Source: Roseibacillus sp. (GTDB taxonomy: Bacteria; Verrucomicrobiota; Verrucomicrobiia; Verrucomicrobiales; Akkermansiaceae). From it: 64,000 nt of DNA. The stretch's first letter is position 1; the number at the start of each line of letters is the position of its first letter. Below the pieces are notes generated by a model. It saw nothing but the letters and a program-made list of their open reading frames with translations. It searched no databases and was not told the DNA's origin. Shown piece by piece: positions 1 to 64,000 of this stretch. The stretch lies in NCBI GenBank assembly GCA_965242925.1, contig CBDEUM010000037.1:1-64000 (forward strand). The letters are read 5' to 3'. The translations under genes and the position numbers were made by a program.

Positions 1-1
1 C

Positions 2-844
2 ATTGAGGGCGAGAACCTGCAGACCGGCAGTGCGCAGTTCGTCGGCGCGGTCGCGGAGGTGGCCCAGTTCCTCAAGGCAGGGGGCGCACCAGGTGGCCCA
101 GAGGTTGACGAGGAGGCTCTGGTTGCCGAGCGTGGCCTGCCCCTGGCTGTTGCGGACATTGAGCTTGGGAGCGCGCAGGTGGGTGACGACCGGAATGCGG
201 GCCTTGACCGAGGAAGGGGAAGGCTCCTGCAATCCTGGGGTGAGGGCGGTTATCCGTTTTCCGGTGGCGACCGGTTGGGGGGTTCCCGTGCCCTGGAGGA
301 GAAGATAGTGCCGGTCGACCGCTACGCCTGGGAAGGATTCCACCGTGCCATCGGGCCAGCGCACCCTGATCCCGGCGATGTCCCTTTCCTCTCCGAGGCC
401 GAAATGGAGCCACTTGCTGGATTGGGCCAGAAAGCCCTCGCCCCCCCGCAGGGAACGGACCAGGTGGTGCAGACTCTTGGCCTTGGGAATCAATTCCACC
501 CGGGCACCGATGGCATCCCGATTGACGGAGGTCCCGTTTCCGCGGAGACGCAATGAAAGGAAGTGGTTCTTCCCGTTTCCCTCGTTGAGCAGGAGGCGCA
601 GGCGCGGGGCGTTGCGGTTGCTGATCCAGAGGTCGAGGTTTCCGTCCTGATCCCAGTCGCACACCGCGAGGGCCCGACCGTCGTCAGGGAAGTCGAGTCC
701 GCTCCCGGCGGAAAGGTTGGCGAAGCGTCCGTCACGGGTGTTGAGAAAGACGCAATTGCGCTCCTGCCCGCTGAAGGAGCGCCCGGAATCGATCATGGCG
801 GAAAGGGCGACGTGGGCACCGGTGGCTGCCGGATCGGATGGCAT
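2..844 (-). CDS. C-terminal part of the FG-GAP protein: last FG-GAP repeat, ASPIC/UnbV domain and TlpA-like thioredoxin-fold domain (runs off window edge)
   Basis: Not in the ORF track because it has no stop in the window. Manual minus-strand translation from ATG 844 gives ...GRSFSGQERNCVFLN...DWDQDGNLDLWISNR...RDAIGARVEL...GEGFLAQSSKWLHFGLG...VRWPDG (ASPIC/UnbV), then LLVNLWATWCAPCLEEL (WATWCAPC at 100-77). Confidence 0.85.
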   Translation of the reverse strand, partial: MPSDPAATGAHVALSAMIDSGRSFSGQERNCVFLNTRDGRFANLSAGSGLDFPDDGRALAVCDWDQDGNLDLWISNRNAPRLRLLLNEGNGKNHFLSLRLRGNGTSVNRDAIGARVELIPKAKSLHHLVRSLRGGEGFLAQSSKWLHFGLGEERDIAGIRVRWPDGTVESFPGVAVDRHYLLLQGTGTPQPVATGKRITALTPGLQEPSPSSVKARIPVVTHLRAPKLNVRNSQGQATLGNQSLLVNLWATWCAPCLEELGHLRDRADELRTAGLQVLALN

Positions 845-861
845 TTCGCTCGAATCGAGGG

Positions 862-893
862 TGGCGCGACACGACCTGTCGCCAGAAGAAACT
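862..893 (-). promoter_or_regulatory. Candidate bacterial SECIS hairpin downstream of in-frame UGA (896-894)
   Basis: Minus strand: UGA, 11 nt, then GCGACA-GGUCG-UGUCGC (882-866). This is a perfect 6-bp stem with a G-initiated loop 17 nt from the UGA, extendable by UG/CA. Confidence 0.6.
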
Positions 894-2789
894 TCATAAG
901 TCGCCGCTGTCTCTTTCGGAGGAGAGGTAACCGTTGGCCACCACGAAGTCGGGCCAGGCGTCGTTGTTAAGATCCACGAAGTTGGAACCCCAGGCCCAGC
1001 GCCCAACAGTGACCCCGGTCTGCACGCTCACGTCCTCAAAGCCCTCGCCGGTGTTGCGGAAGAGGGTGTTGCCGCGGGCGAATCGGCGGAAGCGGTTGCG
1101 AATGTTCTGATCGGTGCCGGTCTTGAACTGTCCCTGGGTGGTGATGCGGGAACCGGCGGCAGAAAACATGTTGGCCACGTAGATGTCCATGCGGCCGTCG
1201 CGGTCGTAGTCACCCCAGGCCGCCGACATGCCGCTCCCGACATCCTCCACCCCGGCGCTGGCTGCCACGTCGACAAATTTCCCATTGTCATTGCGGTAGA
1301 GATTGTTCCGGCCGTAGTCGTTGGCGACGTAGAGATCCTGGTCACCGTCTTCGTCGTAGTCCTCCCATGCCGCTGCGAAACTCCAGCGCAGGTTGTTTTG
1401 ATCGAGGCCGGTGGAAGCGGTGACATCATGGAAGGCCAGGTCACCGACGTTGCGGAAGAGGGAATTGGGCGCCCCGTTCCTGGCGTCGTGATAGACGAAG
1501 AGGTCATTCGCGGCCCCGATGGAGGCACCGCCGTCGTCCTGGACATAGCCGCAGACGAAGAGATCGAGGAGGCCGTCACGATCGTAGTCGGCGGCAGCGA
1601 GCGAGGTGGTGGAAGGATTACAAGGCAGGGCGGCGGCGACCGTGAATCGTTTCCGATCGTCGTTACGGGCAATGACCACCATCCCGTAGAGGGCCACCAC
1701 GAGATCCTGGTCGCCGTCGTTGTCGAGATCGAGGAAGAGGGCACTGCGGGAGTCATCGATCCAGTCGACACCCCAGGCGGCGGAGGTTTCTTCGGCGGTG
1801 CCGTCGGGTTTCTGCAGGAAGAGGCGATTGGGGAGCCCTGGCTCCTGGCAGAGATAGAGATCCTCCAGGCCATCGCCATTGATGTCTCCGAGTGCAAGTC
1901 CCGGTGTGCCAAAGCGGTTGAGCATGGCGCGCACGGGAAGGCGGCCCAGCCAGTGGTTCAAGCCAAGTCCAAGCTGGTTGCGGTAGCAGGGGGTGTCGCC
2001 GAGTGCAGATGCGGTTACGTCGGAGTAGAGAGGGGTGCTGCGCTTGCTCGTGGTGCGTGCGAAGTCCCGCACGGCCAGATGGGCCAGGGCGGGGAGGGAG
2101 TTCTGGTCGGGTCCGTGCTTCCAATCCGCGAGCCATGTGGCGTGATGCTCGACGAGGGTCTTGTCGGTGGAGAAGGAGAGGGAGAAGATCACCTCGGTCT
2201 TAAAGGTGTTGCCGGCGGATCCGGGGGAGACGCCCACGATCTTGAATTCCACATCCTGATGGTTTCGGCCGCCGCCCCGCGAAAGCTCCCGGATTTCTGC
2301 CAAGGCGCTTGCAAGGGCCTTTTTACTGGTCGGCGCAGGCGTGGGGGAGGTTTGTCGTTCGACCAGGACCAAGTCGTCTTCAAAGACTGGGCTCATTCCG
2401 GCGGGGACGAGGGGTTCGCAGGTGAAGCCCGGCGCGAGGAGAGCGGCCAGGTCGGCACCTCCTTCCTTGAAAAAGAGGTGGCCCAGTGCCTTGAGCTGCT
2501 TGCTTGCGTTTGCCGCCAGCACTTCCGTTTCCCAGCCGTCGGTTGAGGGGTCGTCCCGCGCCTGTGGAAAGGAGGACAGGACTTCCGGGAGGGGTTCCCC
2601 CGGGGCTTTGAGGGAGAGAGGAGACGGATCGGTTCCGAGGTCGGGCGTGGGTGTATTCCCGGTGTCCTTTTCCCTTTCGCCACACCCAGGAGCGAGGAGG
2701 GTGATTGCCACGGCGCCGGCCCACAGGAGTGCGCGCCATGCGCCGGGGAGGGTTCGGGGACGAAAACGGATTGGAGGAGGAGATCCCAT
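894..2789 (-). CDS. FG-GAP/VCBS-repeat (CRTAC1-like) lipoprotein, N-terminal part; probably continues through the UGA
   Basis: Lipobox LAPGC. Multiple DxDxDG repeats (GDINGDGLEDL, DLDNDGDQDL, DYDRDGLLDL, DYDEDGDQDL, DYDRDGRMDI, DLNNDAWPDF). Ends abruptly at SGDL-UGA. Confidence 0.85.
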   Translation of the reverse strand: MGSPPPIRFRPRTLPGAWRALLWAGAVAITLLAPGCGEREKDTGNTPTPDLGTDPSPLSLKAPGEPLPEVLSSFPQARDDPSTDGWETEVLAANASKQLKALGHLFFKEGGADLAALLAPGFTCEPLVPAGMSPVFEDDLVLVERQTSPTPAPTSKKALASALAEIRELSRGGGRNHQDVEFKIVGVSPGSAGNTFKTEVIFSLSFSTDKTLVEHHATWLADWKHGPDQNSLPALAHLAVRDFARTTSKRSTPLYSDVTASALGDTPCYRNQLGLGLNHWLGRLPVRAMLNRFGTPGLALGDINGDGLEDLYLCQEPGLPNRLFLQKPDGTAEETSAAWGVDWIDDSRSALFLDLDNDGDQDLVVALYGMVVIARNDDRKRFTVAAALPCNPSTTSLAAADYDRDGLLDLFVCGYVQDDGGASIGAANDLFVYHDARNGAPNSLFRNVGDLAFHDVTASTGLDQNNLRWSFAAAWEDYDEDGDQDLYVANDYGRNNLYRNDNGKFVDVAASAGVEDVGSGMSAAWGDYDRDGRMDIYVANMFSAAGSRITTQGQFKTGTDQNIRNRFRRFARGNTLFRNTGEGFEDVSVQTGVTVGRWAWGSNFVDLNNDAWPDFVVANGYLSSERDSGDL

Positions 2790-3049
2790 CGACCGGGGTC
2801 GCTCCTTCAGTCGCGGAGCATCCCCACTCTTCGCCGAAATGTGGCGGTAGGCAAGGCGTTAGCTTGTCCGGGGTACTTCCTCGTCCCGGCATTTTGCGGT
2901 TGGCCGGACAGGACTCCAAGGATTCCGGGAACAGGATTTTCTTCATCGGGTGACGGGCGGGATTGGTCCTGGAAAAAATCAGTGCGGGAGAAGCGGGAGT
3001 TTTCTATGATCGCTCTGCGGTGCCTCTCGCCGTGTTCCCGGATTCCCTG

Positions 3050-6000
3050 ATGACCACCCGCCAGCGCCCAGTGCCTTCAGGGGCAACCTTCGACGTCGCC
3101 TTCTGGGGTGTTTCGCTGTGCTTCCTTCTCTCGGGGATCGCGGGGCTGGTCTACCAGATGGTCTGGATGCGTTATCTTTCCACGATCTTCGGCACCTCAG
3201 AACTGGCCATCGTCACGGTGCTGGTGGCTTACATGGGGGGGTTGGCGGTGGGAGCGGCCCTGGCTTCCCGCCGGGTGCACCGGCTGGAGCGCCCTATCCG
3301 AACTTACGCGATCCTGGAATGCGTTATCGCGCTCTCCGCTGTGTTGGTGCCGTTGCTGCTCAAGGGCGTGGCGGCATTGCATGCCATGTTGCTGGGTGGC
3401 CAGTCGGCTCCGCCCCCGGATGGCGGCCCGGGAGAAGCGCTGGCCTTTCTTGGCCTTGGTTGTGTGGTCCTGCTCATTCCCACCGCCTGCATGGGAGCGA
3501 CCCTGCCCATCCTGGCGGCGGGAATCGTGCGCAGGGAGGAGCAGATTGGCAGACGGGTGGGCTGGCTCTACGCTCTCAACACCTTTGGGGCGGTGGCGGG
3601 AACCCTGCTGGCGGCCTTTCTTTTCATTCCGCGGCTGGGCCTGTGGCAGACGTCCTTCATCGGAGTCGCGCTCAACCTCACGGTGGCGGTTCTTGGCTGG
3701 TTCGTGGCCCTGCGGGTTCCGCGGGTGAGCGTCGGGGAGGCAGTTGAGGGTGAGGAGGCGGTGAGCGCCGGGGAAAAGGATGAGGAGAGTCTCACCGGGA
3801 TGCCTTCCGGGATCTCTGCAACTCTCATTCTGGTGGTCATGCTGTTCTCAGGTGCGGTTTCCTTTGTCTATGAGATCCTCTGGTCGCGGTTGCTGGCTCA
3901 CGTAGTGGGAGGAAGCCTCGTGGCCTTCGCCACCATGCTGGCGGCCTTCCTGGGGGGGATCGCCATCGGGGGGTTGCTGGGTGCCCGCTTCGCCGGGCAG
4001 CAGAGGCGTTCCTGTTACTGGCTGGCCGGGGTGGAGATCGCGGCCGGGCTGATCACCCTCCTGCTCTTTCTCTACCTCTCGTCGAGCGGCTTCGCAGACA
4101 AGCGCTGGGGCGAGGCGACGACAGGCTCGCTGGCAAATCTCTGCATCTGGTTGCTCCTCCCGGCCACCATCTGCATCGGGGCCACCTTTCCGCTGGCGGT
4201 GCGCGCACTCACCAGGGACCCGGGGCAAGCCGGACGGATGGCGGGACGCGTCTATTCATGGAATACGGTCGGAGCTATTTTCGGAGCAGTGGGCGCGGGC
4301 TACGTTCTCGTTCCAGAACTGGGGTTTGGATCGAGTTTCAAGTGGGCGATCGTGGTCAATCTCCTGCTGGGTGCCCTCATCCTGATCTTCATGAAGCCGC
4401 GTCCGTCCATTCCGGCAGCGGCGGCAGCGGTCCTGGTCCTGGTCACGGGGGTCTTTTATCATCCGGGGCCTCCTCTGGAGTTGCTCACGCTCACGCCGGG
4501 GGTTTCCCGGGCCGGAGGGGGGAAGACCCCGGTGCTCATTCATCACGCGGTGGGGCATTCCGCCAGCGTGGCCGTCCTGGAGCGACAGGGGAGTTTCCTG
4601 CTGAACACCAATGGTCTGCGCGAGGCTGAGGTTTTTGCGAGGGGCGCGGGCAAGCTTTCCTACACCAGTATCCGGTGGCTTCCGGCCCTGCCCGTGGTCC
4701 TGCGTCCTGAATCCAGATCCATGCTGGTGGTCGGTTTCGGCGGCGGAGCCCTCCTGGAAGCAGTGCCGCGTTCAATCGAGTCGATTGAGGTGGTGGAACT
4801 GGAGGCTGAAGTGATTCGAGCCAACCAGTTCATTGCCGACCGGAGGGCCATCGATCCTTTCCAGCGATGAGCGCATCAAGGTGATCGTGAATGATGTGCG
4901 GGGAGCCCTTCGCCTCACCGACAAGCGCTATGATGCGATCGTTTCCCAGCCCTCCCATCCCTGGACCGCGGGAGCTTCCCATCTTTACACCCGTGAGTTT
5001 CTTGATCTGGTGCGCGATCACCTTGAGGAGGAAGGGACCTTCGTGCAGTGGCTGGGGGCGCAGTTCGTGGATGAGAATCTGCTGCGCTCGTTCTGTGCCA
5101 CCATGCTGGCGGTCTTTCCCCACACCCAGCTCTATCTCATCAGCGATAACTTCGTTTTTGTGGGATCGCGAAAATCCCTGGAGGATCCCTTTCTTCCGGG
5201 TGCGACGCCGGAGGGAGGGCTTTTCCGGTTCAGCGATTATCCCAAGCTGGCCAACAGGGAGGATGTTCTCGCCAAGTTGCAGCTGGACGAGGCGGGGTGC
5301 CGCAGGCTGGCGGCAGGATATGCGGTGGTTACGGACGATCGCAACCTGATGGCGACCGGGCAGAAACTGGATGGGAGGCGGGAGGGGGCAATGAACGGGC
5401 CCAGGAGGCTCCGGGAGGTGCTGAGTCCGCTGCACTTCCTCAACCAGGAATCGGGCAAACTGCTGGAGGAGATGACAGGAGGGGCGATCGACCGGGACTA
5501 TCTCGACCGTCTCTTGCGGGGGAGTGCCCGGCACATCGATCTCACCCACTATCGAGCCAGGAAACTCTCAAGAGACGACCAGCGTCCCGCCCGGGTCCGG
5601 GCGTTGGACGTCAGTCGCCGCCTCGAGCTTGGCCGACGGGGCTGGAAGGCACGGGGCCGGGGAGCAGGTCCCCGGGAGTTGGCCGAGCTTCTGGCGGAGG
5701 ACGAGACGCTGGCAGGTGAGTTTGGGAAACTCAGTGAGCGGCAGCGGTCGCTACTGGAGGCGGAGCACTGGATGTTGACCGGGCAGTTGCAGCGAGCCCG
5801 GAAGCTTCCGCCCCAGGCCTACCTGCTGGAGGATCACCGTGATCCCCTGTATGTGACGGCAGCCGAGATACGACTGCGCTGCCTGATGGATGTGGCGGGG
5901 AAATCGGTAGCGGAACAGGAGAGCGATGCCCGCAAGGGGGCCGATCTTCTCGATCACCTGCTTTCGCTCACCCTGGTGAGTAATTTGACCCTGACGACCC

Positions 6001-6275
6001 AGCGGATCGAGTTGGCGCATCGCCTCGGGGACACCGATTACCTGCGTGCGATGGGCTGGATCCTGGCACGCCGCTTGGCCACTGCGCCTGCCAGGGCCCC
6101 GGAGCAGATGAAGGATCTCTACCGGGCTCCGCTGGGAGCTATCCTGAAGCCCTACGCCAGCCGTGATCCACAGGGACGGTTGCGCTTATCGAACAAGGCT
6201 ATCGACGAGTGGTACCGTGAGGCGCGGAGCCAGATGGGGGACAGGATCTTCCCGGTGGACTACCGCCGGAAGTAA
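3050..6275 (+). CDS. Fused MFS-like membrane domain / spermidine-synthase-like SAM-binding protein (frameshift at ~4861)
   Basis: Duplicated TM module (LSGIAGLVYQMVWMR; FSGAVSFVYEILWSR), then VVGFGGG...VVELEAEV and DAIVSQPSHPW...LYTREF. ORFs 2963-4870 and 4833-6275 join as IDPF-SDERIKVIVND if one C of 4861-4862 is removed. Confidence 0.85.
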
Positions 6276-6305
6276 ACGGCACGAGGTCCTGAAGCCCGGG
6301 CCTGC

Positions 6306-7715
6306 CTACGCCAGGATTTCCTTTACGATCTTGCCATGCACGTCGGTGAGGCGGAAGTCACGCCCCTTGAAGCGGAAGGTCAGGGCTTCGTGGTCGATTC
6401 CCAGGAGATGAAGGATGGTGGCCTGGAGGTCGTGGACGTGAACGGGCTTTTCAGTCACGTTGTAGCTGAACTCATCGGTAGCCCCGTGAATCATTCCGGG
6501 ACTGATGCCGCCGCCGGCCATCCACATTGAGAAGCAGGCCGGATGGTGATCGCGTCCGAAGTTCTTGTTGCGGGTCTGGGCGTAGGTGGTGCGGCCGAAT
6601 TCTCCCCCCCAGATGACGAGGGTGTCTTCAAGCATACCGCGGTCCTTGAGGTCCTGGAGGAGGGCGGTGGTGGGGCGGTCGACCGCATTGATCTTGCCCT
6701 TGATGGCATTGGTGATGCCGTCGTGGTGATCCCAACCGCGATCGTAGAGCTGGATGAAGCGCACACCCGCCTCGGCAAGGCGACGGGCGAGAAGGCAGTT
6801 GGCTGCGAAGGATGCCTTTCCGGGTTGGGCGCCGTAGCTCTCAAGGACGCTCTTTGGTTCCCGGGAGATATCCATCAGCCCGGGGACCGAGCCCTGCATG
6901 CGGTAGGCCAGCTGGAAGGCGTCGATGCGGGCTTCGATCTCGGGGTCACCCGACTGTTGGAGCTTGAGTTGGTTGAGGGCGCTGATGCGGTCGATGGTCT
7001 TCCTGCGGTTTTCCTTCGACATGCCCTTCGGGTTGGAGAGGAAGAGGACGGGATCGCCGGAGGACTGGAACTTCACGCCCTGGTGCGTGCTGGGAAGAAA
7101 TCCGTTATGCCAGTAGCGGGAGGGGACGGGCTGGCCACCACCAGAGAGAAGAACGACGAAAGCGGGCAGGTTTTCGTTGGCACTCCCCAGGCCGTAGCTG
7201 AGCCAGGAGCCCATGCTGGGTCGGCCCGAGAGCGGACTCCCGGTCTGCAGGAAGGTGACCGCCGGGTCGTGGTTGATGGGATCGGTGGTGGTGCTCCGGA
7301 TCAGGCAGATGTCGTCCGCGATCTCCGGCATGTGCTTGAAGAGGGTGTTCATGTCCATGCCGGCCTGGCCGTGCCGGGCGAACTTGTGCTGGGAGGCCAT
7401 CACGTTGATGGCGCCCTGTCCGCTCGTCATGGTGGTGAGGCGCTGGTTTCCCCGCACCTCGGCAGGGAGTGGTTTGCCATCCCATTTGGCCAGGTCGGGC
7501 TTGGGATCAAAGGTTTCCAGCTGGGAAGGCCCACCCGACATGTGGAGATAGATGACGCGCTTGGCCCTGGGGGTGAAGTTGGGGAAGCCGGACAGTCCGG
7601 CAGCGGGAGCGGTGTTGCTGGAGGAGAAGAGCTGGGCGAGGGTGGCCGCACCGAGCCCACAGGAGGTACGGGCGAGGAAGGTGCGGCGGGTGTGTAAATC
7701 CTGATATTCGCTCAT
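6306..7715 (-). CDS. DUF1501 family protein (Tat-exported, alkaline-phosphatase/sulfatase-like)
   Basis: TRRTFL Tat motif; AKRVIYLHMSGGPSQLETFDPKP; GWDHH; GEFGRT; GRDHHP; RLTDVHG. Confidence 0.92.
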   Translation of the reverse strand: MSEYQDLHTRRTFLARTSCGLGAATLAQLFSSSNTAPAAGLSGFPNFTPRAKRVIYLHMSGGPSQLETFDPKPDLAKWDGKPLPAEVRGNQRLTTMTSGQGAINVMASQHKFARHGQAGMDMNTLFKHMPEIADDICLIRSTTTDPINHDPAVTFLQTGSPLSGRPSMGSWLSYGLGSANENLPAFVVLLSGGGQPVPSRYWHNGFLPSTHQGVKFQSSGDPVLFLSNPKGMSKENRRKTIDRISALNQLKLQQSGDPEIEARIDAFQLAYRMQGSVPGLMDISREPKSVLESYGAQPGKASFAANCLLARRLAEAGVRFIQLYDRGWDHHDGITNAIKGKINAVDRPTTALLQDLKDRGMLEDTLVIWGGEFGRTTYAQTRNKNFGRDHHPACFSMWMAGGGISPGMIHGATDEFSYNVTEKPVHVHDLQATILHLLGIDHEALTFRFKGRDFRLTDVHGKIVKEILA

Positions 7716-7718
7716 CGG

Positions 7719-10700
7719 TCACTCGCGGGTAATCGTTTCGTCGAGATTGAGGAGGATGTTGCCCACCGCGGTCCAGGCGGCCAGTTCGACGGGATCGGCA
7801 CCTTCCGCAGGGGTGGATTTTCCATTGCTGATGAGTTGCCCGGCGCGGTCGGGGTGGGCACGGAACTCCTCCCGTTGCTCAGTGAGGGTGGCAGACAGGA
7901 TCTTTAACTCGGTCTGCGGCGGGGGGCGGGAGGTGGCGAGGGTGAAGGCGAAGGTGAGGCGGTCCTGGTCGGTGCTTCCTCCCTCCGAGAGGATGCGTTG
8001 CCCGAACAGGCGGGCAGCTTCCACGAAGGAGGGGTCATTCAGGGTGACGAGGGCCTGCAGCGGGGTGTTGGTGCGGGGGCGGTTGACGGAACAGAATTCG
8101 CGGCTGGGAGCATCAAAGATCTGGAAGGTGGGGTAGAGCATGGTGCGGCGCCAGAAGGTGTAGAGCCCCCGGCGGTAGAGGGCCGCGCCGCTGCTCTCCT
8201 TCCATCCCTTGCCGATGCTGCTGAGGTAGTTCGCGGGCTGGTAGGGAAAGACGCTCGGTCCGCCGAGGGTGGGATTAAGGAGTCCGCTGATGGAGAGTGC
8301 GCCGTCGCGGACTTCCTCGGCCGAGAGACGGAAGCGGGGGGCGCGGGAGAGGAGTCGGTTGCCGGGGTCACGGGTCCGGTAGCGCTGTCGGTTGACTGAC
8401 GATTGCCGATAGGTGGCGGAAGTGAGCATGAGACGTTGGAGTCGCTTGACGTTCCAGCCATGCTCGATGAAGTCGGCAGCCAGCCAGTCCAGCAACTCCG
8501 GATGGCTCGGGCGTTCCCCCTGGGTGCCGAAGTCCCCGAGGGTTTTCACCAGTCCAGTGCCGAAGAGCTGTTTCCAGAGGCGGTTTACCATCACCCGGGC
8601 CACCAGGGGGTGGCGGGGGTCGGTGAGCCAGTAGGCCAGTCCGAGGCGGTTGCGGGGTTGGTTGGCGGGCAGGCGGGGGAAGATGGCCGGCACGTCCGGT
8701 TGGACCTCTTCGCCCGGTTGGCGGAAGTCGCCACGCATGAGGACGTGGGCCGGTTTGCGCTTCTCCATCTCGACCATCACCATGGTGGTGGGGAGGGACT
8801 TGTCGACCTGGTCGAGTTCTTTCCTCGTGTTCGCCACCTCGGACTCCAGCTTGCGGAAGAGGTCACGCGACCCGGCGTGCACATAGTTGATGAAGTGGGA
8901 GAAGAGCTTCTTCTGTTCGTCTTCCGTGCGTTCCTTCCCGGGTTTGGCGGCAAGAGCCATGATGTCGGCGGGAGCCGGGTTCCATTCCCCGTCGATCTTG
9001 TACTTGGTGCCAAGATGGAACCCCACTGCAGCCTGCTCGCTGGCATCAAGGGCGCGGTCGTAGACGAGGACTTCCGCGAAGTCGGCGGCCGTCTTCTCCG
9101 CGCCCGCGTTATTGGCTCCGATGGTGATGGCCTTGTTCTGGAAACCGGAAAGGCTCACTCCTCCGCCCCCTCCGTCCTTGCCATTAAGACGGAAACGGGT
9201 GTCGTTGTTCTGGCCCTGCTGCGTGATGATGGCGATCACGGGGACGATCCGCTTGAGGTCCGCACTACCCACCATGTCCGCGCCGTAGCCATTGAAGCTG
9301 AACTTGTTCTTGTCCGTTTTCCAGAAGGCGCGCCGTTTGCCCTGGGACTCGTCACCCCACATGAGGGCCATCTGGTTCCGGGCGAGATCATTGAATTGCA
9401 GGACGAGCACCATGGTGAAGTCAGCGCCGAGCTGACCGGCCCCGGATGCGGTGCGAAGGAAGTCGTTCTTGCCATCGAGCCGGATGGCCGGGTGGCCGTT
9501 GAGGGCCCGGCCGAACTGCTTGGGTTGGCCGGTGGCGATCGCTGTCCGGTTGTTTCCGGAAAGGTCCGGCCATTCTTTCACGAATCCGCCGGGTGCGTCG
9601 AAGGAACCCGCGTCAAGATGCAGTTGCAGGCCGTTGTTGACCGGCAGAACCCCGGTCTGGGGCAAGGCGAGGGAAGTGACCCACTCCCTGAGGGCCGGGG
9701 CGAGGTTGCCCCCGGGATCGGTGAACTCCGGACGTTCGCGGGCGGCCTTCAGTTCCGCGGTTCTGGTGTCCAGGCGGGCTTGAAGGTCGGTCCGCTTCTG
9801 CTGATGGGTTCCGGTGCGAACCTTGAGGAGCGGGGGAAGGGGTTTGTTGTGGTAGCCGCTTCGGCCTCCGGCCCCGATCTCGCCGTCCACGCTGTTGAAG
9901 AAGGCGTAGAGTTGGTAGAACTCCTTCTGCGAAATGGGATCATACTTGTGGTCGTGGCACTGGGCGCAGCCCACCGTGAGGCCGAGAAAAACCTGACCGG
10001 TGGTGTTGGCGCGGTCCACCGCGTAGGTGACGTAGAATTCATCGGGATCGGCCCCTCCCTCCTCGTTGAAGGTCACGCAACGGTTGAACCCGGAAGCCAC
10101 CCGGGTGGTGTCGTCGGCATCCGGGAGAAGGTCCCCGGCCATGTTCTCCACGATAAAGCGGTCAAAGGGTTTGTTCCGGTTGAAGGACTCGATGACGTAG
10201 TCCCGGTAGAGCCACATGTCGCGCACGGAGTCGTTGTGATAGCCGTTGGTGTCGCCGTAGCGGGCGAGGTCGAGCCAGTCCTGGGCCATGCGTTCGCCGT
10301 AGTGCGGGGAATCGATCATGGTCTCGATGAGGCGGGCGAACTGTTCTTCGCCGTTGCCCGTCGAATGCCCGGCCAGTTCCTTGAGTGAAGGAGGAAGTCC
10401 ACGCAGGTCGAGGGAGATGCGCCGCACCAGATTCCGGCGAGTGGCCTCGGGGGAGGGTTCCATCTGTTGTGCTTCCAGGCGGGCGAGGATGAAGTTGTCG
10501 ATCGGATTGCGGGGCCAATCCCCATCCTTGACCGGTGGCATCGCGGGTTTCTCGACCGGGAGGAAGGCCCAGTGTTGTTCGTAGTGCGCCCCTGCCTTGA
10601 TCCATCCAGCGAGTTTCTCCCTGGCACCATCACTGAGGCGTTTGCGAAAGTCCGGCGGCGGCATCATCTCGTCGGGATCCTTGGAGAAGATCCGGCGAAC

Positions 10701-10952
10701 CAGTTCGCTCTCCTCAAGGTCGCCGGGCACGATGGCGCGGGCACCCGACTCCAATTCACCGGTTGCCACCTCCCGCAGGTCAAAGCGCAATCCGCTCTTG
10801 CGGGTCTTGGCGTCCGGTCCGTGGCAGGCGTAGCAGTGATTGGCCAGGAGGGGCTGAATTTCCCTGCTGAAATCTGATGCGCCCGCATCCGTGGAAAGCA
10901 GCAGGCAGGCCCATGCAAGAGGGAGGAGGCATCCTGTCCGGAAGGGAAGCAT
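7719..10952 (-). CDS. Planctomycete cytochrome c / DUF1549 / DUF1553 (PSD1) protein with inserted LamG-like domain
   Basis: CYACHG and CAQCHDHKYDP heme-type motifs; WLDLARYGDTNG; PSHPELLDWLA; TNTPLQAL; central LQLHLDA...WPDLSGN...EVLVYDRAL domain. Confidence 0.9.
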   Translation of the reverse strand: MLPFRTGCLLPLAWACLLLSTDAGASDFSREIQPLLANHCYACHGPDAKTRKSGLRFDLREVATGELESGARAIVPGDLEESELVRRIFSKDPDEMMPPPDFRKRLSDGAREKLAGWIKAGAHYEQHWAFLPVEKPAMPPVKDGDWPRNPIDNFILARLEAQQMEPSPEATRRNLVRRISLDLRGLPPSLKELAGHSTGNGEEQFARLIETMIDSPHYGERMAQDWLDLARYGDTNGYHNDSVRDMWLYRDYVIESFNRNKPFDRFIVENMAGDLLPDADDTTRVASGFNRCVTFNEEGGADPDEFYVTYAVDRANTTGQVFLGLTVGCAQCHDHKYDPISQKEFYQLYAFFNSVDGEIGAGGRSGYHNKPLPPLLKVRTGTHQQKRTDLQARLDTRTAELKAARERPEFTDPGGNLAPALREWVTSLALPQTGVLPVNNGLQLHLDAGSFDAPGGFVKEWPDLSGNNRTAIATGQPKQFGRALNGHPAIRLDGKNDFLRTASGAGQLGADFTMVLVLQFNDLARNQMALMWGDESQGKRRAFWKTDKNKFSFNGYGADMVGSADLKRIVPVIAIITQQGQNNDTRFRLNGKDGGGGGVSLSGFQNKAITIGANNAGAEKTAADFAEVLVYDRALDASEQAAVGFHLGTKYKIDGEWNPAPADIMALAAKPGKERTEDEQKKLFSHFINYVHAGSRDLFRKLESEVANTRKELDQVDKSLPTTMVMVEMEKRKPAHVLMRGDFRQPGEEVQPDVPAIFPRLPANQPRNRLGLAYWLTDPRHPLVARVMVNRLWKQLFGTGLVKTLGDFGTQGERPSHPELLDWLAADFIEHGWNVKRLQRLMLTSATYRQSSVNRQRYRTRDPGNRLLSRAPRFRLSAEEVRDGALSISGLLNPTLGGPSVFPYQPANYLSSIGKGWKESSGAALYRRGLYTFWRRTMLYPTFQIFDAPSREFCSVNRPRTNTPLQALVTLNDPSFVEAARLFGQRILSEGGSTDQDRLTFAFTLATSRPPPQTELKILSATLTEQREEFRAHPDRAGQLISNGKSTPAEGADPVELAAWTAVGNILLNLDETITRE

Positions 10953-11044
10953 GCACGATGCTATCGCGGACGGTCTGCAGGAAAAGGGAAATCCGGGGGT
11001 GGTTCAGGGGATCCATGCCCCGGGCCGGAGGGGAAAACCGCGGA

Positions 11045-11791
11045 TTACTTTGATTGTGGGCGCCGGTGTTTGTCGAACCACTGGTAGAGTTCCGGGGTGG
11101 CGTAGGCCGCGGACCAGCTGTTGTGACTCACGTGCTGGAGGGTGGTGAAGCGAACCTTCTTTCCACCAGCCTTGCGGATGGCCTCCACCATCTCGGCGGA
11201 ATGCCGGTAGGGCACCGCATCATCCTCGGTGCCGTGGAAGACCCAGATGGGAACGTCCACAAGTCTGGCGGCGTCTCCGGGGTTGCCCCGGCCGCAGATG
11301 GGCGAGACCGCGGCAAAGCGATCGGGATGACTGGCGGCCATTTTCCAGCTGCCATATCCCCCCATGCTGAGGCCGGTGAGGTAGATGCGCGAGCGGTCGA
11401 CCGGGAACTTTTCGCTGATGTGGTCGAGGAGGCTGATGACACCGCTTTGCTGGTCGTCGTCGGTCCAGCGACTGGCGGCCGGACACTGTGGTGCGATGAG
11501 GATGTAGGGGAGTTTGTCCCCGCGCCTGGCCATGCGGGGAGGCCCCCATTTGGCCACGATGCTCAGAGGCCCCCGGCTCTCACCGCGTCCATGAAGGAAG
11601 AGAATGACGGGCCACTTCCTATCTGAGGTGGAGTCAAAGTTTTCGGGCAGGTAGAAGAGATAGGGAACGGATTGCTGATCAGAAATCCTGTGAGTGAGTT
11701 CGACTTGAACGCCCGGAGCTGGTTGCCCGGCGTGAAGGGTGGCGCAAGAGAGGAGGACGGCAATGAGGTTGAAGATGATGAACCGGCGCAT
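11045..11791 (-). CDS. Secreted alpha/beta hydrolase (phospholipase/carboxylesterase-like)
   Basis: Signal peptide; FLHGRGE; GLSMGGYG nucleophile elbow; WVFHGTEDDAV; C-terminal His. Confidence 0.88.
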   Translation of the reverse strand: MRRFIIFNLIAVLLSCATLHAGQPAPGVQVELTHRISDQQSVPYLFYLPENFDSTSDRKWPVILFLHGRGESRGPLSIVAKWGPPRMARRGDKLPYILIAPQCPAASRWTDDDQQSGVISLLDHISEKFPVDRSRIYLTGLSMGGYGSWKMAASHPDRFAAVSPICGRGNPGDAARLVDVPIWVFHGTEDDAVPYRHSAEMVEAIRKAGGKKVRFTTLQHVSHNSWSAAYATPELYQWFDKHRRPQSK

Positions 11792-12052
11792 GGTCTTACT
11801 GGGTAAGAGTGTGGAGAATACGAACCCGATTTGTCCGGGTTGTCAGGCTGAAAAGAACATTGCCCTTGCTTATCCTGTGATTGAGCGTATACACCGCGCC
11901 GTCCGGCCTGTCGGTCGGCAACCGAATCCCAAGTAATGGTTCGGTCCCGTTTCCGGTCTCCTGTCGATGAGAGAATGGTTCTGGGTTTCTCCTAATACCC
12001 CCTCATCGAGACCTGCCCAGGCACCGCTACGGAAGCCGGGCTCCAGACCGAA

Positions 12053-13342
12053 ATGAATCCAACCTCGTTTGAGGCGTTGCAACTTTCTGCGCCAATCCAG
12101 CGCGCTCTTCACGAGCGTAATTATCAATCCCTCACGCCCATCCAGGCCCAGGCGATTCCGCCTTTGCTCGAGGGAAGGGACCTTCTCGGCTGTGCCCAGA
12201 CGGGGACGGGAAAGACCGCTGCATTCTCCTTGCCCATCTTGAATGTGTTGGATGAAGAACCGCAGAATATCCGGCCCCGGACTGCCCGCGTTCTTGTGCT
12301 CACCCCCACACGTGAACTCGCCAATCAGGTAGGGGAGAGTCTGCGGACCTATGGGAAGTATCTGGATATTTATCACGCTCTGGTTTACGGAGGCGTGGGA
12401 CAGGGGCCTCAGGTGAATGCGATGAGGAGAGGTGTTGACATTCTTGTCGCCTGCCCCGGTCGCTTGCTTGATCTCGTCGAGCAGGGTCACATCGATCTCT
12501 CCGCTGTTGAATTCTTCGTTCTCGATGAGGTTGACCGCATGTTGGACATGGGATTTCAGCGGGACGTGACCCGGATTGTTGATCTCCTGCCCCGGGAGCG
12601 GCAGTCACTTTTCTTTTCCGCGACCCTTGGCAGGCCGATTGTCAATCTCGCCCGCACCATCCTGCAGGATCCGGTGACCATTATGATCGAACCGGAGAAG
12701 ACCACCGCTGAGGATGTGCAGCAGGAAATCTGTTTCATCGAACGCGGCGATAAGCGTTCGCTGCTCGTTCAGCGATTGAAAGCGCAGAAGGATGGAGAAT
12801 TGGCGATTGTTTTTTCGCGGACCAAGCATGGATCAGACAAGCTGGCTCGCCATTTGAATACAGCCGGTATCAAAGCAGAAGCCATTCACGGGAATCGTTC
12901 GCAGGCGCAACGGGATCGGACCTTGAATCGATTTCGCAAGGGGATCCTGCCCGTGCTGGTAGCCACTGACGTTGCTGCCCGTGGCGTTGATGTGAAGGAC
13001 GTGACCCTGGTAGTTAACTTCGATCTCCCCAACGAACCGGAAGCCTACGTCCATCGGATTGGACGAACGGGCCGGGCTGGGGCGATGGGTAATGCCGTGT
13101 CATTCTGCTCTCCGGAAGAACGCGAATTCCTGCGCGATATCGAGAAACTGATCCAGCAGACCATCCCGGTGTCGGATGACCACGCCTGGCATTTGCCTGC
13201 CCTTGCGGAACGCCATGCCAGTCCGCGGGGTGCAAACGGAAAGGGAGCTGTAACGCAGAAGCCCTCACGTGGGAATAATCGTCCGCGGAGTCGGTATCGC
13301 AATCGTCGTCGAAGTGGTTCACGTCGTCCGGCGAAGGCCTGA
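12053..13342 (+). CDS. rhlE: DEAD-box ATP-dependent RNA helicase (RhlE-like)
   Basis: Q motif, AQTGTGKT, PTRELA, DEVD, SAT, ARGVD, HRIGRTGR and a basic C-terminal tail. Confidence 0.93.
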   Translation: MNPTSFEALQLSAPIQRALHERNYQSLTPIQAQAIPPLLEGRDLLGCAQTGTGKTAAFSLPILNVLDEEPQNIRPRTARVLVLTPTRELANQVGESLRTYGKYLDIYHALVYGGVGQGPQVNAMRRGVDILVACPGRLLDLVEQGHIDLSAVEFFVLDEVDRMLDMGFQRDVTRIVDLLPRERQSLFFSATLGRPIVNLARTILQDPVTIMIEPEKTTAEDVQQEICFIERGDKRSLLVQRLKAQKDGELAIVFSRTKHGSDKLARHLNTAGIKAEAIHGNRSQAQRDRTLNRFRKGILPVLVATDVAARGVDVKDVTLVVNFDLPNEPEAYVHRIGRTGRAGAMGNAVSFCSPEEREFLRDIEKLIQQTIPVSDDHAWHLPALAERHASPRGANGKGAVTQKPSRGNNRPRSRYRNRRRSGSRRPAKA

Positions 13343-13388
13343 ATATCAGGACGAGACCGGACTGCGCCTGCCTTGTCGAGGAAGGCTG

Positions 13389-14612
13389 CTATCCTCTGAA
13401 ATCAAGCTCAAGCTGCCCCTCGGCATCGAAACTGAGCGCAACAGGAGCCTGGTTCACCTCGCAGCGGGGATGTTTCGTGAGGGTGGCGGCGAGGTCTGCG
13501 CTGACGTAGAGCGTTTCAAGGTGCAGGGTGTTGGGAATGAAGATCCAGCCCTGATCCCCGTAGCGCTCGCGCATTCGGCTCACCACCTCCTGTTCGTCTC
13601 GCAGGGTGCAGGGAATGGCCATGCGGCGCATATCTCCGGTGGTGAAGACGTTGGTGAAGGTTTTTTCCTCGTCGATCGAGTCGCGCAGGCGCCGGGTGAT
13701 GAAGTCCGCGAGCCCCATCCCGATGGCATTCCCCTGGGTTGCTTGCGAAAGCGCGAGGGCGGCAATGGCGGTAATGCGGGGCCGCGCAAGGTCCTCGTAG
13801 CCATTCACCCCCCGGTAGCCGATGACGTTGGTGTCCATGCCCGTGCCACTGAATGTTTTGCCGATCTCGTTCACCACCAGGACATTGATGTCGTCGACCG
13901 GCAGGGTGGGGAAGTAGGTGAGGTGGTGCTCAAGCAGGGAGGGTTCCCGCCCGAGGATGTCCCCGGGGTGGACGGCATGAAGTTCTGCGGTCCGGTCGAA
14001 GCCGTCCTCGAGCAGGGCGAGGCCGGCGAAAATCTTTCCGGATCGGATCACACACTCACCCATCTCAAGAAGCATGTCTTTCATGACGGGGGTGGGAGCG
14101 GAGTGAAAGGTTTCCGCTGATTTGATCTTCCCCATTCCGACCACCATCATCTTGGTCAGCCCGCTCTGCACCGGCCCCGAGAAGCAGGTGTGCAGTTTGA
14201 TGCGGTTGAGGACAAGGACGCCGGCGGCCTCGAAACAGTGCCGGTCCATCCAGACTTCCCCCGTGGCCACTTCTCCGATCCTGATCACATCCATGGTGGA
14301 CCGGATCTCCATCCCGGTGGCCTCCTCGGTGAGGCCGAGTGACTCGATCATGGCTCGCTGGCCCTCCGCGGTGGCCTGGTTGTGCGATCCCATGCAGGGA
14401 GTGAGGAAAGGGGTGGCGCCGTGTCGGCGCAGCCAGTCCCCGGCAGCGCGTGTGATGGCCGTGATGTTGTCGATGCCACGGCTGCCTGCCGTGATGGCAA
14501 CGTCGCCCCGGGGCGGGATCGCTCCAAGAGCGTCCAGTTGCCGATGAACCTCGGCTTCCACATCGGTAAGCGGGTTCGAGACGAGGTGCTGATGGACGCG
14601 GTGAACCTGCAT
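13389..14612 (-). CDS. Lactate-racemase-N/DUF2088(DUF362)-like protein
   Basis: VAITAGSRGIDNI, PCMGSH, NRIKLHT, KMMVVGMGK and GKTFSGTGMDTNVIG motifs typical of this family. Confidence 0.7.
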   Translation of the reverse strand: MQVHRVHQHLVSNPLTDVEAEVHRQLDALGAIPPRGDVAITAGSRGIDNITAITRAAGDWLRRHGATPFLTPCMGSHNQATAEGQRAMIESLGLTEEATGMEIRSTMDVIRIGEVATGEVWMDRHCFEAAGVLVLNRIKLHTCFSGPVQSGLTKMMVVGMGKIKSAETFHSAPTPVMKDMLLEMGECVIRSGKIFAGLALLEDGFDRTAELHAVHPGDILGREPSLLEHHLTYFPTLPVDDINVLVVNEIGKTFSGTGMDTNVIGYRGVNGYEDLARPRITAIAALALSQATQGNAIGMGLADFITRRLRDSIDEEKTFTNVFTTGDMRRMAIPCTLRDEQEVVSRMRERYGDQGWIFIPNTLHLETLYVSADLAATLTKHPRCEVNQAPVALSFDAEGQLELDFRG

Positions 14613-14738
14613 GAACAGTTTTAAACGGTGGCGGAGTGTGGCAGGGAGCCTCGCAAGGTGAAGGCTGAATTGTTCTGCTGCATCCTCGTGCCGGAGGCAG
14701 AATTTCTCGCCAAGGATGGATTGTTATTCCAGGATTTC

Positions 14739-16157
14739 ATGGTGATGCGGTTCGTGTTCACCATCCTGGTTTTCTGGTTGCTGTCCCTGGAATCTCCTGC
14801 CCGGCAGCAGCCGAACATCCTGTTCATTGCGGTCGATGACCTGAATGACTGGGTGGGGTGTCTTGGCGGACATCCGCAGGCCAGGACGCCGCATATTGAT
14901 GCCCTTGCAGAACGAGGAGTGCTTTTCGAGCAGGCCTACTGCGCAGCCCCCTTGTGCAGTCCTTCCCGGACGGCGGTCATGACGGGATTGCGCCCATCGA
15001 CCACCGGGATCTATGGCAACCTGAACTGGTTCCGCGATCTGCCGCAATACAGGGAGTGGGTGACCCTGCCGCAATACTTCCGCCAGCATGGCTACCTGGC
15101 CTGGGGTGGGGGAAAGTTGTATCACCAGCCACACGGGAAATTCTCCGATCCCATCTCCTGGGATACACAGTACAGCACTCGCATGGGGACTTCGCGTCCG
15201 CCTGCCGGTGAACGTTACCGTCACGGGTTGAGGGAGAGATTCTCCAATCCCATCCTCGCCCGCCTCATTGACTGGGGTCCGATTGACCAGTCCCCCGGGG
15301 AAACGGCGGACTGGAGGACAGCCGAGGGCGCAGCCCGTTTCCTGCAGGAGCAGCACCAGAAGCCTTTCTTCCTGGGATGTGGGATCTACCTGCCGCACCT
15401 GCCGTGGTACCTGCCCGGAGAATACTTTGACATGCACCCGCTTGAGGGAATCCAGTTACCTCCCCACAAGGCCGACGATTTTGAGGACATCCCGGAAGGT
15501 GGTCGGCGCATGGCAGGGGAGGCCGGCGGCATCATCCGCAGGAGCGGGAAGTGGAAGGAGGCGGTGCAGGGGTGCCTGGCGGCGGATTCCTTTGCTGATG
15601 CCTGTGTGGGTCATGTGCTCAAGGCGCTGGAGAAAAGCCGTTACAGCGATAACACTATTGTGGTCCTGTGGGGAGATCACGGCTATGACGTCGGCGAAAA
15701 GAAATTTGCCAAGTCCGCACTCTGGGAGCAGACCACCCGCACGCCCCTGATTATCCATGTGCCCGCGAAACTGGGGGGCAATCCAAAGGCCGGACCCTGC
15801 AGGCGTCCCGTGAGCCTGCTTGACCTTTATCCCACCCTTATCGATCTCTGCGGCCTGCCGCCAAGCCCGAAAATCGAGGGTCGCAGCATTGCTCCACTGG
15901 TGCGTGACCCGCGGGCCGAGTGGCCTTATCCAGTGCTTATAACGCACTCTCCGCACTGGCACGGTCCGAACCACGCGATCCGCTCCGAGCACTTTCACTA
16001 CATCCATTACAGCAAGGGCGGGGAGGAGCTCTATGACATGAGGAAGGATCCCCGCCAATGGAACAATCTCGCGGGTGACGCCGGATATGTCGCTACCAAG
16101 AACGAACTGAAGAAATGGCTTCCGGAAAGGAACGCTCCCCACTTCCGTGCTGAGTGA
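14739..16157 (+). CDS. Formylglycine-dependent sulfatase (iduronate/choline-sulfatase-like)
   Basis: PNILFIAVDDLN, CSPSRTAVMTG, GKLYH, WGDHG; signal peptide from ATG 14739/14745. Confidence 0.92.
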   Translation: MVMRFVFTILVFWLLSLESPARQQPNILFIAVDDLNDWVGCLGGHPQARTPHIDALAERGVLFEQAYCAAPLCSPSRTAVMTGLRPSTTGIYGNLNWFRDLPQYREWVTLPQYFRQHGYLAWGGGKLYHQPHGKFSDPISWDTQYSTRMGTSRPPAGERYRHGLRERFSNPILARLIDWGPIDQSPGETADWRTAEGAARFLQEQHQKPFFLGCGIYLPHLPWYLPGEYFDMHPLEGIQLPPHKADDFEDIPEGGRRMAGEAGGIIRRSGKWKEAVQGCLAADSFADACVGHVLKALEKSRYSDNTIVVLWGDHGYDVGEKKFAKSALWEQTTRTPLIIHVPAKLGGNPKAGPCRRPVSLLDLYPTLIDLCGLPPSPKIEGRSIAPLVRDPRAEWPYPVLITHSPHWHGPNHAIRSEHFHYIHYSKGGEELYDMRKDPRQWNNLAGDAGYVATKNELKKWLPERNAPHFRAE

Positions 16158-16207
16158 GGCAGGGGGTTGCCATTTGACGGGTTCCTTCCATGCCCTAGGC
16201 TAAGGGC

Positions 16208-17797
16208 ATGCAGTGCATATCCCGTCTTTTTTCGATCGGGTCCTTATCCATTTTCGTTGGCCTGCTCTCCGGTGATCTGGGTGCACAGACAGGGCTGGAC
16301 GAACTGGAGGAGAAGGCCAATCGATCCAAGGTGCGTCTCCAGACCGGTCCCGCCCGCTGGACCGTGCGGGCCACCACGGCCACGGGGGCGAAGTTCGGGG
16401 TACGGGTGGTGAGTGCTCCTCCCAATTTCGAGGCGCGCGTTCTCCTTAAGCCGGACTCCAACAAGCCGGAGTCCTTTGCGCGCATCGTGGCACATTCGGG
16501 AAAGTGGGCAGTGGAGGAGTTCGGCGGACTGAAGGGAATCTATCTCCCCTGGGAAGCGCCTTTCTCCTACGAGGTGGTTGCGCTTCTTCTCAGCGAAGCC
16601 TGGCCGCCGCCCTACGTGCGTGCCGGGGATCACACCCTGCGGGGTAAGACAGAAGAAACCCTGGTGGTGCGTGCTCCACTCTCGGGGGCGCAACGCACCC
16701 TCGCGGAGTCATTCCTGGCAGAGGCGAAGGATATGACGGTGAAGCCGGGGAGCGAACTGGATCGAAATCTGGTCGCAATCGCAGGGCGACTGAAAGAGGG
16801 CAACCGGCTGCGGGTAGATGCCAGGACCGGTCTGATGGAGCACCTTGTCATGGGAAACCTGGAGCTGGAGTATGAACGGGTGGAGTGGCTCGATGAACTG
16901 CCGGAGATACCGGTTATCAGGAATTTTCCTGATTTCAGCGGGCCGCTGCCGGAGGACCGGGACGGCCTGGTCATGATCGGGCGATCGGGGGCCTGGCGGC
17001 CGGGATATCCTGAAATGGACTCGGGCGGACAATTGCTCAACCTGGACACCGGTAAGATCGTGCGTATTCCCTTTGCGGGGTCTGCGTGCATGCCCGGGTG
17101 CTTCTCCGACGAACGAACCAAGGTGGTGGTGACCTCGCGGGAGAACGATGGGTCGGGTGTGGGGCTCTACCTGGTCGATCTGCGAAAGGGCAAGCAGATG
17201 CGGCTGGGAGGAGGGACTTTGGTGGGTGGGCTCTGTGACCACCCGACGCTGTCACCGGATGGCAGGACCCTGGCGGTGACCTTTTCCCGGAGACGCGCCA
17301 CCCGCCGCATCCATCTCCTCAGCCCCGAACACGAGAAGCCCCAGCCTCTGGGAAAGGCGCAGGACATCCGCAGTCTGTCGTGGGTGGGTGATGGCAGTGC
17401 CCTGGTCGGATTGGTGGCTGGTCCCCGGGGAGGGAAGGAAAAGAGCGGATCCGGCTTCCGGATCGTGCGCTTCGGACTGGACGGAAAGGAGACCGGGATC
17501 AGGGATGACGTGGGTCGTTTTGCGACGGTGGCGGGGAAAGACTCCGAGCGCGTCTTCTTCCAGGACCGGGACAATCTCTGGTACACCTGCAACCTTGAGG
17601 GGAAAGAAATCACCAGAGTCGGTGACGGGCTGAAGGGGCTCGCCTTCCCGGCGGTCAATCCGGATGGAACGCACGCCGTGATGCTTGAGCGCGACGAGCA
17701 GGAGCGGAACTGGCCGGTGGTGGCGGAGCTTGTAAGCGGAAAGAGGTTTCCGGTGAAGGTTGAGCGGGGGCGATGGCTCCTGCCCGCATGGAGGTGA
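16208..17797 (+). CDS. Secreted hypothetical protein with C-terminal TolB-like beta-propeller
   Basis: Signal-like N-terminus; PTLSPDGRTLAV, LSWVGDG and PAVNPDG repeats. Confidence 0.6.
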   Translation: MQCISRLFSIGSLSIFVGLLSGDLGAQTGLDELEEKANRSKVRLQTGPARWTVRATTATGAKFGVRVVSAPPNFEARVLLKPDSNKPESFARIVAHSGKWAVEEFGGLKGIYLPWEAPFSYEVVALLLSEAWPPPYVRAGDHTLRGKTEETLVVRAPLSGAQRTLAESFLAEAKDMTVKPGSELDRNLVAIAGRLKEGNRLRVDARTGLMEHLVMGNLELEYERVEWLDELPEIPVIRNFPDFSGPLPEDRDGLVMIGRSGAWRPGYPEMDSGGQLLNLDTGKIVRIPFAGSACMPGCFSDERTKVVVTSRENDGSGVGLYLVDLRKGKQMRLGGGTLVGGLCDHPTLSPDGRTLAVTFSRRRATRRIHLLSPEHEKPQPLGKAQDIRSLSWVGDGSALVGLVAGPRGGKEKSGSGFRIVRFGLDGKETGIRDDVGRFATVAGKDSERVFFQDRDNLWYTCNLEGKEITRVGDGLKGLAFPAVNPDGTHAVMLERDEQERNWPVVAELVSGKRFPVKVERGRWLLPAWR

Positions 17798-17798
17798 G

Positions 17799-19205
17799 CT
17801 AGGCAATGACATCGAGGACCGGCTTGCCGCTCGAGATGGGAACGGGTCGATCCTGGAGATCGTGGATCATGGCGGTGGGGTCAATTCCGAGAAGCTGGTA
17901 GATGGTGGCCGTGAGATCCTCCGGGGTGACAGGGTTTTCCTCGGGCGCACTGGCGGTCTTGTCGGACTTGCCGTAGATGAATCCCTTCTTCACGCCTCCC
18001 CCGGCGAGGAGGACCGAGTAGCACTTGGGCCAGTGGTCGCGGCTCACATTCTTGTTGATCTTGGGGGTGCGCCCGAATTCGCCCATCCAGATCACGAGGG
18101 TTTCGTCGAGCATGCCCCGTTGATCAAGGTCCTCCAGCAAGGTGGGCAGCGTCTGGTCCGTGATCGGGAGATGGTAGCCCTCCACGATGGGGTACATGCG
18201 GGTGTTATCGAACCCGTGAGTGTCCCATCCACCGTCGTTGATGCGGCGTCCGCCGATGCTGCGGGCGAAGTAGACGGTGGTGAGTTTTACGCCACTCTCA
18301 GCGAGACGGCGGGCGAGGAGGCAGCCCTGTCCGTAGGTGGTGCGGCCGTAACGGTCTCGCAGCCAGGCCGGTTCCTGGCTGAGGTCGAAGGCATTGCGGG
18401 CGCGTTCGGAGTTGAGCATGCGGAGGGCTCTCTCGTAGTAGTCGTCCATCCCGCGGGCCTCGGCGGAGCGATCGAGGAGACGTGATTGCTGATCAATGAT
18501 CTTCTGCAGGCCTCGTCGATGATGGAGGCGGTCGATGTCCAGTCCGTGCGGCAGGCGGAGCTCCGGCAGGCGGAAGTCGGGCGAGTTGGGATCGCGCGGG
18601 ATGAAGAGGGGGTCGTGTTTTTTGCCGAGGAAGCTGGCGTGCTGTCCCGGTGTCTTGGATCCGTCGGCCACCACGTGCGGATAGCTCACGAAGGTGGGCA
18701 ACTCGGCTACCGTGCCGGGGGAGAGGTGATCTATCACCGAGCCATAGGCGGGGTAAAGATCGGGAAGGTCGCGCAGGCGCTGGTCATCACTCGGGGGCCT
18801 GTGTCCAGTGAGAGCGTAGTAGCCCGCCGAGTTGTGATTGTTCATGGTATGGTGGAGCGTGCGGATAACAGTGCAGCGATCCATCCACTTTGCGAGTCGG
18901 GGGAGATGCTCGCAGATCTCGATATCGGGATTGCTGGTACGGATCTGCTTGTGCGGACTGCGGTACTCCTTGGGCGCGTCCGGCTTCATGTCGAGAATGT
19001 CGATCTGGCTCGGGCCGCCCCATTGAAAGAGGAAAATGACGGACTTGGCTTTGGGAGCGATCGGGATCTGCGGATTGGTGCGCTCGGAGGCCTGCAGGAT
19101 CCTCGGCATGGTGAGTCCGAGGAGGCCCATGCCGCCCGCCTTGATCATGGTGCGGCGGGAAGGCTCAGGGGAGAGGGAGCGGAAGCTGGAGCAGGAAGGG
19201 TTGAT
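17799..19205 (-). CDS. DUF1501 family protein (N-terminus probably frameshifted at ~19157-19160)
   Basis: AKSVIFLFQWGGPSQIDILDMKP, GWDTH, GEFGRTP, RDHWP. The ORF track starts at 19148, inside the Tat motif. Removing one C restores ..NPSCSSFRSLSPEPSRRTMIK. Confidence 0.88.
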   Translation of the reverse strand: MNPSCSSFRSLSPEPSRRTMIKAGGMGLLGLTMPRILQASERTNPQIPIAPKAKSVIFLFQWGGPSQIDILDMKPDAPKEYRSPHKQIRTSNPDIEICEHLPRLAKWMDRCTVIRTLHHTMNNHNSAGYYALTGHRPPSDDQRLRDLPDLYPAYGSVIDHLSPGTVAELPTFVSYPHVVADGSKTPGQHASFLGKKHDPLFIPRDPNSPDFRLPELRLPHGLDIDRLHHRRGLQKIIDQQSRLLDRSAEARGMDDYYERALRMLNSERARNAFDLSQEPAWLRDRYGRTTYGQGCLLARRLAESGVKLTTVYFARSIGGRRINDGGWDTHGFDNTRMYPIVEGYHLPITDQTLPTLLEDLDQRGMLDETLVIWMGEFGRTPKINKNVSRDHWPKCYSVLLAGGGVKKGFIYGKSDKTASAPEENPVTPEDLTATIYQLLGIDPTAMIHDLQDRPVPISSGKPVLDVIA

Positions 19206-19276
19206 GGCTTGGTGAGGCTGGATGCTCGATGGAAAGTTGGTCCAGGATGCCCGGATTCGGCTTCCGAGGTAACCGG

Positions 19277-21499
19277 CTAGTGTCTGAAAATGAATTCCTT
19301 TGAGTTCAGGAGAGCCCAGGTAATGTCCTCAAGAGCTTTTCGTCTGGTCTCGCGGGAGGGATCGGCGAGGAGGGGGAGGAGCGTTTCCCGTTCCCTGGTG
19401 GAGGGGGGCCGCGTGATGGTGGTCCAGTAGAGGGTGGAGAGGATTTTCTCGTTGCTCCGCCCATCGTCCAGGAGCTGGTCGAGGCGATTACCTTTCATTT
19501 CGAGGAGAGCGGAGAGAGTCTCCCCGCTGGTCATCTCAAAGACCTGGGCGAGGGAGATGTCGTTCAGACGTTCGGCGTCGGAATTGATGAGGCGGGGCGG
19601 TTTGCCGAAGAGGCGGAGGAAGCGGTCGTCGTGATGCGGATTGCCGTCCAGGAAGGTGCCCTTGATTCCCGGGAGGGCGACTGCCCGCTTGATGTCCTTG
19701 TACTGCTTGAAGGATCCGGGTCGGTCGAGGGATGCGTGGACGGCGTCGAGGACGACCTCGGCGGGCAGGCGCGGCATCAAGGCGCGGGAATAGTTGATGC
19801 CGTCGTCTTCATTGGAGGCATTGGGTTCGCTGGAGAGCTGGTAGGTTCGCGAGGAGGCAATCCGCCGGATGAGGTGGCGCAGATGGTAGCCTTGTTCGGC
19901 GAAATCCTTCGCCAGGGCTTCCAGCAGTTCCGGGTGGCTGGCCGGATTGGTGGGGCGGAAGTCATCGACGGGATCGACCAGGCCCCGGCCCATCAGGTTG
20001 GCCCAGACGCGGTTTGCCTGCACCATGGGGAAGAGGGAGTTCTCCTTGGCCGTGATCCACTCGGCGAGTTGTTCAAAGCGGTCGCGCTGGTCGTCCAGGG
20101 CGGCGCTCCCGGCACCGAGGAGGCGCGGTTGCGGTGGTTTCTTGGTGCGCGGGTCGACGAACTTGCGCTCCTTCACCAGCGTCACTTCCTGCTCGCCGAT
20201 GAACTGGTTCTTGTCGTGTTTGTCGCGCCGCTTGTTCTCGATGATCTTGTAGTCGATCCCATCGAAGAGGGCGGCAAACTGGTAGTATTCGTCCTGGGTC
20301 CAGCGGTCGAAGGGGTGGTTGTGGCACTTGGCACAGCGCAGGCGAGCGCCGAGGAAGAGTTGGGCGGTGGCCTCCGAGCGATCGGTTGGATTGCGGAGGG
20401 CCCGGTAGTAGTTGGCTGGCGGATTCTTGTAGGTGCTGCCGCGGGCAGTGAGGAGGTCGCGGACGAACTGGTCGAGGCCCTTGCCCTGGCCGATGCTGTC
20501 GCGCATCCAAGCGTGAAATTTCTCCACCCCCGTGCGATCGAGGACCTTTTCCTCGTTGCGCAGGAGGTCCGACCATTTGAGGGCCCAGAACTCGGCGTAT
20601 TCGGGCCGCTGCAGCAGCTTGTCGACGAGTTTGGATCGCTTGTCCGGTGTGGGGTCCGCCACGAAGGAGCGGGCCTCTTCCGCGGTGGGCAGTCTCCCGA
20701 TGATGTCAAGGGAGACGCGCCGCACGAAGGTGGCGTCGTCGCACCGGTTGGAGGGGTTCATGCGGAGTCGGCGCAGCTTGGCGAAGATGTGCTCGTCGAT
20801 GTAGTTGGCAGGCTCGGGATCGCTCCAGGCAAATCCGGGTCGGTCGGGAATGAGAGCCAGACGGGTGGAGATGCGCCAGTCCTGGTAGCGGATGAGGACG
20901 GTGGTTTCGCCGGGTTTGAGAAAGGCGACCTTGCCTTCCGGGTTCACCTCGGCCACCAGGTTGGAGAGGGTGTAGGTCGACCAGTAGCTGACATCGCGTT
21001 TTTCACCGTTCGCAAAGGTGGCCTCCACCTTCAGTTGCACGCTGCGTTGCGGTTCGTTGAGAGTGAGCGTTTCGGGGGTGACGACCAGAGACCGCAGCCG
21101 CGGGGCCTCTTTGCGATCGTCCTTGGCTCCCTGCTCGATCCACTGGCGCAGGAGGGAGCACTCCGGCGAGTCCACCGCGAAGCGTTTCTTTCCCTTGTGC
21201 TCCATCTCGAGGGTGGGCTTGCGCAGGATCTTACTGGCGGCGGGGGCCTTTCGATTAACACGTTTTCCGCCCTGGAGGAGGGACTGGTGGTCCCCGCCTG
21301 GGTTTTCGCCCCAGAGCGAAAGTTTGAACCCGCCCCGGCCATCGCGATGTCCGTGGCAACTGCCCGTGTTGCACCCGCCCCGGGAGAGGACGGGCATGAT
21401 ATCGTTCCGGAAGGAGACCTGGATCTCTTCCGCGGATGCCAGCAGGCTCATGGGCAGGACGATCCCAAGATACCGGTGGATCCTGGAGGGATACCTCAT
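19277..21499 (-). CDS. DUF1549/DUF1553 (PSD1) protein with Ig-like domain
   Basis: GCNTGSCHG, GGFKLSL, Ig-like segment, CAKCHNHPFDRW, PASHPELL, LLNSKEF. Confidence 0.9.
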   Translation of the reverse strand: MRYPSRIHRYLGIVLPMSLLASAEEIQVSFRNDIMPVLSRGGCNTGSCHGHRDGRGGFKLSLWGENPGGDHQSLLQGGKRVNRKAPAASKILRKPTLEMEHKGKKRFAVDSPECSLLRQWIEQGAKDDRKEAPRLRSLVVTPETLTLNEPQRSVQLKVEATFANGEKRDVSYWSTYTLSNLVAEVNPEGKVAFLKPGETTVLIRYQDWRISTRLALIPDRPGFAWSDPEPANYIDEHIFAKLRRLRMNPSNRCDDATFVRRVSLDIIGRLPTAEEARSFVADPTPDKRSKLVDKLLQRPEYAEFWALKWSDLLRNEEKVLDRTGVEKFHAWMRDSIGQGKGLDQFVRDLLTARGSTYKNPPANYYRALRNPTDRSEATAQLFLGARLRCAKCHNHPFDRWTQDEYYQFAALFDGIDYKIIENKRRDKHDKNQFIGEQEVTLVKERKFVDPRTKKPPQPRLLGAGSAALDDQRDRFEQLAEWITAKENSLFPMVQANRVWANLMGRGLVDPVDDFRPTNPASHPELLEALAKDFAEQGYHLRHLIRRIASSRTYQLSSEPNASNEDDGINYSRALMPRLPAEVVLDAVHASLDRPGSFKQYKDIKRAVALPGIKGTFLDGNPHHDDRFLRLFGKPPRLINSDAERLNDISLAQVFEMTSGETLSALLEMKGNRLDQLLDDGRSNEKILSTLYWTTITRPPSTRERETLLPLLADPSRETRRKALEDITWALLNSKEFIFRH

Positions 21500-21528
21500 C
21501 TTCCTGAACAATCATCCCAGTGCCGCAG

Positions 21529-21570
21529 AGTTCCAAGTGCAAAGTTCCAGAATCCAGAATCCAGACCCAG
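21529..21570. repeat. Degenerate heptamer tandem repeat
   Basis: AGTTCCA AGTGCAA AGTTCCA GAATCCA GAATCCA GACCCA in an intergenic region. Confidence 0.55.
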
Positions 21571-21689
21571 CCCGGAGGAAGAGAGCTCGATATGACCTGG
21601 CGGGGAGCGTGGTAGTGGAGAAGGATGGAGAAGTTCTTATTGAAACAGGCCGGATGATCGACTCGTATGACGGCCAACCATTCATCGAT

Positions 21690-22736
21690 ATGCCCTTATC
21701 CACCATTCTCAGAATTTCTCCGGTGATTGCCTGTCTTGCAGGGAACACCTTTGGCCAACTTTGGACCGATCCCGAGGATTCCAAGCTTCCCCCCGACTTC
21801 CAGGTCCAGGGAGAGTATTCCGGTAAGGGCATGGGAGCCCAGGTCATTGCCCTCGGGAAGGGACGCTTTCATGCCGTTTTCTATCCGGGGGGACTGCCGG
21901 GCGCGGGCTGGGATGGGCAGAACAAGATCCTGCTTGATGGCAGGCTGGACGACGGCAAGGCGGTCTTTGTGCCAGCCGAGGGTGCGAGAAACTACATGGC
22001 CGGGGATGCTGCCAAGTTCAGCGCGACCAGAACGTTTCCCCCGAAGGGACACAAACCATACAAAGGGGTGCTCTCCAAGGGAGTGTTTGCAGGTAAATCC
22101 GACAAGGGGGTGGCCTTTTCGCTCCAGCGGACAATCCGTCAGTCGCCCTCGCTCGGGGCGAATCCCCCCCAGGGTGCGGTTGTTCTTTTTGATGGGAAAA
22201 AGGAAAGCATGAAGAACTGGGAGGGAGGGCGCCTCGATGAAAAGAGCGGCTTGCTCAATACGGATGGAAGAGACATTCGGACCAGAAAGAAGTTCCTCAA
22301 TTACATCATGCACGTGGAGTTCATGCTTCCCTTCAAGCCCGATGCGCGGAGCCAGGGGCGGGGGAACAGCGGTTTTTACCAGGTTGATCTCTACGAGATG
22401 CAGATCCTCGATTCCTTCGGGCTAATGGGGCTGAATAACGAGTGCGGAGGTATTTACCAGAAGGCGGATTCGAAGGTGAACATGTGTCTCCCTCCCCTGC
22501 AGTGGCAGGCCTACGATGTCGATTTCAATTCGGCGGTGATGAAGGATGGAAAGAAGGTCAGGAATGCAGTTCTTTCCGCCCGACTCAATGGCGTCACCAT
22601 TCATGAAAAACTTGAGATCAACGGGAAGACCGGAGGGGCCCGGGGGGAACCGGAAGGAACGCCCGGCGTTATCAAGTTGCAGGGGCATGGCAACCCTCTG
22701 CAGTTCCGCAATGTCTGGATTCTACCGAAGGAGTGA
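21690..22736 (+). CDS. DUF1080 (3-keto-disaccharide hydrolase-like) secreted protein, paralog 1
   Basis: GAVVLFDG, HVEF..PF, RGNSG, EMQILDSFG, WQAYDV, LQGHGNPLQFRNVW; signal peptide from ATG 21690. Confidence 0.88.
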   Translation: MPLSTILRISPVIACLAGNTFGQLWTDPEDSKLPPDFQVQGEYSGKGMGAQVIALGKGRFHAVFYPGGLPGAGWDGQNKILLDGRLDDGKAVFVPAEGARNYMAGDAAKFSATRTFPPKGHKPYKGVLSKGVFAGKSDKGVAFSLQRTIRQSPSLGANPPQGAVVLFDGKKESMKNWEGGRLDEKSGLLNTDGRDIRTRKKFLNYIMHVEFMLPFKPDARSQGRGNSGFYQVDLYEMQILDSFGLMGLNNECGGIYQKADSKVNMCLPPLQWQAYDVDFNSAVMKDGKKVRNAVLSARLNGVTIHEKLEINGKTGGARGEPEGTPGVIKLQGHGNPLQFRNVWILPKE

Positions 22737-22925
22737 AAGGTGCGCCAGGGACCGGGGAGGATACGGAATCGAGCTGAGCGGGAGACCGGTCCGCGCGGGA
22801 GATCAGGTCATTTCTCCCTCATGGTCATGCGGATGAACGCCTGTGCCCCCCGGGAGGGATTATGGGAAGTTCTCCGTGGAGCTTGCCTGCAGGGGCCGTA
22901 TCGTGCGTCTGTAGATGCTGTCGTG

Positions 22926-25900
22926 ATGCCCCGCCTTCTCAGAATATTCCCTGCCCTGATACTGCTGTCCCAGTTGGCCGCCGCCAATCCGATATCGAGC
23001 GAGGACCTGCAGTTCTTCGAGAACAGGATCCGGCCTCTTCTGGTAGATCATTGTTACAAGTGTCATGCCGCCACGGCCAGGAAGGTCAAGGGGGGGCTTT
23101 TACTGGACCGCAAGGCGGGCTGGGTGAAGGGCGGTGACAGCGGGAAGGTCATCGTGCCCGGCAAGCCGGAGGAAAGCCTGCTCATCAGGATGGTGGAGCG
23201 CGATCCGGACCATGAACCGATGCCTCCCAAGACTTCGCTGGGGAAGGAGCAGGTGGAGGACCTGCGGGAGTGGGTGAAACGGGGAGCGCTCGATCCGCGG
23301 AGCGAGGATGTGGGAGAGGCGGTTGTCAGCGGTAAGGACTTTGACCTCGACGAGCGCAGGAAGTGGTGGTCCCTGCAACCGGTGGAGCAGGTCACTATGC
23401 CCGGGGTGAAGGCAGGAGACTGGCCGGTTAACGAGGTCGATCGGTTCATTCTGGCAGGACTGGAGAAACGAGGATGGGATCCCGCTCCGGGTGCCGGGAA
23501 AGAGCATCTCCTGCGCCGTGTCTCGCTGGTGCTGACCGGTCTGGCTCCGACGGAGAGTGAGTTGGACTCCTTCATGAAGGATGAATCGGATGGGGCCTAC
23601 GAAAAGGTCGTGGACCGTCTTCTTGGGTCCCCGCGTTTTGGCGAACGATGGGCCCGGCACTGGATGGATGTTGTGCGCTTTGCAGAGACGAAGGCCTTTG
23701 AGGCTGATTACACCATGCCATATGTGGACCGCTACCGCGACTACCTGATCCGGGCCTTCAACAGTGATATTCCGTATGACCAGTTTGTGATGGAGGCCCT
23801 GGCTGGTGACCGGTTGGAGAAACCACGCCTGAACGGGGAAAGCGGGATCAACGAGTCGGTGATCGGTCCAGGCTATCTTTATCTCACCGACGGACAACAC
23901 GGTCCTCCCGACATACATGGTGACGAAACCCGTATCTTCGACAGCATGATCAAGGTCTGCGGGGTGGCCTTCCAGGGCCTGACCGTGAACTGTGCCAAAT
24001 GCCACGATCATAAGTTCGATGCTATCACGGAGAGGGACTACTATTCTTTCTACGGCATGCTTCGCAGCTCTCGGTTGCACTATGCGAACATCGCGCCGCC
24101 CGAAAAGAAGGCGGAAGTGGAAGCGCGCCTGCGCCGGGCCAAGCAGGAGCTCATGGCGGACGTCTTTCGGGCAGTGGAGAAGGAGGCAGCCGGAATTGGG
24201 CAGGCTCTCCCACTGATCGAGGAGTTCGAGAAAGGGGTTCGTTTTGAGATCCTGCAGCAGAAGTTGAACCTTCCGCTCAAGAAGGGAGAGAAACAGGAGG
24301 GTCGACTCGCAACGTTCGTCAAGGAGAGCGAGGAGGGGCTCAAGGCCCTGGCATCCCGGTCCGGGGTTGATGCGGACCTGCTTCTGAAGTGGTTTCGCTG
24401 GAAGCACGACAAGAACATCCCTCCGGAACTCGCCGGGTTGAAGGCCATCATAAATGACAAGCCCGTTGCAGAAGTTGAGGCGGCGTCTTCCCGGGGGGAC
24501 ACCTCCAATGAAAACTACCGGTTTGGAATGCAGTCTGACTCGCTGGGAAAGTGGATTGCGAGTGGCCCGGGATTTGTCAGCGCCGATACCGATGGGTTTC
24601 TGCTTTCCCAGGGCGGGGACCAGGTGATCCGGGCAACAATCGGCACGGGGGTGTCTACCGGAACGTTGTCCTCGCGACTCGACGGGGTGCTCCGTTCGCC
24701 CGACTTTATTCTTGATGGGGGAGCGGTGGATCTCTGGGTGCGCGGACGTCATGCCACGGTGCGACTGGTGGTTCGCAACTACGAACTGACGGGCAAGGGG
24801 CCAACCACCGGCCGCCTGAAGGTGGGAGTGAATTCCGACAGCTGGAAGAAGATCAGCTTTGGGACCCACCTGTGGAAGGGGGAGCCAGCTTTCCTTGAGA
24901 TTCAGCACCAGGGACCGGGGATGGATTGCCTGGGACGGAATGGTCGTCCTCCTGCGCCGGCGGAAGATGCCTGGGTGGCCGTGGCTGCCGGCAAGCTGCC
25001 CCAATGGCTCGGGGTATGGAGCGGTCCTGCCCGCAGTGAAGACCGGGCGAAGGCCGTGGCGCTGACCATCTCGAGGATTGCGGAGTCGGCCCGCAAGGGC
25101 GTAATCAGGCCGGGGCAGCGGGAAGTTCTGGGCGCCCTTCTGCAATCCGGGTTAATGCGCCCCGATCCCGCCAAACATCCGGAGATCAAGGGCAAGCTGG
25201 AGGCATTCCGCAAGATCTCGAGAGAGCTCCCAAGCCCTGTCTATGTCCGCAGTGTTGTTGATGGGGTTCCAATCGATCAGCCGGTCTACATTCGGGGAGA
25301 CCACCGGAATATCAGCGAGGAAGCCAATCCCCGGCATTTTCTCGACGGATTGGGTGGTGCTCAACTTAACGATGGAGGAAGTGGTCGTCTGGACTGGGCG
25401 AAGAGGGTGGCGAGCGCAGACAACCCGCTTACGGCCCGGGTGCGGGTGAACCGCATCTGGTCCCGCGTATTCGGTCGCGGGCTTCTGGCCTCGGTAGATG
25501 ATTTCGGCAAGATGGGGGGTAAGCCGAGTCACCCGGAGCTGCTCGATTACCTTGCGCACTCTTTCGTGGAAAACGGGTGGTCGACGAAGAAACTGATCCG
25601 CAAACTGGTTCTCGCCCGGACTTTTCAAATGAGCTCGATCCCGGGTCCGGGCATGCTCACAGCCGATCCCACGAATCTTTATCTCCAGCGGATGCCGGTA
25701 GGACGCATGGATGCGGAGGCCATCCGCGACCACATTTTGTCCTGCAGCGGCGAGCTGAAGAACGACCTGTACGGTCCGAGCATTGCGGTGAATATAGACG
25801 ATCAGCCCAACAGTCGGGCTAAGCCACGGAGTGGGCCATTGGATGGCAATGGGAGGCGTTCGGTCTATCTTGAGATGCGGCGTAACTTCCTTTCATCCTT

Positions 25901-26228
25901 TCTGCGCATCTTTGACCTGCCTAATGCGACTGAGCCGGCCGGTCGACGTAATGTCACCAACGTCCCTGCCCAGGCGCTGGCCCTCTTGAACGATCCCTTC
26001 GTTCACCAGCAGGCGCAAAGCTGGGCCCGGCGGGTCATGGCCGGGGGAGGGACGGTAGACGACCAGTTGAGGAAGGTGCACCGACAGGCCTTCGGGAGAG
26101 AAGCCACCGAGGCGGAGTTACAGTGGGGGCGGAAGGTGCTCAAGGAACTGGGTGGCGCCACCGAGGCGGCCTGGAAGGGCCTCTGCCATCTCATGATCAA
26201 TCGAAAGGAATTCATTTATGTCTTCTAA
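22926..26228 (+). CDS. Planctomycete cytochrome c / DUF1549 / DUF1553 (PSD1) protein
   Basis: FFENRIRPLL..HCYKCH, WARHWMDVVRFAET, CAKCHDHKFD, PSHPELLDYLA, TNVPAQAL. Confidence 0.9.
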   Translation: MPRLLRIFPALILLSQLAAANPISSEDLQFFENRIRPLLVDHCYKCHAATARKVKGGLLLDRKAGWVKGGDSGKVIVPGKPEESLLIRMVERDPDHEPMPPKTSLGKEQVEDLREWVKRGALDPRSEDVGEAVVSGKDFDLDERRKWWSLQPVEQVTMPGVKAGDWPVNEVDRFILAGLEKRGWDPAPGAGKEHLLRRVSLVLTGLAPTESELDSFMKDESDGAYEKVVDRLLGSPRFGERWARHWMDVVRFAETKAFEADYTMPYVDRYRDYLIRAFNSDIPYDQFVMEALAGDRLEKPRLNGESGINESVIGPGYLYLTDGQHGPPDIHGDETRIFDSMIKVCGVAFQGLTVNCAKCHDHKFDAITERDYYSFYGMLRSSRLHYANIAPPEKKAEVEARLRRAKQELMADVFRAVEKEAAGIGQALPLIEEFEKGVRFEILQQKLNLPLKKGEKQEGRLATFVKESEEGLKALASRSGVDADLLLKWFRWKHDKNIPPELAGLKAIINDKPVAEVEAASSRGDTSNENYRFGMQSDSLGKWIASGPGFVSADTDGFLLSQGGDQVIRATIGTGVSTGTLSSRLDGVLRSPDFILDGGAVDLWVRGRHATVRLVVRNYELTGKGPTTGRLKVGVNSDSWKKISFGTHLWKGEPAFLEIQHQGPGMDCLGRNGRPPAPAEDAWVAVAAGKLPQWLGVWSGPARSEDRAKAVALTISRIAESARKGVIRPGQREVLGALLQSGLMRPDPAKHPEIKGKLEAFRKISRELPSPVYVRSVVDGVPIDQPVYIRGDHRNISEEANPRHFLDGLGGAQLNDGGSGRLDWAKRVASADNPLTARVRVNRIWSRVFGRGLLASVDDFGKMGGKPSHPELLDYLAHSFVENGWSTKKLIRKLVLARTFQMSSIPGPGMLTADPTNLYLQRMPVGRMDAEAIRDHILSCSGELKNDLYGPSIAVNIDDQPNSRAKPRSGPLDGNGRRSVYLEMRRNFLSSFLRIFDLPNATEPAGRRNVTNVPAQALALLNDPFVHQQAQSWARRVMAGGGTVDDQLRKVHRQAFGREATEAELQWGRKVLKELGGATEAAWKGLCHLMINRKEFIYVF

Positions 26229-27636
26229 GGATCATTCCGAATACGGTCTGCCGTTGACCCGGCGGCACTTCATGGACCGCGGTGCCCTCGGTTTCGGGAG
26301 TCTGGCCCTCGCTGGCGTCCTGCAGAAGGAGCGGGCTTCCGCCACACCATGGGAACCCAGGCCCACGCATTTTTCTCCCAAGGCCAGGAGTGTGATCTTC
26401 TTCTACATGGATGGGGGGGTCTCGCAAGTGGACAGCTTCGATCCCAAGCCGCTGCTGGCCAAGGAGAACGGACAGCGACCGAAATTCACGGTGGACGCTA
26501 CCGTATTCAACAATAACGGGAACATCCTCAAGAGTCCGTGGGAATTCAAACAGTACGGCGAAAGCGGCATCCCCGTCAGCGGTCTCTTCCCCCACATCGC
26601 AGCCCATGCCGACGAGTTGGCAGTGATCCGGTCCATGACCGCCTTTTCTCCGAATCATCCCAATGCCAACTACGCTCTTCACAGCGGACACGTCCTCTCG
26701 GGTCGACCGAGCATGGGCGCGTGGGCGTCCTACGGACTGGGAACCGAGGCGGAAGATCTCCCGAGTTACGTGGTTCTGCATGGTGGACAGGTTCCCTCCG
26801 GTGGAATGCAGATGTTCGGGAGCGGGTTTCTTCCGGCCACTCATCAGCCCTCGACCTTTGCGACCGGGAAACCGGTGCTGTCCAACATCATCCCGCGCGA
26901 AAAGGAACTCTCCTACCAGCGCCGGAAGCTGCAGTTGCTGGGAGAGATTGATGGTTCCCTGGCGCAAGAATACGAACATGTGGAGGCAATTCAGTCGGCC
27001 ATCCTGAACTATGAAATGGCGGCTCGGATGCAGTTGGCGGTTCCAGATGTGGCTGATATCTCAGGCGAATCGGAAGCGACCAGGAAGGCCTACGGGCTGG
27101 ATGCCCGCTACAACAACACCCGGACCTATGGCAGGCAGTGCATGATGGCGCGGCGGTTGGTGGAAAGAGGGGTGCGCTTCGTCGAGTTGACCATCAACCC
27201 GGGGAATGGTGATCGATGGGATCAGCATGGGGGACTCCGGGATGGGCATTCCAAGAATGCTCTCGCGGTGGACCAGCCGATCGGTGCTCTCATCGGGGAT
27301 CTCAAGGCCCGAGGCTTACTGGAATCCACCCTTCTCGTCTTCAGCGGGGAGTTCGGACGCACCCCGTTCGCACAGGGTCGGGACGGACGGGATCACAACC
27401 CGCAGGGTTTCAGTCTCTGGATGGCAGGAGGAGGAATCAAGGGGGGCACCATCTATGGGGCCACCGACGAGTACGGCTATCGGGTGGTCCAGAACAAGCT
27501 AACGGTTCACGACCTGCACGCCAACATGCTCCACTGTCTCGGGATGGATCACAAGAAGCTGACCTATCGCTACGGGGGCCGCGATGTGCGCCTGACTGAT
27601 GTGCATGGGGAACTGGTTCCTGAGATCCTGACGTAA
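26218..27636 (+). CDS. DUF1501 family protein
   Basis: TRRHFM Tat motif; ARSVIFFYMDGGVSQVDSFDPKP; WDQH; GEFGRTP; GRDHNP; overlaps the upstream stop. Confidence 0.92.
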   Translation: MSSKDHSEYGLPLTRRHFMDRGALGFGSLALAGVLQKERASATPWEPRPTHFSPKARSVIFFYMDGGVSQVDSFDPKPLLAKENGQRPKFTVDATVFNNNGNILKSPWEFKQYGESGIPVSGLFPHIAAHADELAVIRSMTAFSPNHPNANYALHSGHVLSGRPSMGAWASYGLGTEAEDLPSYVVLHGGQVPSGGMQMFGSGFLPATHQPSTFATGKPVLSNIIPREKELSYQRRKLQLLGEIDGSLAQEYEHVEAIQSAILNYEMAARMQLAVPDVADISGESEATRKAYGLDARYNNTRTYGRQCMMARRLVERGVRFVELTINPGNGDRWDQHGGLRDGHSKNALAVDQPIGALIGDLKARGLLESTLLVFSGEFGRTPFAQGRDGRDHNPQGFSLWMAGGGIKGGTIYGATDEYGYRVVQNKLTVHDLHANMLHCLGMDHKKLTYRYGGRDVRLTDVHGELVPEILT

Positions 27637-27700
27637 TAAGGAGGTGCTCCACAACTTGTGGCTGGCACAGGAGACCCGTCTGACTGACGATCCCGCCCAG

Positions 27701-29099
27701 ATGTCCACCAGAACACAAAGATGGCCGGCGATGACCGGGTTGATCATGGTCCTGAGCGTAGCCCTTGCCTGGGGAGCCGGATCCTGTCCGGCTGCGGCCA
27801 AGCCCAACATCCTCTTTATCCTGATCGATGACATGGGCTGGATGGATCTGGGGTGCCAGGGGAACAGTCACCTCCGCACCCCGAACATCGACAGGTTCGC
27901 GACCGAGGGCATGCGATTCACCGATGCCTATGCGTCTGCTCCGGTGTGTTCTCCCACCCGCGCGGCCCTGATGACGGGTCACTCGCCCGCCCGCCTGCAC
28001 CTCACCAACCATCTTCCGCACCAGGATCGCTTCACGCCGGAGAAGTCGAAACTCCTTCCAGCCGAAATGCGTGATCATCTGCCGCTGGATTATACCACCA
28101 TCGCGGAACGCCTCCGGGACGAAGCCGGTTACGCCACGGCTTTTATAGGGAAGTGGCATCTCTACAAGGGGAGGGAGGAGGAATATGCCGCCCACAACCA
28201 GGGATTTGATCTCAACATAGGGGGCTGTTCCTACGGCGGTCCTCCCACCTTCTTCGACCCCTACCGCATTCCCTTTCTCAAGGATCGCAGAGAGGGTGAA
28301 TATCTCCCGGATCGACTGGCGGATGAAACGGTCACGTTCATGCGTCAGCAGGTGAAGGCGAAGAAGCCCTTTTACGCGGCCCTGTGGAACTACACGGTAC
28401 ACTGGCCGATGGAGGCGCCGGAAGAATTTGTCGCCAGGTGGGCCGACAAGCCGAAGGCCGGTTACAATCACAAGATCTACCCCGCCATGCTGGAGACCAT
28501 GGACCTCGCCATCGCGCGAGTGCTGGCGGAGTTGAAGAAACTGCAGATCGAGGAGGAGACCTTCGTGGTCTTCACCTCCGACAACGGACCCTTCGGGGGA
28601 GTGGGGGATGCCCGTCCGTTGCGCGGGGACAAGGGTCATCTCTACGAGGGAGGAATTCGGGTGCCGCTCATCGTGCGCTGGCCGGGCAAGGTGGCTGCGG
28701 GCAAGGTCAGCGGGGAACCCGTGATCCTAACGGACTTTTATCCGACCCTGCTGGAAGTGGCCGGGCTGAAAACGGGCAAGGATTATCCGGGAGACGGAGA
28801 GAGTCTCCTGCCCCTGCTGACGGGCAGGGGAGCGTCTGCAGCGGGAGGCCATCTTCTGGCATTATCCCAACTTTGCCTTCCACCGGGACAACCGGCTGGG
28901 GAGCGCGGTGCGCATGGGGGACTACAAGCTGCTCGAGTTTTTCGAGGACGATGTGGTGGAGCTTTACAACCTGCGGAAGGACCTTGGAGAGAGGAGCAAC
29001 CTGGCCGGGAAGGACCCGGGCAGGGCCACCGCGATGAGGAAGCGATTGCATCGCTGGCGGCAGGAGAGCGGGGCAAATATGCCGCGCCCCCGGAAGTGA
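27701..29099 (+). CDS. Formylglycine-dependent sulfatase (arylsulfatase A-like; frameshift at ~28827-28830)
   Basis: PNILFILIDDMG, CSPTRAALMTG, GKWHL, SDNG, EGGIRVP. Removing one G restores EAIFWHYP..SAVRMGDYKL to the stop at 29099. Confidence 0.88.
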
Positions 29100-29131
29100 G
29101 CAGATGCCGGTCCTGCGGGGAACATCCGGCG

Positions 29132-30779
29132 TCAGGGGCTGGAACCGGGTAATGGCGGAGGCATGGCGGATGGTCGGACCTTCTTTCCGTTCAGCATGGT
29201 CCCGATTATGGTGTAACGCACAAGGTAGCGGTAGGTGAGGAGGAGGAAAGCGAAGGAAACGAGGCAGATCAGGGTGAATTTCACCAGGCTGGGAAGGGGG
29301 CTGGCGGAGACGAGGGCCTGGAGGAGCATGATGAGGGGAAGATGGGCCAGATACATCCAGTAGGAGGCATCGGATACGTAGCGGATGCCGGTCGTTCTCC
29401 CGGGCGCAGAACTGGCGGAAGATGCCGAGGAAGCCCAGGATCATGAGCCAGGTGTAGAGGGCGGCGCACAGGCTGAAGATGATGCGCCGGGTGCCGGGAA
29501 GGCCCTGCTCGAAGAGGTGTAATCCGTAAAGCAGCGGCGGGATCGCGAGCAGGAAGGAGACCGGCCACCAGCGGCCGAGTTTGTCCTCGAACTCGGGGCG
29601 TCCGAAGCAGATGGCGCCGAAACCGAAGAACAGGCCGTAGTAAAAGAGCTTGGGAGGCCAGGGAAGAATCCCCATCGCGGTGTCGGGACCGAAGGACTGC
29701 CGCATGAAGAACTGGGCGATGGCGGTCAGGGGAATCAGGACCAGGAGGCAGACCGGGGCCGAGAGAAGCCAACCGGGAAGGGGAGGAATTTTCCAGGCCG
29801 TCACCAGCAGGGAAGCGATTGCAAAACCGGCCACCAGCATGAGGAGGTAGTAGAGAAACCACAGGTGGGCGGTGATGGGCACCATGGCGAGCCAGGTGTA
29901 GATTCCGATGAGAGCGTTGGAAGAGAGGGGGGAGGCGGCGACAGCTCCCTGCTCAACAAGGTAGGGGTCCAGTTTCTTCCGCCCCGCCATGACCTCCTCC
30001 CGGTCAACCTCCACTTTGATCATGCTGGCGATCCACTCGACCGTTTTCCAGTTTTCCCGGGCGCTATCGAGAGGCCTTTTGTTCTCCGCCGAACTGCTGT
30101 TGACGTCAGCACCGTTTTCCACAAGGGATCGGGCGATGCCGGCACGTCCGAGAAAGGCGGCGGCGTGGAGAGGGGTGTATCCCTTGTCGTCCCGGACGTT
30201 GGGGTCGGCCCCCCCGGCAAGGAGGAGTTCGGCGGACCCGCGTTGGTTGGCCCAGACCGCGATGGTCAGGGCAGGTTGCCCTTTGTCGTCCCTGGAGTCC
30301 GGGTTGGTTCCGTCCTGGAGATGGAGGCGGAGGTTCTCGACATCACCGCTCCTGAGGGCCGCCCAGAATCCGGGCTCATTCCTACTGCTGGTGGTGGATT
30401 GGTTCCCGTTGCCAACCGGAGCACGGGTGCTCGTGAGGTGTTCACCAACCATCGAAGCAGCCCAGGTCAGGGGAATGAAGACCATTCCGCCGATGACGAG
30501 GGGCAGGAGGATGCGTTGCACGCGGTGCAGGAGCAGTTTGCCAAGGCCTCGCCGTTTCCACAGCATGGTGGTGAAGTAGCCGCTGATCAGGAAAAAGAGG
30601 GGCATGCGGAAGCCGTGGATGGCTTGGTTGACCGTCTCGTAGAGTTCGTGCTGCTGCAGGTCCTGCGCCGGCCAGTAGGAGTTCTCGAAAAAGGAGAGAA
30701 GGCCGTGCATCACGATGCCCAGGAGCATGGCGGTGGCCCGCAGGGCATCGAGGTGGTGGTAGCGGGAGGCGCTGCTCAC
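29132..30779 (-). CDS. Acyltransferase family 3 (OpgC/MdoC-like) with internal ankyrin-repeat insertion (frameshift at ~29390)
   Basis: RYHHLDALRA, FRMPLFFLISG, HLWFLYYL and, after the shift, RYVSDASYWMYLAHLP. Ankyrin motifs GADPNVRDDKGYTPLHAAAFLG and GADVN lie between the TM segments. Confidence 0.85.
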
Positions 30780-30885
30780 GGGGGGAATCCTTTCCCGGGT
30801 TGGAGCCGGACAACAAGGATGGAGTGGTGAATTTTTTGGAGGCTGGGCCGTTGCCGGAGCACCCCGGGTGAGGTAGAGGATTGGT

Positions 30886-31702
30886 ATGAAGCACCTCTTG
30901 TTGCTTGCACTGGCATTGGCATTCCCGGGTGGGGAAGATCTCCGGGCAGCCGGGGGAGAGTATCTCAGGGAGGACAACCTCGCCTATCGGGACGAGAACT
31001 CGCCGGGTTGGGATGCCTACATGAAGGAGCGGTGTGTCCTGGATCTCTACCGTCCCAAAGGCCGGAGGGGATTCTCCACTGTGGTCTGGTTTCATGGTGG
31101 GGGATTACGGGGAGGAAAGAAGGCCGTTCCAAGCTCAGTTGCAGGGACAGGGGATCGCGGTGGTGGCGGTGAACTACCGGCTCTTCCCGAAGGTGAAGTG
31201 TCCGTCCTACATCGAGGATGCGGCAGCGGCGGTGGCCTGGACCTTCAAGAACATCGAACGCCATGGAGGTGATATGAAGCGTATCTACGTGGCGGGACAT
31301 TCGGCGGGCGGCTATCTCACCAGCATGGTGGGCCTGGACAGGAGTTACCTCCAGGCGCATGGGATCGATGCCGACAGGATTGCAGGGCTGATTCCCTTCA
31401 GTGGGCATACCATCACCCACTTCACCCCGCGGGAAGAGCGCGGCATTCCCGACAAGCAGGCCGTGATCGACAGATTTGCGCCGCTTTTTCATGTGCGGGA
31501 CGATGCTCCTCCCCTGGTGCTCATCACCGGGGACCGGGAACTGGAGATGCTGGGCCGCTACGAGGAGAATGCCTATCTCTGGCGCATGATGAAGGTGGCC
31601 GGGCATGAGAAGACGAAACTCCATGAGTTGGAAGGCTTCAATCACGGGGGAATGGCGGCCCCGGCCTTCGGAATCCTGCTGAAGGTGCTGAAGGGCAGGT
31701 GA
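30886..31702 (+). CDS. Secreted HSL-like alpha/beta hydrolase/esterase (frameshift at ~31131)
   Basis: LDLYRP, WFHGGG, then in the +1 frame VNYRL, GHSAGG and a C-terminal HG; one extra A separates the two halves. Confidence 0.85.
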
Positions 31703-31835
31703 GAGGCAGGAAGGGGGCTGCCCTGCAGTTTGCCGGAGGAGGCAACTGTCTGCAGATCATCCCCCTGCGGAGCGACGACCGCAAATTGCAGGCAATTCCT
31801 TGTCGGCTGCGATGGGGATCGGTAGCGTGCCGCTT

Positions 31836-34800
31836 GTGAAACTTGCAAGTTGCCTGGCAGCAATCGTTGTAGGGGGTGTGGCGTTAGTCACAGCCCGGGG
31901 AGAGGTGGCCTTCGAACTGAGAAAGGGAGACGTGGTGGCCTTTGTGGGAGGAACGGACCTGATCAACCTGCAGAGGGAGGGGCGGCTGGAGGCGGCCCTC
32001 ACCATGAAGTGGAAGTCGGCGGCCCCCCTCTTCCGTGATTTCGCCTGGGACGGAGACACGGTGTATCACCAGAGCGCGGAACGGGAGCGCTGGCGGCAGG
32101 ATGCCTTCGGGAACTGGGAGGCGCAGTTGAAGCGGGCGGGGGTCACGGTCGTGATCGCGCAGTTTGGGAAAATGGAATCGCTGGATGGCGCCGGGAAGGT
32201 GGGCGAATTCGCCGGGGCCTACGGGAGCTTTCTCGACAAGGTGGGCAAGGACCGGAGGTTGGTTCTCCTCGAACCCTCGCCTTTCCAGTGGGAAGGGGCG
32301 GTGGAACGGTCGGCTTTGCCTGTCTACCTCGGTGCGATTCGTGAACTGGCGGCAGAGCGGAAGATTCCCTTCGTAACAGGGAATGGGGAAGACCCGGCCG
32401 GGGCCTTTATCCGGGGCCTCACCGGAGGTCAGGAACCGAAGGGGGCAGCTTACGAGTTGATGTGCGTCACGGCTGGTGAGAAGCACCGCCTCTGGTGCGA
32501 GTACTGGCGACCGGCCAACTGGAAGTGCATCTTCGGTGATGACAGCCGGAGGATCTTTGCCAAGGCCTCGCACGGATTGCCTTCGATCCAGGAAGAGTGG
32601 GCCACCTACCCCGCCCTGATCGCCAGGGTGGAGGAGGCCATTTTCGCGGGCAAGCCCTGGAACCCGCCCGCGGCACCTGAGCTGACCGGATCAAAGGAGG
32701 CCGATGTGACAAATGAGCTGGCTTCCTTCGAGGTCCTGGAGGGGTTCGAGGTGAATCTCTTTGCCGATGAGTCGCACGGGGTGCGCAATCCGCTTTCCCT
32801 GCGCTGGGATGCCCGCGGCCGGATGTACGTGGCCTGCTCGGACGTCTATCCGCAGGTCGAGCCGGGGGTGCGTGGTTACGACCGGGTGATCACGCTGCGG
32901 GATACCGACAACGATGGCAGGGCGGATGAGTCCGGGGTGTTCGCAGAAGGGCTGTTGATCCCGACCGGGATGGAAGTGGGGCCGGACCGGGTCTATATCG
33001 GGCAGGGTCCGGAGTTGCTGACCCTCCGTGACACCAATGGGGACGGCGTGGCGGACGAGCGCACGGTGGTCCTGACCGGCTTCGGGAATGGCGACTCGCA
33101 CCAGACAAGCAATTCCTTCGTGTGGAGTCCGGGGGGAGAGCTCTGGTGGTGCCAGGGGGACGGGATCGAGTCCCGGGTGGAAACCCCCTTCGGGGTCTCC
33201 TCGCTTTTCCAGGCCGGAGTCTATCGCCTCCGGCCGAATGAATTGCGGCTCGATCCGCTCCTCGATGACTTCATGGGGCCCGGCAATCCGTGGGGCATCG
33301 CCTTCGACGATTTCGGACAGTCGTTCGTGATCGACGGGGCCGGTGGGGTCTCCTACCTCACTCCGGCCTCCATTCCGGCCAAGCGCCGACTCCGCCTGCC
33401 GCGAATTGGTAATCCGGGAGGCTACTGCGGGATCGAATGCCTGGGGGCGGGAAATCTTCCGGACGGAATGCAGGGCCAGTTTGTCATCGGGGACTACAAG
33501 AAGAACCAGGTGAGCCGTTTCGAGACGCGGGAAGATGGAGCGGGTTTCAAGCTGGAATGGAAGAGTCCTCTCCTGCGCTCGAAGCACCGCAACTTCCGTC
33601 CTATTGACGTCAAGATGGGGCCCGACGGTGCGATTTATGTGGTGGATTGGTACAACCCGATCACCTGCCATCAGGACGACTTCTACCGTCATCCCGAGCG
33701 GGACAAGACCCATGGACGGATCTGGCGGGTGACCCCGAAGAAGGGGGCGATCAAACCGCCCGTCCTGGCAAAGGCCAGCGTGGAGAAGTTGCTGGAGGCA
33801 CTCGAGGCGCCGGAGCGTTGGACGCGTCTCAAGGCCAAGCAGGTTCTGGTGGACCGCAAGGGGACTGAAGTGCGGGAGGCGATCCGGCAATGGAGTGCAG
33901 GCCTGCAGGGCAGGGAGAACGGACGATCTTTGCTGGAAGGAGTGAGCACCCTGGAGTGGATCGAGCAACCGGACGTGGTTGTGCTGAAGCGCCTGCTGGC
34001 GTCGCCCGATCACCGGGCGCGGGCCTATGGTGCGCGGGTGGCGGGACGCTGGAGTGATCGTCTGGAGGAAGGCCATGACCTGCTGGTGGCGGCAGCCCGC
34101 GATTCGCATCCGTTGGTGCGGATGGAAGCGGTGCTGGCGGCCGGGCAATCTTCCCAGGCCCAGGCTGTTCTGGTCTCGGCTGCGGTTGCGGAATCGAAGC
34201 GTGACCGCTGGATCGAGTACGCCTTTTCGCAGGCGGTGCATCACAGTAAGAGCCACTGGTTGCCGGCCCTGCGGGCGGGCAAGCTGGATTTTTCCGGGGC
34301 CCGGCGGGGATTGGCCGCGGTTCTCGGTTCGTCGGGCTCCAAGGGTGTCCTGGAGGAGATTCGGACCTTGGTGCGGGGGGGGGAAGTGGAAGGCGAGGCG
34401 GGTGATGCCCTTGTGTTGACCCTGGTTGCAATTGGTGAGGAGGACGATCTGCGGACGGTCCTCAATGCAGACCAGCCTGGCACGAGCCTTCTGCGGATTC
34501 TGAAGGATCGCGAGCGTCCCAAGTTTGACGTCATGCCGCCGTTGGGGCGGGCCTTGTTGCATCCCGAACTGGAAGGACGCATCGCAGCGGTGGAACTGGC
34601 TGCTCACTGGAAGGTGAAGGAGCTCTATGCGCCGGTTCTCAGGATCGCGGGCGAAGTGAAGGGAGATGCGGACCTGCGTGATGCCGCATTGCGGGCGCTG
34701 GGTCCACTGGGCAGTAAGGAGACGATCGAGATCCTCAAAAAGCATGTCGGCCCGGCGGACAGAATTCATCCGGCTGCGCTGGCGGCGATCCTGGAACTGG

Positions 34801-35525
34801 ACGCGGCGGACGCCGCCCGGGAAGCAGCTGCCATCTTGCGCGAGTTGAAGGAGGCGGGGAGGATCGCCGTTATTCTCACTGATTTTGCCGGGCGGGAAGG
34901 TGCCCCAGCCCTGTTGGCGAAGGAACTGGTTTCCAGGCCGCTCGATTCAGGACAGGCTGAGCGGCTCCGGCAGGCCTGGGTGGCCACGGGTTTCGTGGAC
35001 AGGGAACTTGGGGCAGCCCTGGACAGGATGGCGGGTCTGGATGTCGGCGCGGCTTATGACGAGGAGAGAGTGAGGAAGCTGGTGGCGGCCGCCCGACTGG
35101 GGGATCGTGAGCGGGGGGCAGAAGTGTTCCGCTCGTCCCAGGCCGGCTGTGCGGCCTGTCATCAGGTTGGCGGGGCAGGAGGCGTGATCGGACCGGACCT
35201 CAGTGCGGTGGGCAGCGGCCTGCTGCCCGAGCGCATCGTGACGGAAGTTCTCTGGCCCCGGCAACAGGTGAAGGAGGGCTACGTCCTGAGCAGAATCATC
35301 ACCAGGGACGGGGGCGTGCAGCAGGGCTACGTCCAGGCCAGTCGGGACGAGGGGATCTTGTTGCTGCGCGACTTTACCACCAATTCCCTGCACGAAATTG
35401 CGCGCACCACGGTCGCAAGCCAGGAGGAAATCGGAAGCCTCATGCCGCCCACTGCCCAGGAGTTCCCGGAAAAGAAGCTGGCGGATCTTTTTGCCTACCT
35501 GTTTTCACTGAACGGGAAGCAGTAA
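31836..35525 (+). CDS. PVC-type membrane-bound dehydrogenase-like protein: SGNH-like domain, beta-propeller, HEAT repeats, CxxCH cytochrome c
   Basis: WDARGRMYV, DTDNDGRAD, FRPIDVKMGPDGAIYVVDWYN, GRIWR, CAACHQVG..IGPDLS, SLMP. Confidence 0.88.
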   Translation: MKLASCLAAIVVGGVALVTARGEVAFELRKGDVVAFVGGTDLINLQREGRLEAALTMKWKSAAPLFRDFAWDGDTVYHQSAERERWRQDAFGNWEAQLKRAGVTVVIAQFGKMESLDGAGKVGEFAGAYGSFLDKVGKDRRLVLLEPSPFQWEGAVERSALPVYLGAIRELAAERKIPFVTGNGEDPAGAFIRGLTGGQEPKGAAYELMCVTAGEKHRLWCEYWRPANWKCIFGDDSRRIFAKASHGLPSIQEEWATYPALIARVEEAIFAGKPWNPPAAPELTGSKEADVTNELASFEVLEGFEVNLFADESHGVRNPLSLRWDARGRMYVACSDVYPQVEPGVRGYDRVITLRDTDNDGRADESGVFAEGLLIPTGMEVGPDRVYIGQGPELLTLRDTNGDGVADERTVVLTGFGNGDSHQTSNSFVWSPGGELWWCQGDGIESRVETPFGVSSLFQAGVYRLRPNELRLDPLLDDFMGPGNPWGIAFDDFGQSFVIDGAGGVSYLTPASIPAKRRLRLPRIGNPGGYCGIECLGAGNLPDGMQGQFVIGDYKKNQVSRFETREDGAGFKLEWKSPLLRSKHRNFRPIDVKMGPDGAIYVVDWYNPITCHQDDFYRHPERDKTHGRIWRVTPKKGAIKPPVLAKASVEKLLEALEAPERWTRLKAKQVLVDRKGTEVREAIRQWSAGLQGRENGRSLLEGVSTLEWIEQPDVVVLKRLLASPDHRARAYGARVAGRWSDRLEEGHDLLVAAARDSHPLVRMEAVLAAGQSSQAQAVLVSAAVAESKRDRWIEYAFSQAVHHSKSHWLPALRAGKLDFSGARRGLAAVLGSSGSKGVLEEIRTLVRGGEVEGEAGDALVLTLVAIGEEDDLRTVLNADQPGTSLLRILKDRERPKFDVMPPLGRALLHPELEGRIAAVELAAHWKVKELYAPVLRIAGEVKGDADLRDAALRALGPLGSKETIEILKKHVGPADRIHPAALAAILELDAADAAREAAAILRELKEAGRIAVILTDFAGREGAPALLAKELVSRPLDSGQAERLRQAWVATGFVDRELGAALDRMAGLDVGAAYDEERVRKLVAAARLGDRERGAEVFRSSQAGCAACHQVGGAGGVIGPDLSAVGSGLLPERIVTEVLWPRQQVKEGYVLSRIITRDGGVQQGYVQASRDEGILLLRDFTTNSLHEIARTTVASQEEIGSLMPPTAQEFPEKKLADLFAYLFSLNGKQ

Positions 35526-35780
35526 GCTTACAGTGCGGCGAGGAGCAGAGCGTCTTTCCGGCGGGAAAGGCTGTTGAGCATGAACATCGTTTCGGGCCGG
35601 CTGATCGGGAGGCGGAGGCAGTTTTTGAACGAAGAATCGAAGAATCAACGGGTGCCAGCCAGTTCTAGCTTGTCATGGGGTAACTCCCGGCGTAACGCCC
35701 GGGTGCTCAGGAGGAGAGATTCCGAGAATAATCGTTCCGTTTGTCCCGTCCTAGTAGATATTGAAACCAACACAAACAGT

Positions 35781-36470
35781 ATGAATCATTTTAAAAGAAC
35801 GATGATGGGCCTGGTGATGGGTGCCGTGGCATTGAGTGCGCAGGCGGCTGACAAGGTTGAACTCGAAGGTGCCAAGGTGGGGATATGGACGATGGACTTT
35901 GACGCCGCGGTCAAGCTGGCGGGTGAGAAGAATCTCCCTCTCATGCTCAACTTCACCGGTTCCGACTGGTGCGGGTGGTGCAAGTTGATGGACAAGAACA
36001 TTTTTGCCGAAGAGGAGTGGAAGGCCTATGCCAAGGATAACGTTTTGCTGGTCACCCTCGACTTCCCCAATGACAAGTCGATCGTGCCCGAGAAGTACGT
36101 GAAGCGTAATGAGAAGCTCCGCGAGCAGTTTGGGGTGGGGGGCTATCCGTCCTATGTGGTGCTCGACAATGATGGAGAAACCAAGCTCGGGCAACTGGGT
36201 GCCGGAAGAGACAAGACTCCCTCGTCCTTCATCGACGAGTTCAAGGGGGTGGTGCGGATGAGTGTCGGGGCCATCGAGGCTTACGTGAAGGCCAACCCTG
36301 GCAAGGCCGACGGCTACAAGGCCGCCATTGAAGAATTCCAGACGGCCAAGAAAAGCCTCATGGACTGGCTGAAGACCGAACCGAAGAGGACGGAAGAGAA
36401 TACCAAGAAGTTCGAAGGCTTCAACAAGCGCATCGGGGAGGCGGAGACGTCTCTCAAGGCCTTTCACTGA
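35781..36470 (+). CDS. Secreted thioredoxin-family protein
   Basis: Signal peptide; FTGSDWCGWC; cis-Pro loop GYPS. Confidence 0.88.
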   Translation: MNHFKRTMMGLVMGAVALSAQAADKVELEGAKVGIWTMDFDAAVKLAGEKNLPLMLNFTGSDWCGWCKLMDKNIFAEEEWKAYAKDNVLLVTLDFPNDKSIVPEKYVKRNEKLREQFGVGGYPSYVVLDNDGETKLGQLGAGRDKTPSSFIDEFKGVVRMSVGAIEAYVKANPGKADGYKAAIEEFQTAKKSLMDWLKTEPKRTEENTKKFEGFNKRIGEAETSLKAFH

Positions 36471-36516
36471 TCCCGGTCACGCATTTCGCGTTTTCTCTGA
36501 TCGAGGGGCGCTGTTC

Positions 36517-36562
36517 ACGGAGGAGACTTCGCCGGAGGTTCCGGCGACCAGGTCTCCTCCGT
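36517..36562 (+). terminator. Long hairpin after the thioredoxin gene (terminator or structured RNA element)
   Basis: ACGGAGGAGAC...GTCTCCTCCGT enclosing TCGCCGGA-GGT-TCCGGCGA; weak U tail. Confidence 0.45.
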
Positions 36563-36750
36563 TGTCGTGTTCATGGGGCGTAATCCGGGATCATGAACGC
36601 CGGGATCGAAAAACCCAGGGCCTTGTGAGAGGAGGAGTGAGTCCTCCCCGGTCGCATGGAAGGGTGATCCGTCTTGGGTAAAATGTTGGAATAAAGGGCT
36701 TTTCGAGTCCCTGTTAATACGCCTTCATCGCGTAGCAAACCGAACCACTC

Positions 36751-37819
36751 ATGAAAACGACGACCTCATTCTTTACCGCTCTCTCTGCATTAATCGCCCT
36801 TTTGGCCCTGTCCGCTGCCCATGCGGCTGACAACAACAAGGTCTGGACCGATCCCGCGAAGGCGGCCAAGGAAGATCCCGATTTCGTGATCCAGGGGGAA
36901 TACGCGGCCAAGGGGGCCGGAGCCCAGGTGATCGCGCTGGGCAATGGCCACTTCCACGCGGTGCTCTACCCGGGGGGTCTTCCCGGGAGCCGGATGGGAT
37001 GGCAAGGGCAAGAGCCTGCTGGATGGCAAACTCGATGGAGGAAAGGCTGCTTTCGTTCCAGCGGCGGGTAAGAAGCGCTACATGGCCGGAGGAGGAACCG
37101 AATTCAGTGCCACCCGCAAGTTCCCGCCGGAAGGACACGAGGAATACAGCGGTGGAATTGCGGACGGTGTTTTCAATATAAAGGCCAAGAGTGGCAAGGG
37201 AATGGCTCTCAAGAAGGTGGAGCGGAAGAGCCCGACTCTTGGCGCAAAGGCCCCCGCGGGTGCGGTGGTCCTTTTTGACGGTAGTAATGTCGATCACTGG
37301 AAGAACGGCAGGATCACGGACGGGTTGCTGGGTGCCACCGGCGCGATCAGTACGAAACTTTTCCGGGACTGCACCATTCACGTGGAGTTTCGCACGCCGT
37401 ATCGCCCGCATGCACGGTCCCAGGGACGGGGCAACAGCGGAGTCTACTACCAGGGACGCTGGGAGACCCAGGTTCTCGATTCCTTCGGCTTGGAAGGCCT
37501 CATGAACGAGTGCGGGGGGATCTACTCCATCGCCGCCTCCAAGCTCAACATGTGTCTCCCGCCCCTGAGTTGGCAGACCTATGACGTGGAGTACACCCAT
37601 GCCAAGTTTGACAAGGAGGGGAAGCGCACGGCCTGGCCGCGCATGACGGTCAAGCTGAACGGGGTTACGGTTCACGAGGACCAGGAGATGGGAAAAACCC
37701 ATACCACGGCGGCTCCGGTGGGTGGCCCGCTCAAACCGGAACTCGGGGGGCCGATCTTCCTGCAGAACCACGGGAATCCGGTATTTTACCGGAACATCTG
37801 GGTGCGACCCAAGAAGTAA
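36751..37819 (+). CDS. DUF1080 secreted protein, paralog 2 (frameshift at ~36985-36987)
   Basis: Collinear with 21690-22736 (WTDP..DF.IQGEY, GAQVIALG.G.FHAV.YPGGLPGAGWDG). An extra G splits ORFs 36751-37071 and 36944-37819. Confidence 0.87.
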
Positions 37820-37847
37820 CCCCTCCGGGAGCTGTCCGGAACAGGCC

Positions 37848-38447
37848 CTATGGCTCGATCAGGATCTGACAGCCGATTGCCTTGGTAACCGGAGTGGTGA
37901 CCTTCCTGCCTCCAAGGATGGCGGCGAGGGCATCCTTGAGATCGTGGGTGGTAGGCTTGGGCCTGCGCTTGCCGTAGGTGGTGTAGGTGTCGTCAATGCG
38001 TCCACGATAGACGCAAGTGCCGTGGGGGAGGTAGACGTGTGCCTCGGGAGTGACTCTCGCCTTGTGGAGTCGAGCGTAGTCCTGCCTGTTGTCGAGGATG
38101 ACCGGGCTGATCACCTCGAACTCCCTGGCGTGTCTGGCGAGATCTTCCTTTTTGCCATCCGGGTCAGGATGGATCTGAAAGAAGCGTACTCCCTTCGCTT
38201 CAAAGGTCCGTGCCAGGCGGCGCAGGGAGGGCTGATAGAAATTGGCGATGGGGCAGGTCGTGTCGACGTAGACGAAGACCACTGCAACAGTTCCCTTGGA
38301 TTTGGCAGGTTCATGAACCACGCCGGTCACGTCCATCAGGCGGAGGTTTCCCAGCTGGAGAGGTGATTGCTTCCGGGTCGACTGGGACCAGGCCGTGGGG
38401 CTGAGGAGCAGGAGGACCGTAAGGGAAATACAGGAAAGCAGTTGCAT
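37848..38447 (-). CDS. Secreted redoxin/AhpC-TSA-like thioredoxin-fold protein
   Basis: TTCPIAN, ARVTPEAHV, YRGRIDD, TKAIGC. Confidence 0.85.
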   Translation of the reverse strand: MQLLSCISLTVLLLLSPTAWSQSTRKQSPLQLGNLRLMDVTGVVHEPAKSKGTVAVVFVYVDTTCPIANFYQPSLRRLARTFEAKGVRFFQIHPDPDGKKEDLARHAREFEVISPVILDNRQDYARLHKARVTPEAHVYLPHGTCVYRGRIDDTYTTYGKRRPKPTTHDLKDALAAILGGRKVTTPVTKAIGCQILIEP

Positions 38448-38458
38448 CGTAGAAGTCG

Positions 38459-40006
38459 CTAGCGTCTACGGAACCCTCCGAGGAAAGAGTTGAGGTATTG
38501 CTGCACCGCAGGCTGCTCATCCTTGTCGAGGATCCTGTTTCCATTCTTGTCAAAGCGCGAGAAGATGCGGGAGCGCATCCGGCCCGGGACCTCTTCATAC
38601 TGGATGAGTCCGTCGCCGTCTTCATCGTAGTTCTTGACGTTGAGGAAGGTCCGGCTGGCCTGCTGGATGGCCTGGGCGGCGCTGGCAATGAGCTGGCCGC
38701 GCTGGGCGTCCGTGATGGCCTTGATCTTGCTGTTGTCCTCCGGCACCACGATCAGGGTGACGCTTCCCATTTCATCATCCGATTCCTGGCCCCAGGTGAT
38801 GCGGCGGGGCGGGCTGTTCGGGTTTTCCGGATTGCTGGCTGAGTTATCATAGACCAGACGGGTCTTGAGCACGGTTCCGGCCGGCAGGTCGAGGGGTTTC
38901 TTGAACTGGTAGCGGTCCTGCCAGTCGAGGTCCCAGTCCGTGATATCCATCAGGCTGATCTCCTTGCCGCCCGGGAGGGTGGCGGTCATGGACATGGAGC
39001 GGCAGATGTAGTGGGCATGACCACCGACCGAGACCGCCTTGACCGGAACAGGAAGAGTGATGCTGTCCTCCACCACGTAGTTCTGTTCTCCCGCCGGAAT
39101 ATTGATGCCTCGGGTGGCACCGAAGAAGGGCGGAATCTGGATGGGAACGAGATTCACCTCGGGGGCCTTCTTGGCAAAGTAAAGGGCCAGTTCGGCCTCC
39201 TCCACCTCCTTCTTGCCGGAGGGGTGGAAGTGGGTCTGCATCACGACGTCCGAACCCTTGGGAAGAAACATTGCGAGATCGCCGGGGAGCTTGGCCGGGG
39301 TGGCACCAGGAACGTGGCCACCCAGGCCTCCGTTGCCTCCACCGAAGGCTGCCGCCGGGTCGGTGATGCCGCCCGCCTGGCGGAGGAACCCCATTCCGCT
39401 GATCCCGGCCTTGCCGTCGCGCCCGTCCAGTTTCCGGGCCGCTCCATTGGTATCAATGAAGAAGAGGGCATGGTGGACCGCAGACTTGGCTCTGGGGCGG
39501 AGTTCCACCGCCTTGACCCACTTGTCCTCGGTGAGCTGGAGCGGGAAGACAAAAGAACGATAGATATCCCTTCCGTCGGCGGGAACTTCGAACTTCCCCT
39601 TCATCTTGACCACGAGGTCGGGTTTCCCGAGGTACCAGCCGCTGGGATACTCTGGTGCCTTCGGCGCCTTGCGGGGATCGCCCTCGGGAGTTCCTGCCTT
39701 TACCCACGCGCTGAAGAGATCGATCTCTTTCTCGCTGAGACGCCGGTCGTTGGCGTAGTGCAGGTTCTTGTTGACCGGTTTCCAGGGAGGCATGAAGCGG
39801 TCCAGGAGGACGTCTTCGATGGTGAGGGCACGCTTTTTCACGTCCCGGTAACTGATGAGCTGGAAGGGGCCGCTCTGGCTGGGGCGATGACAACCGGTGC
39901 AATTCTCATGGATGAGCGGTGCGATGTGCTCGTTGAAGGTGACCTTGGCGGACAGGGAGGGAGGGAGGACAAGGAGAAGGAGCAGGAAAGAAGAGATTCT
40001 GGTCAT
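38459..40006 (-). CDS. Cytochrome c + copper type II (PHM/DBH-like) monooxygenase-domain protein with C-terminal EF-hands
   Basis: CTGCH; MPPW; VHHAL; QTHFH; GHAHY; WDLDWQ; DEMG; DEDGDGLIQYEE and DKNGNRILDKDE. Confidence 0.82.
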   Translation of the reverse strand: MTRISSFLLLLLVLPPSLSAKVTFNEHIAPLIHENCTGCHRPSQSGPFQLISYRDVKKRALTIEDVLLDRFMPPWKPVNKNLHYANDRRLSEKEIDLFSAWVKAGTPEGDPRKAPKAPEYPSGWYLGKPDLVVKMKGKFEVPADGRDIYRSFVFPLQLTEDKWVKAVELRPRAKSAVHHALFFIDTNGAARKLDGRDGKAGISGMGFLRQAGGITDPAAAFGGGNGGLGGHVPGATPAKLPGDLAMFLPKGSDVVMQTHFHPSGKKEVEEAELALYFAKKAPEVNLVPIQIPPFFGATRGINIPAGEQNYVVEDSITLPVPVKAVSVGGHAHYICRSMSMTATLPGGKEISLMDITDWDLDWQDRYQFKKPLDLPAGTVLKTRLVYDNSASNPENPNSPPRRITWGQESDDEMGSVTLIVVPEDNSKIKAITDAQRGQLIASAAQAIQQASRTFLNVKNYDEDGDGLIQYEEVPGRMRSRIFSRFDKNGNRILDKDEQPAVQQYLNSFLGGFRRR

Positions 40007-40250
40007 GGATGGGTGGGGCGGGGGATACCATAGAAACACCGTCGCAGGAACAGAGTTTTGGTTAATCTATTCGGCAATTCTGGCGAAGAAGCGGCAAATC
40101 GCGGTGAATTGAGGCTGGAATTTCAGGGAGGTTCCCGGAGCTGGTTGTTCTCAGGCTGGACAATTCCGCTTTCAGGGATTGGTCATTGAATGACGGGGCA
40201 AATGAGGGAAAATGGAGGAAGTTCCTTCACCCTTAGTTTTCTCACCCTTC

Positions 40251-43200
40251 ATGAGACGAGTTGCGCTTGCAGCGATCGTGCTGTACTCACTGCCCGCTTC
40301 CGCTGCGGATGGCTTGCTGGGCTACTACCGGCAGCCTGCCCTGCACGGGGACACGGTGGTCTTCTACGCCGAGAGCGATTTGTGGAAGATCCCTGTTCAG
40401 GGGGGGGTAGCCCGGCGTTTGACCACTCATCTCGAACGGGAACGTTTCCCGTGCATCAGTCCCGACGGCAAGACCGTGGCCTTCACCGCCTCCTATGACG
40501 GAACGCATGAGATCTATCTCATGCCGCTGGAGGGCGGTCGGCCAACCCGGCTGACCCATGAGGGTGTCAGTGGTCAGCGTGGTCCGCGACCGGTTTTCTG
40601 GAAATCCAACCGTGAACTGGTCTACGCCACCTGGTACTTCGCGCGACGGGATACGCACCAGCTGGCAGTCCTCGATATTGAGAGTGGAAAGAAGCGGGTC
40701 ATTCCCCTCGAGCAGGCTAGTGACGGTGAGTATGCCGGTGATGGGAAGACACTTTTCTTTGCCCGCCTGCCCCGGCAGAAAAGCTTTGCCAAGCGCTACC
40801 GGGGTGGATTGATCGAGAACCTCTGGCGGTTTCGGACTGGCGACAAGGAGGCCGTTCCGCTGACTGCCGATTATGACGGGACAAGCCGGGATCCCATGGT
40901 GTGGGAAAAGCGTCTCTATTTTTCGACCGACCGCGACGGCACGATGAACCTGTGGTCGATGAACCTGGAGGGGAAGGATCTGAAACAGCACACCGACTTT
41001 GTGGGTTGGGACGTGCTCTCTCCTTCGCTGGACGGAGGCCGGATCATCTTCCGCAACCGGGCGGATATCTGGATCTACGACGTGAAGCGGGACTCCGCGA
41101 GCAAACTCGATATCCGTCTGGCGACCGACTTCGACCAGAGGCGCGAACGCTGGGTGGGCAACCCGTTGTCCTACCTCAACTCCTGGTTCCTCTCGCACGA
41201 CGGCAAGCGGGTGGGTCTCACCATCCGCGGGCGTGGTTACGTGGTGCCGGTCAAGCCGGGTCGCGTGGTCCGTCTGAAGCAGAAAGTGGAGAGCCGCACC
41301 CGGGACCTGCGCTTTCTTCCGGGAACCAGGGACATGATCTATCTCTCCGATCAGAGTGGGGAGATGGAGTTCTGGCGGCAACCGGCGGACGGCCTGGGGG
41401 AGCCCCTGCAGGTAACGACCGGGGGCACAACCATGCGGCATGACGGTATTCCTTCTCCGAATGGCAAGCTCCTCGCCCACACCGATCGCAACCAGGTTTT
41501 GTGGATGCGGGACCTTGCCAGTGGGGTCGAATGGAAGGTGGCGCGCTCGCGGGAGGGTAACGAATGGGATTACATCGATCTCACCTGGTCGCCGGATAGT
41601 CGCTGGATCGCCTTCGCGGACATGATGGAGAATCAGACCCAGCAGATTTTTCTCTACGATACCGGGACGAAAACGAGGCCCGTTCCGGTGACCACTGCGC
41701 GGCTGGACAGCTACAGTCCGGTCTTCGGGCCGGGTGGAAAGTGGCTCTACTTCCTCTCCGACCGCACCTTTCGCTCGGTGCAGGGATCGCCCTGGGGTGC
41801 CCGGCAACCGGAGCCGCTTCTGGACAAGACCACAGGCATCTTCGCCCTCGACCTGATCGGTGGCCAGCGCTCTCCGTTCCTGGTCAAGGACGAGGGAGAG
41901 GCACCCGGATCGGGGGAGGAAGGAGCAAAGAAGGAGGAGGTCAATCTGGACGGGATCGAGAGCCGGCTGGTGGTGGTTCCGGTGGAAGCGAGCAACTACC
42001 GTTACCTTAGCAGGGCGCGGGGCAATCTCTTCTGTCTTTATTCCTCGCTTTCACTGAGCCGGAAGTCGGGACTGGTGTCGTTTCCCATCACGGCAGATGC
42101 CACCAGGCATAAGTGGACCACCGTAATGAGTGATGTCCGGGGCTTCGAGATTTCGGGAGATGGAACGACCTGTCTGGTGCGCAAGGGTGACAGCTTTTAC
42201 GTCTTTGCGGCCACCGGGAAGGCGCCCAGCAACCCGACCCAGGCCAAGCTCAATCTTGGTGGATTATCACTCAGCGTGAGTCCGGCGGAGGAATGGCGCC
42301 AGATGTTCGTGGATGCCTGGCGCATGCATCGCGACTACTTTTACGATCCGAAGATGCATCGGGTAGACTGGGAGGCAGCGCGCCGCAGGCACGAGCTTCT
42401 TCTTCCGCGTTTGACCAGTCGTTGGGAACTCGATGATCTCATTGGCCAGATGGTCGGTGAACTATCGGCCATGCACACGGACATTTATTCGGGTGACATC
42501 CGTGATGCCACCGACGGATCGAGTCTTGGTCACCTGGGCGCGCAATTCTCGAGGGCGGAGGAAGGCTTCCGGATTGACCAACTGTACGAAACCGATCCCG
42601 ACTATCCGGCGGAGGAGGGACCACTCCTCAGGGCTGGAGTGGAAATGCAGGTGGGTGATGTGATTCTCTCGGTAGATGGGGTGCCCGCTGCTTCGGTGCG
42701 GGAGATTGGGGCTCTCCTCAAGAACAAGGCGGGTCGGAAAGTGCTCCTCGAATCGCGTCGGATCGGGGTGGGAGGAACGCGCAATTCCATCGTGGTTCCT
42801 CTTACCGTGAGCGGATTCCGCAATCTGAAGACCAGTAACTGGGAATACACCCGGCGCCTGGAAACCGAGGAGAAGGGGAAGGGTGAAATCGGCTATTTCC
42901 ACATGCGTGGAATGTCAGCCTCCAACTATGCGGAGTTCGTCAAGGGATACTATCCGGTTTTCAATCGGAAGGGACTCATCATCGACATGCGCCAGAACTA
43001 TGGCGGCAATATCGACAGCTGGATCCTGGGTCGGTTGAGCCGCAAGCCCTGGATGTATTGGAAAACCCGTACCGGACGACCGTTTGCCAACATGCAGTTT
43101 GCCTTCAACGGACATATGGCTGTGTTGGTCGACGCCTATACAATCTCCGACGGAGAGGCCTTCTCGGAAGGGTTCCGGCGTCTTGGCCTGGGCCCGCTGA

Positions 43201-43505
43201 TCGGGACCAGGACCTGGGGAGGTGGAATCTGGCTGCGGAGCGCCACCCGGCTGGTTGACGGCGGCATGGCACGCAGTCCTGAGACCGGTGTCTACGCTCC
43301 CGACCGCACCTGGATCATCGAAGGGACGGGACTGCAGCCTGACATGGTGGTGGACAACCTGCCGCATGAGACTTTCCGGGGGCGGGATGCCCAGTTGGAG
43401 GCGGCCCTGGCCTACCTGCGGAAGAAGATCGAGGAGGAACCACCCAGGATTCCGACGCCGCCCGATCGACCGGACAAGTCCTTTCGTTATCCGGTCCGTC
43501 CCTGA
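40251..43505 (+). CDS. Tricorn protease homolog (S41B)
   Basis: PD40 propellers; EWRQMFVDAWR; GELSAMH; PDZ; IIDMRQNYGG; SDGE; GTRTWGG. Confidence 0.92.
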   Translation: MRRVALAAIVLYSLPASAADGLLGYYRQPALHGDTVVFYAESDLWKIPVQGGVARRLTTHLERERFPCISPDGKTVAFTASYDGTHEIYLMPLEGGRPTRLTHEGVSGQRGPRPVFWKSNRELVYATWYFARRDTHQLAVLDIESGKKRVIPLEQASDGEYAGDGKTLFFARLPRQKSFAKRYRGGLIENLWRFRTGDKEAVPLTADYDGTSRDPMVWEKRLYFSTDRDGTMNLWSMNLEGKDLKQHTDFVGWDVLSPSLDGGRIIFRNRADIWIYDVKRDSASKLDIRLATDFDQRRERWVGNPLSYLNSWFLSHDGKRVGLTIRGRGYVVPVKPGRVVRLKQKVESRTRDLRFLPGTRDMIYLSDQSGEMEFWRQPADGLGEPLQVTTGGTTMRHDGIPSPNGKLLAHTDRNQVLWMRDLASGVEWKVARSREGNEWDYIDLTWSPDSRWIAFADMMENQTQQIFLYDTGTKTRPVPVTTARLDSYSPVFGPGGKWLYFLSDRTFRSVQGSPWGARQPEPLLDKTTGIFALDLIGGQRSPFLVKDEGEAPGSGEEGAKKEEVNLDGIESRLVVVPVEASNYRYLSRARGNLFCLYSSLSLSRKSGLVSFPITADATRHKWTTVMSDVRGFEISGDGTTCLVRKGDSFYVFAATGKAPSNPTQAKLNLGGLSLSVSPAEEWRQMFVDAWRMHRDYFYDPKMHRVDWEAARRRHELLLPRLTSRWELDDLIGQMVGELSAMHTDIYSGDIRDATDGSSLGHLGAQFSRAEEGFRIDQLYETDPDYPAEEGPLLRAGVEMQVGDVILSVDGVPAASVREIGALLKNKAGRKVLLESRRIGVGGTRNSIVVPLTVSGFRNLKTSNWEYTRRLETEEKGKGEIGYFHMRGMSASNYAEFVKGYYPVFNRKGLIIDMRQNYGGNIDSWILGRLSRKPWMYWKTRTGRPFANMQFAFNGHMAVLVDAYTISDGEAFSEGFRRLGLGPLIGTRTWGGGIWLRSATRLVDGGMARSPETGVYAPDRTWIIEGTGLQPDMVVDNLPHETFRGRDAQLEAALAYLRKKIEEEPPRIPTPPDRPDKSFRYPVRP

Positions 43506-43574
43506 AAGGTGGGGTTGGGTTGCCGGAACCGGCAGGTGGCCCAGGGACGTGAGAAGTGGGTAACAAGAAAGCGA

Positions 43575-44405
43575 CTAGAGCTGGTAGGCACGCTGGCAGG
43601 TCTCGTGCAGGACGGCGTTCTGCTCCCCGACGCTCAGTTCAGCCACGTAGGCGCGGACGGAACTGGCCCATTGCGCGTAGGAATCGATTCGCAGGAGGCA
43701 GACCGGCCAGTCGGTGCCGAAGCAGAGTCGCCCGGCACCGAACATTTCGAGTGATTCGTCGAAGTAGTTCTTGAGAGTCGCTTCGCTGATTGTCTCGTCA
43801 GTCACCTCGGTGACCATTCCGCTGATCTTGACTGCGAGGATGTTGTCCCGTTCCGCGAGGGCGGCCATGCCCTCCCGCCACCCGCTCTCGATACGTCCAT
43901 TGTGAATCTCGGGTTTGGCGATGTGGTCGATGACGAAGGGCTGGTCGGGGTGGCGGTCGACAAACTCGATGGTGGGGGGGAGATGTTTCTGGAAGATGAG
44001 GATGTCGTAGACCAGGTCGTGGTCCCGGAGCCTCTCGATACCCCGATTGAATTCCGTGCCCAGAATGAAGCTGTCGTCCGGTTCATCCTGCACCACGTGC
44101 CGGACGGCCTTGAACTTGCGGTGATTACTCAACCGTTCGAGGTGTTCCTCCACCTTCCCGTCGGCGAGGGGCACCCAGCCTACCACGCCCTGGATGCGGT
44201 CACAGTCCTCCGCCAGCTCCAGGAGCCAGTCGGACTCCTCGATGGTCTGGCGAGCCTGAACCACCACCGTTCCGGAGACCCCGGCGGCATCGGTATTTGT
44301 GATCAGGTCGGGGATGAGGTAGTTCCGGGCAAGGACGGAGTCAGGAGTGATCCAGGGATACTGCCTCGGATCGTAATTCCAGAGGTGATGGTGGGCATCG
44401 AGCAT
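43575..44405 (-). CDS. Amidohydrolase_2 sugar lactonase (L-fucono/L-galactono-lactonase-like)
   Basis: DAHHHLW, VVQA, VRHVVQDEPD, DHIAKP, KISG, FGTDWPV. Confidence 0.88.
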   Translation of the reverse strand: MLDAHHHLWNYDPRQYPWITPDSVLARNYLIPDLITNTDAAGVSGTVVVQARQTIEESDWLLELAEDCDRIQGVVGWVPLADGKVEEHLERLSNHRKFKAVRHVVQDEPDDSFILGTEFNRGIERLRDHDLVYDILIFQKHLPPTIEFVDRHPDQPFVIDHIAKPEIHNGRIESGWREGMAALAERDNILAVKISGMVTEVTDETISEATLKNYFDESLEMFGAGRLCFGTDWPVCLLRIDSYAQWASSVRAYVAELSVGEQNAVLHETCQRAYQL

Positions 44406-44495
44406 GGGCCGGCGTCCAGGGTGAGGGTCTGGCGGGACCTTGTTAGGCGGGGGCGCCTCTGCTGTCCAGTGCTTCCCGCGTGCTCTGGGTTCCTC

Positions 44496-45767
44496 TCATT
44501 GCCGGGGCCGGTCTTCCTCTTCAAGGAAGAGAGGCACCATGTGGCGCTGATAAATGTTTTCGGTGACGTTCTTTCCTATTACTCCGGCATTGGCCTTGAG
44601 TGCGTCGAGGTAGGTGTCGCCGAGTTGTGCGGCCACCTTGAAGCCCACATGCAGGAGCTGGCGGAAGTGCTGGTTGTAGGCCGGGTTGCTCTGGTCATGG
44701 CGAAGGGCGTCCGTGTACTGTCCACTGGTCCATTCGTTGACTTCCTCCGCGCCGGGCAGTTTTGAATCATCAACATCGATGACGGTGGCGTAGGGCTCGC
44801 AGAGGGCCTCTTTCTTCTCGAGGGCGGTGGCATAGATCTGTTTGGCAAGGGCGAGGGCTTCACCGCCGGCTTCCGCCAGGCCGATCAGTTCCTCGAGCCA
44901 GGTGGTGCCTGCGGTCTTGATGTGAAGGCCGGCGCCGGTGCGGGCCAGGGCACGCCTGATGGGCCCGTAGATGGAGAATTTGTCGGAACCGGAGTGCACG
45001 CTGAGTTTCAGTGTTCCGGGAAGGCCGTAGGCCTTGATGGCGTGGGCGATGACTGCGAGGTCGTCGTTGAATTCCTGTTCGAACCGGGCAAGGTCGCCGA
45101 CGTAGTCGACTCCCTTGTTGAAGCGACCGGTGAATTTTGGGGCGATGGTTTGGATGGGGAAACCCTGGTCGGCAATGGCGGCGAGAATGACGAGCATCTC
45201 GGGGGGTGTCTGGGGATCATCAGTTTCATCCATGGACACCTCGGCGATGAAGTCCTCGCCGTCCTTTGCCCCGGCAATGTGGCGATAAATGCGTCCGGCG
45301 AGTTCGCAGGCCTTGAGGAACTGTCTGGCGGTCTTTTCAACGTCTTCTCGTGTGATCCGGAGGGGAGCCGCGATGCCTTCGATCTCGATGGTTCCGATCA
45401 ACTCGGGGTGCCGGTCGATGAAGGTCGCGATTTCCTCGGGAGCGGCTGGCGTGCCGATGTCGTCCGCAACGTCGATGGTATAGAAATCACAGTGGGGCAG
45501 ATAGCGGTCAACGGTTCCGAGATTGATATGATCCGCGTCCAGGAGGTAGTCGGAGGTCCAGCCGAGGCTGGACACTGCGGCATCGGCGGCGGCACGCGTG
45601 CCCGCCGGGTCGGAATCGACGATGAGGTGTTCGCGATTGGACTTGTTCCAGACCGGGGTAACCGGAATGCCCCGGTCGGCGAGCTGCTGGAAGGCCCGGA
45701 GTTGGGCCTCCGCCTGGTGGGCGAAGCGGTCGCCGACTCCGAAAGTGAATTTATCGATGGTTTTCAT
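44496..45767 (-). CDS. uxaE: Tagaturonate/fructuronate epimerase family protein
   Basis: FGVGDRF, DADHI, EVSMDET, APKFTGRFNKGVDY, KLSVHSGSDKF, HIKTAGTTWLE. Confidence 0.88.
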   Translation of the reverse strand: MKTIDKFTFGVGDRFAHQAEAQLRAFQQLADRGIPVTPVWNKSNREHLIVDSDPAGTRAAADAAVSSLGWTSDYLLDADHINLGTVDRYLPHCDFYTIDVADDIGTPAAPEEIATFIDRHPELIGTIEIEGIAAPLRITREDVEKTARQFLKACELAGRIYRHIAGAKDGEDFIAEVSMDETDDPQTPPEMLVILAAIADQGFPIQTIAPKFTGRFNKGVDYVGDLARFEQEFNDDLAVIAHAIKAYGLPGTLKLSVHSGSDKFSIYGPIRRALARTGAGLHIKTAGTTWLEELIGLAEAGGEALALAKQIYATALEKKEALCEPYATVIDVDDSKLPGAEEVNEWTSGQYTDALRHDQSNPAYNQHFRQLLHVGFKVAAQLGDTYLDALKANAGVIGKNVTENIYQRHMVPLFLEEEDRPRQ

Positions 45768-45863
45768 TGGTAGATTGTCGAATCGCCAGGGCAATGAAGC
45801 CCGTTAAGAATCATCCTTTGGTGAGTGCGATCTGGCAGAGCGGTTCCCGGGGTTCCGGAAGGC

Positions 45864-46802
45864 TTAGTTATTTTCAGGGAGGCCCTCGAGATGGCCGATG
45901 TTCCTGACGGGTTCAAAGATCCTGAGGACGGCGGCAAGAAGGTCTTCGGGGATGGGTTTCTCGAGCCACTCGGCCCACTTGCGCACATTTTCAGGATTGG
46001 CCGACCCCGCCACGCAGGTGGCGATGTCTTCGTGGGCACAGGAAAACTGGAGGGCGAGTTGGGCGATATCAACTCCCTCGCCTTCGCAGAGTTTCGCGGC
46101 TTCACGCGCAGCGTCCTTCACTTCCTCCGGTTCTTTGAGCCAGTCGGGAAGCGGGGCGTTGGTGAGCAGGCGGGCGGAGAACGGCCCCGCGTTTATCACT
46201 CCGAGGTCTTTCTCCAGGAGGCGCGGGAGCAGACTGTCGGCCAGGGCCGTGTTCTGCAGGGTGTACTGGTTGTAGGAGAGGATGCAGTCGAGTTGATCCC
46301 CGGCGTGGTCGAGGACCTTGTGAAAGGTTTTCATGGGGTAGCAGGAAAATCCCACCGCCCGCACGAGTCCCTTCTCCTTCAGGGCAAGGGCGGCGGGGAT
46401 GGTCTCTTCCCAGATCTGCGGAAGTTCGACGAACTCGACATCATGGAGAAGGAGAATGTCGAGGTGGTCGGTGCCGAGACGGTGAAGGGAAACATGCACG
46501 CTCTCCTCGACGCGGCGGGCAGAGAAGTCGAAGTGAGTGAGTGAATAGCGACCCAGTTTCGTGCCGAGCAGGTAGGAGTCCCGCGGAACATCCCGGAGTG
46601 CAATGCCAAGCAGGACCTCCGACACGCCGCGGCCGTAGAAGGGTGAGGTGTCGATGAAATTGATCCCCAGGTCGAGGGCCATCCGGACCGAGGCGAGCGC
46701 TTCCTCCAGGCGTACGGGCCGGAACTCCTGGCCGAGCGAGGATGCCCCGAAGCCGAGGATGGGGAGGTCGAGGCCGGTTTTGCCGAGAGGGCGTGATTTC
46801 AT
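45864..46802 (-). CDS. Aldo/keto reductase, L-galactose/L-fucose dehydrogenase-like
   Basis: LGFGASSLG, DTSPFYG, TKLGRY..FDFSA, LLHDVEF. Confidence 0.85.
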   Translation of the reverse strand: MKSRPLGKTGLDLPILGFGASSLGQEFRPVRLEEALASVRMALDLGINFIDTSPFYGRGVSEVLLGIALRDVPRDSYLLGTKLGRYSLTHFDFSARRVEESVHVSLHRLGTDHLDILLLHDVEFVELPQIWEETIPAALALKEKGLVRAVGFSCYPMKTFHKVLDHAGDQLDCILSYNQYTLQNTALADSLLPRLLEKDLGVINAGPFSARLLTNAPLPDWLKEPEEVKDAAREAAKLCEGEGVDIAQLALQFSCAHEDIATCVAGSANPENVRKWAEWLEKPIPEDLLAAVLRIFEPVRNIGHLEGLPENN

Positions 46803-46840
46803 CACTGGAGTTTCTGACTTTCAGTCACAGGTGATGGTCT

Positions 46841-47653
46841 TCAACTGGTCAGGTCGTGGAAGGCCCTGATGGTTTGGCGGGCGGCGGTGTCCGGATCAGG
46901 AAGAGGGAAAATCTCGGCGGAGAGATAACCGTCGTAGCCGATCTCCCGCAGGGCGGTGAGGACGGAGGTCATTTCGGTGTGACCAGATCCGATGGCCTGA
47001 CGGTTGGAATCGGCAAAGTGGACGTGTCCCACTTTCGATCCGGCGGCACGCAGAGCCTCCCCGAGGTCGGGTTCCTCGATATTCATGTGGAAGAGGTCGG
47101 CGAGGAGGACAGTGTGATCCAGTTTGTGCTGATCGAGGTAGGCTGCTGCAGGGGCGAGTTGATTGAACTGGTTGGTTTCGTAACGATTGAGAGGTTCGTA
47201 GATGAAGGTCACCCCGTGCCGTGCAGCGCGCTCATCGGCAGCTTGCAGGGCTTCAGTGAGCCAGACCAGCGATTGATCCCGTGAAACTTCTCCTCCCCAC
47301 TTGCCCTGCATCGATCCGAGAATGGCGGGGGCTCCCAGTTGTCCGCCGAAGTCGATCATGGAGAGGACGAAATCAAGGGCTTCCGTGCGTCGTCCGGGGT
47401 CCGGGTCGGTGAGGGAGAGTCCGTGCTGGACCATGCCGGCCCCGGTGCCAACCGCCGCGATGCCAAGGTCGTGTTCGGTGGCCATGGATTTCACGGATTC
47501 CAGATCGATGAATTCCGGACCCGGGAGGAAGAGTTCGACGGCGTCAAAGCCCAGTTTGCCTGCCCGCGCAAAGCCGTCGGGGAGGGATTGGTGAAAGACG
47601 AAGGGGCCAGCCTTGGCCTCCGGAACCTGCGCGAGGGTTATGGCGGACTTCAT
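46841..47653 (-). CDS. Xylose-isomerase-like TIM barrel ketose/ketoaldonate epimerase (IolO/TM0416-like)
   Basis: GFDAVEL, EPLNRYETN, DLFHMNIEE, HVHFADSNR, GYLSAE. Confidence 0.8.
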   Translation of the reverse strand: MKSAITLAQVPEAKAGPFVFHQSLPDGFARAGKLGFDAVELFLPGPEFIDLESVKSMATEHDLGIAAVGTGAGMVQHGLSLTDPDPGRRTEALDFVLSMIDFGGQLGAPAILGSMQGKWGGEVSRDQSLVWLTEALQAADERAARHGVTFIYEPLNRYETNQFNQLAPAAAYLDQHKLDHTVLLADLFHMNIEEPDLGEALRAAGSKVGHVHFADSNRQAIGSGHTEMTSVLTALREIGYDGYLSAEIFPLPDPDTAARQTIRAFHDLTS

Positions 47654-47814
47654 GATGCGGCGGAGGGGGAGGGGTGGATCTTGGATGCAGGGGAGTCAAG
47701 GGATTTCCGGAAGGATCGCGATGGTGCTCGACGGTCGGGTTTGACAGAGTAGAAGAAGGCCGTGGCATCTGCCTGTGAAATGGACAGGCTTCGCATCGTA
47801 GGAGAGGTATCCAG

Positions 47815-50157
47815 ATGAGATCATCGAGATTGACCATGGCTGCGGTGCTCGCCTTGGCGGGGACAGCCTCCGCGGAGGATGTGAAGGAGTTTGAGAAGAA
47901 GATCGAACCCCTTCTGCAGGACTATTGTTACGACTGCCATGGAGATGGCTCCAAGAAGGGGGAAGTCTCGCTCGACGCGTTTAAGGACCTGTCCAGCCAT
48001 CTCGAGGACCGCGATCTGTGGCTGCGCGTATGGAAAAACGTGCGAAGCGAACTCATGCCGCCCCCCGAGGAGGACTTCCAACCGACGTCCGAGGAACGCA
48101 GGGTCCTCACCTCGTGGATCGAGAAGCGGGTTCTGAAGCTTGATCCGGAGAACCCTGACCCAGGGCGGGTGACCATTCGGCGCCTGAATCGCGAGGAGTA
48201 TCGCAATACAATCGGGGATCTGGTCGGTGTTCGCTACAACGTGGACGATAATTTTCCTCCTGACGATACCGGGTTCGGATTCGATACGATTGGGGACGTT
48301 CTCACGATTTCCCCCCTGCTCCTTGAAAAGTATCTGATGGCGGCAGAGGGGATCGCCGAGCTTGCCCTTCCCTCCACGCAGATCCGGAGACGGCCGATTG
48401 TAATTGATCCCGGGAACTTCCGACAACGGGATAACAGGGAGCAGAGCGCACGCTTCATGGAGGCCGACAAGATGCACACGGTGGGGGTGGACCGTCGCTT
48501 CAGCAAAGCAGGAAAATACGATCTGGAAGTGACCTACCGGATTGAAAATGAGCGGGGGCGACCGCAGGGGCAGACGGCCAACTGGAGAATCCTTGTCGAT
48601 GGAAGGGAGCTTGAGCGGGTAGACGTGAGTGGTGCCCGTCGTTCAGGTGGGGTCTTCAGGAAAGAGATTGATTTGAGTGAAGGAGGCCATCGCTTTGAGT
48701 TTTCCATCGTCCCGGGTAAACCTGGGGAGGGGGAAGGGACCTGGGGGGTGCGGGTGGAGGACTACAGACTGATCCGCCAGGCCGGCAGCGAATGGGCATT
48801 ATATCCTGAGAGCTATCGACGGATCTTCTTCAAGGGACTGCCTCCGGACGGAGAGCAGGAGAGGGAAACCTACATGAGAGAGATCGTGGAACGCTTCGCC
48901 ACCAGAGTATTCCGGCGGCCAGCGGAAAAGAGGACGGTGGACGGTCTGACCCGGATGGCGCTGAACCGGACCAGGGAGGAGAATGCCAAGTTTGTTGATG
49001 GAGTGAAACTGGCGGTCACGGCGGCCCTGACGTCGCCGCGCTTTCTTTTCCGCAGTGAGGTGCAGGCCGAGCCTGACAACCCGGGCAAGGTTGTGGCGGT
49101 GGACGAGCTTGCTCTGGCCTCTCGCCTCTCCTACTTCCTTTGGAGTTCGGCGCCCGACGAGGATTTATTTGCGCTGGCTGTAAAAGGTGAACTGCGTGAC
49201 AACCTGCGGACTCAGGTTGATCGCATGCTGGCCGACAGGAAGGCCGACCGCATGGTGCGAAACTTCGTAGGCCAGTGGCTGCAGGCGCGGGACCTGGGAG
49301 GCTTGAACATTGATGTGCGGCGCATCCTCGGGGAACGTAACAAGCGGTTCGCGGAGCGGATCTTCGACCAGGAGATACGGCGCGACATGAAGCTTGAGAC
49401 TGAGCTCTTTTTCCAGCATATGGTGCGCGAGAATCGGCCGGTGCTGGAATTGCTCAACGCGAAGTATTCCTTCCTCAACGAAAGTCTGGCCAAGTTCTAT
49501 GGCGTGCCCGGGGTGAAAGGGCGAGTGCATCGCCGGGTGGAATTCGGAGAGGACCTGTGGGCGCGTGGGGGCATTCTTACACAGGGAACGTTTCTGATCG
49601 TGACTTCGCAGCCGACCCGCACTTCGCCGGTCAAGCGTGGGCTCTTTGTGCTTGAGAATATCCTCGGGACGCCCGCGCCGCCGGCTCCACCCGATGTGCC
49701 AGAGTTGGAAGAGGCGCGGAAGGAAGTCAGCAGCGGAACGATGCGGGAACTGATGGTCGAGCACCGCCAGAAGGCCTTGTGCAAATCGTGCCATGAGCGC
49801 ATGGATCCGATCGGGCTGGCGCTCGAGAATTTCAACGCAATTGGGCAGTGGAGAGAGGAAGAGGGGGGAACCCCCATTGACAGTGCAGGCCAGCTCGTGA
49901 CGGGGGAAAAGTTCTCAAACGTAATGGAGCTGAAAGAGATCCTGGCCAGCTCCCGGAAGCAGGACTTCTATCGGTGCCTGACGGAGAAGATGCTCACTTA
50001 TGCCCTGGGACGAGGGGTGGAATACTACGACGCTCCCACGGTGGATTCCATTGTCGCTCTCCTGAACCGTAATGACGGGACGATGGTGGATCTGATCAAA
50101 GGAATCGTGGAGAGTACGCCCTTCCAGAAGCGGCGGGGAGATGGTGACCGGCTGTAA
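47815..50157 (+). CDS. DUF1592-type planctomycete cytochrome c protein (DUF1587/1595/1592/1588/1585)
   Basis: CYDCHG, RRLNREEYRNTI, ELALASRLSYFLWSS, TSPVKRG, CKSCHERMDPIG, YALGRG. Confidence 0.9.
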   Translation: MRSSRLTMAAVLALAGTASAEDVKEFEKKIEPLLQDYCYDCHGDGSKKGEVSLDAFKDLSSHLEDRDLWLRVWKNVRSELMPPPEEDFQPTSEERRVLTSWIEKRVLKLDPENPDPGRVTIRRLNREEYRNTIGDLVGVRYNVDDNFPPDDTGFGFDTIGDVLTISPLLLEKYLMAAEGIAELALPSTQIRRRPIVIDPGNFRQRDNREQSARFMEADKMHTVGVDRRFSKAGKYDLEVTYRIENERGRPQGQTANWRILVDGRELERVDVSGARRSGGVFRKEIDLSEGGHRFEFSIVPGKPGEGEGTWGVRVEDYRLIRQAGSEWALYPESYRRIFFKGLPPDGEQERETYMREIVERFATRVFRRPAEKRTVDGLTRMALNRTREENAKFVDGVKLAVTAALTSPRFLFRSEVQAEPDNPGKVVAVDELALASRLSYFLWSSAPDEDLFALAVKGELRDNLRTQVDRMLADRKADRMVRNFVGQWLQARDLGGLNIDVRRILGERNKRFAERIFDQEIRRDMKLETELFFQHMVRENRPVLELLNAKYSFLNESLAKFYGVPGVKGRVHRRVEFGEDLWARGGILTQGTFLIVTSQPTRTSPVKRGLFVLENILGTPAPPAPPDVPELEEARKEVSSGTMRELMVEHRQKALCKSCHERMDPIGLALENFNAIGQWREEEGGTPIDSAGQLVTGEKFSNVMELKEILASSRKQDFYRCLTEKMLTYALGRGVEYYDAPTVDSIVALLNRNDGTMVDLIKGIVESTPFQKRRGDGDRL

Positions 50158-50237
50158 AAGCAGGGGTTCGTGGTGTCATTTCTTCGGGTGACGATTTCTG
50201 TACGAAGTTCCTGAGGAATGGCGTATACTCGGGCTAG

Positions 50238-51599
50238 ATGAGTGAAGAGCAAATCCTTCCGGGCCGCCGGACCTTCCTCCGTGGACTGGGAGCGAGTGTC
50301 GCCCTCCCCGGGCTGGGTTCTGTGGGATTGGCCCGGGCTGCAGCGGGTGCCCGGGGGGTGACCGCCAGCGGAGCGCCGCTGCGGATGGCCTATCTCTGCC
50401 TTCCCAATGGAGTCATCATGAACAAATGGCGTCCCCAGGGTGTGGGGAAGGAGTTTGTGTTTAATGAGTCAATGAAGCCGTTGGAGAAGTTCCGGAACGA
50501 TCTCCAGATCTTGAAGGGACTCGAGCAGGCCAACGGCTGGGGTGGTCGCGATGGAGCAGGTGATCACGCGCGCGGGAATGCTACTTTCCTGACGGGGTCC
50601 CGCCCGAGGAAAACGTCGGGGTCGGACATCCGGCTGGGGATTTCAGTCGATCAGATGGCCGCCAATCATCTCGGCAGGGAGACTCGCCTGCCCTCCCTGG
50701 AGCTTTCCTGTGACGGCGTGCGAAAGTCTGGCAACTGCGACTCGGGGTATTCCTGTGCTTACCAGTTTAATATCTCCTGGCGGTCCGCGACCCAGCCGAT
50801 GACCCCCGAGTCAAATCCGCGGCTTGTCTTTGAGCGTCTGTTCGGGGGCGGGTCCCGGGCGGAGCGGGAGGAGAACCGCGCCAGGCGTCGGGCCGAGCAG
50901 CGTTCCATACTCGACTTTGTCCTCGAGGATGCCAAGGCCATGGAGAAACGCCTTGGCGGGAATGATCAGCAGAAGCTTGACGAGTACATGACCGGTGTCC
51001 GCGAGATTGAGCAACAGCTCGAAAAGGCGGAAAGGATGGGACCACCTCCTGAGCCGGGGGTGCCGGCACCTGAGAATGGAGTGCCCCGGCACTACCATGA
51101 GCATATCAAGATCATGTTTGATATGATGATCCTGGCCTTCCGCAGCGACCAGACCCGGATCGCCAGTTTCCTGCTCGCGCATGATGGGAGTAATCGTACT
51201 TTTCCAACCCATGGAGTGACTGAGGGGCATCATGGCCTCTCCCATCACCAGGGTAACGGGTCCAAGATCGACAAGATTACCCGGATCGACACCTTTTACC
51301 TCGAGCAGCTCGCCTATTTCCTGGATCGCATGCGCAACACCAAGGATGTTGATGGAAAACCGCTGTTATACAACTCGATGATCGTGTGGGGAGGCGGACT
51401 TTCCGATGGGAATAGCCACAGCCACAACGACCTGCCCGTTATCCTGGCGGGACATGCGGGCGGCAAGTTCCGGACGGGTCGGCATGTTGATCTCAAGACG
51501 GATGTGCCCTTAAACAATCTTTACCTGCGGATGCTCGGAGAGGTTGGCGCGCCAACGGGACGCCTCGGTGATTCGACCGGGATCCTGAAGGAGGTGTAG
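50238..51599 (+). CDS. DUF1552 family protein
   Basis: RRTFLRG Tat motif; PNG; GISVDQ; CDSGYSCAY; HHGLSHH; HSHNDLP. Confidence 0.9.
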   Translation: MSEEQILPGRRTFLRGLGASVALPGLGSVGLARAAAGARGVTASGAPLRMAYLCLPNGVIMNKWRPQGVGKEFVFNESMKPLEKFRNDLQILKGLEQANGWGGRDGAGDHARGNATFLTGSRPRKTSGSDIRLGISVDQMAANHLGRETRLPSLELSCDGVRKSGNCDSGYSCAYQFNISWRSATQPMTPESNPRLVFERLFGGGSRAEREENRARRRAEQRSILDFVLEDAKAMEKRLGGNDQQKLDEYMTGVREIEQQLEKAERMGPPPEPGVPAPENGVPRHYHEHIKIMFDMMILAFRSDQTRIASFLLAHDGSNRTFPTHGVTEGHHGLSHHQGNGSKIDKITRIDTFYLEQLAYFLDRMRNTKDVDGKPLLYNSMIVWGGGLSDGNSHSHNDLPVILAGHAGGKFRTGRHVDLKTDVPLNNLYLRMLGEVGAPTGRLGDSTGILKEV

Positions 51600-51684
51600 A
51601 CTCTCTGGTTCCAGTCGGGAGGGAAGTCGGCGTTTTGCTGGCGCAGGGTGAACTGCGTGGGTATACAGGGTTGATCCGATCCCG

Positions 51685-54600
51685 ATGAGGCTTTCAACCA
51701 AGTTGCTTCTCACCACCTGCATTTCGCCGGCTCTGATCTGGCTGGTGGGTGTCTATGTGGTGAAGGCTTCGCAGGACCAGCTTCGCGCAGCCATCCAGAC
51801 CGCTGCCATGGCGGAGGTTCGCTCCATGCAGGAGGAGATCGACCGCCTGCTCAGGGCGCGCACCAACACCTGGGAGAAGTTCTCCAAGGACGAGGAGGTG
51901 ATTGCCACTCTGGTCAAGTCGAACGAGATGCTGCGCAAAAAGGAGGGCCTCGTGGAGGAGATTGCGCTGGTTTGGAGTGACGAGGAGAGGCGAAGGAACC
52001 TTCCGGACGGGGTCCTGGACCGCTCCCTCTCACGTGAGCTCGGCTCCACCGTCGACAAGATGACCGAGTTGAGCGGGGGCACGGAGATCTTCCATGGGGT
52101 GATGCTGACCAATGCCTTCGGCGGGATCGTGGCCCAGAGCAGTCCCACTGCCGGGTATCTGCACGATGGCAGCGTCTGGTGGCAGGAGGCAAAGGCCAGC
52201 AGTCCCTACATAGGAGATGTGACCGTAGGCCGGGATGGGAACCGCCAGGAGGAGGTTTCCATCTCCTTCTGCCTCAGGATCAATGACCAGGAGGGCGAGT
52301 TCGTGGGGATCATGCGCGTGGAGATCAACCTGCAGGAGGTGCTGGATGTAGTCGACTCTTACGCGCGACGGGGGGGACGGGATCAAGGCATGGTGCTTCT
52401 GAACAGTGAAGGTCAGTTGATCCGGATCGGTGGCAGGGGAAGAACCCGGACCCTGTCTGATGGGCGTCGATATCTTGTGCCCAACGAGAGCGGCAGACTG
52501 GAGGGGACACAGGTTCTCGAGAAGGATGCATCCGGTCGGGAACAGGTTTACACCTATGCGGTTCCCCCGGAAGAGGGGATAGTGAGCAGTCTTGGCTGGC
52601 TGGCGGTCCACACTGCGGAGGCGGACACCCTGCTCGCTCCGGTCCGACAGTTGCGGAACAATGTCATTCTGGCTGCCGCAATGGCAACCATTCTGGGAGT
52701 GGCGGTAATGCTCTGGGTTGTTTTTCCTGTCTCCCGGAGGATGAAGAGGTTGGTGGAAGCCACCAAGCAAATCGGGAAGGGAACGACCGAGGCGCCCATC
52801 TCGGTGGCCGGGCGCGATGAGCTATCCGAGCTCAGCCACGAGTTCAATCAGATGAGGGCTCGGCTGGGGGAGGCGCAGAAAAAACTGAGGGAGGCCATGG
52901 AGCGGGCCAAGGAGGCCAGCAAGGCGAAGGGTGATTTCCTTGCCAACATGAGCCATGAAATACGCACCCCCATGAACGCCATCATGGGGATCACGGAGCT
53001 GACTTTGGGAACGAATCTCACCGAGGAGCAACGCCATTACCAGATTCTTGTGGAGCAGTCGGCCCAGGCACTCCTCATGCTGCTGAACGACATTCTCGAT
53101 TACTCCAAGATCGAGGCGGGCAAACTGGAACTGGAGCGTCGGGAGTTTGATCTGCGTGGCTCAGTGGGCGACATGCTCCATACCCTTTTTCCCCGTGCGG
53201 CCGAGAAGGATCTGGAGTTGGCCTTCCGGGTGGATCCTGCGGTTCCCAGGATTCTGGCAGGCGATCTGACCCGGTTGCGTCAGGTGGTTGTCAACCTGGT
53301 GGGTAATGCTCTGAAGTTCACCGACCAGGGGGAGGTTCTGGTAAGTGTGGAGGCTGGGAAGAAACTGGATGGGCAGATCGAACTTCTGTTCAAGGTGAGG
53401 GATACGGGGGTCGGAGTGCGGGCTGACCGGACGGAAACGATCTTCGAGATGTTTGAACAGGCTGACAGTTCCACTACGAGGGAGTTTGGAGGTTCTGGAC
53501 TGGGATTGGCTATCTCGAGGCGCATCGTGAAGAAGATGGGAGGCGAGATCTGGGTGGAGAGCGTGGAGGGAGAGGGCAGCACCTTTTATTTCACGGGAAT
53601 CTTTGATGTGGGGGCGACGGAGAAGAGCAGCGAGGCCGACATCCTGCGGTCGCTGGATGGACTCCCCGTCCTGGTGGTCGAAGACAATACAACCCAACGG
53701 GAGATCGTGGGCGAAATGCTCAACAACTGGCGAATGACCGGCATCCTCTGTCCGGATGCGGAAAGCGCCCTGGCCAAGCTGGAGGAGCTGGAGAGGGAAG
53801 GACAGGAGGTGAAACTGGGGATCATCGATCGCGCCATGCCGGGTACGGATGGACTTCAGCTGGCGAGGCGCATCCGGGGACAGTCGCGTTGGTCTGACCT
53901 GCCAATGATCCTGCTCGGCTCAGTGAGCGAGGGCACCCCGGACCGGGAGATCGGTGAACTGGGAATTATGAAGGTCGTGAACAAGCCGATCAAGCACTCG
54001 ATGTTGCTCGATGCCATCATGCTCACCATGGGAATGGGGAACAGATTGCCGCGGCTGAGGGATGGCGAGGCCGGGGAGCATCAGAGCGGGGTGGCTCCGA
54101 TGGAAATTCTCCTGGCGGAGGACGGGAAGGTCAATCAACTGGTCGCGGTTCGCCTGCTTGAAAGGCGGGGACACCGGGTCACGGTGGTCGAGAACGGACT
54201 GGAAGCGGTGGACCGTGCAAGAAAGGAGGACTTCGACGTGATCCTGATGGACATACAGATGCCGCTGATGAGTGGATTCGAGGCCTCCCAGGAAATCCGG
54301 GCACGGGAACAGAAGACGGGTGGGCACGTTCCCATCATCGCCATGACTGCGTATGCCATGCCCGGGGACAGCGAGGAGTGCCTGAACGCCGGAATGGACG
54401 ATTACATCTCCAAACCTATCGAATCGGACGAATTCTACGGGGTGGTGGAGCGCTTTGGATCTGGAACCGCGGCCGTGGGCGAGCCCATCGGGGTGGAGGT
54501 GGTTTCCGAGTCCGAAACGGAAGAGATACAGTGCGACGGGAAGGAACCGGATGAGAAGGTCTTTGATCCGGACGGGTTTCGAAGTCGTATCGGGGATGAG

Positions 54601-54912
54601 TTGTTGATGTGTGAACTCATCCGCATTTTCGAGGAAGAATCGGGAGCAATGCGGGAGAGTCTCATGGAGGCCGAGCGGAAGGGTGATGCCGGGGCTCTGC
54701 ACGAAGCAGCCCACCGCCTGAAGGGCCTGGTGGGGAACTACTGCGCCAGTCGCACATGGGATTGCGTGACGGAACTGGATGAACGGGTTGCCGCGGGTGA
54801 CCTCGTGGCGGCGAGCGAACTGGTGTTCGCGTTCGAACGGGAGCTCAGATTCCTGGAAGATGCCCTGCGGGAGTTCCGTGAACTGCTGGAGACCAAGCTG
54901 CAGCCTTCCTGA
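51685..54912 (+). CDS. Hybrid sensor histidine kinase (periplasmic Cache-like sensor, HAMP, HisKA, HATPase, 2 REC, Hpt)
   Basis: Two TMs; FLANMSHEIRTPMN; NLVGNALKFT; DTGVG; GSGLGL; two receiver domains; AAHRLKG. Confidence 0.93.
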   Translation: MRLSTKLLLTTCISPALIWLVGVYVVKASQDQLRAAIQTAAMAEVRSMQEEIDRLLRARTNTWEKFSKDEEVIATLVKSNEMLRKKEGLVEEIALVWSDEERRRNLPDGVLDRSLSRELGSTVDKMTELSGGTEIFHGVMLTNAFGGIVAQSSPTAGYLHDGSVWWQEAKASSPYIGDVTVGRDGNRQEEVSISFCLRINDQEGEFVGIMRVEINLQEVLDVVDSYARRGGRDQGMVLLNSEGQLIRIGGRGRTRTLSDGRRYLVPNESGRLEGTQVLEKDASGREQVYTYAVPPEEGIVSSLGWLAVHTAEADTLLAPVRQLRNNVILAAAMATILGVAVMLWVVFPVSRRMKRLVEATKQIGKGTTEAPISVAGRDELSELSHEFNQMRARLGEAQKKLREAMERAKEASKAKGDFLANMSHEIRTPMNAIMGITELTLGTNLTEEQRHYQILVEQSAQALLMLLNDILDYSKIEAGKLELERREFDLRGSVGDMLHTLFPRAAEKDLELAFRVDPAVPRILAGDLTRLRQVVVNLVGNALKFTDQGEVLVSVEAGKKLDGQIELLFKVRDTGVGVRADRTETIFEMFEQADSSTTREFGGSGLGLAISRRIVKKMGGEIWVESVEGEGSTFYFTGIFDVGATEKSSEADILRSLDGLPVLVVEDNTTQREIVGEMLNNWRMTGILCPDAESALAKLEELEREGQEVKLGIIDRAMPGTDGLQLARRIRGQSRWSDLPMILLGSVSEGTPDREIGELGIMKVVNKPIKHSMLLDAIMLTMGMGNRLPRLRDGEAGEHQSGVAPMEILLAEDGKVNQLVAVRLLERRGHRVTVVENGLEAVDRARKEDFDVILMDIQMPLMSGFEASQEIRAREQKTGGHVPIIAMTAYAMPGDSEECLNAGMDDYISKPIESDEFYGVVERFGSGTAAVGEPIGVEVVSESETEEIQCDGKEPDEKVFDPDGFRSRIGDELLMCELIRIFEEESGAMRESLMEAERKGDAGALHEAAHRLKGLVGNYCASRTWDCVTELDERVAAGDLVAASELVFAFERELRFLEDALREFRELLETKLQPS

Positions 54913-54936
54913 AGGGGATGCCCGTCTGGAGAACTG

Positions 54937-55521
54937 TCAGAGAAGAGTGGCCGCAAAGGCGCGGGCGTCCGGGAAAAAGCGGAGGAAGGTTTCTTCAAAG
55001 GTGTTGTATTTCCCCAAGAGGTCCTCGATCGAGTCCTTGATGGGCGCTATACGGGGAGAGCGCCGGGCGACCCGTTCCAGGGTAAGGGTAATGCCCTCCG
55101 GGGAGCCGTAACGATGAAGCCAGTTTTCCGAGCGCAGGCGAGGAGCCACGGCGGCTAGTTTCGGGCTGAGCCAGTCGGGATGGCGTTGCAGCGAGGCATG
55201 AACCGCCTCGATGAAGAGGGGAAGTGGTTGCACGGAATACTCGTGCCAGTGCCGGGACAGGAAGTGGTCGAAAAAGATATCGACCACGATTCCAGCAAAA
55301 CGCCTTCGTTCCGGGGCGAGCAGGCTGCGAGCTCGGAGGAACTGCTCGTGGCGGTCCGTGAAGCGGTCGAGTTTGCGGTGCATGACGATGCCTGCGATGA
55401 CTTCCACGGGATAGTCCCCCTCCAGGGAGGTGGGGGTGCCCTTCACAAAGTCGCCCAGGAGATTTCCGATGCGGGAGGCATCGGTGGGTCCGGCGAGGTA
55501 GAGATGGGCGAGGTAGTTCAA
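54937..55521 (-). CDS. acpH: ACP phosphodiesterase
   Basis: MNYLAHLYL, GNLLGDFVKG, HRKLDRFTD, DIFFDHFL; TTG start. Confidence 0.9.
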   Translation of the reverse strand: MNYLAHLYLAGPTDASRIGNLLGDFVKGTPTSLEGDYPVEVIAGIVMHRKLDRFTDRHEQFLRARSLLAPERRRFAGIVVDIFFDHFLSRHWHEYSVQPLPLFIEAVHASLQRHPDWLSPKLAAVAPRLRSENWLHRYGSPEGITLTLERVARRSPRIAPIKDSIEDLLGKYNTFEETFLRFFPDARAFAATLL

Positions 55522-55590
55522 GACTGAAAGCGATCATCGGTGTTTGGGTCGGGGTTGCAAACCTTCCCAGGATACGATGTGCTCCGGTTC

Positions 55591-56439
55591 ATGGAAGCGA
55601 CGGTCTGGATCAATGGCTCCCTGCGAGACGCGGCCGAGGGAGGGATTTCGCCTTTCGATCATGGAATTACGGTTGGCAACGGAGTGTTTGAAACGATGCT
55701 TTCCTGCGCGGGGACTCCCTTTGCCTTCACTCGTCATCACCAGCGGTTGCAACGATCGGCTGGAACGATGGGGCTTTCAGTGGGCTCACTGGAGGAGCTC
55801 CGGAGCGCCTGCCTCGAGGTCCTGCGGGCCAACGGATTGGTTGAGTGCCGGGCGCGCCTTCGCATCACGGTGACGGGAGGGCTGGCGCCCCTGGGCAGCG
55901 AGCGAGGCGAGGCGGGGGAGACCACTCTGGTGGCCGCTTCTCCCACGGTGGAGTGGGGCGAGACCGAGGATGTCTCCGTGGTTCCCTATTCCCGAAATGA
56001 AAACGGGGCTCTGGCGGGGGTGAAGACGACCTCCTATGGAGAAAACGTGGTGGCTCTGGCGGCGGCCAGGGCGAAGGGAGCAGGGGAGGCCATCTTTGCC
56101 AACACAAAGGGGGAACTGTGTGAAGGGACTGGTTCCAATGTGTTTCTCGTCAGCGAGGGTCTATTAGTAACGCCACCTCTGGAGAGCGGGTGCCTGGCTG
56201 GCGTAACGAGGGCCCTCGTCATCGAGTTGTGCGAAAAGGAAGGGCTTGAGGTCCGGGAGAAGGAGCTACCGGTGAGTGCCCTCGCCCGGGCGAGGGAGGC
56301 CTTTCTTACTTCAACAACGCGTGAGGTGCAGGCCATCAGGGCTGTGGATGGCGTAGTTCTGCCCGATGCTCCGGGTGAAGTGACGTTCCGGCTCCGGTCC
56401 GCCTTCCGTGCCTTGGCGGAGGGAGAAATCGATCCCTGA
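55591..56439 (+). CDS. Class IV PLP aminotransferase (IlvE/PabC/Dat family)
   Basis: DHGITVGNGVFET, HHQRL, KTTSY, EGTGSNVF, CLAGVTR, EAFLTST. Confidence 0.88.
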   Translation: MEATVWINGSLRDAAEGGISPFDHGITVGNGVFETMLSCAGTPFAFTRHHQRLQRSAGTMGLSVGSLEELRSACLEVLRANGLVECRARLRITVTGGLAPLGSERGEAGETTLVAASPTVEWGETEDVSVVPYSRNENGALAGVKTTSYGENVVALAAARAKGAGEAIFANTKGELCEGTGSNVFLVSEGLLVTPPLESGCLAGVTRALVIELCEKEGLEVREKELPVSALARAREAFLTSTTREVQAIRAVDGVVLPDAPGEVTFRLRSAFRALAEGEIDP

Positions 56440-56448
56440 TCGAGGGTG

Positions 56449-56835
56449 TCACCAGATGCGGTTGACGCCGTAATCGTCAAGGATCTCGTTGGGACTGACG
56501 AGGGCCGCGCTCTGTTCGAGGGCTTCGGCAACCAGAAGGCGGTCGAATGGATCACGGTGGTGACCGGGGAGGCGTGCGGTGCGCTCAAGGGCAGCCTGGC
56601 TCAGGGGGAGGAGTTCGAAACCCATTGATTGCAGGGTGGAATCGAACTCCTCGCCAAGACTGTAGGGAAGACGCAGCTTGCCCAGGCCGGTTTTTACCGC
56701 AAGCTCCCATGGAGTAACGGAACTAATGAGGGAGCGGGAGTCGAGGCTCTCAATGAGCCCGGCTGCAGTTTCGGAAAGTTCGGAGGCTCCTTCGAGAAAC
56801 CAGACCACCGTATTGGAGTCGAGCAGGAGGTTCAT
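56449..56835 (-). CDS. vapC: PIN-domain VapC-family toxin
   Basis: LLLDSN, WELAVK..LGKL, HHRDPFDRLLVAEA. Confidence 0.88.
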   Translation of the reverse strand: MNLLLDSNTVVWFLEGASELSETAAGLIESLDSRSLISSVTPWELAVKTGLGKLRLPYSLGEEFDSTLQSMGFELLPLSQAALERTARLPGHHRDPFDRLLVAEALEQSAALVSPNEILDDYGVNRIW

Positions 56836-56883
56836 GGGGAGGGGGAACGGGTGGAGGGAGAGGACTCAGTACTCCTGAAGCAA

Positions 56884-56913
56884 CCAGACCCCGGGACGAG
56901 TCCCGGGGTCCGG
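56884..56913 (-). terminator. GC-rich hairpin between antitoxin and toxin
   Basis: Perfect inverted repeat GACCCCGGGAC (56887-56897) / GTCCCGGGGTC (56900-56910), extendable by 3 bp on the minus strand and followed by TTGCTT. Confidence 0.45.
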
Positions 56914-57109
56914 CAGGGCAGGGGGTTTGCAGGGTAGCAGTAAAGGGAGGGGACAGTGTGAACTCTGGACGGGGGATTGCTCTAAGGGTGGGTCAGGTAG
57001 GGGCAGGGGTAATCTTGTGCCAAGGGTTGAACGGTTAAGGGGTGAACAGTCTTGTCCCGCGTCTGCTTTGGAAGGGGCGAGGCAGGAAAGGTGGGCAGTT
57101 AAAAGGTAG

Positions 57110-57319
57110 TTACAAAGGTTCGTCGAAGTCGGCGGCCATCCAGAAACCGGGACCACTGGCGGTGCCCCGCTGAGGGGAGACTGGTTGCCCGGTGGGGGGA
57201 CGAAGTTCGGCTACTGTGCGGCCATGCTTGGTGATCTGGAACACCTCACCTTCGGACATGATCTGTGCCACGATGGCACTGAGCTTGGTCTTGGCCTCAA
57301 AGATTCCAATTCGTCTCAC
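57110..57319 (-). CDS. Phd/YefM-family antitoxin, possibly C-terminally truncated
   Basis: GTG start; IFEAKTKLS, ITKHGRTVAEL, C-terminal DFDEPL. Confidence 0.85.
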   Translation of the reverse strand: MRRIGIFEAKTKLSAIVAQIMSEGEVFQITKHGRTVAELRPPTGQPVSPQRGTASGPGFWMAADFDEPL

Positions 57320-57325
57320 CAGATA

Positions 57326-57346
57326 TAAACTAGTCTAACTAGTTTA
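57326..57346. promoter_or_regulatory. Palindromic operator and promoter of the TA module
   Basis: TAAACTAGT-cta-ACTAGTTTA perfect 9-bp inverted repeat 6 nt upstream of the antitoxin GTG. It overlaps minus-strand TAGACT/TAAACT -10-like hexamers in an AT-rich patch. Confidence 0.7.
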
Positions 57347-57502
57347 AAATGGAAAGACCAAAATAGGCAGAGAGTTGATTTTTCTTAAACAACTTAATGT
57401 CAGCAGCTTGCTCCAAAAGAGGGCGATTTCGAAGAGACGGGGCATTGACCCGCCCTCCGGACGGCAGGTGGGGGTGCCTTGAAGCCAGGAGACCGGCTTG
57501 GC

Positions 57503-57649
57503 TCAGAACTTCAGGAACTTCCGCAGGCGTTCCAGCTGGTTCTGGCAGGGGGCCTTGACGAGGAAGGGCTCCTTGCAAAGCCAGCGCCGGGTGACCGGCC
57601 GCTGACAGGTAAAGCTCTCGAAGCCAAAACGACCGCGATAGCGGTCTTC
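57503..57649 (-). pseudogene. C-terminal remnant of an aldehyde dehydrogenase (ALDH3/coniferyl-aldehyde DH-like)
   Basis: Manual translation gives *EDRYRGRFGFESFTCQRPVTRRWLCKEPFLVKAPCQNQLERLRKFLKF*, resembling the G.Y.G..GF..F C-terminus of ALDH3. An in-frame TAG precedes it and there is no start codon. Confidence 0.5.
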
Positions 57650-57839
57650 CTACCATTTACGAGTCGGCTCGCATCAGTTCCAACCTGATCTGCGAGCAGG
57701 TTGGTTCCATTTATGAACCGGTGATCTTACTACGCCCCTCCTGGCGGAGAGGGAGTGAAGGGCCAGAAGGCAGGCAGGGGAGAGGGGGAGCCCCTTCTGG
57801 GGACAACCATGCCGGGGTGGAGGAGACCGGAACTGCTGG

Positions 57840-58070
57840 CGCCAGGGGTTCACCCTGTAGAACTTCCGGTAGGCCATGGGACTCATGTGCCTCACGCTGG
57901 TGAAGACGCGCGTGCAGGAAGACGAAGCGGCTTTGGCGGTTTTTGATCCAGAAGAGAACATCGGGCAGAGCCTCAAGGAGTCCCAGTGCGATTTGACCGG
58001 GGCGCAGTGTTCTCACAAAGTGCTCAAGTCCGGATACCGGTGGAATCGATGTAGATGCCGGGTTCGGCAC
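57840..58070 (-). pseudogene. Internally deleted PAS-AraC transcriptional regulator, divergent from xylA
   Basis: The PAS start LLEALPDVLFWIKNRQSRFVF abuts, in another frame, an AraC C-terminal end TRVFTSVRHMSPMAYRKFY. Confidence 0.65.
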
Positions 58071-58275
58071 TTAGAATTCGCAGGTCCTGAGGAAATTCGT
58101 CCCTGCGGAGTTGAGTTAAATCAGATCCGGGAGGAGTTGGCTTCTTCCGACGATGGCGCAACGATTTTCAACAAGAAGATCCCGGATTTATTTCTGGTCG
58201 GAGAAGAGGCTGCTTTGTAGCGTCTCGTCGCCCTGAACTATCGTGGTTCAGGGCGCCAGACAGTCTTCGCACATC

Positions 58276-59595
58276 ATGTCAGACTACTTCCCCAACGTCT
58301 CCAGGATCGAGTTTGAAGGGCCGGATTCGGACAATCCGCTCTCGTTCCGCCACTACAATCCTGACGAACTGGTCGCCGGGAAAAGCATGAAGGATCACCT
58401 GCGCTTCGGTGCCGCCTATTGGCACTGCATGCGTAACCCCCTGGGGGATCCCTTCGGTGCGGGCACGGCCCTCATGCCATGGGACGACGGGAGCGAGTCG
58501 CTGGACAATGCGCTGGTGCGGGTGCCTGTCTTCTTCGAGTTTCTGGAGAAGTCCCAGATCGATTACTATTGCTTCCACGATCGCGATGTCTCCCCGGAGG
58601 GCGCGACCTGGGCTGAGACGCACGCAAATCTGGAGCGGGTGACGCAGGAATTGAAAGGGGCCCAGGAGCACAGTGGCAAGAAACTGCTCTGGGGGACGGC
58701 CTGCCTGTTTGCCCATCCGCGCTACGCGCAGGGGGCTGCAACCTCGCCGAGTGCTGATGTCTTTGCTTATGCCGCAAGCCAGGTAAAGCATGCTCTTGAG
58801 GCGACCCATGCCCTCGGAGGGGCCGGCTATGTGTTCTGGGGAGGGCGGGAAGGATACGCCTCGCTCATCAACACCGACATGAAGCGCGAACTGGATCACC
58901 TCGCCCAGCTCCTGCACATGGCCGTTGACCACGCCAGGAAGATCGGGTTTACAGGTCAATTTTACATTGAGCCCAAGCCCCGTGAACCCTCCACTCACCA
59001 ATACGATTCGGATGCCGCAGCCTGCCTCAATTTCCTGCGGGAGTATGACCTGCTGGACCACCTGAAGCTCAATATCGAGACTAATCATGCGGAGCTGGCG
59101 GGACACACGATGGAGCATGAGCTTGACGTGGCTTCCGCCGCCGGGGCGCTCGGATCGATCGATGCGAACCGCGGGGACCAGCTGATCGGGTGGGACACCG
59201 ACCAGTTTCCAACCAATATCTATCTCTGCGCCAACATCATGCTGCGGGTCCTCAAGTTGAATGGGGGGCAGGGCTTTACCACGGGGGGCCTGAACTTTGA
59301 TGCCAAGCGGCGCCGCGAATCGCACCTTCCGGAGGATCTCTTCCACGCCCACGTGGGGGGCATGGATGCCTTTGCCCGCGGGCTCAAGATAGCGGCCAGG
59401 ATTATCGAGGACGGACGCTTCGAAGAGTTCGTGAGATCTCGTTATGCGTCCTTCGACAGTGGAGTCGGAGCGGAAATCGAGGCGGGAGCCACTGATCTCG
59501 ATGCGCTGGATTCCCATGCTCTGGGCATTGAGCCCCCACTACTGGCCAGTGGTCGCCAGGAAATGCTTGAAAATCTTCTCAACGATTACCTCTAG
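58276..59595 (+). CDS. xylA: Xylose isomerase (class II)
   Basis: [52 protein letters not shown]. Confidence 0.96.
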
Positions 59596-59721
59596 GAATC
59601 AGACGGGGAGGAAAATGTTCTCCGCATTGAGTGGGGCGGATGGCCCACACGGGAAAAACCAGAAATCACCGGGAAATCTTCTGCGCCACTACGAGCGACG
59701 CGGCGCCCTACTATCAGCACG

Positions 59722-61296
59722 ATGCCAACGGTCCTCGGTATAGATTCTTCGACACAGAGCGTGTCGGCGGTGATCCTGGATACCGTCGCGGGAACGATCC
59801 TCCATGAGGAATCAATCAGTTTCGGGGATGATTTGCCTGACTATGGCCAGCCCTCGGGATTTATCCCGGGGGGAGAGAATGGCGAGGTGCACAGTGATCC
59901 GCTCATGTGGCTGGATGCCCTTGAGCTTGTATTTGAGCGTCTGGCTGGGAGCGGAGTTGATCTGTCGCAGATCGAGGCCATTGCGGGGTCCGGTCAACAG
60001 CACGGGAGTGTCTATCTCGATGAGGGCTTTGCGGACACCGTGCAGGCCCTTGACCCGGGAAAACCCCTCAAGTCGCAGATCCTTTCGCATCTCACCCGGC
60101 AGACCGCGCCGATCTGGATGGACACCTCCACCAGTCCGGAGTGTGGCGAAATAGCGAAGGCGGTGGGCGGTGATGCCGAGGTTTGCAGCCGGAGCGGCTC
60201 CATTACGATCGAGCGTTTCACCGGACCTCAGATCCGTCGTTTCGCGAAGATGAGTTACGACAGCTGGGAACTCACCGGGGTGATCCACCTCGTCAGTTCC
60301 TTCATGGCCTCAATCCTGGCGGGGCAGAGCGTGGCGATTGATCACGGCGATGGGGCGGGCATGAACCTGTTGAATCTCGTGTCGGGTGACTGGGATCAAG
60401 ACCTGTTGGAAGCCACCGCTCCGGACCTGCGCGGGAAGCTTCCCCCCGCCCAACCGTCTGCGACGGTGGCAGGGAAGGTGAGCGCGTTCTTTGTTGAAAA
60501 ATACGGGCTTAACCCGGCGTGCGAGGTGGTCCTTTTTTCCGGGGACAATCCCTGCAGTCTGGTGGGAATGGGGGCCTCCAGGCCGGGGAAGGTGGTCATC
60601 AGCCTGGGAACGAGCGACACCCTCTTTGCCGCCATGCCCGAACCGCGGACCGACCCGAACGGATTTGGGCATGTCTTCGGGAATCCCATGGGCGGATTCA
60701 TGAGTCTGATCTGTTTTCTGAATGGCTCGCTCGCGCGTGAGCGGGTGAAGGAGGATCTCGGGCTGGGCTGGTCGGACTTCGATCGGGAAGGCCTGGCCCG
60801 GACACCGGCGGGGAACGAGGGCCGCCTGATGCTTCCGTTCTTTGGTCCGGAAATCACCCCACGGGTGGAGTCCGGTGATGCGGTGTACCGGGGATGGGCG
60901 GACGGGCAGCGCGACCCAGCGTCGGTGGTCCGCGCCCTGCTGGAGGGGCAGTTCCTCAATATGAAGGTCCACTCCCGCTGGCTGGGAGTGGCCCCGGAGA
61001 CGATTTACCTCACCGGTGGCGCCTCGCAGAACGACGGCATCGCCCAGACTGTGGCCAATGTCTTCGGCGTTCCGGTCTCTCGATTGAGCGTGGCGGGGTC
61101 GGCGGCCCTGGGGGCGGGCATGCGGGCAGCCCAGGCGGCCTGCGGCGTCTCGTTGGAATCCCTGGAGGAAGCCTTCTGTCAGCCCGAGGAGGGCTCGACC
61201 GTGGTTCCCGAGGAGGGGACAGGAGAAATCTATGAGGAATTGGAGCAAAAGTGGGTCGCAGCCTTGCACGAGGCCTTTTCGCTCCCTAATGACTGA
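59722..61296 (+). CDS. xylB: Xylulokinase (FGGY family, eukaryote-like subtype)
   Basis: [59 protein letters not shown]; follows xylA. Confidence 0.88.
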
Positions 61297-61321
61297 ACGC
61301 AATACGCAACCAGACACTCAG

Positions 61322-62374
61322 ATGGCACGACCAGTAACACTCTTCACCGGCCAGTGGGCCGATCTTTCTCTCGCTGACCTTCTACCGAAGGTCAAGGACA
61401 TGGGCTACGATGGAGTTGAACTCGCCTGCTGGGGTGATCATTTCGACGTCCAGCAAGCGCTCAATGAGGACGGCTACGTGGAAGGGCGCTGGGAGCTTCT
61501 CCAGCAGAACGACATGGTCTGTTACGCCATCTCAAACCATCTGGTGGGTCAGGCGGTGTGCGACAATATCGATGAGCGCCACCAGTCCATCCTTTCGCCC
61601 GTGGTCTGGGGTGATGGTGACCCGGAAGGGGTGCGCCAGCGCGCGGCTCAGGAGATGATCGATACCGCCAAGGCCTGCCGGAAGTTCGTCGATGCCGGGG
61701 CCTCCTACATGGCGGACAAGCCTGCCGGTTCGGGGCGGGCGGTGGTCAACGGATTCACCGGTTCCAGTATCTGGCATTCCATCTACGCGTTCCCGCCGAC
61801 CAGCCAGGAGTACTACCAGAAGGGATTTGATGATTTCGCGGCGCGCTGGAAGCCGATCCTCGATGAGTTCGATGCGGTCAATGTCGACTTCGGACTGGAG
61901 GTGCATCCGACCGAAATCGCCTTTGACATCGCTTCCGCCGCACGGGCCATCGAGGCCGTGGGTGGCCACAGCCGCTTCGGGTTCAACTACGATCCGAGCC
62001 ACCTTGGCTATCAGGGTGTCGACTACGTGAAGTTCATTCGTGATTTCCCGGAGCGCATCTTCCACGTGCATATGAAGGATGCGTGGTGGGGCCATGGCGA
62101 CGGCACGGTGGGCGTCTTTGGCGGACACACCGACTTCACCGACCCCCGCCGCTTCTGGGATTTCCGCTCGGTGGGACGGGGTGACACGGATTTCGAGGAA
62201 ATCATCGTGGCGCTGAACGACATCGCCTATGCCGGGCCACTCTCAGTGGAGTGGGAGGACGGTCGCATGGACCGCATCCACGGGGCGGCTGAGAGCTGTG
62301 CCTTCACGAGGGATCTCGATTTCGCACCCAGCGACGTGATCTTTGACTCGGCCTTCGACAAGGAGAACCAGTAA
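61322..62374 (+). CDS. Sugar phosphate isomerase/epimerase family (AP_endonuc_2) protein
   Basis: [53 protein letters not shown]. Confidence 0.88.
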
Positions 62375-62394
62375 TCCGTAATCCGGAGCGAATC

Positions 62395-63471
62395 ATGGCA
62401 ACCAAGGTAGGGGTTATCGGTGCCGGCGGGATGCTGCAGTATCACGCACCCGGCTTCCGGCAGGGTGGTGGTGAACTGGTCGCCATCGCGGACGTGAACC
62501 GGGACGCTGCGCAGGCTTCGGCGGACAGCTGGGAGATTCCCCATGTCTTCGGGGATACCGCCGAGTTTCTCCGGTCTGATATCGATGCGGTGAGCATCAT
62601 CGTCCCCAACAAGTTTCATGCTCCCCTTGCCATCCAGGCACTGGAAGCCGGGAAGCATGTCTTCTGCGAGAAGCCGCCTGCGTTGAATGCGGGCGAGGTG
62701 GAGCAGATGATTGCCGCCGCCGAACAGGCGGGGAAGGTGCTCATGTTCAATTTCAACAATCGGGCCCGGCCCGAGGCGCAGGCCATGATGAAACACATCG
62801 CGGATGGCACGGTGGGCACGATCAACTCCGCGCAGTCGCAATGGATTCGCCGCACCGGTATTCCCGGGTTTGGCGGCTGGTTCACGACCAAGGAGCTGTC
62901 GGGTGGCGGACCGGTCATCGATTTGCTGCACATGATCGATCTGGCCCTCTACTTCATGGGGTATCCCGATCCGGACCATGTGCTGGGGCAGACCTTCGAC
63001 GACTTTATCACTGACAAGTCCTTCAAGGGTCCCTGGGGAATTCCTGACAATGCCGATGGCAAGACCGATGTGGAGGCAGCGGCTCATGGGCTGGTGACCT
63101 TCAAGAGCGGGCAGGTTCTCAGCCTGCGGAATTCCTGGGCGGAGATGAACGAGCGGGAAGTGGTCTCGGTTGTCTTCCAGGGAAGCAGGGCCGGAGGGAA
63201 GGTTGAACGCCTCTTTGGAACCGATGGGCTCGACGAAACTGCCATCGACTCCTGCGAGCTCTACGTGCAGGAAGATGGAGAATCAGTGAACCGGAGCATT
63301 GAGACTGAACCCTGTGAAGACATGGGCCGGATTGGCTCCGCGGCGAATTTCGTGGAGACCATCGAGGGCACGGCTGAACCTCTCAACACGCCTGACGAGG
63401 CTCTCAAGCTCATGAAGATTATTGATGCGCTCTACGAGTCGGCTGACTCGGGGGTGCCGGTTTCACTCTAA
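62395..63471 (+). CDS. Gfo/Idh/MocA family NAD(P) oxidoreductase
   Basis: GVIGAGG, HVFCEKP, GGGPVIDLLHMID. Confidence 0.9.
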   Translation: MATKVGVIGAGGMLQYHAPGFRQGGGELVAIADVNRDAAQASADSWEIPHVFGDTAEFLRSDIDAVSIIVPNKFHAPLAIQALEAGKHVFCEKPPALNAGEVEQMIAAAEQAGKVLMFNFNNRARPEAQAMMKHIADGTVGTINSAQSQWIRRTGIPGFGGWFTTKELSGGGPVIDLLHMIDLALYFMGYPDPDHVLGQTFDDFITDKSFKGPWGIPDNADGKTDVEAAAHGLVTFKSGQVLSLRNSWAEMNEREVVSVVFQGSRAGGKVERLFGTDGLDETAIDSCELYVQEDGESVNRSIETEPCEDMGRIGSAANFVETIEGTAEPLNTPDEALKLMKIIDALYESADSGVPVSL

Positions 63472-63507
63472 GTTAAATTCCGGGAAGCGGGGCGCTTGCC
63501 CGGCATA

Positions 63508-63584
63508 TCTCACAACTCACGACTCACGACTCACGACTCACGACTCACGACTCACGACTCACGACTCACGACTCACGACTCATG
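63508..63584 (+). repeat. Heptamer tandem repeat (ACTCACG)x9 plus two degenerate units
   Basis: Nine perfect copies at 63515-63577, flanked by TCTCACA and ACTCATG; the last unit contains the next ATG. Confidence 0.95.
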
Positions 63585-64000
63585 GCACTCAACAGAAAAC
63601 TCCGCATGGGAATGGTTGGTGGTGGACGCGGTGCGTTCATTGGCGCGGTACACCGCATGGCAGCCAACCTGGATGGCAAGATCGAACTGGTGGCAGGGGC
63701 CTTCTCGTCCGATCCCGAGAAATCAAAGCTCAGCGGCGAGGATTTCTTCCTGGATCCTGATCGTGTCTACGGTTCCTACCAGGAGATGGCCGAGAAGGAG
63801 GCCGCGCGGGAGGACCGGATCGATTTTGTAACGATCGTGGTGCAGAACCACCTGCACGTCCCGGTAGCCCGGACCTTCCTGGAAGCGGGTTTCAACGTGA
63901 TCTGCGACAAGCCACTTTCCAGCAACCTCGATGATGCCAAGGAACTGCAGCAGTTGGTGCACTCCAGTGGCAAGGTCTTTTGCCTCACCCACAACTACAC
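63582..64000 (+). CDS. Gfo/Idh/MocA family oxidoreductase (partial, runs off window)
   Basis: Manual translation MALNRKLRMGMVGGGRGAFIGAVHRMAANLDG...NHLH...ICDKP; absent from the ORF track because there is no stop in the window. Confidence 0.9.
   Translation, partial: MALNRKLRMGMVGGGRGAFIGAVHRMAANLDGKIELVAGAFSSDPEKSKLSGEDFFLDPDRVYGSYQEMAEKEAAREDRIDFVTIVVQNHLHVPVARTFLEAGFNVICDKPLSSNLDDAKELQQLVHSSGKVFCLTHNY

Follow-up and report, generated by a model that had tools for sequence, protein, structure and literature searches.

An in-frame UGA predicted to encode selenocysteine in a CRTAC1-like lipoprotein gene with a fused redoxin domain from Roseibacillus sp.

The window analysed here is a stretch of 64,000 nucleotides from Roseibacillus sp. 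(contig CBDEUM010000037.1 of assembly GCA_965242925.1), and the gene under study occupies the minus strand at its beginning. An open reading frame of 631 aa runs from 2789 to 894; its last residues are SGDL, a TGA codon follows at 896-894, and the same frame past this codon reads SFFWRQVVSR. The frame of 1006..2 contains an FG-GAP repeat, a UnbV_ASPIC domain (514-305) and the motif WATWCAPC (100-77). All of these elements had been pointed out in an earlier reading of the letters alone (hereafter, the sequence-only reading) and were borne out. The product is probably an exported lipoprotein, as the start codon ATG (2789-2787) opens a signal peptide (2789-2682) ending at a lipobox-like LLAPGC, with Cys36 at 2684-2682, and the N-termini of the paralogues are likewise hydrophobic and end in a cysteine. 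Next comes an N-terminal domain of residues ~37-300 (2681-1890), over which no Pfam or NCBIfam family was found, and then the FG-GAP repeats of a CRTAC1-like beta-propeller (1889-897), which extend to Leu631 directly before the TGA. FG-GAP_3 was detected in 5 stretches (3.1e-37) and FG-GAP with a value of 4.8e-18; with PF13517, PF01839 and PF07593 above the Pfam cut-off, the order is that of CRTAC1-like proteins, FG-GAP repeats and then UnbV_ASPIC. The TGA, predicted to encode selenocysteine (Sec) as residue 632, is separated by an 11-nt spacer (893-883; codons Ser-Phe-Phe and part of Trp) from a predicted SECIS hairpin (882-866). One extra C, at either 863 or 864, then shifts the frame, and the rest of the gene (862-2) encodes in the shifted frame a helical insert, the last FG-GAP blade (DWDQDGNLD, 658-632), the UnbV_ASPIC domain and the start of a TlpA-like redoxin to which WATWCAPC belongs; the cysteine of an ERNC motif lies at 754-752.

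The gene leaves the contig end at position 2, and the remaining redoxin and TPR parts are found on an overlapping contig of the same genome, C28. The copy on C28 is intact, and its uninterrupted reading gives a 1283-aa protein in the order lipoprotein signal, N-domain, CRTAC1-like FG-GAP propeller, ASPIC/UnbV, TlpA-like CxxC redoxin and TPR. The sequence-only reading had proposed one chain of more than 920 aa; the single long chain stood, and the length was too low, the intact copy having 1283 residues with a C-terminal TPR region. In the intact copy, the C-terminal domain scored above the Pfam cut-off for both AhpC-TSA (38.4 bits) and Redoxin (27.8 bits). The gene neighbourhood consists of a spermidine-synthase-like membrane protein, a DUF1501/PSCyt pair, an esterase and a DEAD helicase, and it gives no functional hint.

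In the window as assembled, the fold continues only with a change of frame 30 nt past the TGA, and the extra base sits 2-3 nt after the hairpin. The sequence-only reading had taken this +1 slip at about 864 for a biological event, in which case a programmed ribosomal slip would join the two frames of a gene with Sec at its UGA. However, more than 100 homologous copies were compared and no frame shift is needed in any of them, and the base is absent from contig C28, which is 99.46% identical to the first 5.4 kb of the window where the two overlap. Four public runs, each from a different study, have 5 contigs that cover the place (1, 1, 2 and 1 contigs, the last from an RNA library); none of these contains the base, and they otherwise match the window allele. 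Neither a slip site conserved in homologues nor its presence in independent samples was found, and a programmed slip is extremely unlikely. Another scenario is that the extra base is real in one strain, in which case a genuine selenoprotein gene would have become a frameshifted pseudogene in this allele. Strain variants do exist, as there are 27 differences in 5.4 kb between the end of the window contig and C28. However, the base does not occur in the contigs with the window allele, which come from three DNA runs and one RNA run. The site also lies within 900 bases of the contig end and adjoins a 45-nt stretch common to many contigs; depth rises sharply at 801-900 and loose ends occur at 866, 902 and 911, and it is in such places that assemblers err. 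We give the pseudogene scenario a small but real chance. Judging from these contig comparisons, the apparent frameshift is a single extra base private to this assembly and not a recoding event, and the true reading would be U-SFFWRQVVSR-TLDSSEM... A flaw of this type illustrates that a short nucleotide-conserved element can break metagenome assemblies. Two contigs of the RNA run (X15) fell on 730-881 and 957-1107; they were not counted as proof of transcription because DNA can occur in such libraries.

The contigs from public runs keep the TGA at 894-896, where no difference from the window was listed, and the codon is not unique to this assembly. In the own genome, all 13 close paralogous places carry exactly one TGA each, at D-L-[TGA]-S-F-F/Y-W-R-Q-V, and more than 100 distinct copies have it at the same aligned position. 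Among the matches listed in a scan of a genome collection, 77 of 80 loci had TGA, one had TGC (L065) and one was unresolved; locus L058 had the TGA as well, by a looser pattern. TGA was present in 21 of 37 matches in a sample of Acidobacteriota. A metagenome scan, seeded with non-TGA proteins and with its search patterns placed away from the TGA site, gave TGA in 48 of 71 motif-bearing loci (80 examined, among the matches listed). When pooled, the distinct TGA-bearing sequences numbered 112 and came from Verrucomicrobiota, Planctomycetota and Acidobacteriota. Relatives with or without TGA were encoded by 558 of the 586 matched stretches listed in one scan and by 595 of the 607 listed in the second. 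No other TGA-type copy was found at E <= 1e-20 in 401 genomes of the window's phylum, a sample dominated by one small-genome genus and with 7 candidates scored per genome; of the 7 genomes with a match, the other 6 scored weakly and showed no stop. This sample says little because the later collection scan found many Verrucomicrobiales MAGs. The conservation of the TGA is far beyond chance.

The hairpin, which the sequence-only reading had described as 17 nt long and starting 11 nt past the UGA, was recovered at 882-866. It has a 5' arm GCGACA (882-877), a loop GGTCG (876-872) and a 3' arm TGTCGC (871-866), forming 6 bp with a 5-nt loop, with an MFE of -7.9 kcal/mol for the hairpin by itself and of -9.5 when 25 nt are folded. 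The bSECIS model specifies a loop of 3-9 nt, a stem of 4-16 bp, a G within the first two positions of the loop, a distance of 16-37 nt between UGA and loop and an MFE <= -7.5 (PMC13188914); the window hairpin, with its 5-nt loop GGUCG, 6-bp stem, loop start 17 nt after the UGA and MFE of -9.5, fits this model. Over 81 distinct sequences, 95.5% of the cells of the 6-bp stem were paired, a value reached in 0 of 500 shuffles, and 2 pairs showed changes on both sides. One of the stem pairs occurred as AU 35, GU 27, GC 9, CG 5 and UG 1 times, and this variable pair joins the synonymous third base of an Arg codon with the first base of a Ser/Pro/Ala codon. The hairpin was not equally present in non-TGA homologs: all six pairs were formed in 92/112 TGA copies vs 2/34 non-TGA copies, and among copies with the same peptide WRQVV[SA] in 73/82 vs 2/27. 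An MFE <= -7.5 was reached by 102/112 TGA copies and 10/34 non-TGA copies. In a 66-nt context, folding was no better than in shuffles (z = 0.40), which is uninformative for a hairpin of 17 nt in G+C-rich coding sequence, and positions 780-960 had no match in Rfam even under permissive filters.

These data also bear on the hypothesis that the TGA is a true stop, which would leave two genes or a dead gene and make the hairpin a by-product of the WRQVVS codons. Gene callers do annotate two genes in such cases (footnote 1, Table S9, PMC4807772), and some pairing is built into the codons, as two of the six stem pairs were also formed in >90% of the non-TGA copies, part of the pairing being imposed by the R-Q-V-V codons. 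However, in every copy both frame and fold run on through the TGA, the arrangement is conserved over three phyla, synonymous sites are constrained in TGA copies only, and the compensatory pair ties a synonymous site to a residue change. A true stop is hardly credible.

In the own genome, a tRNA-Sec with anticodon TCA, selB and selD were found, and selD itself carries an in-frame TGA. The selA gene was not found by two models in this assembly, which is 89.87% complete, and it was present in 5/5 nearest relatives. Among the other TGA-bearing genomes, which alone were counted, selB scored above the cut-off in 43/49, the remaining 6 MAGs being without it. In Acidobacteriota, selB was present in 16/16 TGA-bearing genomes and absent from 4/14 genomes with only non-TGA copies. 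Of the four outcomes that the sequence-only reading had named as contrary to its proposal, one was that TGA genomes lack SelAB/tRNA-Sec; selB was present in most of the genomes counted, and none of the four checks refuted Sec. The UGA could nevertheless be read as something other than Sec, either by near-cognate readthrough (Trp, Cys, Arg) or because UGA is reassigned. The failure to find selA in this assembly and the many residues that non-TGA relatives tolerate at the site would agree with this. However, there is one TGA per gene, always at the same position; 8 of the 13 paralogues terminate in TGA, and therefore UGA is a stop in this organism; and the covariation of the hairpin, its fit to a SelB-type SECIS model and the distribution of selB in Acidobacteriota all argue against it. 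We consider a non-Sec reading very unlikely.

The sequence comparisons make it almost certain that the UGA at 896-894 encodes selenocysteine. It would be decoded by the ordinary bacterial route of tRNA-Sec and SelB, with the SECIS hairpin 11 nt downstream, inside the coding sequence, directing Sec insertion. The proposal of a single long exported lipoprotein with Sec and a SECIS within the reading frame is supported by TGA conservation, hairpin covariation and selB. Thus 2789..2 on the minus strand very probably represents the first ~930 codons of a ~1283-aa exported selenolipoprotein with SECIS-directed Sec, the slip being an assembly base. The arrangement resembles that of E. coli fdhF-type genes, in which an in-frame UGA has a small stem-loop directly downstream in the coding sequence, and tRNA-Sec, selB and selD are likewise present in the window's genome. 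As in fdhF-type bSECIS elements, the loop opens with G-G/U 17 nt after the UGA (consensus 16-37 nt), and we presume that it is comparable to the loop of the E. coli fdhF minihelix. However, the window protein is unrelated to formate dehydrogenase and has no molybdopterin domain, and its Sec-less homologs carry E/S/D/A/N and not Cys, unlike those of fdhF-type selenoproteins.

An AlphaFold2 model of residues 288-1017 of the intact copy (pLDDT 93.4, pTM 0.93) displayed a fold unbroken across the Sec, which stands at the start of helix 345-355, while the CxxC stands at the start of helix 615-626. The sequence-only reading had placed the Sec in a propeller loop; the propeller was retained, and the model replaces the loop with an inserted alpha-helix of which Sec would be the first residue. 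The top PDB match was murine CRTAC1 (9etn_A, E 1.1e-27; TM 0.71 on target, 595 columns, 18% identity), and TlpA/ResA were also matched. In the 9etn crystal structure, as in the window family, an FG-GAP propeller is followed by ASPIC/UnbV; the window protein differs in adding the lipoprotein signal, N-domain, CxxC redoxin and TPR repeats. Both the model and Pfam indicate that the C-terminal domain has a thioredoxin fold with the CxxC at the N-terminus of helix 1. It shares its fold with the TlpA/ResA/StoA oxidoreductases (TM 0.65-0.79 on targets) as well as W-x-x-W-C-x-x-C at a helix start. However, the redoxin of the window family is fused to a propeller, whereas theirs is free-standing, and its proposed partner is the Sec of its own chain. 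It scored far below the cut-offs of the NCBIfam ResA, TlpA, DsbE and StoA models and should thus be regarded as a domain of that fold and not as a ResA/TlpA ortholog. To our knowledge, CRTAC1 is not a selenoprotein.

Cysteine is the usual counterpart of Sec. In the non-TGA relatives, the Sec site mostly holds E, S, D, A or N, and Cys is rare (4/96 and 4/110, plus the TGC of L065). The CxxC was intact in 80/81 TGA copies vs 10/70 and 9/110 non-TGA relatives. A WxxWCxxC regex made this contrast too sharp, as an HMM found a thioredoxin fold with a decayed motif in many non-TGA relatives. The ERNC cysteine was present in 22/25 TGA copies vs 13/97 non-TGA relatives. In 8 phylogenetically independent pairs, Sec/Cys and CxxC varied in the same way in ~4, in the other way in 0 and without difference in ~4 (sign test, p about 0.125, not significant), and the same test gave no signal for the ERNC cysteine. 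On this evidence, the association between Sec and CxxC is largely a clade effect. In addition, the Sec site is occupied by S, R, G, Y, H or D in the closest non-TGA relatives with a kept CxxC. The protein can thus do without Sec or Cys, and this makes it less likely that catalysis depends on them.

The retention of the CxxC in 80/81 TGA copies suggests a Sec-CxxC redox relay, and the earlier proposal that the protein's own thioredoxin domain serves as redox partner is plausible. In such a mechanism, Sec would act as a redox-active selenol and, with the ERNC cysteine and/or the fused CxxC domain, might form an extracytoplasmic selenol/thiol relay working as a reductase or peroxidase on some substrate. 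The relay could be recharged through a CcdA/DsbD-type membrane protein, and a DsbD_TM protein is present in the own genome. We tentatively raise the possibility, which we hold to be less probable than its opposite, that Sec did not take the place of Cys in an ancient active site but belongs to a redox centre found only in one CRTAC1-like clade. With about the same reserve, this centre might comprise the N-cap Sec of the inserted helix, the ERNC cysteine and an active TlpA-type CxxC, the sister clades having E/D/S/N at the site and a decayed CxxC. If so, the family would represent a new class of extracytoplasmic seleno-oxidoreductase, one whose expansion in marine Verrucomicrobiota and Planctomycetota has led to 11-13 genes in each genome. 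These bacteria would then be far richer in selenoproteins than catalogues show, and what the CRTAC1/ASPIC fold does would for the first time become accessible to biochemistry. With 11-13 copies in one genome, the family would dominate the selenoproteome of that organism. It also offers a testable way into the biochemistry of CRTAC1/ASPIC-UnbV propellers and a range of naturally occurring variants, which have Sec, Cys or a non-redox residue at the site and a CxxC that is either intact or decayed.

The sequence-only reading knew of no such characterised selenoprotein family, but a partial record of the family probably exists. Table S9 of PMC4807772 (2016) contains four candidates that match the domain description, each annotated as two adjacent genes; their closest hit has Gly, not Cys, at the aligned residue, and bSECISearch found a SECIS in 3/4 (PMC4807772). 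These are four supplementary rows only, and the main text of that paper has 0 occurrences of 'UnbV' and 'FG-GAP'. The redoxin/TPR architecture, covariation, distribution and paralogue expansion are not given for the Table S9 candidates, and we infer from the description that they belong to the same family. Literature searches linking selenoproteins to FG-GAP, ASPIC or UnbV gave only unrelated papers or none, and those combining selenoprotein with cartilage acidic protein gave, among the matches listed, papers unrelated by title or abstract. A term search of PMC13188914 and PMC2398784 gave 0 occurrences of FG-GAP, ASPIC, Planctomyc- and Verrucomicrobi-. NCBIfam has no model for the window family, and a 2026 catalogue of 119 selenoprotein families does not include it, widespread as it is. 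Standard selenoprotein searches rely on Sec/Cys pairs, and the rarity of Cys at the Sec site in the window family may therefore explain this absence.

Database entries for the family consist of two truncated proteins, which distorts domain statistics, pangenomes and estimates of selenium use in marine PVC bacteria and Acidobacteriota. That gene callers split the gene, as the sequence-only reading had expected, is stated in Table S9 of PMC4807772 for its four candidates. The splitting is also evident in that the best full-length match among 5.8 billion proteins reached 56% identity, yet relatives at the DNA level were found at 86-95%.

The gene under study lies on the minus strand of the window, where an open reading frame of 631 aa runs from an ATG at 2789 to a TGA at 896-894. 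Its N-terminus is a signal peptide closing with LLAPGC (Cys36), and five of its stretches match FG-GAP_3 (Pfam, 3.1e-37). Past the TGA, the same frame reads SFFWRQVVSR and is degenerate thereafter. The frame of 1006..2 contains TLDSSEM, another FG-GAP repeat and an UnbV_ASPIC domain (9.6e-19); an AhpC/TSA-Redoxin domain bearing WATWCAPC begins after these, and the frame leaves the contig at base 1. The sequence-only reading had joined these parts into one selenoprotein with a hairpin after the UGA and a +1 slip at about 864. Rechecking the window confirmed its description of the reading frame, the TGA, the continuing frame, the hairpin and the downstream domains.

The proposed slip did not survive comparison with other copies. 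The first 5,389 bases of the window are the reverse complement of positions 1-5,387 of C28, another contig of the same genome, at 99.46% identity (27 mismatches and 2 gaps), and both C28 and the window's own contig, C37, terminate at the edge of the overlap. The two contig ends probably represent one locus twice, as two strain variants. Within the gene, the window differs from C28 by 20 substitutions and one extra base at 863/864, and C28 reads through uninterrupted to a TAA, giving a protein of 1283 aa. This intact copy contains six FG-GAP_3 stretches, UnbV_ASPIC at 759-828, AhpC-TSA/Redoxin at 886-1001 and TPR repeats at about 1040-1260. NCBIfam held no model for the family; TPR and ResA/TlpA-type models alone scored, all far under their cut-offs. 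In addition, we aligned Logan contigs from four public runs of four studies (three DNA libraries and one RNA library) to window positions 1-3000. The sole indel listed was the omission of one base at 863, and the extra base was absent from every covering contig (1/1, 1/1, 2/2 and 1/1). No variant letter was listed at 894-896, which was covered in the three DNA runs; because contigs drop rare variants, a minority allele may exist. A programmed +1 slip was therefore rejected, as the extra base is found neither in C28 nor in any covering contig of the four runs. The bin 801-900 showed a 4- to 30-fold jump in summed contig depth in the three DNA runs, and loose contig ends clustered at 866, 902 and 911. 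A stretch of about 45 nt spanning the Sec codon and hairpin is common, at the nucleotide level, to many contigs of paralogues or other organisms, and this shared stretch is the likely cause of both the assembly flaw and the nearby contig break.

To examine the TGA, we searched the own genome in six frames with the read-through segment as query. Thirteen places contained exactly one TGA inside the match, in all cases at D-L-[TGA]-S-F-F/Y-W-R-Q-V or a close variant. Two pairs among them are nearly identical over the gene end (C37/C28, 99.5%; C12/C17, 98.6%) and may each be one locus assembled twice, so the count is at least 11 genes. Complete paralogues are 816-1365 aa long and contain just one TGA. 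The terminal stop is TGA in 8 of the 13 places, so this organism uses UGA as a normal stop codon. The C12/C17 pair, a Sec-type paralogue at C17:48955-53243 and C12:50229-54517, is 98.6% identical over this stretch and only 82-90% identical in the flanks; it is either a recent segmental duplication or the mark of a second strain or species in the bin.

The same codon recurred far beyond this genome. Scanning a single genome for each of 185,579 species with two search patterns gave at least 586 matching stretches, 558 of which encode relatives. Among the best 80 loci, the site was TGA in 77 and TGC in one, and a further locus (L058) showed TGA by a looser pattern; as one of the two patterns spelled Cys at the site, the search was biased against TGA, not for it. 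These loci come from MAGs labelled Roseibacillus, Akkermansiaceae, Verrucomicrobiales, Planctomycetota, Pirellulaceae, Phycisphaerae, Kiritimatiellia, Polarisedimenticolia and Terriglobia, with one labelled Flavobacteriaceae. Among 251 sampled Acidobacteriota genomes, matches at E <= 1e-40 occurred in 30; 21 of the 37 matches carried one TGA and 16 none. Two unpublished genomes contribute one row each to the Acidobacteriota and hairpin tallies (G602, non-TGA; G499, TGA), and no conclusion rests on either. From a metagenome scan seeded with 28 non-TGA proteins, with both patterns placed far from the site, 80 loci were examined. The motif was present in 71 of them, with TGA at the site in 48 and another codon in 23 (N 13, S 7, A 2, M 1). 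The TGA at 896-894 is conserved and no accident, and it is not unique to this assembly.

The hairpin begins 11 nt past the TGA, with arms at 882-877 and 871-866 around the loop GGUCG (876-872). Folded by itself it has a minimum free energy (MFE) of -7.9 kcal/mol, and within 25 nt of sequence -9.5. When 81 distinct TGA copies were aligned without gaps, the six stem pairs were formed in 95.5% of 486 cells, a level matched by none of 500 column shuffles; sliding the 3' arm by 1-3 columns lowered pairing to 11-66%. Two stem pairs showed changes on both sides. In one exchange, A-U replaces C-G in copies that encode Arg as AGG and have CCU (Pro) as the next codon. The fourth pair, at 879/869 (AU 35, GU 27, GC 9, CG 5, UG 1, other 4) couples the synonymous third base of the Arg codon with the first base of a Ser, Pro or Ala codon, a coupling that selection at the protein level would not predict.

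The alternative, that the hairpin is a by-product of the codons for the conserved peptide, has some basis, since the R-Q-V-V codons supply two of the six pairs, which were formed in >90% of non-TGA copies too. However, over the distinct sequences of all sets, all six pairs were formed in 92/112 TGA and 2/34 non-TGA copies, the loop was GGUCG in 88/112 and 9/34, and an MFE <= -7.5 kcal/mol was reached in 102/112 and 10/34; among copies with the same peptide WRQVV[S/A], all six pairs were formed in 73/82 and 2/27, these ratios overstating the statistical weight because related sequences are not independent. The hairpin also agrees with the bacterial SECIS model of PMC13188914 (section 5 and Fig. 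2 legend) in each of its four constraints. Against a SECIS, Rfam contained no family matching the element, and a 66-nt fold around the site was no better than shuffles. Covariation, specificity to TGA copies and fit to the model indicate that the hairpin is a SECIS and more than a codon by-product.

A second hairpin type was found in four Acidobacteriota loci (L151-L154, in G690, G526, G640 and G630) in the context D-T-[TGA]-S-F-F-W-R-H-V-V. It has a stem of 8-9 bp, a 3-nt loop, an MFE of -11.8 to -15.3 and a C-G/U-A exchange of its own, tied to an Ala/Thr change. In the own genome, a divergent paralogue (L124, C13:146575-147120) reads PDG-[TGA]-SCLWQVVVSQP and has a hairpin of different sequence that begins 14 nt past the TGA, not 11.

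The machinery for selenocysteine was then considered. Of the selA, selB, selC and selD genes that the earlier reading had proposed to look for, the own genome possesses tRNA-Sec with anticodon TCA (Rfam model, 59 bits; ARAGORN), selB (287.5 bits, above cut-off) and selD (366.6 bits, C14:573853-574776), the last with an in-frame TGA of its own, so that selD, too, encodes a selenoprotein. Neither TIGR00474 nor PF03841 detected selA in this assembly, which is 89.87% complete; the gene is present in all 5 of the nearest relatives with TGA copies. Among the 50 genomes reached through the loci, 44 had selB above cut-off, namely 43 of the 49 TGA-bearing genomes and the TGC genome; among the six TGA-bearing genomes lacking it are assemblies of 1.6-2.2 Mb. 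For the Acidobacteriota, selB was present in 16/16 TGA-bearing genomes and in 10/14 with non-TGA copies only. Taken with the conserved TGA and the covarying SECIS, this machinery makes it highly probable that the UGA at 896-894 is read as Sec, through a SelB-type SECIS and within a single long reading frame.

The residues at this site in other relatives were diverse. A search of 1.84 billion representatives returned 51,974 proteins at E <= 0.001; among the best 150, 96 cover the site in one stretch, with E 29, S 19, D 18, A 9, N 7, C 4, Q 3, M 3 and four others. A search of 5.8 billion proteins added 110 new full-length proteins, with A 27, N 26, S 26, D 9, E 6, G 6, C 4 and others. The Sec site of this family stands on an unusual non-Cys background. 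The names given by the sources ("tetratricopeptide repeat protein", "FG-GAP-like repeat-containing protein", "peroxiredoxin", "hypothetical protein") nowhere mention selenium. The best protein match was 56% identical, whereas DNA relatives reached 86-95%, indicating that close relatives are not recorded as whole proteins.

The columns that separate TGA copies from the others are Sec, the conserved Cys after it (the ERNC Cys; 22/25 TGA copies versus 13/97 others), W613, C614 and C617. All 81 TGA copies tested have the thioredoxin-fold domain, as do 70 of the 150 representatives, and both Cys of the CxxC motif are intact in 80/81 TGA copies versus 10/70 and 9/110 non-TGA relatives. In a FastTree phylogeny of 122 rows, with four of the distinguishing columns masked, 24 of 25 Sec rows fell within one clade of 37 (local support 98) that also holds 12 S/E/A/D rows and one Cys. 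The Sec label changed at least 5 times on well-supported branches, so Sec was lost or gained more than once. An independent-pairs test of CxxC against Sec/Cys (8 contrasts) gave about 4 with, 0 against and about 4 equal (p about 0.125), and the ERNC Cys showed no signal in this test. Among non-TGA relatives with an intact CxxC, the nearest show C, S, R, G, Y, H or D in place of Sec, several of these being one base change from TGA; evidently, the protein can persist without Sec.

A redox-active Cys or Sec at the N-terminus of a helix is an arrangement of thioredoxin-fold proteins and glutathione peroxidases. We built an AlphaFold2 model of residues 288-1017 of the intact copy from 81 sequences, with Sec read as Cys (mean pLDDT 93.4, pTM 0.93). 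In the model, Sec (construct residue 345) begins helix 345-355; this helix and a second one after it are inserted ahead of the last blades, and the CxxC (614, 617) opens helix 615-626. In full-length numbering, Sec is residue 632, the ERNC Cys 679 and the two CxxC cysteines 901 and 904. The best PDB match was murine CRTAC1 (9etn_A; E 1.1e-27, TM 0.71 on target, 18% identity), and the redoxin domain matched ResA, TlpA, StoA and relatives. The protein would be exported and lipid-anchored, with the selenol at the helix N-cap as its reactive residue. The ERNC Cys, the fused CxxC domain or both may resolve the selenol, a relay for which we judge the chances about even; the CxxC domain would in turn be reduced by a CcdA/DsbD-type protein, and one DsbD_TM protein is present in the own genome.

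A 2026 review compiled 119 prokaryotic selenoprotein families (PMC13188914); its Table 1 lists no FG-GAP, ASPIC/UnbV or CRTAC1-like family, and these terms are absent from its text. A term search of the GOS survey (PMC2398784) likewise gave none of them. Four candidates from 2016 whose domain description matches the gene are found in Table S9 of PMC4807772, each entered as a pair of IMG genes. The closest hit has Gly at the aligned position, and bSECISearch gave a hit for 3 of the 4; the main text of that paper does not mention them. The family is hence barely documented rather than unknown, and its decoding mechanism is standard. The finding itself is real: a widespread family of very probable selenoproteins, present in many copies and predicted to be exported, whose members stand in databases as two pieces and are missing from catalogues.

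Two observations concern the neighbourhood. On the plus strand, the divergent neighbour (2963-6275) consists of a 635-aa multi-pass membrane ORF without a Pfam match and a 480-aa Spermine_synth ORF, which overlap at 4833-4870 and may be a single fused gene that a further frame flaw has interrupted. On the minus strand (6306-10952), a DUF1501 gene adjoins a PSCyt1/PSCyt2/PSD1 gene, a pairing common in Planctomycetota and Verrucomicrobiota.
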